From: Promethearchaeia archaeon | GTDB taxonomy: Archaea; Asgardarchaeota; Lokiarchaeia; Sigyniarchaeales; SOKP01 | Length of the DNA: 40,339 nt | Assembly: GCA_029856125.1 (NCBI GenBank) | Contig: JAHQWJ010000046.1 | Coordinates: forward strand, 1 to 40,339 | Reading direction: 5' to 3' | Shown: positions 1 through 40,339 of the stretch, piece by piece | How positions within the stretch are numbered: position 1 is the first letter of the stretch | How the letters are laid out: every line of letters starts with the position of its first letter | The notes under the pieces: model-generated | Databases searched by the model: none | What the model saw: only the letters and a program-made list of their open reading frames with translations | What the model was told of the DNA's origin: nothing | Translations under genes and position numbers: made by a program

Positions 1-1996
1 AATTTTCATAATCTTTGTTAAGTTTAGCCCGAAATTTTTTCTTAAACTTATAATTTGGATATTTTTCAAGAGGATACATTTTGGAAAGTGCATCAGGAAC
101 AAGAATTCCATCCTCAATCAACTCATGAAATTCTTCAAGTTTTTTATTTCCATTCTCGTACGCAAGTTTTGATTCTTCTTTTGATTTATCTAATGTTTTT
201 CCAAAATCTATTGCTGATTTCATCTCTGAATGTTCCCTGGTATTAAAAATCCATTCAATAACGGGAATATTAGAAACTGCTGAGTGTTGAGTGACATCTG
301 GAAGGATCAGGAATTTCGGACAATAATAATGATCATTACTACTACTAATGAGTCTTGGAACAAATATAAAATCTAGATCGGGGTGATTTTTCGATAAATA
401 ATTCACATGACCATAATGAATCTTGACTGGAATGCATAAATCGGTAGCAGATTGATTAGATCCGTTGGTAAGAATTTCTTTGTTTGTTTCTGGACTCACA
501 ATAACTTCGCAACCAAGACTTGTAAGCATTCCTTCCCATAATGGAAAATACTTGTAGAAATACAGGGAACGTGGTATACCTACCTTCAGTCTTTTCGTCT
601 TTTCAGTTTTTTTCTGAATAGAATTATAATTCGTCTTTTCGTACAAGTTTCGAAATAGGTTCTTGGGATCCGTTCGTTCTTTCACTTCATCGTATAATTT
701 CTTGTTATATATCTTCCAGAACACGTCTTCCTCGTAGAAATTGTGAGTTATCAGGGTTTTCATTCCCTTGAGCTCTTGAACCTTTTCTTCTAGCGCTTTA
801 TAGAAGTTAAATCCCTTTCTTTTTTGTTCGAACCCGTAGATAGCAAAATCTATGAATAGCTCATCCTCGACGGTAGCGAACATGTCTTGATTGAGCCACG
901 GGTAGAACTTGTACCCATCTAGTTTGTTTTTTTGCATGCGGTAAGGGACGATCCATACCGGGAAGTAATCAAATAACTCCAGGTACCAATCGAAAAATTC
1001 TTCCGCGTGAGTGATTGGTATGAAGACATCAATAATCACATCCGGTTTTCCCCCCTTCTTAGTTAAAAATGGCAATCGTTCACTGATCTTAAGAATATTT
1101 GTCGATCCAAGTATAAAGGGCCCTGTTAACCACCGGACTACTTTATTCTCAAAAATTCCTCCAGCAACATTCCTTATCGCCCAGTGACAATCTGCATCAT
1201 ACCTGAAAAAATAATCTATGGTGGAGAGGAAGTCTTGCTTTTTTTTCATCGCACTTTTGTAATAAATATCGTAGAAATATTCACTCTTGTAAGGAGCTTC
1301 CTCCTCATCAACGAAGCTGGCAACGCAGAGTACGTTCATATTCTTGGAGAAGATAAGCCCGTCCATCATTTCAATATCCTGCTTTTCGTAGTGTTGCTTG
1401 ATAGCTTCTAGGTATTTACTAAAAGTATCGTAATGGATGTAATCAATGCGGACACACTCTTTTGCTGAAACGAGCTTAAACTTCAGGAGTGTGATGATTG
1501 CAATCGTGCCGAAACTCCCGTGCAGCATCTCGAATATTTCATGGTTATCACTTTTCGTGCATAACATTATGTCACCTGTTCCCGTCACAATCTCTATTTC
1601 TTCACAGGAATCGAAAAATCCCCCATATTTGAAAGACATGGATTCAACTGAACATCCTGCTACTGCCCCGCCTATCGTGATTCCCTTGAGCTCGGAAACA
1701 CATTGCGGTACGAGCCCATGCTTTAAGGTTTCTGTTGCAAGCCTAACAAAAGTAATCCCTGCTTCTGCAATACATGTTTTTGTATCCGTGTTTATCTCAA
1801 TAATGTCTGTAAGTGACTTCACATCTATCGGTTTGTCACTATAGATCGGGTTATCTGGCTGTGGAGCCATGTGGGAAACGCTCGCCTTTTTTAGAGAGAA
1901 AAATTCCCCCGGCTTTGCGTTATCGTACGCATTTCTAACCATTTCAGAGATAGCTTCTACTTTTCTCTTATGTATTGCTAGTTTTTCTCCACTCAT
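1..1996 (-). CDS. Fusion of a VAO/PCMH-family FAD-binding oxidoreductase (DHCR24/DWF1/TmsA-like) and a C-terminal DUF2229 (COG3580) domain; partial, runs off the left edge
   Basis: Translated by hand from ATG at 1996 (MSGEKLAIHK...). It is absent from the ORF track because it has no stop in the window. FAD motif PQCVSELKGITIGGAVAGCSVESMSFKYGGFF and HGSFGT, then ...DPKNLFRNLYEK, reads in frame into RLKVGIPRSLYFYKYFPLW...DLCIPVKIHYGH...YYCPKFLILPD. Confidence 0.85.
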   Translation of the reverse strand, partial: MSGEKLAIHKRKVEAISEMVRNAYDNAKPGEFFSLKKASVSHMAPQPDNPIYSDKPIDVKSLTDIIEINTDTKTCIAEAGITFVRLATETLKHGLVPQCVSELKGITIGGAVAGCSVESMSFKYGGFFDSCEEIEIVTGTGDIMLCTKSDNHEIFEMLHGSFGTIAIITLLKFKLVSAKECVRIDYIHYDTFSKYLEAIKQHYEKQDIEMMDGLIFSKNMNVLCVASFVDEEEAPYKSEYFYDIYYKSAMKKKQDFLSTIDYFFRYDADCHWAIRNVAGGIFENKVVRWLTGPFILGSTNILKISERLPFLTKKGGKPDVIIDVFIPITHAEEFFDWYLELFDYFPVWIVPYRMQKNKLDGYKFYPWLNQDMFATVEDELFIDFAIYGFEQKRKGFNFYKALEEKVQELKGMKTLITHNFYEEDVFWKIYNKKLYDEVKERTDPKNLFRNLYEKTNYNSIQKKTEKTKRLKVGIPRSLYFYKYFPLWEGMLTSLGCEVIVSPETNKEILTNGSNQSATDLCIPVKIHYGHVNYLSKNHPDLDFIFVPRLISSSNDHYYCPKFLILPDVTQHSAVSNIPVIEWIFNTREHSEMKSAIDFGKTLDKSKEESKLAYENGNKKLEEFHELIEDGILVPDALSKMYPLEKYPNYKFKKKFRAKLNKDYEN

Positions 1997-2236
1997 GTCA
2001 AACTCAGTGTTTTTTCAAGAAAAATATAACAGCTTTTACAAACTTAGAATAAATCAAATAACACAGTTTAAAATAAAAATTTACCCATTGAAAACACATT
2101 CTCAATCGTATGTTAATCTTATTAAGTAAATACATCAAATTTAATAATGAAAAACAATAATTATCTAATTCAAACTTTAAATTTCTCAATCTCATGATCT
2201 TCTAAATAAAAAAAGCTTAAACAATATATGGGAACT

Positions 2237-3313
2237 TTATACTTCTTGTTTTGATTTAATTGTTAGGTGGTGTTTTCTTCCAAGATATAATCTTCTTTTC
2301 TTTCTCCGAATCATTTCGACAAAGGATTCGACGCGCGTCAACAGGCCAGCTTCTCCCGAATGCTCATCCATTATAATCTCTAAAAAGGGAAGGCCTACAA
2401 CTTTCATGTCTCTCATAATTAATTCTGAAATGAGACTATCTGGACCGCAAGCAAAACTTATCAAAAAGATTACACCATCGATTTCCTCTCTCCCTTCAGT
2501 AAGAAAATAACGAATACCTTGCATGATTTCTTCTTCGTGGCGCCAATAGTTTCGTAGCTTACCGCCTCTTGGATTAACTATGACGGGTTTCTTAAAAACA
2601 AATTCGGGTAAATTTTCAATCGTAATAACTTCGACGCCTTGATCTTTTAGCTTTTTCTGAAAGTCAAGATTAATGAATATGTCGAAAATGTTATAACCGT
2701 GCCCTAAAAGTAGAAACTTAATATCACCCGTACTTTTCTTCTTAGGTAATGTGAAAGGGCGATCCCTTTCAGTTAATCTTAAGGCGTGATTGACAGAAGA
2801 ACCATTTCTTAAAAATTCGCGATATTCGTCGAAATACTTTTGGGCTTCTCTGTATGCGTTTAATGCTTGATTTTGATTCTTCCCTAATTGTCTTCCGAGT
2901 TCAATGGCTGCTGTAGATATCGGAAATTCTTTAACGTTTACTTCGAAATTCAAAATTTTTGGAATATCAGGCAAGATTTTAATTACATCGGGTAACGACA
3001 AAAATTTAGGGCAGAAATAAGAGTCTTTTACTTCAGATACATACCTCGGTACAAAAACAAAGTCTAAATCGGGATGATCCGCTACCAATTTTAAAAGCTG
3101 CCCGTAGTATATCTTAACTGGAATGCACAACTCGCCAAATCCGTGAGTTACGCCTTCTTCAACTATTTTTTTATTAGTTAGGGGACTTACAACAATTTCT
3201 GCGTCGAGTTCTTCGAGAATTTTTTTCCAAAATGGGAAATACCTATAAAAATGAAGTGCTCTCGGTATCCCTACCTTGAGTTTTTTCTTTATCGATTGTT
3301 GTGGTACTTCCAT
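2237..3313 (-). CDS. DUF2229/COG3580 acyl-CoA dehydratase activase-related protein (2-hydroxyacyl-CoA dehydratase-like Fe-S subunit; PlsA/Ger family domain)
   Basis: Motifs KVGIPRAL, VSPLTN, ELCIPVK, YFCPKF, SFACGPDS and DEHSGEAGLLTRVESF, with three conserved Cys. Confidence 0.85.
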   Translation of the reverse strand: MEVPQQSIKKKLKVGIPRALHFYRYFPFWKKILEELDAEIVVSPLTNKKIVEEGVTHGFGELCIPVKIYYGQLLKLVADHPDLDFVFVPRYVSEVKDSYFCPKFLSLPDVIKILPDIPKILNFEVNVKEFPISTAAIELGRQLGKNQNQALNAYREAQKYFDEYREFLRNGSSVNHALRLTERDRPFTLPKKKSTGDIKFLLLGHGYNIFDIFINLDFQKKLKDQGVEVITIENLPEFVFKKPVIVNPRGGKLRNYWRHEEEIMQGIRYFLTEGREEIDGVIFLISFACGPDSLISELIMRDMKVVGLPFLEIIMDEHSGEAGLLTRVESFVEMIRRKKRRLYLGRKHHLTIKSKQEV

Positions 3314-3334
3314 CTTGATACATCCCCCTATAAT

Positions 3335-5011
3335 CTATGCATCTGGGCTATCATAAAGAAGTAAATCTTTAATTTGGGCCATCATGTTGGCTGTCAAACG
3401 CTTCAATTCTTCATAGTCAGGCATTGGTTTACCCCAGTGTTTTTTATGTTCCATGAATGGTGGTCCCGCCTTCATTATCTGACCTCTATAAAAGCTTAAC
3501 ATCTTAGCGTGCTTTGGGTAGGTTTTTTCTGTGCCTGTTATTCCAACCAATAGAATCGGTACTTGTTTTTCAATTGCCAATCGCATAGCTCCAGTGTGTC
3601 CTTCTAAAAGTTCACCACCACCCGCATTAGTAGTTCCTTCAGGGTACATGCATACTAAATCTCCTTTATCAAGTACATCCTTTGCGAAATTATAAGAGTC
3701 TACATCGTGTAGTCCTCGCTTTAATGGAAATGCGTGATGATTTCTAACCCAAGCGTTAACTAGCGGTGGTTTGAATAAAGATTGTTTGGCCATTTGGTAA
3801 AGAACTCGTTTTCTGTGGTAGATTAAGGATGCTGCAAAGATAAGTACGTCCCATTCTGAGTTGTGGTTAGTGCAGACAACAGCTGCGCCTTCGTCAGGGA
3901 TATACTTTTCAAAATCGATTACCTTGTAAGGCATCATTAAATTGCTCCAATTGCACACTAGCCATCCTGAGAAATTATGAACTGTTTCTTGGAATTTGGC
4001 TCGTAATCCAAATGCTTCTAAACTTTTTAATAAGGAATACCACAAATCATCGACGAATCCTAAAGCACCCTTTCCAAAATCTTTCAAGTATCTCATAGGG
4101 GATGACGATTCTTTCGGTTTTTGAGCATCTTCTGGAGAACCGATTGATAATTCTACTTTTTTTTGTTTCCTTGTATCTACAATAACGTAATCTCGTAAGT
4201 CCATTACTACTTGTCTTAATTCTGCAGATAGTCTTTTTATTTCATCGTACGATATTGTATTAATGTCGTAATCGTTATAATAAATAGGATCACCTACGCG
4301 CACTTTAACTTGCGTTGGTTTCATGACCAATTTACCTTTTGGCAAAGCATTCCTTGACCCAATTACTGCCATTGGAACAATAGGGACCTTCATTTCAATT
4401 GCAAGTCGAACTGCGCCGGTTTTAAATTCTCCAATCTCCCAACCAGTTTCTTCCCTAGATCTCGTGCCTTCGGGGAAAATTCCAACCCATTCACCTTCTT
4501 CAATTATTTCTTTGGCCATTTTCCAGGCTAGTTCAGGATTTTCTCGATCTAATTTGAATGCTCCTAAGTTGGTAAAGAGAGTTTTTACTAAGGGGGTTTT
4601 AAAATTATCCATTTTACTCATGTATCGAATTCTTCTATGACAAGCGGCTCCATAAAAAAATGGGTCTAAGTGGCTTTCATGTGAGCCCACGAGGATACCT
4701 CCACCATATTCTGGAAACATATTCCCTTGTGGGTATTCTGCTTTAAAATTCCATAGTAAACGAGCAAAAAATTTAATATAAACATATGCTGCCCACCACT
4801 GAAGCTTCCCTTCAACATCCTCAAGGCTCAACCGCTCAATAGCTTGGCGCCAGAGGTCGTTTAATGGATCAATCGGATTGTATTTTAAAAACTTGTAAGT
4901 CGCATTTTGATGACGTTTTCCAAAATCTAACTCTTCTTGTTCCTTTTCTTCAGTAGTTTTCACAATCCTACCTTCTTCTGAAGTTTTATAATCTTGTTCT
5001 TTAAGTTGCAT
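3335..5011 (-). CDS. Tandem two-domain lysophospholipid/glycerol-phosphate acyltransferase (PlsC-like x2)
   Basis: Domain 1 has SHESHLD...FPEGTRS...VPIVP. Domain 2 has NHNSEWD...YPEGTTN...VPILL. Start moved to ATG 5011 (MQLKEQ) to avoid overlap with the upstream HAD gene. Confidence 0.9.
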   Translation of the reverse strand: MQLKEQDYKTSEEGRIVKTTEEKEQEELDFGKRHQNATYKFLKYNPIDPLNDLWRQAIERLSLEDVEGKLQWWAAYVYIKFFARLLWNFKAEYPQGNMFPEYGGGILVGSHESHLDPFFYGAACHRRIRYMSKMDNFKTPLVKTLFTNLGAFKLDRENPELAWKMAKEIIEEGEWVGIFPEGTRSREETGWEIGEFKTGAVRLAIEMKVPIVPMAVIGSRNALPKGKLVMKPTQVKVRVGDPIYYNDYDINTISYDEIKRLSAELRQVVMDLRDYVIVDTRKQKKVELSIGSPEDAQKPKESSSPMRYLKDFGKGALGFVDDLWYSLLKSLEAFGLRAKFQETVHNFSGWLVCNWSNLMMPYKVIDFEKYIPDEGAAVVCTNHNSEWDVLIFAASLIYHRKRVLYQMAKQSLFKPPLVNAWVRNHHAFPLKRGLHDVDSYNFAKDVLDKGDLVCMYPEGTTNAGGGELLEGHTGAMRLAIEKQVPILLVGITGTEKTYPKHAKMLSFYRGQIMKAGPPFMEHKKHWGKPMPDYEELKRLTANMMAQIKDLLLYDSPDA

Positions 5012-5024
5012 AAATAGAATCCTC

Positions 5025-5810
5025 TTAGGATTTGATTTTAATACTATTTTGTGAATTTGAATTTGATAAATTTTTATTTTCAATTAGCCTTTTTAAATCA
5101 TCCAACGAATCAATTAACAAATGCGGTTGAAATTCCGCTAACATCTCTTTCTTGCTTACTCCAGTTGCTACTCCTATAGTCCATACTCCTGCTTCCTTTC
5201 CTGCTTGAATATCTGATGGCATATCACCAATCATGATAAACTCTTTTAAGTTACAGGATTTATAGCTCTCAAAAACAGGATTTAATGAGTTAGGATCTGG
5301 TTTAAGATCCGGTAAAAGATCTGCTCCAAACACTCCTTTAAACATGCTTTTCACATTGTTACTTTCAAGGTGTGGAATAATATTTTTAGTTTGGTTATGA
5401 GAAACAATAAAGAAATCGTAAGATTTTTTAAACTTTTTAATAAAATCATCTGCTTCTGGATAAAATGGAGCTTCTTTAGCGTATGTTAAATATGTTGTGA
5501 ATATTTTCGTAGCAATTCGTAGTTTTTTTAAGAATGTTATGGAGTGAAGTGATGTTATGTATTTAAATAATTCAAACGCTTCTAGTATGATTTTAGGGAG
5601 TGGAGTTCCTTGAATTATCTCCATCAATGCACCAATCTCTTGCATTGTCGTCTCGATATCATAGTTAATCTGTTTTTCATTGAAAACTTCTTCTATTGAA
5701 TTTCTCAATGATTCTCTTATATCGAGGAGAGTCCCGTCAAAATCGAATATAATTCCTCGAATTGTCCCGTTTTGAATCCGTTTAACTAATTCGTTGTCAG
5801 AGCTCATCAT
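5025..5810 (-). CDS. HAD-superfamily phosphatase (phosphoglycolate-phosphatase-like, cap C1)
   Basis: Motif I FDFDGTL, motif II SH, KPDP and motif IV IGDMPSD. Confidence 0.9.
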   Translation of the reverse strand: MMSSDNELVKRIQNGTIRGIIFDFDGTLLDIRESLRNSIEEVFNEKQINYDIETTMQEIGALMEIIQGTPLPKIILEAFELFKYITSLHSITFLKKLRIATKIFTTYLTYAKEAPFYPEADDFIKKFKKSYDFFIVSHNQTKNIIPHLESNNVKSMFKGVFGADLLPDLKPDPNSLNPVFESYKSCNLKEFIMIGDMPSDIQAGKEAGVWTIGVATGVSKKEMLAEFQPHLLIDSLDDLKRLIENKNLSNSNSQNSIKIKS

Positions 5811-5909
5811 TACTTATTAAAAAACAGCTAAATTTTTAATAACATTACATTTAATATTGATGTTTTATCTTTTACTTAAATCATCTTCTAATAAAAAGAT
5901 ATTGGTTAT

Positions 5910-5933
5910 AATCATACACTATAGAGTATGATT
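5910..5933. promoter_or_regulatory. 24-bp near-perfect palindrome, candidate repressor operator upstream of the HAD-PlsC operon
   Basis: AATCATAC-A-CTATAG-A-GTATGATT (one mismatched pair), 100 bp upstream of the 5810 start. Confidence 0.5.
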
Positions 5934-6147
5934 TGTTTTCGTGTAACTTAACGTCAGAAAGGAGTTTTCACAAGTGATAGGAACAAGCACCATTAAAAAT
6001 TGGATTAGTAATTTCTTGATCATATCAAATATAATTCTAAAGACCAAGATACTGGGAACCAGACCCCATTAGCTGCAATATTGCCCTTTTAATAAGTAAT
6101 TTTTAAATAACATGGGTGAAATAAATATATAAGTAGAGGTTTTTAGT

Positions 6148-6294
6148 ATGGAAATACAGAAAGAATTTCAAAAGGATAAGTATAGACACGGTGAATTTCT
6201 GGAAATGACTCCCATAAAAGAGGAAAAACTTTTAAAGCTTTTTCTAAAAAGAAATCATTACCCAATCAGGATTGAATACGAAGCACCTCAGTAA
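6148..6294 (+). CDS. Putative small protein, 48 aa (MEIQKEFQKDKYRHGEF...IEYEAPQ)
   Basis: ATG preceded by GAGGT at 7-nt spacing and a TATA-like ATAAATATATAA; below the ORF track cutoff. Confidence 0.4.
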   Translation: MEIQKEFQKDKYRHGEFLEMTPIKEEKLLKLFLKRNHYPIRIEYEAPQ

Positions 6295-6323
6295 ATATTA
6301 AAACTTAGATAACCTTATTCACT

Positions 6324-6349
6324 CACGAATTTGTCCCACGAATTTGTCC
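6324..6349. repeat. 13-bp perfect tandem duplication (CACGAATTTGTCC x2)
   Basis: Read directly from the sequence. Confidence 0.8.
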
Positions 6350-6472
6350 AAACTTATTTATTTTATCGTTAGAATTTCCTAACGCCTTGTTTTTGTTGTT
6401 GAAATACTTAAATAATATGCGGTAGATGTAACTACAAGATGGATATTTAACTCTAAGAAGGTTTTGACAAAT

Positions 6473-6877
6473 ATGTCTGAAAAAATATCTAATGACGTGA
6501 AGGAAGGAACATTCGCCGAGGCGATCCTAGAGACCTACGGTCCACTCAATAACAACGAGAAGTTTAAAGAGAAATATGCTGATAAAAGTTTTAAAATTCT
6601 TTTAAATCCAAAAGACGGAAAATTTGCTGCTTTAATTACCGTAAATAATGGAACAGTTTCAATTAAAGGATTAGATAACCAAGATAAAAAAAACCTCGAT
6701 CAGAAAGAAATCGGCTGGGACGGCTACATGCAAACTACTTTAGCTTTATTTGATGAGATCGGTAAAGGAAACCTGTCTCAAAGCGATATCGTAAAGAAAG
6801 TGGTGGCTCGTAAAATTAAAATGAAAAATGTGAAATTTGTGGCAAAACTCTCCGAAATGGGAGCACTCTTAAATTAA
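6473..6877 (+). CDS. SCP2-like sterol/lipid-binding domain protein
   Basis: About 134 aa with the pattern LITVNNGTVSI...DGYMQTT...IGKGNLS...KIKMK, typical of the SCP2 fold. ATG 6473 is preceded by GAAGGT. Confidence 0.6.
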   Translation: MSEKISNDVKEGTFAEAILETYGPLNNNEKFKEKYADKSFKILLNPKDGKFAALITVNNGTVSIKGLDNQDKKNLDQKEIGWDGYMQTTLALFDEIGKGNLSQSDIVKKVVARKIKMKNVKFVAKLSEMGALLN

Positions 6878-6892
6878 TAATATTTAATTCTT

Positions 6893-6903
6893 TATTTTTT
6901 TTT
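6893..6903 (+). terminator. Archaeal U-rich terminator after the SCP2-like gene
   Basis: T-run just after the stop codon. Confidence 0.45.
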
Positions 6904-7062
6904 CAAGGTATTCTTTCGTTCTAACGCCTGTATCCTTTTTTTCCTATAATCTGTCAGCATAATTCAATACTAATTGGGAATAACAGCTAGCTATTTATAT
7001 GCGATTTGTCACTAATGTTGTAACTCTAATAACAGCTTACCAAGATTAATGAGGAATGAGAT

Positions 7063-9381
7063 ATGATAAAAAAAATTAGAATGTTAGCACTAGTAACTCT
7101 TATAGTAATTTCTGCTTCAGCTTTTTCTTTAAAAGAATTAGAAACTCCAATTATAGTGACACCACAATTACCAGTATCAAGTGGAATTGGGCAAAATATA
7201 ACAGGAAGCTATGATGGGGATATCTCACTCGTTTATTTTGATTTCAATTCAGACTTTACTTCGTGGTTTGATCAAAATTCAAGTACGAGCATGATTCCTC
7301 ATAATAGATCGGTAAACAACAAAGAATTTGTTTTGAATCGGTTAGAAATCTATTCTGACAATATTATAAACGAGTCTGGTTCTGGAGAATACATAATAGC
7401 CAACAACACTAAGAAGCAATTAGATACTACTTCATCTAGAATGTTCGTTCAACAATTTACGGCCCCAGACTTAATTGCAATTGATGAGATACGGTTATAT
7501 CTCAACTATAGTATGATAATGATCCCTGAATTTAGCCATTATTATATGGTTCTTCGCATTTACAATGAGAATTTTGAAGAAGAAATAGATGTGATATGGA
7601 TTTATGAGTCAAGAATGGTCTTAGATGAATGGATTGTTTTTTATCCCCGTGCTAACATTTTTCAACCAGGAGAGACATATAGCCTCGTTTTACACCTTTG
7701 GTCAGAGAAGTTTGGAGCATTAGTTCCATTTAATTTTTGGAAAGCGGAAAATTATACGAGTCCAAGCTTCAATAAGGGTTTAACAGCGCGTTTTGACGGA
7801 ACTAGTTGGCTTCCATTTACCAACGATGCTACCACAGACTTACTATGTTTTTTCAGTTATAAGAAGATTGTTGATCCTGCTGCGATCGATCTTAAATACA
7901 TAATAAACAACGAAACAGTAGTTCCCGTTTATCAGCAAAGTTCTTTTGGAATGTGGGGTTATGAAGGGTATTTTTCATATACATTAGAAAATCAACTAGA
8001 CTCACCCTTAAACGTAACAGTTACTACAAACCAAACAATTCCAGCTCTTGATGTCTATATTGAAATGTATTATATCCACATTGTTAATGCCACTGGCACT
8101 TACAACATAAAAGATAATTTGAACGAATGGACTATAGATTATTACTATGAAGAAATATCCTTCGGGTGGCCTCCTCCAATATTTTTGTTCGAACGAGATT
8201 GGGATTTTGATACATTTTTAGATCCTGATGGTGTAACTATGGATGAGATATACTTTGGGCCGATGGATTTGTATAATAAATCATATTATGGAGTTACTAT
8301 ATTTTTTGGACCTCCTCTTGAGCGTGGATTTTATACTGGGATATTTCACTCTCCCAATTATTGCAATATTATCAATTCTAAAATCAAATCAGGATCGCAA
8401 TTTGTAATAAGAAGCTCTCTGGAACTCGGACAAACTATTATGATAGACGCAGAAATCCGAAATACTTTTAACCAACCCCTCTCTGGAGGTTCAGGACAAA
8501 TTTTAATTACTTCAGCATCAGGAACGATAATTCTCAACGAAACGGGGCTTACATCTATTAATGGTTTAATGAGCAGTTCGGAAGTATTACTTAACTCTGA
8601 ACTCGGAGAGGGTTTTTATACCGTGGAAATATTTTGGACAAATGGGAAAGAGATCGCTTTCTATTCCGTTCAAATCCAGGTTGAGGATCCTGCTAAAATA
8701 GTGCTTTTCGTTGGTATTATTATTGGAATTGCTGCTGCCTCAACCCCCTTAGCTATTGTTGCGAGAAAGCAAATAAAACAAAGAAATTGGAAAAAAGCTT
8801 TAAAGAACCTATTTGTATTAACAAAAGATGGAGTAAGCCTTTACGAATATTCATTTGGAATTGAGATTCAGGATCCAGCACTCATATCAGCGATGATTGC
8901 AGCTCTCACTAATTTTGTAAGGGAAGCTACTGGAAGCAAAAAAGCACTTCGTACTGTTGACCAAGAAGATAAAAAAGTCTTATTATATCACGGAGATTAT
9001 GTAACTGTTGCACTTTTATCCGAAAAAGATTTACCGATAATTCATAAGCGAATAAAAAAGTTTACAGAATTATTTGAAGTTGAATATGGTAAACATCTAA
9101 AAGGTTGGAAAGGAGAAACAACGATATTTAAAGGAACTGAGGTAATTTTGAATAAACAATTTCCGTTAGATGTTGAGGAGCAAGTAATTAGAGGCGTTAA
9201 GCAAAAACTTTTAGAATTTAGACAACAACTCGACATTTTAAACGATCCAGCACACATTATTACGCTTATGAGACACATTAACGATTTTATTTCGCGTTAT
9301 CAAGCGGTAGTCAACCAACATTATATTAATTATTATTTTGAAATTGTAAAAATTGCTGAAGAAAAGATTTCTTTAGCTTGA
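7063..9381 (+). CDS. Single-pass membrane protein: signal peptide, large extracellular domain, TM helix and cytoplasmic longin-like domain
   Basis: N-terminal hydrophobic signal and many N-x-S/T sequons. TM IVLFVGIIIGIAAASTPLAIVA followed by RKQIK. Then LKNLFVLTKDGVSLYEY...DPALISAMIAALTNFVRE...WKGETTIF, a longin-type pattern. Confidence 0.7.
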   Translation: MIKKIRMLALVTLIVISASAFSLKELETPIIVTPQLPVSSGIGQNITGSYDGDISLVYFDFNSDFTSWFDQNSSTSMIPHNRSVNNKEFVLNRLEIYSDNIINESGSGEYIIANNTKKQLDTTSSRMFVQQFTAPDLIAIDEIRLYLNYSMIMIPEFSHYYMVLRIYNENFEEEIDVIWIYESRMVLDEWIVFYPRANIFQPGETYSLVLHLWSEKFGALVPFNFWKAENYTSPSFNKGLTARFDGTSWLPFTNDATTDLLCFFSYKKIVDPAAIDLKYIINNETVVPVYQQSSFGMWGYEGYFSYTLENQLDSPLNVTVTTNQTIPALDVYIEMYYIHIVNATGTYNIKDNLNEWTIDYYYEEISFGWPPPIFLFERDWDFDTFLDPDGVTMDEIYFGPMDLYNKSYYGVTIFFGPPLERGFYTGIFHSPNYCNIINSKIKSGSQFVIRSSLELGQTIMIDAEIRNTFNQPLSGGSGQILITSASGTIILNETGLTSINGLMSSSEVLLNSELGEGFYTVEIFWTNGKEIAFYSVQIQVEDPAKIVLFVGIIIGIAAASTPLAIVARKQIKQRNWKKALKNLFVLTKDGVSLYEYSFGIEIQDPALISAMIAALTNFVREATGSKKALRTVDQEDKKVLLYHGDYVTVALLSEKDLPIIHKRIKKFTELFEVEYGKHLKGWKGETTIFKGTEVILNKQFPLDVEEQVIRGVKQKLLEFRQQLDILNDPAHIITLMRHINDFISRYQAVVNQHYINYYFEIVKIAEEKISLA

Positions 9382-9398
9382 TTTTTTTTCATTTTTTT
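9382..9398 (+). terminator. Archaeal U-rich terminator
   Basis: TTTTTTTTCATTTTTTT directly after the stop codon. Confidence 0.5.
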
Positions 9399-9519
9399 TA
9401 TAAATTAGGATAGAACGAGATTAAATCTTAACTAACATCGTTCAATAATTTAAAATGTTAATTCTCATTTTCTTTTTCATAAATTTAAAACAATTTAGAT
9501 TTTAGGTTAGATAAATTTT

Positions 9520-10941
9520 ATGGAATCAGATAGAGACGAGAAGTCTTACAATAAAACCATTTGGCCTGTTTATCTCCTTAACGGTTTTAATAGTATTGCG
9601 TTTGCAGGAATAATAATCCTTATGGTCCCCTTATCCACATTAATATGGCCTGGAGAAGATTATCACGCGTTAGAAATGGGGATAATTATGACAACTTTAC
9701 TTTGGAGTTCATCAATTTCGGGACTATTTTTTGGTAGGTTGATCGATAAATATTCTCGGGTAAAAGCCCTACTATTCATATCAATTGTTAGAAGTATATG
9801 TATGATATTGCTTGGATTCGCCATCCCCGGTCAAGGTTTACTTACGTGGTGGTATTTTTTGACTGTTGTATTGATTTTTGGTATGTTTTCAGGTGGAAGT
9901 TATCCAGCTATAGTTTCATTATCACATGACATAGTTCCTTTAAAACATCGATCGGAGTTCTTTGGAAATTTTAGCGTTGCAGGCTCGGTTTTTATGATGT
10001 TTGGTTTTCTGCTATCTGGTTCACTAGTTCAATTTGGTTTATGGAGATATTATTTTATTGGGATAGGACTCGCCGTTTTAGGGTCTGGAATACTATTTTA
10101 TCTAATTGTTAAAGAGCCAAAAAGGGGAGTACAAAATAGAGAACTGCAAAATGTACTTATGGATGATTCAATCGAATATGATTTTAAGATGGACAAGGAT
10201 TCAATGCGTAAAACTATGTTATCTCGTACTAATAAGGCCGCTTTAATAGAAGGTATATTTTCTAATGTATTCATGGGTAGTTTGGACATGATAATTTTGC
10301 CTTATTTGCAAACACCGCCTCATAATTTATCTCCACTTCTAACTGGCTTATTTATTGTTGTATTTGGCGTTGTTGGACGTATTATTGGACAGATTCTTCT
10401 CGCTCGGCTTTCTGATAAACTTGCAGAAAAAAAAGGAATCAGAAGGATTTATTTCATTATATTTTCTTTGATAGGGGGCTCAGTAACTTTTGTTCTGATG
10501 TTTTTCATCTCGATTCCTTTTCTAACGCCGGAGCAAGGAGCAGATATAGTACTTTTCTTTTCATTTCCGGCAACTTATATGATGGGAGCATTAATTTTAT
10601 GTTCGGACGCAGTTTCCTCTTTGTATATGGTTAACCAGCCCCCAGTACTCCAAGAAATAAACCTTCCAGAAGCTCAAGGTCAAATTGTTTCTTGGAACCA
10701 ATTTTTAGAAAATATTGGTTATGGAATGGGACCGTTAATTGCGGGGGTCTTTATTTCGGCTTTTGGTCAGAATTATCAAGTCAGCGCCATGATAATAACG
10801 GTTTTTGTAATACCTGGAACAATACTCTGGGTATTATCGTTAAAGTGGTATCATTTTGATAAAAATAATATCAAGGAAATATTAAAGGAAAGAGCAAAAG
10901 TGTTAGAAACGAGAAAAACGACACAAGACCATCAACATTAA
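9520..10941 (+). CDS. Major facilitator superfamily transporter
   Basis: About 12 TM segments; motif A GRLIDKYSR and second-half ARLSDK. Confidence 0.9.
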   Translation: MESDRDEKSYNKTIWPVYLLNGFNSIAFAGIIILMVPLSTLIWPGEDYHALEMGIIMTTLLWSSSISGLFFGRLIDKYSRVKALLFISIVRSICMILLGFAIPGQGLLTWWYFLTVVLIFGMFSGGSYPAIVSLSHDIVPLKHRSEFFGNFSVAGSVFMMFGFLLSGSLVQFGLWRYYFIGIGLAVLGSGILFYLIVKEPKRGVQNRELQNVLMDDSIEYDFKMDKDSMRKTMLSRTNKAALIEGIFSNVFMGSLDMIILPYLQTPPHNLSPLLTGLFIVVFGVVGRIIGQILLARLSDKLAEKKGIRRIYFIIFSLIGGSVTFVLMFFISIPFLTPEQGADIVLFFSFPATYMMGALILCSDAVSSLYMVNQPPVLQEINLPEAQGQIVSWNQFLENIGYGMGPLIAGVFISAFGQNYQVSAMIITVFVIPGTILWVLSLKWYHFDKNNIKEILKERAKVLETRKTTQDHQH

Positions 10942-11099
10942 TATAACTATTTTAAGTTTATAATTTTCGATCTTTATTTCTTTTTAAATAACCTATTTCC
11001 AATGAGATGGAATAATAAACATTCAAATAATCTTATTGATATAATAGTTGTTAGAAAAGTAAATAATCCTTTTCAAATTTAATTAATTGGATGATTAAA

Positions 11100-11642
11100 A
11101 TGGGTAAAAATTTAACCTCTACTTTACAATTTAAAGTTCCAATTTTTGGTGACGCGGGAGTTGGCAAAACTACCCTAACGCATCGTTATCTACATGGATT
11201 GTTCAAAGAGTCGTATCACGGAACTATTGGAGTTGATTTTTTCCTCAAGCGTTTTGAGATAGATGGTAAAAAAGTATCTTTACAAATTTGGGATTTTGCG
11301 GGTGAAGAGAAATTTAGGTTCCTCCTACCAGGAATCATAGATGGAGCTCATGGAACGATTTTTATGTTTGATATAACCAGATATGTAACCTTTCAAAATC
11401 TAACTAATTGGTTAAGCGTGTTTAATGAAACGAATGAAACTCAAGGCCAAAAGGTGCCCGCATTATTAGTTGGTAGTAAGACCGATCTCGAAGGATTAAG
11501 GACCGTTCCGTCAAAAGAAGGTAAAAAATTCGCACAAGAAAATAATTTAATTGGCTATATCGAATGTTCTTCTAAGAACGGAGAAAATGTCGAGGAGCTA
11601 TTTAAAATAATTACCAAAATTATGATTAGCAATATCAAATAG
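11100..11642 (+). CDS. Rab-like small GTPase
   Basis: G1 GDAGVGKT, TIGVDF, G3 WDFAGEE, G4 SKTD, G5 CSSK; no C-terminal Cys. Start could be 11091 or 11100. Confidence 0.9.
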   Translation: MGKNLTSTLQFKVPIFGDAGVGKTTLTHRYLHGLFKESYHGTIGVDFFLKRFEIDGKKVSLQIWDFAGEEKFRFLLPGIIDGAHGTIFMFDITRYVTFQNLTNWLSVFNETNETQGQKVPALLVGSKTDLEGLRTVPSKEGKKFAQENNLIGYIECSSKNGENVEELFKIITKIMISNIK

Positions 11643-11769
11643 TAAGTAAATACCTAAATTTTACTGAAAAATTATTATACCTTTTAATAATTAGTATAAA
11701 CTAATAGTGTATAATATCTAATTTTAGCATTAACTTATTATTTAAAATTAAGTTACTTCAATAGTAATT

Positions 11770-13386
11770 ATGAAATCTATGTTTGAACTAAATGTTCCTG
11801 TTCCATCGAAGCGTTCGTTGATCGTGAGGAATAATAAAGAAGTTTCTAAAGAACAGAGAGAGATCGCGTTAAAGGAAACGGAATATAGTATGTTTTCTTT
11901 TCCCGCAGATATGCTTGTTTTGGATTTTCTTTCTGATAGTGGAAGTTCATCCATGACTGACTTGCAATGGGCTTCCCTTTTTCACGGTGATGAATCGTAT
12001 GGGCGTAATAAAGGGTATTATGCTTTGTTGGAGGCAATACGAGACACTTTTGAGAGGGGGGATGAGCCAAAAAAAGCGGTTAACTTAATTCTTTCTGGAG
12101 AAACTAACATTAAAACACTTATGGATGAACTTTATCTCAAAACTTTCGAGGGTGGATTTGTTAATGGGGGCGTTCACCAGCTAGATCGCCCTAATGCTTT
12201 CATAGTTCCCCAAGGTCGCTGTGCAGAGCATTTATTATTCTCCACTATTGCGCCTATATTAAAAAAGATCAATCCGGATAAAGAATACTATATTCCAAAT
12301 AACGGGCATTTCGATACAACGGAAGCAAATATTGCTATAAATGGAATTAACCCTATAAATCTATTCTCTGTAAATATATTTGAGGATTTCCCTTCAGATC
12401 AAATGGATTCTATGAATCCTTTTAAGGGTAACATGGATAGCCAAGAACTTAAAGCCTTCATTCAAAATAAAGGAATTGAAAGCATACCTTTAATATACTT
12501 AACTATTACGAATAACACAGCTGCCGGTCAGCCTGTTTCTTTGAAAAATATAAAAGAAATTAGCGAGATCGCTCGTAGTTGTAATATTCCCCTTTTCTTC
12601 GACGCTTGTAGATTTGCAGAAAATGCTTACTTTATAAAAGAGTTTGAAGATGGATACAGCAATTATAGTATCTTAAAAATTATTCAAGAAATGTTCTCGC
12701 AGGTTGACGGGTTTACTATTAGCTTTAAAAAAGATGGACTCGCTAACATAGGTGGAGGTTTATTTTTTAGAGATAAAGGAGTTTTTTACCAAAAATTCTC
12801 GACTAACGGGAATATTGGGGCAAAATTAAAAGAAAAGCAGATATTAACGTTTGGAAACGATTCGTACGGAGGATTATCAGGACGGGATATTATGGCTTTA
12901 GCAGTAGGTTTATATGAAGTTGTTAAAGAACCATATTTGGCTGAGAGGATTCGCCAAGTTCGAGAATTCGCAAGAAAATTAGCAAATAATAACATTCCCG
13001 TCGTACTTCCTGCGGGAGGCCATGCTGTTTATATTAATGTGGAAGAGTTTTTTAAAGGAACCGATATGGAAATTGACGATTTTGGAGGTGTTGGGTTTAC
13101 GATAGAGCTTCTCAAGCATTATGGGATTAGAGCTTGCGAACTGGGGCCCTTTGCGTTCGAATGGGATAAGAAAACTCCAGAACAGCGTAAAGGTATACTT
13201 AATCTTGTGCGGTTTGCTGTCCCTAGGAATGTATACGATACTTCCCATATTGATTATGCAGTTGCGGCTATTACAGAACTCTATCGCAATAGAGATAAAA
13301 TTCCAAAAGTGAAAGTGTCTCGAGGAAGAGAATTAAGATTACGTCATTTCCAATCGGGACTACTACCCATATATACAAATGAATAG
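11770..13386 (+). CDS. tnaA: Tryptophanase / tyrosine phenol-lyase family PLP beta-eliminating lyase (long form)
   Basis: DFLSDSG, GDESYG, QGRCAE, HFDTT, TNNTAAGQPVS, DACRFAENAYFIK, SFKKDG (PLP Lys), YGGLSGRD, GGHAVY, RFAVPR and LRHF. Confidence 0.85.
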   Translation: MKSMFELNVPVPSKRSLIVRNNKEVSKEQREIALKETEYSMFSFPADMLVLDFLSDSGSSSMTDLQWASLFHGDESYGRNKGYYALLEAIRDTFERGDEPKKAVNLILSGETNIKTLMDELYLKTFEGGFVNGGVHQLDRPNAFIVPQGRCAEHLLFSTIAPILKKINPDKEYYIPNNGHFDTTEANIAINGINPINLFSVNIFEDFPSDQMDSMNPFKGNMDSQELKAFIQNKGIESIPLIYLTITNNTAAGQPVSLKNIKEISEIARSCNIPLFFDACRFAENAYFIKEFEDGYSNYSILKIIQEMFSQVDGFTISFKKDGLANIGGGLFFRDKGVFYQKFSTNGNIGAKLKEKQILTFGNDSYGGLSGRDIMALAVGLYEVVKEPYLAERIRQVREFARKLANNNIPVVLPAGGHAVYINVEEFFKGTDMEIDDFGGVGFTIELLKHYGIRACELGPFAFEWDKKTPEQRKGILNLVRFAVPRNVYDTSHIDYAVAAITELYRNRDKIPKVKVSRGRELRLRHFQSGLLPIYTNE

Positions 13387-13534
13387 CTTAATAATAAATT
13401 AGAAAGGTATTACATCTTAAAATTACCTAATCTACCAACTTCTCCGTTCTGTAATTAAGGATATGGAAGAAGTTGAATCTTATCAGGACTCTTAGATATT
13501 ATTAATTAAAATGATGGAATATTTGAAATAATAT

Positions 13535-13873
13535 TTAAATATCTAAAGTTCTCAATCTTTTGGAAAGATTTTTCCTTCTCAATATCTTCATAAAATCGTC
13601 TTCTCTTTGCTTCAATCTACCTAAAAACGAATCTAATTTGTCAAAATTGTTGAACCAATGCTCTTCTCCATTAACAATTATCTTTACGCCTTTTTTTTCT
13701 GTGTTAATGATGGCGTAGATACCCCCTACCTCTGAATCATGCTTAATAAAGACTTTTTCAGATTCTAAGTTGTGATCCTTTTCGTTACCTTTTTTTGCCC
13801 AAAACTGATTTTTTAGAAGATAGCTTCTATACATGCTCATTTTATCACACACACGACTTTTATTTTTATACAT
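13535..13873 (-). CDS. Hypothetical protein (basic, about 100-112 aa)
   Basis: ORF with plausible composition; no family recognised. Confidence 0.55.
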   Translation of the reverse strand: MYKNKSRVCDKMSMYRSYLLKNQFWAKKGNEKDHNLESEKVFIKHDSEVGGIYAIINTEKKGVKIIVNGEEHWFNNFDKLDSFLGRLKQREDDFMKILRRKNLSKRLRTLDI

Positions 13874-14231
13874 TTTACAAGAGTCATCATGGTATTCGTA
13901 ATGATGACCCTTTGAGTAGTATCCAAGTAATATAAACTTAGGTTAGGTAATAGAACAGTGTGTTATCTATGTTATATCCGCATATTACGCAAATTTTAAT
14001 TCAGTCCTACTAAATTTACTCATATTACTCAGAAACCTTATAAACAAAAAACCATCGAAGAAGTATTTAAATAACAAAGTAAACGGAAATACAGTAAATA
14101 CTAAATAAAAATTAGTTAAGGTCGATTTCCATTGCAAGTTTGTATTATGGTAACGGTCTTTCTTTCTAAGAAAATATTTTAAATAGTAGTTAAATAATTA
14201 GTATATAAGGATTTTGAATATTAGGAAGTAA

Positions 14232-14537
14232 ATGGGGTATTCATTACAAATGATGAGTGAATGTGATTTTTACAATAATCTTTACGATGATTTTCTTGAG
14301 ACCAGAAACGACGAAAACGAGAAGATTTTATGGAAAACGCACAAAATTATCGATTTGATGAAAGTTACAACTGAAAAGGACACAAATGGGTTATTGGAGA
14401 ATGGCTTAAGAATGATTATGCTTCTTTTTAAGCAGTTTAGGATAAATTCGTGTGATCTTTGTAGCATCGATTTAATCGACACACCCTTTAATGAAAAAGA
14501 AGAATTAATACTTATTTTACAAGAAGAATTTACTTAA
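14232..14537 (+). CDS. Hypothetical protein
   Basis: 101-aa ORF with AGGA upstream, convergent on and overlapping the PUA gene stop. Confidence 0.6.
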   Translation: MGYSLQMMSECDFYNNLYDDFLETRNDENEKILWKTHKIIDLMKVTTEKDTNGLLENGLRMIMLLFKQFRINSCDLCSIDLIDTPFNEKEELILILQEEFT

Positions 14538-15036
14538 ACTGCTTTTCAAATTTCCATACGTTATCTTGTATCGTATGCAGGTTTTTTACTACTTTCCCTG
14601 TTTTGATTTCTTGCATTTGATTAGCATTAAACATTGCCTTTCCAATGGCTAAAGCACGATCATGATTCTCATCAACAATTACGACGATATCTCCTTTTAT
14701 TATTGATGGGTCAATGTGTGTAATTCCGGGTCTCATCACATCTGCTGCATTTGTTACAAATCGGATAGCCCCTTTATCTACCACAATTTTTTTCAAATCT
14801 ACTTTTTTATTTAGGAGCAGTGTCAAAACTGGTATGTAGCCTTCCTTAGATTTCCATAGCTTTAATACGTTATTTACAGCATATAGAGTATCTCCCGCAT
14901 CAGTTTGAATTACTTCAATACGCGCTTTTTTAGGAAATATCTGTGCCACAAATTTTTCATCGTAATGATTTAAGATATCATCTTGCAATTCTTTTATTTG
15001 TGATTTTTGAATAAAATGCCTTTGTTTAATATTCAT
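14530..15036 (-). CDS. Pre-PUA/PUA RNA-binding protein (archaeal MCT-1/Tma20 homolog, DUF1947)
   Basis: IVVDKGAIRFVTNAADVMRPGI...LAIG...GKVVKNLH..D.VW. Confidence 0.9.
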   Translation of the reverse strand: MNIKQRHFIQKSQIKELQDDILNHYDEKFVAQIFPKKARIEVIQTDAGDTLYAVNNVLKLWKSKEGYIPVLTLLLNKKVDLKKIVVDKGAIRFVTNAADVMRPGITHIDPSIIKGDIVVIVDENHDRALAIGKAMFNANQMQEIKTGKVVKNLHTIQDNVWKFEKQFK

Positions 15037-15127
15037 AGTTCATAGGGTTAATAAAAATCATCAAATAAAAACCTTGTAATTATGGTGAAATATCTCTTAA
15101 ATTAAGGATGAGTTAAAAAAAATTCTA

Positions 15128-15703
15128 CTACTTATAATTCTCTTTAGACTTATAAACTAAATCAGCTATTTTATCGAATACTAAACCTACATTTTCCCCG
15201 GTGAGGGCTGATGTCTCTAAATAGGGTGCATTCAATTTCTCGCTTAGGTGTTCAGCCATAGGTAAAATAATTTTCCTTTCTTCTGTTAAATCTACCTTAT
15301 TTCCTATTAAGATCCTTGGTATTCCGCTTAATCCATACTTCACAGCTGCGCTATACCAGTTATTAACATTACTAAATGTACTTGAGCGCGTGATGTCGAA
15401 TACTAGAAGCATTCCATCTGCCCCATTGAAATATGGACGATGAAGCATATAGAATTGAGGTTGTCCTGCGATATCCCAAAACATTAGATTAACTGTGGCA
15501 TCGTGATCTTTCAGTTCGATTGGCTCTTTGAGGATTTGAACGCCGACGGTTGGCAAATATTTCTTTTCAAATTGATTTGTAGCAAATTGAGTAAGAAGAC
15601 TTGTCTTTCCAACAGCAGGATCCCCTATAACAATAACTTTATAAATTGCATCTGTTCTTCCTTTAAAAACTATTTCTTCTTCTTTTCGTTCTTGATCGTT
15701 CAT
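15128..15703 (-). CDS. Rab-like small GTPase
   Basis: YKVIVIGDPAVGKTSL, PTVGV, WDIAGQ, LLVFDIT, GNKVDL and ETSALTG. Confidence 0.93.
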   Translation of the reverse strand: MNDQERKEEEIVFKGRTDAIYKVIVIGDPAVGKTSLLTQFATNQFEKKYLPTVGVQILKEPIELKDHDATVNLMFWDIAGQPQFYMLHRPYFNGADGMLLVFDITRSSTFSNVNNWYSAAVKYGLSGIPRILIGNKVDLTEERKIILPMAEHLSEKLNAPYLETSALTGENVGLVFDKIADLVYKSKENYK

Positions 15704-15878
15704 GTGTTTTCTGATCGCTTTAGGTTTTAATTTTAATAGTTATAATAAATATGAACTTCTTATTTATATTTCTTTAGAAATTCTCAAACACAAAATCCCG
15801 GTAATATCGTACCAGATTACGAGATTTCAGAAATTCCAGAAATTCTCGAAATTAGTAATAAGTTAACCTTAAAAAGAT

Positions 15879-16517
15879 TTAATCTTTAAGCATTAATTTA
15901 TTAATCCAAAAAGTGATTTTCTCCATTAAATGATTTTTAATTGTCTTTGAAGTTGTATCTTGTTCGTCCATTAAATCGTTCAATGAACTCGCTGTATTTA
16001 ACCGATTAATAACTTGTAAAACTTCGTGTAAAATTCTATGACCGCCTGTAAATTCAAAAATATCCTCCTTAACTTGTTTTAAAATTGGTTTAACGGCAAG
16101 TGGATCGTCAAGAACTTCTAAATTCTCTTTCAAGCCATTCAATTGGTTTAGTATCACTTCTTTTTTGCTTGTTGCTGTTTCGTCCCTATCAACAGAATTT
16201 TCAACTTTTTTTTTTTCCGAAGTAATTTGCCCCATGTTTTTTAGTAAAGATTTAATTAAATCCAATTCATCTTCTAAGACTTTCTGATTTTCTATAACAT
16301 TACTAAGCTGTGGTATCAAACTTTTTATTTCAATGGTAGCTTTGTCCAAACCGCTAATTTTATCCGTTAATTGGGTTATTTTGAGGTTTGTCTGTCCCAT
16401 TTTTGTTATTATGTCTAAACCAAATTTTTCTAATATTGAAGAAAATGAATCCATCTTAGATTGGAACTCTTCAAACGACTTAGATAAATCTTCTATATTC
16501 TTATCCATTGATTCCAC
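15879..16517 (-). CDS. Coiled-coil hypothetical protein
   Basis: Heptad-rich N-terminal half; co-oriented upstream of the Rab-like GTPase. Confidence 0.7.
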   Translation of the reverse strand: MESMDKNIEDLSKSFEEFQSKMDSFSSILEKFGLDIITKMGQTNLKITQLTDKISGLDKATIEIKSLIPQLSNVIENQKVLEDELDLIKSLLKNMGQITSEKKKVENSVDRDETATSKKEVILNQLNGLKENLEVLDDPLAVKPILKQVKEDIFEFTGGHRILHEVLQVINRLNTASSLNDLMDEQDTTSKTIKNHLMEKITFWINKLMLKD

Positions 16518-16698
16518 CGTTACTCCTCATACTATTGACTTAGCCAATTATGAAAAGTAAATTTCTCCAGCAAAATTAGGGAGAACATTATATATATATA
16601 TAAGATCAATTTTTTATTCTTTTTATATATAAATAATTATACTATAAAAATTTAAATTCAAGTTTTTTGGGCATATTAATTTACCTTACTCAACTTCT

Positions 16699-17592
16699 GT
16701 GATAAGTGTGATTCAATATTTAAACATCTTAACTAAAGACGGTAAGTCATTGTTATTCCGAAATTACGGCAGTTCAGATGTAGATAGAGACTTGTTAGCG
16801 GGTTTTTTGAGCGCTTTTTCGGGATTTATGAAGGAAATTAGTCAAAGCGACATTAAATCGACTGCGACTGATGAATTTAAGTATTATTATACGATTATCG
16901 AGACTATTATTATCGTTGTATGCACGGATTTAGATGACGATGACGCAACAATTAACTCTAAAATAACAACTATTAGGGTTAAGTTCATGGAGAAATTTGG
17001 AGAACTTCTTACAAGTGGTCAATGGAGGGGGAATCGTGCGATTTTTACGAGTTTTGAAAAGGAAATCGATGATGTCATCTTAGGATCTATTAAAGTTTCG
17101 ATTATAGGAGTAGGAGGAGTTGGCAAAACCACACTCTTACACTTAATATGTGGCAAAGATATCGATTTAGAATACATTCCAACGATAAATGTTGATATCA
17201 CTCCTTTTGACGGCGAAGGACTTGATGCTCCTCGTTCAATTGTTCTTTGGGATTTTGCGGGACAATCTAATTTTAGATCCTTATGGAAGAGTTTATTAGA
17301 TAGTACAGATATAGCTCTAATCGTCCTTGATTCAAGCTTTGAAAATGTTAATTACAGTAAAGATATAATTCGAGACATTCTCGATAAACACTACAGGGAT
17401 GTGTTAGTAATAGGTATAGCAAATAAACAAGACATGCCCAATCGATTAACACCCGAGTTTTGCGAAAGAATCCTATCCCAAGCGGAAAGAGAACCCCCGA
17501 TCAAAGTCCATGGAATGGAAGCGATTAATCCTTTATACCGCGAGAAAATTCTTGCAATTTTAAGAGAAGCAATAAATAAGATTATCCATTAG
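16699..17592 (+). CDS. Longin-like domain fused to an Arf-like small GTPase
   Basis: N-terminal IQYLNILTKDGKSLLFRNY...DLLAGFLSAFSGFMKEI. C-terminal GVGGVGKT, PTI, WDFAGQ..FRSLW and ANKQD. Confidence 0.85.
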   Translation: MISVIQYLNILTKDGKSLLFRNYGSSDVDRDLLAGFLSAFSGFMKEISQSDIKSTATDEFKYYYTIIETIIIVVCTDLDDDDATINSKITTIRVKFMEKFGELLTSGQWRGNRAIFTSFEKEIDDVILGSIKVSIIGVGGVGKTTLLHLICGKDIDLEYIPTINVDITPFDGEGLDAPRSIVLWDFAGQSNFRSLWKSLLDSTDIALIVLDSSFENVNYSKDIIRDILDKHYRDVLVIGIANKQDMPNRLTPEFCERILSQAEREPPIKVHGMEAINPLYREKILAILREAINKIIH

Positions 17593-17679
17593 TTTTGAAC
17601 TAACTATTAAATTTATAGTTAAAACATAAAAAATTAATTGATTTTAGAATTATTAAATATTATCTGACTTTCTTATGTT

Positions 17680-19443
17680 GTGATAGTGATAGAATTGCTT
17701 GAATTTGAGTTAGAAGAATTTTCCCTCATTGATCGTGGTAAATATAAAACTTTAAGGCTAGAGGAATTAACGGAAGAAGAGAGGTATCTTGTAGATCCAA
17801 TTGTTGCCCCAACATCAGGTTTGCGGATTGAGATACTTGACAAACAAAAAAGAGCCGGTTCAGAGAAATATGTTTTAACTAAGCGAAAGCTGTTCCTATT
17901 TCTTCGCGTTTTTAAAGCTATTAGTCAAAAATACAAAGAGATGAAGGATGGTAATAATCTCAAAATATTAATTGTAACGGATAACCGCCCAACTAAAAGT
18001 ATTCTATTAGAATATTGTTCTCAAATTTTTGCTTACGATGGATACGATATTTTTCACCAGAAAGACATTCCCGGAGAATCGAAGGCGTCTGCTCCGTATG
18101 GCGCAGCATCGGTTGGCTTAATTAAGGATGTTAATTTAGTAATTGTATTAACTGCTTCTCATAATGAACTGTCTTGGAATGGAGTAAAGTTTTACATCGA
18201 TTATCCGATGCCTATGTCGGGTGATTTATTCAAAGAAATTTCTAACAGAGCGATAATGCTCAAGGAAATAAATCTCGATCCTTTTTACCAGCCTATTAAA
18301 ATCGATGCTGAACAGATAAATAACGATTACGTTATAAGTTTGTTAAATGATGTTTTGGAACTTAAAAGCTTAATAGGTTTAAAAATCATTATTTGGCCAT
18401 ATCTAGGAAAAGCCAGAGGGATTGTTAATCTTTTTAAACGCTTAGGTGCAGATGTGGTGCTGATTAACGAAGAAATCAATCCTCCTAACCCTATAAAGGT
18501 AGTTCGAGAGGAAAAATTGAAGCAAGTAATGGAAAAAGAAGCTTCAAATATTGCCCTACTTTTAGACGCAGATCGAGATAGAATTGCGTTGTATGTAAAA
18601 CAGAATGGTAAATATTGTTATTACATTCCAAATGAGATATATTCTGCCTTACATAATATTTTAGCTTATAATTATCATAAAAAGATCATCAACGTGAGGA
18701 CTATTCCAAGCGATTTAAGAGGAGATGAGACGAGTTTTATAAATATTTTGACTGGTGTAGGTTATAAACATTTAGGAGTAATTATGTACTTTCTATTAGG
18801 AATGGAAGTAGATCAGTCAAAAGTTGATAAAGCAATCCTCTATTATGAAGACGAGAACAAAGCATTGGTGAAAATTAATAAGGCTGACCCATTAAGAAAA
18901 AGACTAACTGAACTTATTGAAAAAGATAAGAAACATGACGAGAGTTTTTTAATAGTGATGTGGGAAGAATCAGGAGGACATACCATTAATTTATTGAATC
19001 CTGCGAAAAAAGATAACTTGGGGCATTTCGTTTTTGATTCTAAGTTTCAAATAATTGCGGATAAATACCCCGTACCTGCTTTAGTTTTAATAACAGAACT
19101 AATTGCAAGAGGGCATGAAATATCAAAATCAATTGACTGGTCGATTAAAGGGATAAATCGAACTATACCTGCTATAGACGAGCAAAAGATTAAGATTATG
19201 AATAATTTTATGAAAAATGACAAGAACTCTCTCACAATTAATGAAAAAGAGTATATAGTGAGCGCTTTATCTGATAATTCCAAAAATGTAGATATCTACC
19301 GGCTTAAAAGTGCCGATTCTACGCTGTATTTTAGACCAAGCGGCACAGGTCCAGAAGTAAGGTTTTATATTTTTGGTAAACGTGAAACTCACTTAGAAGA
19401 ATTAAAAACAGTGCAAGATTATATAAAAATGCAATATTCATAA
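17680..19443 (+). CDS. Phosphoglucomutase/phosphomannomutase (alpha-D-phosphohexomutase) family protein
   Basis: TASHN (phospho-Ser), NGVKF, DADRDR (metal loop), EESGG and RPSGT.P. Confidence 0.85.
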   Translation: MIVIELLEFELEEFSLIDRGKYKTLRLEELTEEERYLVDPIVAPTSGLRIEILDKQKRAGSEKYVLTKRKLFLFLRVFKAISQKYKEMKDGNNLKILIVTDNRPTKSILLEYCSQIFAYDGYDIFHQKDIPGESKASAPYGAASVGLIKDVNLVIVLTASHNELSWNGVKFYIDYPMPMSGDLFKEISNRAIMLKEINLDPFYQPIKIDAEQINNDYVISLLNDVLELKSLIGLKIIIWPYLGKARGIVNLFKRLGADVVLINEEINPPNPIKVVREEKLKQVMEKEASNIALLLDADRDRIALYVKQNGKYCYYIPNEIYSALHNILAYNYHKKIINVRTIPSDLRGDETSFINILTGVGYKHLGVIMYFLLGMEVDQSKVDKAILYYEDENKALVKINKADPLRKRLTELIEKDKKHDESFLIVMWEESGGHTINLLNPAKKDNLGHFVFDSKFQIIADKYPVPALVLITELIARGHEISKSIDWSIKGINRTIPAIDEQKIKIMNNFMKNDKNSLTINEKEYIVSALSDNSKNVDIYRLKSADSTLYFRPSGTGPEVRFYIFGKRETHLEELKTVQDYIKMQYS

Positions 19444-19496
19444 GACTCGAAAAGTCAATTTAAAATTTAAAATCTAAAATCTTAAGTGTAAAAATT

Positions 19497-21485
19497 ATGA
19501 AAGACGGTCGAAAAAAGTTATGGGAGCCCTCTGCAGAATGGATAAAGAATGCTAATATAACGCGTTTTATAGAGTTTGTTAATAGAGAATACGGACAGAA
19601 TGTAAAAGGGGGAAAGGACCTATACAAGTTTTCTGTAGAAAAAATAGAAGATTTCTGGGATGCTATGTGGAAATTTTCTGATATAATCGCATCTAAACCA
19701 TATGATAAAGTAGTGGAAGATTTAAGCGTTTTTCCCGGCACTAAATGGTTTCCTGGCGCTCGGTTAAACTTCGCTGAAAATTTATTAAAGTATAAAGACG
19801 ATCAATTAGCTTTCGTATTTCAAGGCGAGTCTAAAGTAACCAAACAAATGACGTACTCAGAGTTGAACAAAACAGTTGCTCGATTAGCAAAATCTCTTAA
19901 AGAATTGGGTGTTAGTGTAGGAGATCGAGTTGTTTCTTATATGCCAAATTTAATTGAAACCCCTATTGCCATGTTAGCGGCAACAGCGATTGGAGCTACA
20001 TGGGCGTCGTGCGGGGCTGAATTACAACCTAACGCCGTTATAGATAGATTTGGACAAATCGAGCCAAAAGTCTTGTTTACTGTAGATGGTTACTTTTATA
20101 GAGATAAAGAGTTTAACATAATCGAAAATGCTAAGGCTGTAGTTGAGGTTATTCCCTCTATCGAAAAAGTTATCGTTGTATCTTATATTTCTCAAGATAA
20201 ACCAGATATCAGTACTATTTCTAACGCTATCCATTGGGATGACTTTCTATCCAAAGATGAGGATATTTCTTTAGAATTTGAGCAATTACCCTTTGACCAT
20301 CCCCTATATGTTATGTTCTCCTCTGGAACAACGGGAGCACCAAAGTGTCTTGTTCAAAGTTCTGGTGGCGTACTAATCAATCATTTAAAGGAGCTAATCC
20401 TCTCAACTGATTGTAAAAGGAGCGATGTTCTCAATTATGTCACAGCTCCTTCTTGGATGATGTGGAATTGGCTCATTAGTGGACTAGCAGTAGGGTGTAC
20501 AATATTTTTATACGATGGTAATCCTCTTTACCCCGATCCATTGAGATTTTTTGAATTAATAGAAAAACATAAAATATCTATTTTTGGTACTAGTGCCGCG
20601 TATATTCATTATTTAATGGGACTTGGTGTTAAACCTGCCGAGAAATATGATTTAAGCTCGTTAAGAGAAATTTCGCAAACAGCGTCAACGCTTTCCCCAG
20701 AAGGATTTGAGTATGTTTATAGAGAAATTAAAAAGGATCTCTTTTTTAATTCGATTAGTGGAGGAACTGATATTAATGGTTGTTTTGCTGGGGCTATTCC
20801 AATTCTACCAGTTTATTCCGGTGAATTACAAGGTCGAGCATTAGCAATGAAAGTTGAGTCTTATTCAGGAAAAGCCGAACCAATTGAAGATGAACAAGCA
20901 GAACTTGTGTGTGAAGCTCCATCACCATCGATGCCGATTTACTTTTGGGGTGACGACGATAACATGACAAAATACAAAGCAGCTTATTTTGGTTATTACC
21001 AAGACGTAGGAAAAACGGTCTGGAGACATGGCGATTACATTGTAATTCATAGCGATACTGGCGGCATAACATTCTGGGGTCGATCAGACGCGGTTTTAAA
21101 GCCTTCCGGTGTTAGAATTGGTACCGCAGAGATTTATAATGTGGTTGAACAACTTCCTGAAATAGCAGATAGTCTTGTTATCGGGCAGAAATACTCCGGC
21201 GATATCCGAATAATTATGTTCGTTCTCTTGAATGAGGGCTACGAATTAACAGACGAGTTAAAAGCCAAGATTAAGCAAACTTTGCGAGAAAAAACCTCTC
21301 CTCGACATGTTCCAAAATTAATTTTTCAAACACCTCCAGACGGCATTCCTTACACATTCAGTAATAAAAAGGTTGAAATTGCTGTTACAAAAATTATTCA
21401 TGGTATGTCCGTAGCTAATCGCGGAGCTCTTAGAAATCCAGATTCACTCGATTTCTATGAAAAAATCAAAGAAGAACTAAAATAA
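19497..21485 (+). CDS. Acetoacetate--CoA ligase
   Basis: WFPGARLNFAENLL, FSSGTTGAPKC, WMMWNWL, SISGGTD, WRHGD, GRSDAVLKPSGVRIGTAEIY and SPRHVP. Confidence 0.93.
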   Translation: MKDGRKKLWEPSAEWIKNANITRFIEFVNREYGQNVKGGKDLYKFSVEKIEDFWDAMWKFSDIIASKPYDKVVEDLSVFPGTKWFPGARLNFAENLLKYKDDQLAFVFQGESKVTKQMTYSELNKTVARLAKSLKELGVSVGDRVVSYMPNLIETPIAMLAATAIGATWASCGAELQPNAVIDRFGQIEPKVLFTVDGYFYRDKEFNIIENAKAVVEVIPSIEKVIVVSYISQDKPDISTISNAIHWDDFLSKDEDISLEFEQLPFDHPLYVMFSSGTTGAPKCLVQSSGGVLINHLKELILSTDCKRSDVLNYVTAPSWMMWNWLISGLAVGCTIFLYDGNPLYPDPLRFFELIEKHKISIFGTSAAYIHYLMGLGVKPAEKYDLSSLREISQTASTLSPEGFEYVYREIKKDLFFNSISGGTDINGCFAGAIPILPVYSGELQGRALAMKVESYSGKAEPIEDEQAELVCEAPSPSMPIYFWGDDDNMTKYKAAYFGYYQDVGKTVWRHGDYIVIHSDTGGITFWGRSDAVLKPSGVRIGTAEIYNVVEQLPEIADSLVIGQKYSGDIRIIMFVLLNEGYELTDELKAKIKQTLREKTSPRHVPKLIFQTPPDGIPYTFSNKKVEIAVTKIIHGMSVANRGALRNPDSLDFYEKIKEELK

Positions 21486-21523
21486 AAAACTGTTCTAATT
21501 CTTTTTGATTTCTTTTTTTACTT

Positions 21524-22795
21524 TTAATAATAGGTATCAGGATATGAAATTTCTTTAGGAAATAAAACATCAATTAATTCTCGTGATTCATGTTTCACTT
21601 TGGCATCCTTCATAATATATTTTATCTCTTTAAAACTCCGGTCTCCTAAAATTAATTTGAACAAAATTGATCCTGGTAATTTAAGATCACAAGATAGTTC
21701 CTTTGGATATCCTTTTTCCATTTTAATAGTAGAAATTTGCCCATTATTAAAAGATAAGATAATGGTTGCTTTGTAATTACTTATTTTTAAGTCTTGAATT
21801 ACACCTTGGAAATTTGAATTATGAATTCTATTTTCTAATATTGGTTTTAATTTATCTAAATAAGTTTTTAAATTTGGAACCTTTACTTGCCAACCATAAG
21901 TGTCATACGTTGTTCCTCCAAGTTCACCAATAAGATTCGCTAAATCTGTATCCTCCCTAATAGCCAAGTTAACTTGATCTGGATTATCAACACTCACGAT
22001 TTCTTTAATATATTGAAGTATCTTTATTCCACATTCGCGATTTATATGTGATGTTTTTATATCGTATCCTAAATTATCATAAGTCTTTCCGAATGTGAAA
22101 TATGTTATCGATTTTCCACTCGTCTCAATTATATATGTTGAAGCTTTAAATTCGTTGTAATGGTCATTAAAGAATTTAGAGATGTAGCAATCCTTATCAT
22201 AAATATTTGATATAAAGAAATCACCGTAATATTGGTGATATTTGCTTACAATAAAATCAATATCATCTAAGTCTGCTTTTCTAATCTTTAAATATTCCAG
22301 ATTGTCTAAAGGGATCTTTGTTGGTGATAAAAACATTCTGTGATCAAGAGGTATAGCAAATTCATAGCCTAATTTTCGATAATAATAAGGGATACCTCTT
22401 ATGACAGAAATAATATATCCTTTTTCTGCCATAATACTTTCATATAGTTTATTTAACTCAACAATTAATTCTTTCCCACGGTATTTTTCTAATGTCCCAA
22501 CAAATCCCATTTCGCACACGGGAATAATAGTAGTCCCAAATCTCCATACTAAAGGCATTAAACTAATACTTGATATAATTTTATTTGAATTTGAATCCTT
22601 TATATATAGGAATAGTACGTCCTCTTTCCTTGGATGGTTTAAAAATATATGATTAAGATAAGCTCTTACTGATTCACCATGTACGTTAACATTTAATTCT
22701 AAAATTTGCTGTAATTCTTCCTTCTTACTATTCTCAGCAATATGAATCGAAAAATGTTGATTTAAATTCCTCTGATATCCTTTTACAAGTTCCAT
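21524..22795 (-). CDS. GNAT N-acetyltransferase, Eis-like with a C-terminal SCP2-like domain
   Basis: VGTLEKYRGKEL and GIPYYYRKLGYE. Confidence 0.8.
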   Translation of the reverse strand: MELVKGYQRNLNQHFSIHIAENSKKEELQQILELNVNVHGESVRAYLNHIFLNHPRKEDVLFLYIKDSNSNKIISSISLMPLVWRFGTTIIPVCEMGFVGTLEKYRGKELIVELNKLYESIMAEKGYIISVIRGIPYYYRKLGYEFAIPLDHRMFLSPTKIPLDNLEYLKIRKADLDDIDFIVSKYHQYYGDFFISNIYDKDCYISKFFNDHYNEFKASTYIIETSGKSITYFTFGKTYDNLGYDIKTSHINRECGIKILQYIKEIVSVDNPDQVNLAIREDTDLANLIGELGGTTYDTYGWQVKVPNLKTYLDKLKPILENRIHNSNFQGVIQDLKISNYKATIILSFNNGQISTIKMEKGYPKELSCDLKLPGSILFKLILGDRSFKEIKYIMKDAKVKHESRELIDVLFPKEISYPDTYY

Positions 22796-22891
22796 TTCAG
22801 ATTTCTAAATGATATCAAATTTAGAAACTTTATGGAAATTAATGTCTATTTTTAAGTTAAAAATAAAAAAAAAGTTTTAAAAATAATTATA

Positions 22892-24337
22892 TTAAAGTCC
22901 TAATCCAGTTTTAATTCTATCGCCCCAGTTCGGATCAGCTTTATAAAAATGTTTAAGCATTCGTTCTTGAATGAACTTGGGAACTGTTATTAAACTACCA
23001 ACAATGTTTTTTACAAGGCGATCTTGCTCGTCTGAAGGCAATATTCTGTAGAGATTACCAGGTTGGACAAAATCATCATCAGTTGTAGGTTGGTCATAAG
23101 CATCTGCATCACCAGAAATTTTTAAGGGTGGTTCTTTAAAAGACGGGTCTTGTTTGGGTCCACCAAAACTGTTTGGTTCGTAAACTACTGAACCTCCATA
23201 ATTACCGTCAAATCGCATGTGACCATCGCGATGGTAATTATTTACCATTGCTTTTGATTTATTTACTGGTAGGCTTTGATAATTAACGCCAAGTCGGTAT
23301 CTATGAGCATCAGCGTAAGAGAACGTTCTTGCTTGTAGCATTTTATCCGGTGAAAATGAAATTCCCGGAACTTTATTAGAAGGATCAAATGCTGCTTGTT
23401 CTACTTCTGCGAAATAATTTTTAGGATTTCGATTAAGTTCCATTATCCCTACTTTAATTAGGGGGTAATCTTTATGAGGCCAAACTTTAGTCATATCAAA
23501 TGGGTTCCATCGATAAGATTCAGCTTCGAGTTCAGGCATGATCTGTACGGATAATTCCCATTTTGGGAAATCACCCTTTTCAATTGTTTCATAAAGATCA
23601 CGGGTTGTCCAGTCAGGATCTTTACCAGCTAATTCATCTGCTTCTTCTTGCATAAAGTTTTTAATGCCCTGCATTGTTTTAAAGTGGAATTTCACCCAAA
23701 AACGCTCATCGTTAGCATTCAGAAAACTGTAAGTATGGCTCCCATAACCGTTCATATGGGGATATCCCCTTGGTATACCTCGATCGGAAAATAGTATTGT
23801 CACTTGATGCAAAGTTTCAGGGACTAAGGACCAAAAATCCCACCACATTGTCTGAGATTTTAAGTTTGTATGTGGTTCGCGCTTTTGTGTATGGATAAAA
23901 TCGCTGAATTTCGAGGGATCTCTTATAAAAAATACAGGAGTATTATTACCAACTAAATCCCAATTACCCTCATCTGTATAAAACTTTATTGCAAAGCCTC
24001 TAACATCTCTTACCGTATCTGCAGAACCTCTTTCACCAGCAACTGTTGAAATTCGAACGAATAACTCTGTTTTTTTCCCAACTTCAGAGAAGATTTTAGC
24101 TTTAGTAAATTTGGTAATATTATCGGTCACTGTAAAAGTACCGTATGCTCCAGCACCTTTGGCGTGAACTACTCGCTCAGGAATACGCTCTCTATTAAAG
24201 TGTGCCATTTTTTCGAATAAATGGACATCTTGCATGAGTAATGGTCCTCTTTCACCAGCAGATAGTGAGTTCTGATTGTCCGGTACTGGAGCTCCTCCTT
24301 GTGTTGTTAATACTTTTGGTTTTTCTTTTTTTTCCAT
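22892..24337 (-). CDS. katA: Monofunctional heme catalase (small subunit, clade 3-like)
   Basis: [38 protein letters not shown] and [14 protein letters not shown] (Tyr ligand). Confidence 0.97.
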
Positions 24338-24411
24338 TAGAATTCATCTCTTTTTATGTTTAAATCATTTCTTTACAATACTGTAAAATATTTAAAAATT
24401 GGTGGTTAATT

Positions 24412-24467
24412 TATAATATAAGAATTATTCTTATATAATAGATATTATCAAATAGTAATCATTATTA
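24412..24467. promoter_or_regulatory. Two Fur/PerR-type 7-1-7 boxes between divergent katA and perR
   Basis: Perfect 10-1-10 inverted repeat ATATAAGAAT-T-ATTCTTATAT (24416-24436) and TAGTAAT-C-ATTATTA (24453-24467). Compare the Per box TTATAATnATTATAA. Confidence 0.7.
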
Positions 24468-24539
24468 ATATAGCTTATGTTTTATTTTAATAACATTTTA
24501 AACTATAAATCTACTCATCATAATTACTTGGTGGCTTAA

Positions 24540-24953
24540 TTGGATACTAATGATGTAATAAATTTTTTTAGAGAAAAGGGACTTAAGGTAACCTCTCAAC
24601 GCTTAGCTATATGTACCTTTATCCTCTCTCGAAAAGATCATCCTACCGCTGAACAAATATACCAAGAATTAAGAAATGAGTATCCAACGATAAGTTTGGG
24701 GACAATTTATAAAACTTTGCATCTATTGCAAGAATTAGGATTAATTCAAGAACTAGGCTTTAACGAGGGAAGTGTAAGATATGATCCAGATATGGAACTC
24801 CACATAAATATGGTATGTTCTAAATGTGGAAAAATTTCAGATTATAAAGCTGAAAATGTAGAAAAGTTATGGAGTGCTATTATATCAGATCTAGGATTTA
24901 AACCTAAAGGACAACGCATTGATATTTACTTTGAATGCAACGATTGCAAATAA
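24540..24953 (+). CDS. perR: Fur-family regulator, PerR-like
   Basis: GLKVTSQR, HPTAEQIY, SLGTIYKTL and two CxxC motifs (CSKC, CNDC); divergent from catalase. Confidence 0.85.
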   Translation: MDTNDVINFFREKGLKVTSQRLAICTFILSRKDHPTAEQIYQELRNEYPTISLGTIYKTLHLLQELGLIQELGFNEGSVRYDPDMELHINMVCSKCGKISDYKAENVEKLWSAIISDLGFKPKGQRIDIYFECNDCK

Positions 24954-25056
24954 AACATATTTGAACAATTTCATCTATATTCTTTTTTAAAATTTTAATT
25001 AGAATCAAATATTCTAATTATTAAATTCAATTAACTAAAAACTTAATGAGATTAAA

Positions 25057-26313
25057 ATGCAAGAAAAAATAATTAGTGACGATATTCTTGAAAAGATGAC
25101 TTTAGAGAATGTTTTTAAGATTTTTAACAACAATGTATTTCCGATGCTCAATGATGAGGAAATAGAATATTGTAACGAACTCCAGGAATTTTGCTTAGAA
25201 CTTCACCCTAAAATTGATAAATCTAAAGATGTTTATGAGTTGTTTCCTGAACTTGGAAAGCGTGGCTATATGCAGCGAATCAATAAGTGGAAAGATTTCA
25301 CTCCCTATGGGATGAAAAAAGAAATATTGCTGGGAACGCATTTATCACTATTAGACCCTCAATTAGAATTAGCAAGATTAGCGAGTGGAATTTTATGCGG
25401 TAATCCGACATTTCACTATTACGAACACGGAGGAACAGGTGAAACTATTCAAAAAGTTCAAGACGAATTAATGTCTGGACAGAAAATAGGCTGTATAGGA
25501 ATAACTGAACCTGAACGAGGTTCTGATGCCGTGAATATGACAACTGTCGCAACGAAAGAAGGTGATTCTGTGATTTACAACGGTGAGAAAGTATATACTA
25601 CAAACGCTCCAAAAGCAGATTATTTTTGTACGTATGGGGTATATGATACAAATAATCCGCGCGATACAATGGTGCAAGCAATGATAAAGCGTGATTTTGG
25701 CGTGAGAACTGAAAGATTGAAAATCAATTCCGTTCCACGAGTACACATTGCCCATACCTACTTTGAAAATGTGAAGATCCCAAACGATTACATCTTAGCT
25801 GATGATGGATTAGGTTATGTTAGATTGTTTGAAGGGTTGGTTCCTGAACGTTTAGGAATAATGGGTTCTGGTATTGGCATTTGTTGGTCAGGTTTAATAT
25901 ACGGAATTCTCTACACAAATCTTAGAAAACAATTTGGCAAGGCAGTAATTAGATATCAAGGCGTCGGTTATGGATTAGCAGACTTACTTACCAAAACCAT
26001 TGCAGCTACAAGTTTAGCGCTTCAAGCAGCGACAATTTACGATGACAAGATACTATTTGCCGATAAACCTTCAAAGGAGGCTGTAAAGTGGGCTGCGGGT
26101 ATATCAGCTCAAGGTAAATATTACACTGCTAAGTTAACACATGAAATTTGTTACGAAGTTCAACAACTTATGGGTGGTATTAGTGTTACCGATAACACTC
26201 CTATAGATGAGCTAGCTGATGTAAGTAAAATTGAAGAAGTTATTGGTGGGGCCCGGAATATCCAACTTCTTATAATTCAATCTCAAATCCAGCGATTTAT
26301 GAGATTAATTTAG
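25057..26313 (+). CDS. Acyl-CoA dehydrogenase (catalytic Glu in the IVD/LCAD position)
   Basis: ITEPERGSD, NGEKVYTTNA, GLVPERL, RKQFGK and QLMGG. The usual IYEGT position reads VIGGA. Confidence 0.9.
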   Translation: MQEKIISDDILEKMTLENVFKIFNNNVFPMLNDEEIEYCNELQEFCLELHPKIDKSKDVYELFPELGKRGYMQRINKWKDFTPYGMKKEILLGTHLSLLDPQLELARLASGILCGNPTFHYYEHGGTGETIQKVQDELMSGQKIGCIGITEPERGSDAVNMTTVATKEGDSVIYNGEKVYTTNAPKADYFCTYGVYDTNNPRDTMVQAMIKRDFGVRTERLKINSVPRVHIAHTYFENVKIPNDYILADDGLGYVRLFEGLVPERLGIMGSGIGICWSGLIYGILYTNLRKQFGKAVIRYQGVGYGLADLLTKTIAATSLALQAATIYDDKILFADKPSKEAVKWAAGISAQGKYYTAKLTHEICYEVQQLMGGISVTDNTPIDELADVSKIEEVIGGARNIQLLIIQSQIQRFMRLI

Positions 26314-26431
26314 TTTTATTCTTATTTTTTTTTTTTATTATACCCTTCTGAGATCTCTTTGATACTTTCTCAAAAAAATCTCTTCATATCTTTAGTTAAG
26401 TTAAAAAAAAAAAATTATAATTAAGTTGAAA

Positions 26432-28369
26432 TTACTTCTGTATCCGTTTTGTTTTCCTCTCGTGCGCTTTTGCCAGGATAATTATAGCAATAACGGATAT
26501 CACACTAATTGTTACAAGATCAAACCCCGGAATGTTATCGCCGCCGCCTGAAGTAGTCTTATCGATGTATACTTCTACCGAACTCGAAGCCTGGTTTCCA
26601 GATGTTTCGTTGACATAAAAGGTCACGTTCACCAAAGTATTGTCCGCAAACGCAGCCCATTTAGTAACCTCAACTGCAGTAATAACAGTGAAGCTTTGAG
26701 TCAATCCTCCATTCATTGTATACCATATAGTGTTGATTGGACCCTCGTTTATTGTGTACCAGATTGTATGAATCCAAAACCCATTGACAGTGACATTAAA
26801 TAACCCGGATGTCGAGCTGAATGTGGCTAAATTAATTGGCGAGTTAATTATTATGGAGAGTTCATCGCTATCGATTTTTTGAGCGTAAATGTCACCTTGA
26901 TCAGTTGCTACTCTTTCGTCTTGCCATACTATGATCGCACCTCCTATATTGTCGCTTGTTATTTGAGGGTACCATTGATCATTTATTGCATTACAGATAA
27001 GAGTGCCATCATCATTCCATTGAGTATTTCCCACAGAATTAATTTTCTGAGCGTAGATATCATTAACCCCGAATCTTGAATCTTGCCAAGTAATGATTGC
27101 GCCTCCTGCACCATCGCTAACTAGTTGAGGGTGTAATTGATCGCTATTTGCATCACATATAAGGGTTCCATTGTCGTCCCACTGTGAAATCCCTATTGAA
27201 TTTTTCTTCTGAGCATAAATGTCATCTTGATCAGTTGCTACTCTTTCGTCGTGCCATGTGATGATTGCACCTCCCATACCATCGTTTACTATTTGAGGTG
27301 AAAATTGACGGCCTGTTGCATTACAAACAAGGGTCCAATGGGTATCCCATTGTACTGATCCCCCCGAATTGACTTTCTGAGCGTAGATATCATTAACCCC
27401 GAATCTTGAATCTTGCCAAGTAACGATTGCGCCTCCCGCACCATCGCTAACTAGTTGAGGGTCTAATTGGCTGTTATTTTCATCACATATAAGGGTTCCA
27501 TTGTCGTCCCATTGCGTAATGCCCGCAGAATCAATTCTCTGAGCGTAGATATCAAACCCGGTAGTACCTGAGTCTCTATTATCCTCCCATGTAATAATTG
27601 CGCCTCCCGCACCATCACTTACTAGTTGAGGCGATCTTTGATAGTCTATAACATTACAGATAAGAGTTCCATTGTCGTCCCATTGTGTAATGCCCGCTGA
27701 ATCAATTCTCTGAGTATAGATATCAGAAAAAGTAGTAGGGAATGTTCTCATATCTTGCCATATGATGATTGCGCCACCCACACCATCGCCTATGATTCGT
27801 TGCTCAAATTGATAATAATCGGCATTACAGATAAGAGTCCCATTATCTTCCCATTGTGTAATACCCGCTGAATTAACTTTTTGAGCGTAGATATCATCTA
27901 CAGAAGCTCCCATTCTTTCATCACTCCAAGTAATGATTACGCCTCCTGCACCATCGCTTATTAGTTGAGGGTTTGATTGATCGCCCAATGCATTACATAT
28001 AAGGGTTCCATTGGCTCCCCATTCTGCAATTCCTGCCGAATTGATTTTCTGAGCGTAAATATCAGAACCAGTAATACCTGAGTTTCTATCATCGTGCCAA
28101 GTAATGAATGCTCCTCCCGTACCATCGCTTATGACATTAGGATACCATTGCTCACTTGAAGCGAGACTGATAGCAGCACCATTGGCGGTCCATGATACGC
28201 TTTCGGATGTGTGGAGTGTATTATTCAAATTCTTATCATTTTCCGTGCTGAAAACGGATGCAAGATTCGTTAATGGCAAGCAGATCAGCATCAAAATTAC
28301 AATAGAGAAAATCAGACTTTTTTTAAAATGAATTTTATTGGATTCATTTTTAATATATTTTTCTTTCAT
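26432..28369 (-). CDS. Cell-surface protein with eight ~55-aa repeats (probable beta-propeller), an Ig-like domain and an IPGF (Loki-CTERM/PGF-like) sorting tail
   Basis: Signal peptide; repeat W..NGTLICNA...Q..PQLVSDGAGGAIITW.D.R....DIYAQKI.S.G; C-terminal GGGDNIPGF + TM + basic tail. Confidence 0.8.
   Translation of the reverse strand: MKEKYIKNESNKIHFKKSLIFSIVILMLICLPLTNLASVFSTENDKNLNNTLHTSESVSWTANGAAISLASSEQWYPNVISDGTGGAFITWHDDRNSGITGSDIYAQKINSAGIAEWGANGTLICNALGDQSNPQLISDGAGGVIITWSDERMGASVDDIYAQKVNSAGITQWEDNGTLICNADYYQFEQRIIGDGVGGAIIIWQDMRTFPTTFSDIYTQRIDSAGITQWDDNGTLICNVIDYQRSPQLVSDGAGGAIITWEDNRDSGTTGFDIYAQRIDSAGITQWDDNGTLICDENNSQLDPQLVSDGAGGAIVTWQDSRFGVNDIYAQKVNSGGSVQWDTHWTLVCNATGRQFSPQIVNDGMGGAIITWHDERVATDQDDIYAQKKNSIGISQWDDNGTLICDANSDQLHPQLVSDGAGGAIITWQDSRFGVNDIYAQKINSVGNTQWNDDGTLICNAINDQWYPQITSDNIGGAIIVWQDERVATDQGDIYAQKIDSDELSIIINSPINLATFSSTSGLFNVTVNGFWIHTIWYTINEGPINTIWYTMNGGLTQSFTVITAVEVTKWAAFADNTLVNVTFYVNETSGNQASSSVEVYIDKTTSGGGDNIPGFDLVTISVISVIAIIILAKAHERKTKRIQK
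26870..28192 (-). repeat. Intragenic tandem repeat array, 8 units of 162-171 bp
   Basis: DNA-level similarity between units; blocks recur at a 330-bp offset (for example 27047 vs 27377). Confidence 0.9.
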
Positions 28370-28651
28370 TTTATTTCCCTCACGATCTAAATTAATCGTT
28401 CTCCTCCTTTACTTACTTAAACTAGACGAAGAAATATTAACTTTAATTGATCGTGGATTTTTTTTTTAATTACAAACTTTAATAGTTAGGTCGTTCAAAC
28501 AATATAAATCTTCTTAGCAGACCAAAAATAACATTAAATGCAAATTGGAGCAGTCTTAGCATTTGATCCAGAATTTCTACATTTGAAAAAGGTATAAAAA
28601 ATTTTATATAAATTGATTAGTAAATTCAGATATTTTCTTGCCCTTACCCTG

Positions 28652-28738
28652 AGTAAAATTGAAGAAGTCGTCGGAATCCGAAACATTCAGCTTCTTCTAA
28701 TTCAATCTCAAATCTAAAGATTTATGAGATTAATATAA
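28652..28738 (+). pseudogene. Relic duplicate of the last ~29 codons of the acyl-CoA dehydrogenase (direct repeat of 26224-26313)
   Basis: Translates SKIEEVVG-IRNIQLLLIQSQI*RFMRLI*, against SKIEEVIGGARNIQLLIIQSQIQRFMRLI* in the intact gene. Confidence 0.88.
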
Positions 28739-28876
28739 ACATAATTTTTTTTTCTTTATATTTAAAATATAAAACACCAAAATACATTATAGCGTTTTAT
28801 AAATACGATTATACCTTTTCTAAAATTATTATCACCAAGAATTTAATTTACATTTAGACAATATAGTGAAGAACAC

Positions 28877-29992
28877 ATGGATAATCTGTTAAAAGGAATT
28901 GAGGAAGTATTATTAATGGGTCCCGGACCGTCTTGTGTCCATCCTGACGTTTATAAAGCTCTAAGTCGAGATACTTTAGGACATCTTGATCCCTATTTTA
29001 TCAAAATCATGGATGAAATTCAAGTTTTACTTCAAGAAGTAATGAATACCAAAAATCAATTAACCCTTCCTATATCTGGAACCGGATCAGCTGGGATGGA
29101 ATCTTGTTTTGTCAATCTTATAGAACCTAAAGATCGTGTGTTGATTTTAATAAATGGTGTGTTCGGAAAACGAATGCAAGAAGTCTCCACTCGATTAGGA
29201 GCAAATGTAGATACAATAGAATTTGATTGGGGGACCCCTATTGGGCCTGAAGTCGTAAAGGAAAAGCTTGAGAATAACACATACGAAGTGATAGCTACCG
29301 TTCACGCTGAAACTTCTACTGGAGTTCTAAACCCAATAGCAGAAATTTCGAAGCTCCTGAAAGGAAGAGATTCTCTTTTCTTAGTTGATGTAGTAACAAG
29401 TCTTGGAGGAATAGAGGTTAGTTTAGATGGATGGAATATAGATGCCTCATATAGTGGCTCGCAAAAATGTTTATCCTGCCCTCCTGGATTAGCGCCCGTA
29501 AGTTTCTCAGATAACGCATTTTCCAAGATAATGAACCGAGAGACTAAAGTCCCTAATTGGTATTTAGACATGAGTTTGATCGGCCAATACTGGCAACAAG
29601 ATAGAAAAAGAGTGTATCACCATACAGCTCCGGTCAACATGCTTTACGCGCTCTATCAATCTTTAGTACTTTTCAAGGAAGAAGGTCCATCCAATGTTTT
29701 CAAAAGGCATGTGGAATGTCATCTAAAACTAAAAGAAGGCTTGAAAGGATTAGGATTAGAAATGTTTGTAGAGGAACCATATCGATTGCCTATGCTAAAT
29801 GCAGTTACTATTCCCGATGGTGTAGACGAAGCCGAAGTTAGGAAACGACTGAGGATGGAACATAAAATCGAGATAGGCGGAGGATTAGGACCGTTAGCTG
29901 GTAAAATTTGGAGAATCGGATTAATGGGTCATACCGCAAGAATAGAAAATGTTGAACGATTATTAAAAGCACTTGATGCAATCCTAAATTAA
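28877..29992 (+). CDS. Alanine--glyoxylate/serine--pyruvate aminotransferase (class V)
   Basis: LLMGPGPS, SGTGSAGME, HAETSTGV, SGSQKCLSCPPG, YHHTAP and WRIGLMG. Confidence 0.93.
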   Translation: MDNLLKGIEEVLLMGPGPSCVHPDVYKALSRDTLGHLDPYFIKIMDEIQVLLQEVMNTKNQLTLPISGTGSAGMESCFVNLIEPKDRVLILINGVFGKRMQEVSTRLGANVDTIEFDWGTPIGPEVVKEKLENNTYEVIATVHAETSTGVLNPIAEISKLLKGRDSLFLVDVVTSLGGIEVSLDGWNIDASYSGSQKCLSCPPGLAPVSFSDNAFSKIMNRETKVPNWYLDMSLIGQYWQQDRKRVYHHTAPVNMLYALYQSLVLFKEEGPSNVFKRHVECHLKLKEGLKGLGLEMFVEEPYRLPMLNAVTIPDGVDEAEVRKRLRMEHKIEIGGGLGPLAGKIWRIGLMGHTARIENVERLLKALDAILN

Positions 29993-30073
29993 CAGAAACA
30001 GGATCGAAATAATAGTCATAGACAAATTTATACTAGACTCCCCTTTTTTTTGAATGAGACAAGTAAATCTAAT

Positions 30074-30838
30074 TTAATTAAGAAGCAAACTAATAGCAGA
30101 TGTTATTACAGATTTTAACCCAATAACTATTAGAAAACAAAACACTACAACCTGAAATTTTTTGACGGGTATTTTAGGGGTTAGCTTTTGACCAAATTTA
30201 GTGCCCAGAAAAATTATTGGAAATCCTAATATAAATAATAAAACTAAGTCATAAGGAAAAATATCTGTTATGAAATAAAATGGTAACCTCGCAATAGAAA
30301 GCGAAAATCCAATCGCAGCGAAATTTCCTATAAAATTTTCTCTATAATGACCCGTTTTCTCTAACATTGCTACATTGAGAGGTCCAGCAGCACCTATAAG
30401 GGCTCCTAACAATCCATAACTAAATCCTCCTGCATAAATTAAGGGAGAAGTAGAATTTAATCGCTTCTCATACTCAATATCATCTTTTTTTTTTAAATAC
30501 TCGTTCAATTTTATTGCCGAATAACTAAAAATAAAAATCCCAAAGATTAATTCTATCCATTCGAGTTTAATATCAATTAATAAAAAAGTGCCAAAGATGG
30601 TTGCGGGTATACCTAAAGATAAGAATCGTATAAAGTAGCCCTTGTCCAATAATTGGCGATATTTTATGAAATTTAATAAGGCAGTTAGAATACCCCATAA
30701 ATTCACCAAAATTACTGCGTTTTTAATTCCAATTATAGGAGTAATTATTGGGATTAAGATTAGAGCGTCTCCAAATCCAATTACTCCATAAATCATGCTC
30801 GAAAAAAAAATGGCAATTAATGAAAGATAGATTATCAT
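30074..30838 (-). CDS. TauE/SafE family membrane exporter
   Basis: About 8 TM segments, with GVIGFGDALILIP and a repeated GALIGAAGP. Confidence 0.8.
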   Translation of the reverse strand: MIIYLSLIAIFFSSMIYGVIGFGDALILIPIITPIIGIKNAVILVNLWGILTALLNFIKYRQLLDKGYFIRFLSLGIPATIFGTFLLIDIKLEWIELIFGIFIFSYSAIKLNEYLKKKDDIEYEKRLNSTSPLIYAGGFSYGLLGALIGAAGPLNVAMLEKTGHYRENFIGNFAAIGFSLSIARLPFYFITDIFPYDLVLLFILGFPIIFLGTKFGQKLTPKIPVKKFQVVVFCFLIVIGLKSVITSAISLLLN

Positions 30839-30922
30839 TTATTAAAAAATTCCAACATTCTGATACTTGAGAGAAAGAACCTTACATTTTACCTTTTTCT
30901 AATTTATTAATCACTGTGAAAA

Positions 30923-31666
30923 TTAAATATCATCAATTTTTTTCTGAACTGGTCCTTTTTCCTTTAGTTTTCCAAAAAGCATCTCCTTATTTTTTTCTAC
31001 AAATTTCCACCCGAAGCCAGAGAGGTCGCTTAAAGGTCCTTGAATCCCCTTAGGATTCCCGGTTCGAGTATAAGTGACTTCCGTGTGTTTTATAGCCTTA
31101 AATACTTGATAAGGCGTTTCATAACTCTCAATAAGAGATTTTGCTTTTTTAGGTCCAATATCTACAAAACCCTCTACAATAAAAGTTCTCCTTTCCTCTA
31201 TGCTCATGCTTTTAGGTGCTTTTCGAGAAAGAATTGTTGCGCTATCTTTTACCTGCTCTCGATAAGCAATTCTCTCAATTACAATCGCTGTATCGCTCAG
31301 ATTTCTGGTAGGAATAACGGATATTCCCGATTTATATGCGATTTTAGCGAGCGCACCGTATATGGATTCTATTTTCATTCCAGTGTTTTCAAATACTTTG
31401 TCATTTAAGCCCTCTAAAATTAGGATTGCCGTAGAGTACGTTTGCTTTAAGCGAAGACATTGTTCAAATAGGCGGTTGTCCATAATGGAAGAGACAAAAT
31501 CAAAACCTTCTTTCCTTTCGATCGCCACATCTTCAGTAATGACAATATCAGCAACATCAAGCTGTTTTGCTTCGAATTTAATATTAGGATGTTTTTCTTC
31601 TAATAATGCCATTAATTTTCTTTCCCTATTATCAACAATAATCTGTAATATGCTTGACTTGCTCAT
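30923..31666 (-). CDS. xpf: Short XPF/ERCC4 structure-specific endonuclease with HhH domain
   Basis: IIVDNRE, ADIVI, ERKEGFDF (ERKxxxD), RLFEQ and IGPKKA HhH; no helicase domain. Confidence 0.88.
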   Translation of the reverse strand: MSKSSILQIIVDNRERKLMALLEEKHPNIKFEAKQLDVADIVITEDVAIERKEGFDFVSSIMDNRLFEQCLRLKQTYSTAILILEGLNDKVFENTGMKIESIYGALAKIAYKSGISVIPTRNLSDTAIVIERIAYREQVKDSATILSRKAPKSMSIEERRTFIVEGFVDIGPKKAKSLIESYETPYQVFKAIKHTEVTYTRTGNPKGIQGPLSDLSGFGWKFVEKNKEMLFGKLKEKGPVQKKIDDI

Positions 31667-31769
31667 TATTATCTCAGCTGGTATTATTAAGGTGTTTTGT
31701 ATAAGATTAAATCTTCTTTGTTAATTAATAATAATTAACCTATAAAAATAAAAAATAATTCGTAAATAT

Positions 31770-32303
31770 TTAAAGGTTAAAGGGTTTCTGTTTATCCTTA
31801 AAATTTACATAATCCACATTTCGATTGAGGTAATCCCAAAGCTCTTTTACGCTAAACAGTTTATTTCCGACTAAAATCAATAGTAAAATAACAATCCCGC
31901 CAATTTCAGTTAAATAAACTAAAGGATCGTTAAATAGCTTGTAAAACCAATAAGATAAGGGATCATCAATCATTAGGAAATCGTATTCGATAAACGGAAA
32001 GAATAAGGGAACCTCAGGTAAGTCTAGTGCCAGATGCGTGACCATTCCAATTAAAAATGGGAGAGAAATGTAACTTTTTCTTTTTATTGCTATATGTAAA
32101 ATGATAAAACTTAACGCTATAAATAAGATGGTATGTGAGATTCCTCTACCAGAACCAAGGTTTAAGATTAACATTGATTTATCAATAATATCCGGGAATA
32201 ATGAGCCAATAATTAGAGCAAGTCTATTAAATTTGAACTTCTTTTTAATTATTGGCAGTTCAAAGACTATGAGTGGAATAGCTGCGTGAAATAATAGAAA
32301 AAT
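31770..32303 (-). CDS. Membrane-bound metal-dependent hydrolase (YdjM/DUF457-like), probable ATT start
   Basis: The frame extends upstream of the track start as IFLLFHAAIP...IGSLFPDIIDK...RGISHTILF...THLALD. GAGGGGT lies 7 nt before ATT 32303. Confidence 0.7.
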   Translation of the reverse strand: MFLLFHAAIPLIVFELPIIKKKFKFNRLALIIGSLFPDIIDKSMLILNLGSGRGISHTILFIALSFIILHIAIKRKSYISLPFLIGMVTHLALDLPEVPLFFPFIEYDFLMIDDPLSYWFYKLFNDPLVYLTEIGGIVILLLILVGNKLFSVKELWDYLNRNVDYVNFKDKQKPFNL

Positions 32304-32317
32304 CCTTACTACCCCTC

Positions 32318-32458
32318 TTAGAAACCATATAATAACTGGATAAAGTGAATAATTTCCGGTACGAAAAATAATAGAATTACTACAATCGCAACTTCAACAG
32401 ATAATTTTAGTGCTCGTCTTAGCAAATAAGGATAGGAAATAGGTTTTTCTTCAGTCAT
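32318..32458 (-). CDS. Small single-TM protein, 46 aa (MTEEKPISYPYLLRRALKLSVEVAIVVILLFFVPEIIHFIQLLYGF)
   Basis: Fills the gap between two co-oriented genes; ATG start and a hydrophobic helix. Confidence 0.6.
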   Translation of the reverse strand: MTEEKPISYPYLLRRALKLSVEVAIVVILLFFVPEIIHFIQLLYGF

Positions 32459-32480
32459 AATTTATATCCCTAATCTCTAT

Positions 32481-33275
32481 TTAATATTCTTTAAGAACTT
32501 CCTCAACAGTGTAATTAAGATGCACGATTTTAGAAAGGGCACTAACAATTTTGGTCGGGTCTTTTGCTTGGAAGACATTTCTTCCAAATGCTAAACCTGC
32601 GCCTCCTGCTTGTATCGAATCATGAACTAATTGAAATAATTCAGGAATTGTGTCCGTTTTAGGACCACCGGCGATAATAACAGGGACATCAACGCTCTTT
32701 ACAATGTATTTGAAAGAATCTATATCTCCCGTGTAGTTTGTTTTAACAATATCTGCTCCTAATTCAGCACCGGCTCTAACTGCAATGTTTACAACATCTG
32801 GAGCATACTCGTCAGCAATTTTTTTCCCCCTAGGGTATAACATAGCTAATAACGGTACTCCCCATTCTCTTGAGGATTCAATTACTCGTTGTGCATCTTG
32901 AAGCATTTCAGGTTCTTCGTCTGCTCCAATGTTAATATGAATCGATACACCATCAGCACCCATTTTTAACGCTCGTTCTACTGAGCATACAATTACTTTT
33001 TTATTCGGATCAGGTGCCAAGCTAGTTGCTCCAGATAAATGAATAATTAATCCAACATCTATTCCATATTGTCTGTGCCCTGCTCCAACCATTCCTGAGT
33101 GCTCAATTACGGCGTTAGCACCTCCTAAAGCAACTTTATCAACCATATCGGCTAGATTTTCCAATCCTTTAATAGTTCCTAAGGTTAAACCATGATCCAT
33201 AGGGATCATGATAGTTTTTTTGCTTTTTCTATCAAATAATCGCTCAAGTCTAATACTCTTTCCTAGGTTTGACAT
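32481..33275 (-). CDS. 2-amino-3,7-dideoxy-D-threo-hept-6-ulosonate synthase (AroA') / DhnA-type class I aldolase
   Basis: [35 protein letters not shown] (Schiff-base Lys), AGGPK and GRNVFQ. Confidence 0.85.
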
Positions 33276-33365
33276 AATAATAATTCAATTTGAATGATAC
33301 TTAAGTTATTGATAGTAAATGACAGTAGAAATATAAAATTATACCTCTGATGGTTTAAAATTAAT

Positions 33366-34937
33366 TCACCAAGGCCTTTTTATAGTCGTACTCCTACTCA
33401 TCTCAGACTTGTTTGGATGATCTAAATTGTAATGAATTCCACGACTTTCTTTGCGAGAGATAGCGCTTACAATTATAATTTTAGCCACTGTAGCTAAATT
33501 TCTAAGCTCAACGAGATTCTTTTCTATTTTAAAATCCCAATAATATTGATTGATTTCATCTTGTAACATGTTAATCCTTTTTTTAGCACGCTGAAGTCGC
33601 TTATTAGTGCGGACTATCCCTACGTAATTCCACATAAATCTTCTTATTTCATCCCAATTTTGCGTAATTATAACCGCTTCTGTAGATGGAACGGCATGGC
33701 CTGGTTCCCATTGCTTAAATTCTTTAATTTTTAAATTAGAAGATAATGACGCTAGGGTTTTGGCACATTCATGAGCGCTAACTACTCCTTCGAGCAGAGA
33801 GTTGCTTGCCAAACGATTCGCACCGTGAAGACCCGTACACGCAGATTCGCCTATAACGTATAGATTCTTTACTTCCGTAGATCCATCAATTCCAGCCATT
33901 ACACCTCCGCAACAGTAGTGAGCTGCAGGGACGACTGGTATAGGATCCTTGGTTATGTCAATATTAAACTTTAAACATGTATCGTATACTCCAGGAAAAT
34001 GACTTTTTATAAAATTAGGTGTTTTGTACGAGGCGATGTCCAATTGAACGTGATCATCTCCAGTTTTCTTGAGCTCAGCATCTATAGCTCTTGAAACGAT
34101 GTCTCTTGGGGCTAATTCTTTGGAAGGGTGATAGTCCTGCATGAACTCTTTACCTCGAATGTTTTTCAAAATTGCTCCTTCTCCTCGCATCGCCTCAGTA
34201 ATTAAAAAAGATTTAGCATAGGGATGATAAAGACAAGTAGGATGGAATTGATAAAATTCCATGTTCGATATAGTCGCCCCAGCACGATATGCCATTGCTA
34301 TCCCATCTCCTGACGCTATATCTGGGTTAGTAGTGTAAAGATAAATCTTACCTGCACCACCTGTTGCTAATATTGTTGCTTTCGCTGCAATATTGTGAAT
34401 GACTCCGCTTTCTAGATCTAAAACGTAAGCTCCATTACATTTGTAATTAGTGGCATATAGGTTGATCGCACACCAATGTTCTCTAATTTCTAAATTCTTT
34501 ATTTTTTTTATGTTATCTATAAGATTCTTTTCTATGAATTGGCCTGTTTGGTCGTTTACGTGAAGAATTCTTCTTTCAGAATGTCCACCTTCTTTACCTA
34601 GGTCGTAATTTCCAGTATCGTTTCTCGTGAACTGAACTCCCATTTCAATTAATTCATTTATTCTTTCTGGTGCTTGAGTTACAATTTTTCTCACTACTTT
34701 CTCATTACAAAGTCCATCTCCGGCTCTTAATGTGTCTTGAATGTGTTTCTCAAAATTGTCGCTATCACTCCAAACACTTGCGATACCACCTTGAGCATAA
34801 TACGTGCTTCCCTCTTCCAAGTTATCTTTAGCAATTAGCAATATACTATCATCTGGAGAAAGATGCGCTAATTTCTTTGCCAATGATAAACCAGCGATAC
34901 CTCCACCTATGATAAGAAAATCTGTTTTAGTATTCAA
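33366..34937 (-). CDS. nadB: L-aspartate oxidase
   Basis: GGGIAG, STYYAQGGIA, EGGHSERRILH, FYQFHPT, ITEAMRGEG, LAPRD, AAHYCCGG and HGANRLASNSLLE. Confidence 0.95.
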   Translation of the reverse strand: MNTKTDFLIIGGGIAGLSLAKKLAHLSPDDSILLIAKDNLEEGSTYYAQGGIASVWSDSDNFEKHIQDTLRAGDGLCNEKVVRKIVTQAPERINELIEMGVQFTRNDTGNYDLGKEGGHSERRILHVNDQTGQFIEKNLIDNIKKIKNLEIREHWCAINLYATNYKCNGAYVLDLESGVIHNIAAKATILATGGAGKIYLYTTNPDIASGDGIAMAYRAGATISNMEFYQFHPTCLYHPYAKSFLITEAMRGEGAILKNIRGKEFMQDYHPSKELAPRDIVSRAIDAELKKTGDDHVQLDIASYKTPNFIKSHFPGVYDTCLKFNIDITKDPIPVVPAAHYCCGGVMAGIDGSTEVKNLYVIGESACTGLHGANRLASNSLLEGVVSAHECAKTLASLSSNLKIKEFKQWEPGHAVPSTEAVIITQNWDEIRRFMWNYVGIVRTNKRLQRAKKRINMLQDEINQYYWDFKIEKNLVELRNLATVAKIIIVSAISRKESRGIHYNLDHPNKSEMSRSTTIKRPW

Positions 34938-35174
34938 AAGACTTATCTGCTTAATTCAATAATTAAAGTATTTATTATGAGATCATGACCAAATAATTAG
35001 TATAGAAAATTTGTTATTGTTTTTGAAGTTACTACTTATTAGAGGAAAGTTTAGATAAAAATTATACCAATACGAGATACTATTTACTCCTATTCGTAAT
35101 TACTTAATCGTAATTTTTTTTTAAGAATTTACATTCCTACACTTAATTTACTATCAATTTAAAATCTTAGATAA

Positions 35175-35672
35175 ATGGCAAAAATAAAAAATGTGCTTTT
35201 TTTGTGTTCAGGTAATTCTTGTCGCTCAGTTTTTGCAGAATATTATGCAAAATGGCTAAAATACACGACTTATAAAGATACATTACGGGAAATCAATTTT
35301 GATTCAGCCGGAATTCGTCATTATTTTGAAACACCGCGCGAAGGAACAATCGATTATTTAAACTCTAAAGGGATAAGCTTAGAAGGATTTATTGCTAAGG
35401 ATATAACGGAGGATCTAATAAATAAACAAGATTTAATTCTTGGATTTGAAGCTCGATATCACGTAAGAAAATTAAAGAGAAAGTTTAAACACATTGAGAA
35501 TTTAGATAAAAAAGTGTATGTGTTACTTGAATTTGCAGGTCAAGAAGACAACTGGGAGATTGAAGATCCCATTGATATGCCCACAGAAGAATACAATAAA
35601 ATTCTTCAAGTTATTGAGGCTGGTATACACAAATCTATAGATAAAATTATCGAAATAAATAAATCTGAATAA
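35175..35672 (+). CDS. Low-molecular-weight protein phosphatase (LMW-PTP/ArsC fold), copy 1
   Basis: P-loop CSGNSCRS, DSAG and EDP. Confidence 0.88.
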   Translation: MAKIKNVLFLCSGNSCRSVFAEYYAKWLKYTTYKDTLREINFDSAGIRHYFETPREGTIDYLNSKGISLEGFIAKDITEDLINKQDLILGFEARYHVRKLKRKFKHIENLDKKVYVLLEFAGQEDNWEIEDPIDMPTEEYNKILQVIEAGIHKSIDKIIEINKSE

Positions 35673-35682
35673 ATATTAACCA

Positions 35683-36168
35683 ATGAAGAAAATCTCTAAG
35701 GTTTTAATAACCTGCTTAGGAAATACAGCAAGATCTCCAGCAGCGGAATATTTAGCACGAGATTATGCTAAAAAAATGGGAGTTAATTTAATCTTTGAAA
35801 GCGCTGGTTTCATAAACGCTTTTTCATACATGCAACCCCAATCTCAAGAATACTTGAATGCTAAAGGTATAAACCATTCCGTCTTTCACCCTCAAACTAT
35901 CAATCGTAAATTGCTTGAAAAACAGGATTTGATTATAACCATGGAAGCTTCGCATGTTCAAGAAATAAGAGATAACTATCCCAGTATTGTTGATATTGAT
36001 AAAAAAACATTCACTCTAAGAGAATTTAACGGAGAAACAGAAGAATTAGACATCGTCGATCCATATTACACAAGTACTAATACTTACAAGAAAGTTCTAA
36101 GAATCATTGACGAAAATATTGAAAAAATGATAAAGAAAATAATACAAATTAATAACTCAAATTCTTAA
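35683..36168 (+). CDS. LMW protein phosphatase, copy 2
   Basis: CLGNTARS, ESAG and DPYY. Confidence 0.88.
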   Translation: MKKISKVLITCLGNTARSPAAEYLARDYAKKMGVNLIFESAGFINAFSYMQPQSQEYLNAKGINHSVFHPQTINRKLLEKQDLIITMEASHVQEIRDNYPSIVDIDKKTFTLREFNGETEELDIVDPYYTSTNTYKKVLRIIDENIEKMIKKIIQINNSNS

Positions 36169-36192
36169 TTATCCAAAAAGAGCATTTATCCT

Positions 36193-36678
36193 ATGATTGG
36201 AAGAGTCCTGTTCATTTGTTACGCTAATACATGCCGAACTCCAGCAGCATTTGAGCTTGCTAAACTTTACGCTAAAAGAATCGGCTTAGAAGGGGTAATG
36301 TTCGATTCTGCAGGATGGCACATTGCCTTCGATCACGCACAACCAGAAACCATTGAATATCTTAAATTAAAAGGAGTTGAGATGAACGATTTTAGACCCA
36401 AACCTATTACGCGAGAATTAATCGAGAAACAGGATCTCATTATTGGGATGGAAAGATACCAATTAACAAAGATCCGGAATAAATTTAAGGACATGAAAGA
36501 AAGTTTGAAAGGTAAGTTATATACTTTAAAGGAGTTCAATGGTGCGGGAAAAAAAGACCTCAATATTCCAGATCCTTACAAAACTGGCAAGAAACAATAC
36601 TTCGAGATTCTCGAAATAGTAGAGAAACATGTCGAACTTCTCGTTCAGAAAGTTAAAAAGATCAATCAAGTAACATAA
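36193..36678 (+). CDS. LMW protein phosphatase, copy 3
   Basis: CYANTCRT, DSAG and DPYK. Confidence 0.88.
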   Translation: MIGRVLFICYANTCRTPAAFELAKLYAKRIGLEGVMFDSAGWHIAFDHAQPETIEYLKLKGVEMNDFRPKPITRELIEKQDLIIGMERYQLTKIRNKFKDMKESLKGKLYTLKEFNGAGKKDLNIPDPYKTGKKQYFEILEIVEKHVELLVQKVKKINQVT

Positions 36679-36812
36679 ATATGAAAACTGTATGTTAATC
36701 AGTATTTAGGGATTGCTTACACTTCTGTAAAATATCCTATTTAAATGGTCGCAATGTTTAAAATTTCTAACACTATTTGAAAAAATATAAAGCTATTAAC
36801 AGAATTCTATTT

Positions 36813-37355
36813 ATGAACCAAATAACGATTAATAACGCAGTTATTGAGATCTTTGTTGGCGATTTAATCAATGCACAATACGATGCAATAGTAATTCCTA
36901 CAAACAGTCGCCTTTTACCAAGCGGTACTTTGCGATGTAAGGTAATAAAAGAAGCGGGGCATACAATACAAATAGAATGTAATCAAATTATAAGTAAAAT
37001 ATCCAGTGTTCCAATTGGAAGAGCAGTAATCACATCTGGCGGTAATTTGAATGCAAATTTTATATTTCACTTAAGAGCAGGACACGATCAAAAAAAATTA
37101 ATGGTAGCAATCTGGAATTCGTTGAATCTTGCTGATAAAGAAAGTTTATCTTCAATAGCGTTCCCTCCTATGTCAATAGATATTTTAGGGTTCAATGCTA
37201 AGATTTGCGCTGGAATTATGATTCCAACGATTCAGAAATACATCTTAGAGAAGAATAAAAATTTAAAAAATGTTTCAGTCTGTCTTGAATCCTTACCTGA
37301 CTACAAGGAATTTGAAAGCGTTCTTAGCAATTTGATTGCTCCCAACCTTTCTTAG
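36813..37355 (+). CDS. Macro domain protein (degenerate glycine loop)
   Basis: FVGDL, DAIVIPTNS, GRAVITSGGNL.A.FIFH and SIAFPPMS; ATG 36813 preferred as start. Confidence 0.8.
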   Translation: MNQITINNAVIEIFVGDLINAQYDAIVIPTNSRLLPSGTLRCKVIKEAGHTIQIECNQIISKISSVPIGRAVITSGGNLNANFIFHLRAGHDQKKLMVAIWNSLNLADKESLSSIAFPPMSIDILGFNAKICAGIMIPTIQKYILEKNKNLKNVSVCLESLPDYKEFESVLSNLIAPNLS

Positions 37356-37549
37356 CTTTGGTGATGTTTTTTAATTCTTATTTGTTCATTTTATGTAATA
37401 ATTATTCAAAAAATGAAACTTTAAAAAACAATAATCTATGTTACATGTAAGATTTTTAGTTTAAGTACAAATCAAATTCGTATTTGATTTAAACGTCGAA
37501 TTGAATTTGATCGTTCAAATACATTAAATTAGGATAAGGGGATTCCTTT

Positions 37550-38110
37550 TTGGAAACAAATGGTATAGATGAGAATTTTTTAAACGATTTAAATGGAAGT
37601 ATTCAAAACGATGTATCAAATATTAATTCACTAAAGGGATTTGAAGTAATTTCTGAATCAATAGTGTACAAAATTCTTGATATATTCGGAAGAAACAGTT
37701 TGCTTTCAATGTTGTATCAAACTGGGGCAGGACCAGGTGAAAAGATAGCAGAAATAATAAAACAGAAATACGAGAAAAATGATTTTGAGATTTTTGAAGC
37801 TTTAAAAATCTTAATGATTGAGTTAAGAGATTTTTACTCGATGCAAATTAGAGAAGTTCAAGAATATCAGGACCATTTTAAAATAATTATAGAAAATTAT
37901 TGTTTTTTGCGAGATCCTTATAGCCATAGAGAAAAACTTAAACCGGGTAAAGCCTTTTGCCGTATTAATAAAGGGTATTTCGAAACGGCTTTTAGGAAAT
38001 TGTTAGGAGATAAACTAAAAAAAGTAGAAATTAATTTTCTTCACGACGATCTCGAAAATGATGTTTGTGTGGAAGAGTTAGTCTTTTATCCTAATATTGA
38101 AACATTATAA
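37550..38110 (+). CDS. V4R-like small-molecule-binding domain protein
   Basis: LYQTG..PG, CFLR, FCRINKGYF and C-terminal C: three Cys in V4R-type spacing. Confidence 0.6.
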   Translation: METNGIDENFLNDLNGSIQNDVSNINSLKGFEVISESIVYKILDIFGRNSLLSMLYQTGAGPGEKIAEIIKQKYEKNDFEIFEALKILMIELRDFYSMQIREVQEYQDHFKIIIENYCFLRDPYSHREKLKPGKAFCRINKGYFETAFRKLLGDKLKKVEINFLHDDLENDVCVEELVFYPNIETL

Positions 38111-38116
38111 ATGGAA

Positions 38117-38449
38117 TTAAATTATATCTTTAGCGTCTATATCCAATAATTGAGCTAATTTTTGTTTTTTACTTTCCATTAACGGGCCTGCTGCTGCTGT
38201 TGCAGGACCTATAGAACCCATTCCGAGTTTCTCATGGATTTGCCAGTAAGCTTCTTCATAAATTTCCGTTTTTTTATTATGATCCATTTTAAAATTTTGG
38301 AATGCCTTGTCAATTATTAAGTCTGCGGTCTTATCAAGTTCTTTTAATCTTTGATTAATATATTCTCCCGTTATATCTTTACCTGTATCAAGATCAATCA
38401 CCCGCTGCACCATGTGTTCTTCTGCAATTTTTTCTTTCCTATCTTTCAT
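38117..38449 (-). CDS. Hypothetical protein
   Basis: 110-aa ORF; no family recognised. Confidence 0.65.
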   Translation of the reverse strand: MKDRKEKIAEEHMVQRVIDLDTGKDITGEYINQRLKELDKTADLIIDKAFQNFKMDHNKKTEIYEEAYWQIHEKLGMGSIGPATAAAGPLMESKKQKLAQLLDIDAKDII

Positions 38450-38755
38450 GCAATATATGACACTACTTATCTGAAATTAGTAATACAAAAATTTTTTCTT
38501 CAAGTAGATAATAATAAACGGGGTATAAAATTCTTCTGATTCTTGGATTAGGCTAAAAACAATCTCATATTATATTCATAAGTGGAGATATGTTTTTTCA
38601 TTATATTCAATTATATTCAAATGGATCATTAACTTGTACTTTTTGAAATACGAAATGTCAAAGATTAAAAAAAAATTTGAATTAGTTTACATATAGCAAT
38701 CTGATTTTAATAAACAATAAAATAAAAAATAAAATTTTAAAGAGGAATTATTAAA

Positions 38756-39931
38756 ATGGCTGAAATTAAAAACATAGTTATGATTGGTGCCGGTTTAATG
38801 GGTCATAACGCCGCCCAAATCTTTCTAATGGCTGGTTATAATGTTACATTAGTCGACATCAAGGACGAATTTGTTGATGCTGGTGCTGCTAAAATCGAGG
38901 AAGGTTTAAAAAAACTTGAAGCGAAAGGAAAATTAGGTGAAGGTATTTCTGCTGCAAGTCTGTTTGGAAATTTAAAAAAATCAATAGATATTGCAAGTGC
39001 AGTAAAAGACGCTGATTTTGTTGTTGAAGCTGTTGTCGAAAGAATGGATGTTAAAAAGCAAGTGTTTAAAACTTGCGATGAGAATGCACCACCACATTGT
39101 ATATTAGCAACGAATACTTCAACAATGAGCATTAGTGAAATCGCTAGCGCAACTAATAGAGAAGATAAAGTGATAGGCATGCACTTCTTTAATCCACCGA
39201 TTCTTATGCGATTAGTCGAAATAATAGCAGGTGAAAAGAGTTCCGATGAATCGATGGATATTGGTGTTGAAGTAAGCAAGTCATTACCGTGTTTAAAAGG
39301 AAAAAGATTTGTTCCAAAAGTCTTGAAAGATCGTCCTGGGTTTATTGTCAATCGTTTAAATGCTCCAGTTCAAATTTATCTCAATTGGGTATTTGACCAA
39401 GCGGCTGAAAAAGGAATCCCATGGGAACAAATTGATGCCGATGCTGCTGGTTTAATGCCGATGGGACCTTGTGAACTTGGAGATTACGTTGGACTTGATA
39501 CCATGTTTCATGTAGGTAATTATTACACAGAAACATTATCTCCAGATTTTAAACCAGGAAAAGTCCTTACAAAGATGGTCGAAGAGAATAAACTCGGACG
39601 AAAATCGCCACAAGGATTCTTTGATTGGTCAGCAGGGAGACCTAAAATAGATAAGTCTCAAAAAGCAGGATTATTTAGTGTTGAAAATTCTATGGCAATT
39701 ATGCTAAACGAAGGTTGTCGTCTCTTAGAAGAGAAGGTCGTTACGGGATTCAAGGTAATTGACGATGCCAACATGGCTGGGATGAATACTCCTGGACCTT
39801 TTGGTGGCGGTAAAAACCAATTTGAGAAATGGTCAAACCTTTTAAATGATTTAGCAGATAAGACTGGCAAAGACTACCTGAGACCTTGTGAGTTAATGAA
39901 TTCTGGTGGCTTTGTTAAAATGCGAAAGTAA
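38756..39931 (+). CDS. 3-hydroxyacyl-CoA dehydrogenase with duplicated C-terminal domain
   Basis: GAGLMG, EAVVE, ATNTST, GMHFFNPP, PGFIVNR and PMGP; RBS GAGGA. Confidence 0.93.
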   Translation: MAEIKNIVMIGAGLMGHNAAQIFLMAGYNVTLVDIKDEFVDAGAAKIEEGLKKLEAKGKLGEGISAASLFGNLKKSIDIASAVKDADFVVEAVVERMDVKKQVFKTCDENAPPHCILATNTSTMSISEIASATNREDKVIGMHFFNPPILMRLVEIIAGEKSSDESMDIGVEVSKSLPCLKGKRFVPKVLKDRPGFIVNRLNAPVQIYLNWVFDQAAEKGIPWEQIDADAAGLMPMGPCELGDYVGLDTMFHVGNYYTETLSPDFKPGKVLTKMVEENKLGRKSPQGFFDWSAGRPKIDKSQKAGLFSVENSMAIMLNEGCRLLEEKVVTGFKVIDDANMAGMNTPGPFGGGKNQFEKWSNLLNDLADKTGKDYLRPCELMNSGGFVKMRK

Positions 39932-39957
39932 GTGAAAATTCTAAATACTAGTCAAAC

Positions 39958-39974
39958 TTTTTTTCTTTTTTTTT
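39958..39974 (+). terminator. U-rich terminator
   Basis: TTTTTTTCTTTTTTTTT after the HADH stop codon. Confidence 0.5.
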
Positions 39975-40146
39975 CTAATCTAATACTTGGTTATTTAATT
40001 TTGTTGCTTTCAATAATCCAGCAAAAATATGAAAATGAAAAATTTGAAAGTTTTTAATTAGTAATAAATTACTACTAAATATTCATAATTCAAAATTTTT
40101 AGAGAATTAAAGTTAATTATAAAGAATTTAAAAAAGGTTAGTAAAA

Positions 40147-40339
40147 ATGTCAGAAAAAGAATTTGAACATCTTAAAATCGAATGGCCCACAAAAGTGAAT
40201 GAACAAGGTGAAGTTGTTCGAGAAGGGACAATTGATGGAAATTACGCTGTAATTTCAATGAACAGACCTGATAGATTAAACGCGTTAACGGATCAAGTTT
40301 TATCCGAAATTACTAGAGCGTTAAGACTTATGGAAGTAG
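40147..40339 (+). CDS. Enoyl-CoA hydratase/isomerase (crotonase), partial at the right edge
   Basis: MSEKEFEHLKIEW...YAVISMNRPDRLNALTDQVLSEI, a crotonase N-terminal motif. Confidence 0.8.
   Translation, partial: MSEKEFEHLKIEWPTKVNEQGEVVREGTIDGNYAVISMNRPDRLNALTDQVLSEITRALRLMEV

What the first reader, a model, noticed from the sequence alone, without database searches (positions are those of the whole stretch)
1..6877. Candidate bacterial-type ester-to-ether (plasmalogen/alkyl-ether) lipid pathway clustered in an Asgard archaeon
Seen: four co-oriented genes encoding a HAD phosphatase, a double PlsC acyltransferase, a DUF2229 protein and an FAD-reductase::DUF2229 fusion. The first three are separated by only 13 and 21 bp. 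A divergent SCP2-like lipid carrier lies upstream. Known: DUF2229 and 2-hydroxyacyl-CoA-dehydratase-like Fe-S domains are components of the anaerobic plasmalogen synthase PlsA/PlsR of Clostridium and of the glycerol ester reductase Ger, which convert acyl esters to ethers. PlsC homologs are reported in Lokiarchaeota, but their product is unresolved. Inference: the operon acylates a glycerol(-phosphate) backbone with fatty acids, reduces the ester to a vinyl ether, and possibly saturates it to an alkyl ether. That would give non-isoprenoid or hybrid ether lipids in a close relative of eukaryotes and bears on the lipid divide.
Basis: partly seen in the sequence, partly recalled or inferred. Interest (0 to 1): 0.9.

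Follow-up and report, generated by a model that had tools for sequence, protein, structure and literature searches.

The report
Asgard acyltransferase operon with PlsA-like reductases
A Lokiarchaeial genome places its only fatty-acyl glycerolipid acyltransferase (PlsC) genes in one operon with a stripped-down relative of the bacterial enzymes that turn lipid esters into ethers; the linkage is conserved across the class, but the product is still unknown.

Summary
They are a HAD phosphatase, a two-domain PlsC, a 358-aa DUF2229 protein ("alpha") and an FAD::DUF2229 fusion cut by the contig start. A small divergent protein upstream has an SCP2-type fold.

They are missing from this assembly.

Alpha, beta and the activase are collinear with Act-Red1-Red2 of PlsA/PlsR/Ger-type proteins. 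They have the benzoyl-CoA reductase/2-hydroxyacyl-CoA dehydratase (BCR/HAD) fold and three invariant cysteines. At 23-29% identity they form a separate small subfamily that no one has characterised.

PlsC lies within 3.5 kb of alpha in 42 of 46 Lokiarchaeial genomes. It is absent from all 39 loci not labelled Asgard and from four loci of another Asgard lineage.

The FAD fusion is not part of that operon. It heads a separate, mobile three-gene module, and its flavin domain is DHCR24-like. In congeners a PlsA/PlsR-like gene pair also sits in this locus.

Ester-to-ether chemistry is the best single reading, at about 0.4, and no product evidence exists. Ger homologues and PlsC in Asgard are already published; I found no report of this cluster. 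I class it as a new variant of a known kind, with moderately high interest.

The parts
5025..5810 (-). HAD-IA type phosphatase, first gene of the operon
   Evidence: PF13419 E 4.5e-25 and PF00702 E 2.2e-16. All NCBIfam matches fall below the equivalog cut-offs; the best is phosphoglycolate phosphatase-like. DFDGT motif at residue 23. It sits directly upstream of PlsC in nearly all Asgard loci examined.
3335..5011 (-). Two-domain PlsC-family acyltransferase (558 aa from the ATG at 5011), with no predicted transmembrane helix
   Evidence: PF01553 E 4.2e-52 in two stretches and TIGR00530 E 4e-47. HX4D and EGT motifs are present in both halves, and no hydrophobic 19-mer was found. These are the only PF01553 matches in the whole assembly.
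2237..3313 (-). Alpha: 358-aa DUF2229 protein, the Red1-like subunit of a small three-component BCR/HAD-type radical enzyme
   Evidence: PF09989 E 2.7e-43 over the full profile. It has exactly three cysteines (C63, C101, C289), all invariant across 36 homologues. The AlphaFold model (pLDDT 93) matches 2-hydroxyisocaproyl-CoA dehydratase, double-cubane cluster protein (DCCP) and BzdNO/MbdON chains. It aligns end to end with the Red1 region of ~1400-aa proteins with two activase domains plus DUF2229 (BBD-type).
1997..2236 (-). Spacer holding a relic of the lost beta gene
   Evidence: By blastn, part of the spacer matches the region upstream of beta in congener L029 (83% over 99 nt, E 5e-22). Another part matches codons ~127-144 of the same beta gene (88% over 52 nt, E 9e-13); L071 and L045 give the same pattern. 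tblastn found the matching peptide at 2010-2093.
2..1996 (-). FAD::alpha' fusion (first 665 of ~806-837 aa): a DHCR24-like flavoprotein domain joined to a paralogous DUF2229 subunit, cut by the contig end
   Evidence: PF01565 E 5e-14 and PF09989 E 1.9e-37. Full-length orthologues at 90-94% identity are followed by a 343-aa activase and a 444-aa beta'. The flavin domain scores 0.97 against Atlas 'Delta(24)-sterol reductase' clusters. Stand-alone homologues reach 60-63% identity in other Asgard. The alpha' part nests inside the Lokiarchaeial alpha clade.
6464..6877 (+). Divergently transcribed 137-aa protein with an SCP2-type fold
   Evidence: No Pfam hit. The Atlas model (pTM 0.72) matches SCP2 clusters at TM 0.62-0.68. 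An orthologue occupies the same position in G020 (64% identity) and in L071 and L067.

Best explanation
HAD-PlsC(2 domains)-alpha is an operon for making and then modifying fatty-acyl glycerolipid esters. The two PlsC domains put acyl groups onto a glycerol-phosphate-type backbone. The HAD enzyme removes a phosphate.

Alpha pairs with a beta subunit and a homodimeric ASKHA activase. Both are encoded just downstream in relatives and are unassembled or lost here. Together they would form a small, fully split counterpart of PlsA/PlsR/Ger. That enzyme would use ATP-driven low-potential electron injection into a [4Fe-4S] centre to reduce the ester carbonyl made by PlsC and eliminate water, giving an alk-1-enyl (vinyl) ether.

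The neighbouring FAD::alpha'-activase-beta' unit is a second, mobile paralogous system. Its appended DHCR24-like flavin domain would reduce the resulting C=C to give a saturated alkyl ether.

Shown here: domain families, fold, cysteine conservation, collinearity with Act-Red1-Red2, and the conserved PlsC linkage.

Inferred: the substrate, the ether product, the role of the flavin domain and the subunit pairing.
For: 1. Alpha matches the full PF09989 profile, the 'D' domain of Ger (PMC13159169). It matches only the C-terminal tail of PF06050. The genome's canonical HgdC-HgdA-HgdB-type operons lie on other contigs.

2. In relatives the module is complete: alpha, beta (370-444 aa) and a single-domain PF01869 activase. 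Alpha aligns end to end with Red1 of BBD-type proteins, and beta with Red2 (E down to 1e-28 and 1e-14). Identity to ~1400-aa BBD proteins is 27-29%.

3. The fold is that of the BCR/HAD family, and three cysteines are invariant.

4. PlsC lies within 3.5 kb of alpha in 42 of 46 Lokiarchaeial genomes from 7 families. It is also present in 40 of 41 Asgard-labelled loci. Several of these loci read HAD-PlsC2-alpha-beta-activase-PlsC3, so the module is embedded between acyltransferase genes.

5. All PlsC-linked alphas form one clade (SH-aLRT 97).

6. A PlsA/PlsR-like pair (two activase domains plus DUF2229, ~980 aa, followed by a ~469-aa Red2-like protein) occupies the same locus in at least 6 congeners.

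7. These are the only PlsC domains in the genome.

8. Small-type systems have lipid-related neighbours in other lineages as well. A few actinomycete loci have a CMAS methyltransferase and an SCP2 protein, and one other Asgard locus has DegV.

9. The flavin domain belongs to a group whose named members reduce C=C bonds in lipids. BfaA is a precedent (PMC5660069).
Against: - No product data exist.
- The small alpha/beta family has never been characterised and is only 23-29% identical to BBD-type proteins. I could not obtain the characterised PlsA/PlsR/Ger sequences, so orthology was not tested.
- In 39 loci not labelled Asgard and in 4 loci of another Asgard lineage, the same module has no PlsC or HAD nearby. 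The lipid link therefore rests mainly on one archaeal clade.
- Two 100%-complete congeners keep HAD-PlsC2-PlsC3 with no alpha at all, so PlsC does not depend on it.
- In this assembly beta and a dedicated activase are absent, and the adjacent beta gene is reduced to a relic. Whether alpha is functional here is uncertain.
- The only published lipid analysis of a cultured relative reported archaeal lipids only. The citing paper notes that the method could have missed others (PMC13400652).
- The FAD fusion and the LarA-like gene in Helarchaeota-type clusters fit 2-hydroxyacyl dehydration plus enoyl reduction equally well.
Confidence: 0.4

Rival explanations
1. The small alpha-beta-activase enzyme modifies the acyl chain rather than the ester linkage. 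For example, it could dehydrate a 2-hydroxyacyl thioester or ester to a 2-enoyl form, as classic HAD-family enzymes do. The fused flavin domain would then reduce the enoyl C=C. The cluster would supply or tailor unusual acyl groups for PlsC, and the product would remain an ester lipid.
For: - The fold and the nearest solved structures are 2-hydroxyacyl-CoA dehydratases and benzoyl-CoA reductases.
- The subfamily is distant from BBD-type proteins.
- Helarchaeota-type clusters carry a LarA-like 2-hydroxyacid racemase homologue between PlsC and HAD.
- Actinomycete clusters pair the module with a CMAS acyl-chain methyltransferase.
- DHCR24/BfaA-type flavoproteins reduce C=C bonds within lipid chains.
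Against: - Alpha matches PF09989 over its full length and PF06050 only at the tail. The only DUF2229 proteins I know to be characterised are ester-to-ether enzymes.
- The genome already has two canonical PF06050 dehydratase operons.
- A PlsA/PlsR-like pair shares the same locus in congeners.
Confidence: 0.3
2. The cluster processes lipids taken from the environment or from syntrophic partners. This could be re-acylation of lysolipids, or remodelling or breakdown of bacterial ester, plasmalogen or ether lipids. It would not build a distinct membrane lipid of the archaeon's own.
For: - PlsC2 has no membrane anchor.
- An MFS transporter and an SCP2-fold carrier are conserved neighbours within the genus.
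- PlsC2 gives a partial match to the acyl-ACP:phospholipid acyltransferase (Aas) model, E 4.8e-27, far below its cut-off.
- The alpha module is accessory within the genus.
- Published culture data show only archaeal lipids.
Against: - The MFS protein shows no LplT-type match.
- I know of no precedent for BCR/HAD enzymes running ether cleavage.
- Two or three acyltransferase domains plus a phosphatase look biosynthetic.
Confidence: 0.15
3. The adjacency has no functional meaning. Alpha-beta-activase is a mobile cassette that happens to insert next to PlsC in one lineage.
For: - The region downstream of alpha is a rearrangement hot spot, with several alternative inserts and recurrent contig breaks.
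- The FAD module sits elsewhere in sister genera.
- In G023 the alpha-beta-activase module lies 8 kb from PlsC.
Against: - Alpha itself keeps its place immediately after PlsC, with a 21-bp gap here. This holds across 7 families and in both the double- and triple-PlsC cluster types.
- The PlsC-linked alphas are monophyletic.
Confidence: 0.07

Closest known systems
PlsA/PlsR anaerobic plasmalogen synthase (Clostridium perfringens CPE1194/1195; single-gene form in Enterococcus faecalis)
   Same: - DUF2229 'reduction' domain.
- The same order of parts: activase, Red1, Red2.
- BCR/HAD-family fold with cysteine-ligated Fe-S sites.
- Gene products split over more than one gene, as in C. perfringens.
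- A pair with the PlsA/PlsR architecture (two activase domains plus DUF2229, ~980 aa, then ~469 aa) lies in the same locus in congeners.
   Different: - Fully split into three small genes, with a single activase domain instead of two fused ones.
- Only 23-29% identical to BBD-type homologues, and a separate clade.
- Linked to PlsC and HAD genes.
- No biochemical data.
- Not compared directly with the characterised sequences, which I could not obtain.
Ger, glycerol ester reductase (Thermotoga maritima Tmari_0479; Desulfatibacillum alkenivorans)
   Same: Same domain families: PF01869, PF09989 and PF06050 pieces. Ger homologues have already been reported in Lokiarchaeota and Heimdallarchaeota (PMC13159169). 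BBD proteins of 1377-1482 aa do occur in relatives of this genome.
   Different: Ger is a single ~1400-aa protein with the domain order BBD-HDDH. This genome has no such protein. The published screen required at least 30% coverage of Ger, so by my inference a 358-aa protein would not have been picked up. If saturation happens here, it would be done by a separate fused flavin domain.
2-Hydroxyacyl-CoA dehydratases and class I benzoyl-CoA reductases (HgdABC, HadBC-HadI, BzdNOPQ)
   Same: Nearest solved folds. Same logic of an ATP-dependent activase plus a heterodimeric Fe-S catalytic core.
   Different: Alpha and beta do not match PF06050 over their full length. The genome's true members of that family are on contigs C135 and C148. 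No CoA-transferase or fermentation genes lie nearby.
DHCR24 / BfaA (TmsA)-type FAD-dependent lipid C=C reductases
   Same: The N-terminal 460 aa carry FAD_binding_4. They score 0.97 against Atlas clusters named Delta(24)-sterol reductase. They are 57% identical to a eukaryotic protein named 24-dehydrocholesterol reductase.
   Different: The domain is fused to a DUF2229 subunit, and this fusion was seen only in family f1. The names are automatic or database labels, and the substrate is unknown. Stand-alone homologues sit next to an unrelated MFS gene.
Eukaryotic/myxobacterial GNPAT + AGPS ether-lipid route
   Same: It also pairs a PF01553 acyltransferase with a FAD_binding_4 enzyme.
   Different: The flavin domain is not AGPS-like. 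AGPS scores E 5.5e-5 against E 5e-19 for cytokinin oxidases, and no FAD-oxidase_C domain was found. I rejected this route.

Membership tests
PlsA/PlsR/Ger ester-to-ether reductases | DUF2229 (PF09989) reduction domain | tested here: met
   Alpha: E 2.7e-43 over profile positions 1-217 of 218. Fusion: E 1.9e-37 (truncated here) and E 3.9e-44 in the full-length orthologue.
PlsA/PlsR/Ger ester-to-ether reductases | Two N-terminal BcrAD_BadFG activase domains fused to the reduction domain (the BBD core conserved in all alkyl-ether producers, per PMC13159169) | tested here: not met
   Neither window protein contains PF01869. The genome's only two PF01869 genes are single-domain and lie in Hgd-type operons. 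Relatives have a separate single-domain 334-375-aa activase gene instead.
PlsA/PlsR/Ger ester-to-ether reductases | Second reductase/dehydratase unit (PlsR/Red2) | tested here: inconclusive
   Beta is present next to alpha in relatives and aligns to Red2 of BBD proteins. In this assembly there is no beta by tblastn, only a relic in the spacer.
PlsA/PlsR/Ger ester-to-ether reductases | Clusters phylogenetically with experimentally characterised PlsA or Ger | tested here: inconclusive
   I could not fetch the characterised sequences. Against BBD-type homologues, alpha is 23-29% identical and forms a separate clade with long branches.
PlsA/PlsR/Ger ester-to-ether reductases | Produces alk-1-enyl or alkyl glycerol ethers from ester lipids | not testable with these tools
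   This needs anaerobic expression and lipid analysis.
BCR/HAD radical enzyme superfamily | HgdA/B-type fold with conserved cluster-binding cysteines | tested here: met
   The model has pLDDT 93. Foldseek E-values are 3.5e-9 to 1e-6 against 3o3m/3o3n/3o3o, 7yyl/6eno, 8s02 and 9gai. C63, C101 and C289 are invariant in 36 sequences.
2-Hydroxyacyl-CoA dehydratase D-component (PF06050) | Full-length PF06050 match | tested here: not met
   Only profile positions 283-342 match, at 27.9 bits, below the 28.4-bit cut-off. The genome's real members match over the full profile at E 1e-37 to 4e-100.
PlsC / AGPAT acyltransferases (PF01553) | HX4D catalytic motif and EGT(R) motif | tested here: met
   Both domains: HESHLD and FPEGTRS; HNSEWD and YPEGTTN. 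TIGR00530 scores 159 bits, above its 103-bit cut-off.
DHCR24/BfaA-like flavoprotein reductases | FAD_binding_4 domain plus specific similarity to named C=C reductases | tested here: inconclusive
   PF01565 is met. The Atlas feature score is 0.97 to 'Delta(24)-sterol reductase' clusters. Identity is 57% to a protein labelled DHCR24. I made no comparison with a characterised enzyme. The best PDB sequence hits are cytokinin oxidases.
SCP2 lipid-transfer proteins (PF02036) | Pfam SCP2 profile match / SCP2 fold | tested here: inconclusive
   No Pfam hit at E <= 0.01. The Atlas model gives TM 0.62-0.68 to several SCP2 clusters. My own single-sequence model was too poor to use (pLDDT 55).

The most novel reading that the evidence does not exclude
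Lokiarchaeia, including the genus of the cultured Promethearchaeum, would use a dedicated HAD-PlsC-alpha-beta-activase operon to make fatty-acid-derived alkenyl or alkyl ether glycerolipids. These would exist alongside their isoprenoid lipids. The closest archaeal relatives of eukaryotes would then have an ester-then-ether route to non-isoprenoid lipids. A previously uncharacterised three-gene DUF2229 family, widespread in anaerobic bacteria, would be a second type of ester-to-ether reductase.
Probability: 0.3. Interest if true: 0.9.

Novelty: new variant of a known kind. Interest (0 to 1): 0.62.

Why it matters
What PlsC makes in Asgard archaea is an open point in the 'lipid divide' and eukaryogenesis debate. 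This work shows that across Lokiarchaeia the PlsC genes sit in a conserved operon with a phosphatase and a split relative of the only enzymes known to convert lipid esters to ethers. In this genome they are the only PlsC genes. That turns a vague presence/absence observation into a defined set of five to six genes that can be expressed and tested. It also points to cultured relatives in which to look for the product: a Promethearchaeum-titled MAG carries PlsC-alpha-beta-activase (L097). In addition, it flags a large uncharacterised bacterial three-gene family as a candidate lipid-modifying system.

Tried and rejected
- **AGPS/GNPAT-type ether synthesis:** rejected. The flavin domain is not AGPS-like.
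- **LplT/Aas-type lysolipid salvage from the neighbouring MFS gene:** the MFS protein has no LplT-type match. The MFS gene next to stand-alone FAD homologues is unrelated.
- **Contexts of four stand-alone FAD homologues:** none showed a link to DUF2229 or PlsC.
- **A broad CMAS link to the bacterial modules:** this came from single-linkage clustering. True CMAS/SCP2/Nfn-like neighbours occur only in 2-3 related actinomycete loci.
- **PlsC-alpha fusion proteins:** none found.
- **The search for related loci with alignments A1 and A2:** failed for lack of a conserved stretch. Alignment A3 worked.
- **Papers and supplements:** supplementary tables of the Ger paper and the Jackson 2021 paper are not held. 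I therefore had no characterised PlsA/PlsR/Ger sequences and no phylogeny anchored on them.
- **Single-sequence AlphaFold model of the 137-aa protein:** too poor to search with.
- **GpsA search in the own genome:** only weak partial hits, not followed up.

Full report
**Observation.** The window is the first 40,339 bases of contig C47 of a 3.69-Mb, 153-contig assembly. Four co-oriented genes lie on the minus strand.
- A HAD-IA phosphatase at 5025-5810.
- A PlsC-family acyltransferase at 3335-5011. It has two PF01553 domains, each with HX4D and EGT motifs, and no hydrophobic anchor.
- A 358-aa DUF2229 protein at 2237-3313, called alpha here.
- A FAD_binding_4::DUF2229 fusion at 2-1996, which runs off the contig start.

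The gaps of 13 and 21 bp are as reported, and the fusion lies 240 bp further on. The divergent 137-aa gene at 6464-6877 has no Pfam hit, but its Atlas model matches SCP2 clusters at TM 0.62-0.68. Near-identical proteins and loci carry Promethearchaeota titles.

**What lies left of the window.** This assembly holds no further DUF2229 gene. Its only two PF01869 activases sit in canonical activase-HgdA-HgdB-type operons on contigs C135 and C148. tblastn finds neither the fusion's C-terminus nor any dedicated partner.

Congeners with unbroken contigs show what is missing. The fusion is 806-837 aa long there. It is followed directly by a 343-aa single-domain activase and a 444-aa HgdB-like/DUF2229-like protein, called beta' here.

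In other families of the class the order is PlsC, alpha, beta (370-435 aa), activase (334-375 aa), with no fusion. Helarchaeota-type clusters read triple-PlsC, LarA-like, HAD, alpha, beta, activase.

**Relation to PlsA/PlsR/Ger.** Ger is described as two PF01869 domains, one PF09989 domain and further small D/H pieces (PMC13159169). PlsA/PlsR is described as Act1-Act2-Red1 plus Red2 (PMC12838417).
- Alpha aligns end to end with the Red1 region of 1377-1482-aa BBD-type proteins found in relatives. Beta aligns with their Red2 region.
- Identity is only 23-29%.
- In a tree rooted on BBD Red1, the small alphas form their own large group.
- Alpha's model (pLDDT 93) matches 2-hydroxyisocaproyl-CoA dehydratase, the double-cubane protein and benzoyl-CoA reductase subunits.
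- Its only three cysteines are invariant in 36 homologues.

The system is therefore a fully split, small-type relative of PlsA/PlsR/Ger. It is not a member of the fused BBD architecture, and it is not a PF06050 fermentation dehydratase.

**Linkage to PlsC.**
- Among 46 Lokiarchaeial genomes with an alpha, drawn from seven families, 42 have a PF01553 match within 3.5 kb on the same contig.
- In a second set of 80 loci that partly overlaps the first, 40 of 41 Asgard-labelled loci have PlsC upstream of alpha. The exception is cut 1.4 kb upstream.
- Several loci read HAD-PlsC2-alpha-beta-activase-PlsC3.
- None of the 39 loci not labelled Asgard has a detectable PlsC or HAD within 7 kb. These come from Clostridia, Syntrophomonadaceae, Actinomycetota, Melainabacteria, Nitrospirota and one Bathyarchaeota MAG.
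- Four loci from another Asgard lineage (f10/f32) also lack PlsC and HAD.
- All PlsC-linked alphas fall in one clade (SH-aLRT 97).
- The two domains in the window are the only PF01553 matches in this genome. PlsY is present and PlsX was not found.

Two caveats apply. The Asgard genomes are kin, so these counts overstate independence. Two 100%-complete congeners have HAD-PlsC2-(deaminase-like gene)-PlsC3 with no alpha anywhere in the genome.

**The fusion is a separate module.** In sister genera the FAD::alpha'-activase-beta' trio stands alone at another genomic site. Alpha' nests inside the Lokiarchaeial alpha clade as sister to family f2 alphas. Beta' is likewise closest to f2 betas.

The 240-bp spacer between alpha and the fusion in this window is a relic. 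One part matches the region upstream of beta, and another matches codons ~127-144 of beta in congeners (E 5e-22 and 9e-13).

The stretch downstream of alpha is a hot spot with three alternative contents.
- Beta-activase-PlsC3.
- A PlsA/PlsR-like pair: two activase domains plus DUF2229 (~980 aa), then a ~469-aa Red2-like protein.
- The FAD module.

Many assemblies break here. That probably explains the contig end in this genome.

**The flavin domain.**
- It scores 0.97 against Atlas clusters named Delta(24)-sterol reductase.
- Stand-alone ~450-aa homologues reach 60-63% identity in other Asgard and 45-50% in anaerobic bacteria. One protein labelled DHCR24 in Anaeramoeba is 57% identical.
- It is not AGPS-like.
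- The contexts of the stand-alone homologues were uninformative.
- BfaA is a precedent for an FAD oxidoreductase that reduces a C=C in a fatty acyl chain (PMC5660069). I did not test homology to BfaA.

**Mechanism and rivals.**
- The best-supported reading, at about 0.4: PlsC makes the ester, and alpha-beta with the activase reduces and dehydrates it to a vinyl ether, as proposed for PlsA/PlsR (PMC8788747). The fused flavin domain of the second module then saturates the double bond.
- The main rival, at about 0.3: the enzyme does HAD-type chemistry on the acyl chain, namely 2-hydroxyacyl dehydration followed by enoyl reduction. This fits the solved-structure neighbours, the LarA-like gene and the actinomycete CMAS context equally well.
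- Lipid salvage or remodelling: about 0.15.
- Meaningless adjacency: about 0.07.

Neighbours in other lineages suggest the small family works on fatty-acyl lipids in general. These are CMAS, SCP2 and an Nfn-like pair in actinomycete loci, and DegV in one f10 Asgard locus. They are few and closely related, so this is weak support.

**Novelty.** PlsC and PlsY in Loki- and Thorarchaeota are published (PMC6737245). So are Ger homologues in Lokiarchaeota and Heimdallarchaeota (PMC13159169). Full-text searches for DUF2229, COG3580, 'plasmalogen' plus 'Asgard', and 'glycerol ester reductase' plus 'Asgard' found no description of this PlsC-linked split system or of the FAD fusion.

The published Ger screen required at least 30% query coverage. 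By my inference it would have missed a 358-aa protein.

I rate this a new variant of a known kind, with interest 0.62. The hypothesis is not new in spirit and no product is shown. The conserved operon makes it directly testable.

Noticed in passing
window 1-2236, and contig ends in G007, G013, G017, G018, G021, G024, G029: Assemblies of many congeners break inside or just before the FAD fusion gene. The stretch downstream of alpha carries at least three alternative gene sets, so it looks like a strain-variable insertion hot spot.
   Followed up: partly
L043:8066-8680 and L044:7311-7919: In congeners that lack alpha-beta-activase, a 202-204-aa gene occupies the slot between PlsC2 and PlsC3. It matches the BURPS668_1122 toxin-deaminase family (PF14424, E 4e-8).
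   Followed up: no
L032:13506-15125 (G060): A 539-aa radical SAM protein with an HMPTM-type zinc ribbon follows the activase in a Helarchaeota-type cluster. I did not test whether it relates to lipid tail-coupling enzymes (Tes/Mss).
   Followed up: no
L032:7111-8487, also L054: A LarA-like (nickel-pincer 2-hydroxyacid racemase family) gene sits between the triple PlsC and HAD genes in Helarchaeota-type clusters.
   Followed up: no
P0306: A protein labelled 24-dehydrocholesterol reductase from the anaerobic protist Anaeramoeba flamelloides is 57% identical to the Asgard flavin domain. This is closer than most bacterial homologues. It could reflect gene transfer or contamination.
   Followed up: no
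L096:6974-14450 and L116 (Actinomycetes MAGs): A bacterial cluster reads alpha-beta-activase, an NfnA-like and NfnB-like pair, a CMAS-family methyltransferase, then an SCP2 protein. It may be a self-contained lipid-modifying operon with its own electron supply.
   Followed up: partly
G000 contigs C135:41000-44400 and C148:15400-18600 (L005, L006): There are two canonical three-gene 2-hydroxyacyl-CoA dehydratase-type operons (activase plus two full-length PF06050 subunits), as expected for amino-acid fermentation.
   Followed up: partly
G091:C6:485-1555: A genome from a different Asgard family (f21, 76% complete) carries an alpha 94% identical to this one, while 4 of 5 genomes of that family have none. 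This is probably a mis-binned contig.
   Followed up: no
L027:15533-18658 (G020): A 1041-aa protein with LAGLIDADG endonuclease domains (possibly containing an intein) lies just beyond the beta' gene in one congener.
   Followed up: no
G000:C36:38425-38919: The PlsY-family match lies in a 405-aa open frame, about twice the usual PlsY length, and no PlsX was found in the genome.
   Followed up: no

Follow-up and report, generated by a model that had tools for sequence, protein, structure and literature searches.

Enzymes of the PlsA/Ger type are ATP-driven iron-sulfur systems that turn the sn-1 ester group of glycerolipids into an ether by reduction. To these belong PlsA/PlsR of Clostridium perfringens and the single-gene PlsA of facultative anaerobes, which resemble the locus analysed here in possessing DUF2229 (PF09989), HGD-D-like modules and a BcrAD_BadFG activase, in adjoining acyltransferase genes and in being expected to work only without oxygen. 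However, at our locus the modules are distributed over the three genes of a cassette, the ATPase gene encodes a single domain, and the DUF2229 subunit bears an N-terminal flavoprotein of 455 aa, which is absent from the described PlsA or PlsR. The Ger enzymes (Tmari_0479 of T. maritima and the protein of D. alkenivorans) are likewise members of this enzyme family with saturated alkyl ethers as proposed end product, and homologues were reported in Lokiarchaeota; their building blocks are designated B (PF01869), D (PF09989) and H (PF06050) (PMC13159169). In contrast to the cassette, Ger represents one BBDH... polypeptide of ~1400 aa and makes saturated ethers without a flavoprotein partner.

Two further enzyme groups share parts with the cassette. 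The 2-hydroxyacyl-CoA dehydratases and benzoyl-CoA reductases have in common with it the TIGR00241 activase, a weak HadC match and three conserved Cys residues, but the substrate of the cassette is presumably a membrane lipid ester and not a CoA thioester, and we know of no flavoprotein fusion in that family. Characterised members of the DHCR24/BfaA type reduce C=C bonds of lipids. DHCR24 and BfaA/TmsA, the latter a 10-methylene fatty-acyl reductase, resemble the cassette flavoprotein in their VAO/PCMH FAD domain and in the reduction of a lipid C=C bond that is expected of it. The cassette flavoprotein, in contrast, begins with a charged helix instead of the N-terminal membrane anchor of DHCR24, is not accompanied by a partner methyltransferase and is fused to an iron-sulfur subunit.

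The fusion is a variant of the PlsA/Ger kind. The preliminary description of this DNA did not know of such an architecture, and full-text searches of the literature yielded no description of a DUF2229-FAD fusion, of DHCR24 in Asgard archaea or of a vinyl-ether/plasmalogen reductase. The locus touches on the question by which route anaerobes arrive at saturated non-isoprenoid ether lipids, and on what distinguishes PlsA, which forms plasmalogens, from Ger, which forms alkyl ethers; according to a paper from 2026, the two cannot be separated by sequence alone (PMC13274423). Here, a member of a flavoprotein family that reduces lipid C=C bonds is permanently tethered to such an enzyme, and in bacteria it is independently linked to one, which permits a cheap and concrete experiment. 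Moreover, the acyltransferases of the host, an Asgard archaeon, are of bacterial type, and the locus therefore bears on whether relatives of the eukaryotic ancestor are able to make and remodel bacterial- or eukaryote-like lipids and on the lateral movement of such traits.

The fusion gene at the contig edge

The window, i.e. the whole analysed stretch of 40,339 nucleotides, begins with the fusion gene (2..1996, minus strand). Its minus strand is a single open frame of 665 aa, which starts with ATG at 1996 and is stop-free up to the window edge, so that the frame of at least 665 aa claimed previously to be missing from the ORF track does exist; the default listing omitted it because it runs off the end of the source. 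Base 1 of the window is also base 1 of the contig, one of 153 in a genome of 3.69 Mb, hence the gene was cut by the assembly and not by mutation. Aligned to full-length clusters, the window copy comprises 665 of about 803 aa and lacks the last ~138 C-terminal residues including the FACGPDS/HGD-D end.

The first part of the protein is the FAD domain (632..1996, minus strand; residues 1-455). It contains FAD_binding_4 (PF01565) at residues 57-146 (E 5e-14), was modelled by AF2 with a pLDDT of ~95 over residues 1-455, and found its best Foldseek matches, in a PDB that holds no DHCR24, among cytokinin oxidase (E 5e-21), DprE1 and galactonolactone dehydrogenase. All three results place the domain, in which FAD_binding_4 is followed by a cap domain, in the VAO/PCMH superfamily, in agreement with the VAO-family assignment of the preliminary description. 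It is followed by a K/E/T-rich low-complexity linker of the sequence given before (587..631, minus strand; about residues 456-470; pLDDT <50) and by the N-terminal two thirds of a DUF2229/HGD-D domain (2..586, minus strand; residues 471-665), in which DUF2229 (PF09989) was detected at residues 471-628 (E 2e-37). This C-terminal part is indeed a paralogue of the upstream DUF2229 gene at 2237-3313, with about 42-44% identity and the shared motifs KVGIPR, LCIPVK, HPDLDF.FVPR and CPKF..LPD. Three Cys residues are conserved in the alignment of both paralogues; those of LCIPVK and YCPKF are kept in the window copy, and the third (FACGPDS) lies beyond the contig end. Among the NCBIfam models none reached its cut-off for either domain of the fusion. 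The AF2 model of the whole fusion showed no confident inter-domain geometry, with a pLDDT <50 for the DUF2229 part and a pTM of 0.62.

The same architecture was found in other genomes. A search of 5.8 billion proteins gave three clusters of 803-815 aa (P0002-P0004) that carry PF01565 and PF09989 together, as had been suggested as a check, and in addition PF06050; they are 85-93% identical to the window protein. Matches of ~900 aa, which were considered as other fusions, turned out to be tandem double FAD domains and were rejected. Longer fused forms of 1428-4075 aa were also searched for and none was found, although this search represents weak evidence. Among 400 sampled genomes of Promethearchaeota, 36 possess the flavoprotein, and 34 of them, together with the window's own genome, belong to eight genera of one family, in which the proteins show 86-94% identity. 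In this family the flavoprotein is fused at every locus whose contig permits reading, and full-length fusions (803-815 aa) occur in eight genera.

Instead of mapping reads across the junction, we compared independent assemblies. The same junction is present in NCBI, JGI, ENA and Logan assemblies, and 58 loci contain 22 distinct junction peptides with linkers of ~9-21 residues, which vary in KTEKT-like repeats; all 58 are in frame, without a stop or frameshift at the junction. At least 18 full-length copies are free of stops. For the FAD part the dN/dS ratios amount to 0.10-0.25; for the DUF2229 part they are 0.24-0.42, with 0.75 in the closest pair. In addition, the FAD part retains each of the 59 alignment columns that show no variation in a set of 32 homologues, fused and free. 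It is thus hardly conceivable that the fusion arose as a chimera during assembly or is a pseudogene in decay, an idea to which the contig end in the window copy and the contig ends that cut ~60% of the MAG copies could have led, because the identical junction in separate assemblies, the in-frame variants of the linker, the stop-free copies and dN/dS values well under 1 all contradict it. The frequent contig ends probably reflect near-identical sequence common to co-assembled genomes. Hence, the fusion is a genuine gene under selection.

A laterally moving cassette inserted in a native lipid operon

Complete loci elsewhere reveal what the contig end has removed. There, the fusion gene is followed by a gene for a 343-aa BcrAD_BadFG ATPase and a 444-aa HGD-D-like gene, altogether ~4.8 kb, in which the stop of the fusion overlaps with the ATPase start and the ATPase gene with the 444-aa gene. 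With TIGR00241 (acyl-CoA dehydratase activase), the single-domain ATPase scores above the cut-off of the model, so that an HGD-D-like module and a BcrAD_BadFG activase are encoded in the same operon of the orthologous cassettes. The window holds the 5' 2 kb of such a cassette (1..2011), and the remainder was searched for in the assembly of the window's genome and is absent from it. That the fusion gene heads a cassette was not part of the earlier reading of the sequence.

The borders of the cassette are defined by loci with unrelated flanks, between which the cassette nucleotides are 86-97% identical. In blastn, window positions 1-2011 matched all loci with 86-96% identity, and past 2011 nothing was matched in loci of other context. 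In other genomes the homology extends from ~45 bp 5' of the first start codon to the last stop codon; in the window the boundary is nearer to the start codon, at about 2011. Furthermore, the fusion shows dS values of 0.10-0.26, compared to 0.55 to >1.5 or saturation for the DUF2229 and PlsC genes next to it when the same genomes are paired, and the GC content of the cassette part in the window is 0.379 versus 0.327 in the genome. Shared terminal repeats or a recombinase gene were not found at the cassette edges, i.e. the hallmarks of a mobile element are lacking. Nevertheless, these data show that the cassette is self-contained and moves laterally among Promethearchaeota.

Here it is inserted within a native lipid operon of the order HAD, double PlsC, DUF2229, HGD-D and ATPase. 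In the window, this operon starts with a HAD-family phosphatase (5025..5810, minus strand; HAD_2, E 4.5e-25), whose synteny is kept in six other loci (L016, L019, L026, L048, L217, L218). The next gene encodes a double PlsC-type acyltransferase (3335..5083, minus strand) with two PF01553 domains (Pfam E 4e-52, two stretches; TIGR00530), the true start of which is probably an ATG near 5011. It is followed by the stand-alone DUF2229/HGD-D subunit of 358 aa (2237..3313, minus strand), a core gene of the family with 120 orthologues of 77-92% identity, whose C-terminal end weakly matches the HadC beta subunit of 2-hydroxyacyl-CoA dehydratase (3o3m_B, E 0.0016). Between this gene and the cassette lies a spacer segment (2051..2148), which finds matches of 82-89% in L016, L017, L019, L033, L040 and L043; in these genomes it is located downstream of the cassette, where it follows the last cassette gene and closely precedes the native HGD-D-like gene. 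Genomes of the same genus that have no cassette (L216-L218) exhibit the empty site, with the order HAD, double PlsC, DUF2229, spacer, HGD-D-like gene and ATPase, where the 358-aa DUF2229 gene directly adjoins the site and the native operon contains no flavoprotein. Therefore, the cassette represents a second, paralogous enzyme set placed between the first two genes of the native split system. The DUF2229/HGD-D part of the fusion is a subunit of a split PlsA/Ger-type enzyme.

Relatives of the flavoprotein and their neighbours

The FAD domain appears to be DHCR24-like, a subfamily membership that is based on automatic names. Its closest named relative (P0017), automatically labelled 24-dehydrocholesterol reductase, is 57-60% identical, and one related Atlas cluster carries the automatic name Delta(24)-sterol reductase. 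The Pfam match spans the same partial stretch of the model in the fusion and in the DHCR24-labelled relatives. GlcD, AGPS and LctD, in contrast, match weakly (E 1e-9 to 4e-3) and in the FAD subdomain only, so that the domain appears not to group with D-lactate dehydrogenase/GlcD, the result which, according to the preliminary description, would have refuted its reading. The kinship with the ether-lipid enzyme AGPS that was also pointed out there holds at the superfamily level (E 1.6e-4) and no closer.

In the tree, which covers 236 homologues, the fused copies fall into a single clade, sister to a protein of Anaeramoeba and then to a small clade including a protein of Sigynarchaeota. In two separate clades of the same tree, free flavoprotein genes directly follow PlsA/Ger-like genes on the same strand. 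The first comprises seven loci (L079, L095, L169, L186, L189, L200, L207) with a split homologue, in which an intervening 469-aa gene listed as "unknown" corresponds to the C-terminal part of a full-length PlsA/Ger. An apparent triple fusion of 1784 aa at L095 was dismissed, since its PlsA-like part proved to lie in a different frame. The second clade consists of three Myxococcota genomes (L213-L215) with a different subtype. The bacterial PlsA/Ger homologues linked to the flavoprotein have two ATPase domains (BB). Consistent with this linkage, among 201 Myxococcota genomes PF09989 occurs in 19 of the 20 with the flavoprotein, compared to 89 of the 181 without it (odds ratio 19.6, Fisher p 6e-5, uncorrected for kinship). 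Hence, counting the fused clade, three separate clades show a physical linkage of the flavoprotein with PlsA/Ger genes.

The linkage is, however, not general. Of 50 genomes that carry a free homologue, 18, mainly CPR/DPANN, lack DUF2229, and ~110 of ~134 free-standing loci have no DUF2229 neighbour, with many of the contigs being short. When the neighbours of 54 free-standing loci were clustered without bias, no conserved partner emerged. Several groups that this clustering suggested consisted of antisense or extended frames in high-GC DNA and were discarded.

The preliminary description interpreted the fusion as a Rosetta stone that couples ester reduction to the reduction of the resulting vinyl ether. 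As far as the coupling is concerned, this is supported by the free flavoproteins adjoining PlsA/Ger-like genes in two clades and by the co-occurrence in Myxococcota; the vinyl ether as substrate is a plausible but more tentative part of it.

The proposed reaction and its alternatives

The flavoprotein is a plausible, though unproven, candidate for a lipid double-bond (vinyl-ether) reductase that can be tested. In the mechanism we tentatively favour, the iron-sulfur part of the cassette would convert an acyl ester into an alk-1-enyl (vinyl) ether, the C=C bond of which would be saturated by the tethered flavoprotein with NAD(P)H-reduced FAD. To this end, C2' would be protonated and the oxocarbenium ion thus formed would accept a hydride at C1', so that a saturated 1-O-alkyl lipid would result. 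DHCR24 and TmsA/BfaA follow this cation-plus-hydride scheme as well. We give the two-step route, from the sn-1 ester to a vinyl ether and on to its saturation by the flavoprotein, somewhat less than even odds, but more than any of the alternatives below. Somewhat more doubtful is the wider view that the fused flavoprotein acts as an oxygen-independent vinyl-ether (plasmalogen) reductase which makes the cassette a portable and self-contained converter of ester lipids to saturated alkyl-ether lipids that spreads among Asgard archaea, while the free-standing flavoproteins of bacteria, of CPR/DPANN and of an anaerobic amoeba would act likewise on their own or host-derived plasmalogens.

The vinyl-ether reading is supported by the chemistry of DHCR24 and TmsA/BfaA and by the reducing setting of an anaerobe, both of which fit the proposed reaction. 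It is also supported by the single-domain ATPase of the cassette, since single-B homologues of PlsA have been linked to plasmalogen-dominated lipids, which is a heuristic (PMC13274423). By the same heuristic, however, the linked bacterial homologues with their two ATPase domains are Ger-like, which weakens it. Moreover, Ger of T. maritima or D. alkenivorans alone produced saturated 1-alkyl ethers in E. coli (PMC13159169), hence a separate reductase is not generally required, and Ger is described in the field as an enzyme that converts the ester directly into the alkyl ether; both points count against the reading. So do the CPR/DPANN genomes that possess the flavoprotein but no DUF2229, and the closest free relative, from Sigynarchaeota, which is coupled to an MFS transporter instead.

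Some of these observations would also fit a flavoprotein that acts on another double bond of the same lipid and is coupled to the iron-sulfur enzyme only via the shared substrate. Such a bond could be a mid-chain unsaturation or a methylene group, as with TmsA/BfaA, or an isoprenoid C=C bond like the Delta24 bond of sterols. Such a role is in line with the characterised relatives, which act on a mid-chain methylene (BfaA; PMC5660069) or on a terminal isoprenoid-type bond (DHCR24), with the nearest solved folds (cytokinin oxidase, DprE1), which bind isoprenoid-bearing substrates, and with the flavoprotein family being common in genomes without DUF2229, including those of CPR and DPANN. We nonetheless regard it as unlikely, because the flavoprotein is linked with PlsA/Ger in three separate clades, the 54 free-standing loci share no conserved neighbour, and there is no Cfa/TmsB-like methyltransferase in the cassette or the window operon.

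The FAD domain could also be the electron-input module of the fused iron-sulfur subunit, which accepts an electron pair from NAD(P)H or a different donor and passes the electrons singly to the iron-sulfur cluster in place of ferredoxin or flavodoxin. Ether formation from an ester consumes reductant stoichiometrically, no ferredoxin or flavodoxin is encoded in the cassette, and some dehydrogenases of the VAO family pass electrons to Fe-S or ETF partners (LctD). But in benzoyl-CoA reductases and 2-hydroxyacyl-CoA dehydratases the electrons enter through the ATPase and not through the catalytic subunit, and to our knowledge DHCR24-type enzymes have no Fe-S partner. Furthermore, the flavoprotein is lacking in most genomes that bear DUF2229, among them the 89 Myxococcota genomes mentioned above, and in the native operon. 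We regard an electron-input role as rather improbable.

Finally, the reaction might proceed in the opposite direction, with the flavoprotein as an oxygen-independent desaturase that turns a Ger-made alkyl ether into a vinyl ether (plasmalogen). Most solved VAO relatives oxidise or dehydrogenate their substrates by removing a hydride beside a heteroatom, and the two ATPase domains of the linked bacterial homologues, as a Ger-like pattern, would suit an alkyl-ether precursor. Still, a desaturase seems very unlikely to us, since on thermodynamic grounds an anaerobe would offer no obvious high-potential acceptor for the oxidation of an alkane to an alkene, and the characterised members of the subfamily are reductases.

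The native operon and a third system

The native lipid operon, found at 2237-5810 of the window and in L216, L217 and L218, three loci of the same genus, has the gene order HAD phosphatase, double PlsC, DUF2229 subunit, HGD-D-like gene and BcrAD ATPase. Judged from the sequence, it is a complete split system resembling the ester-to-ether lipid enzymes PlsA/Ger, and is placed immediately behind an acyltransferase of bacterial type. This operon is kept across Promethearchaeota, both with and without the three-gene cassette. In one genome, a third system is located between the cassette and the native DUF2229 gene (L015/L026, G011:C38; 5235-9592 of L026), which comprises a protein of 977 aa that combines DUF2229 with two BcrAD domains, as well as a 469-aa gene. 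Jointly, their predicted products are a split full-length PlsA/Ger, and the system shares 37-38% identity with the operon type of Myxococcota, in which a free-standing flavoprotein follows the PlsA/Ger-like gene.

Relatives of the fused flavoprotein

P0017, a protein of 563 aa encoded on a 16-Mb scaffold of the anaerobic eukaryote Anaeramoeba flamelloides, is sister to the fused FAD domain (57-60% identity, local support 87). Because of this sister position, a transfer between domains of life is suggested. At 8533-11168 of the Sigynarchaeota contig L128, the closest free-standing homologue overlaps the start of a gene for a 426-aa MFS transporter; two small GTPase genes are found upstream. Furthermore, P0131, P0140, P0144, P0145 and P0157 (888-916 aa) carry in tandem two FAD domains of the family to which that of the fusion belongs; their identity to the query sequence is 26-30%.

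Surroundings of the cassette

In L021 (G008:C359), the cassette has an incomplete copy of the native DUF2229 gene's 3' part on each side (1652-2260 and 7472-7774; 87-94% identity), which looks like a duplication created at insertion. In MAGs, contig ends truncate the cassette in approximately 60% of its copies, with breakpoints at many differing positions (genomes G000-G305). Directly downstream of the complete cassette in L016, a 1041-aa frame (11532-14657), whose one assigned part is a LAGLIDADG endonuclease domain, may represent an intein-bearing or homing-endonuclease gene.
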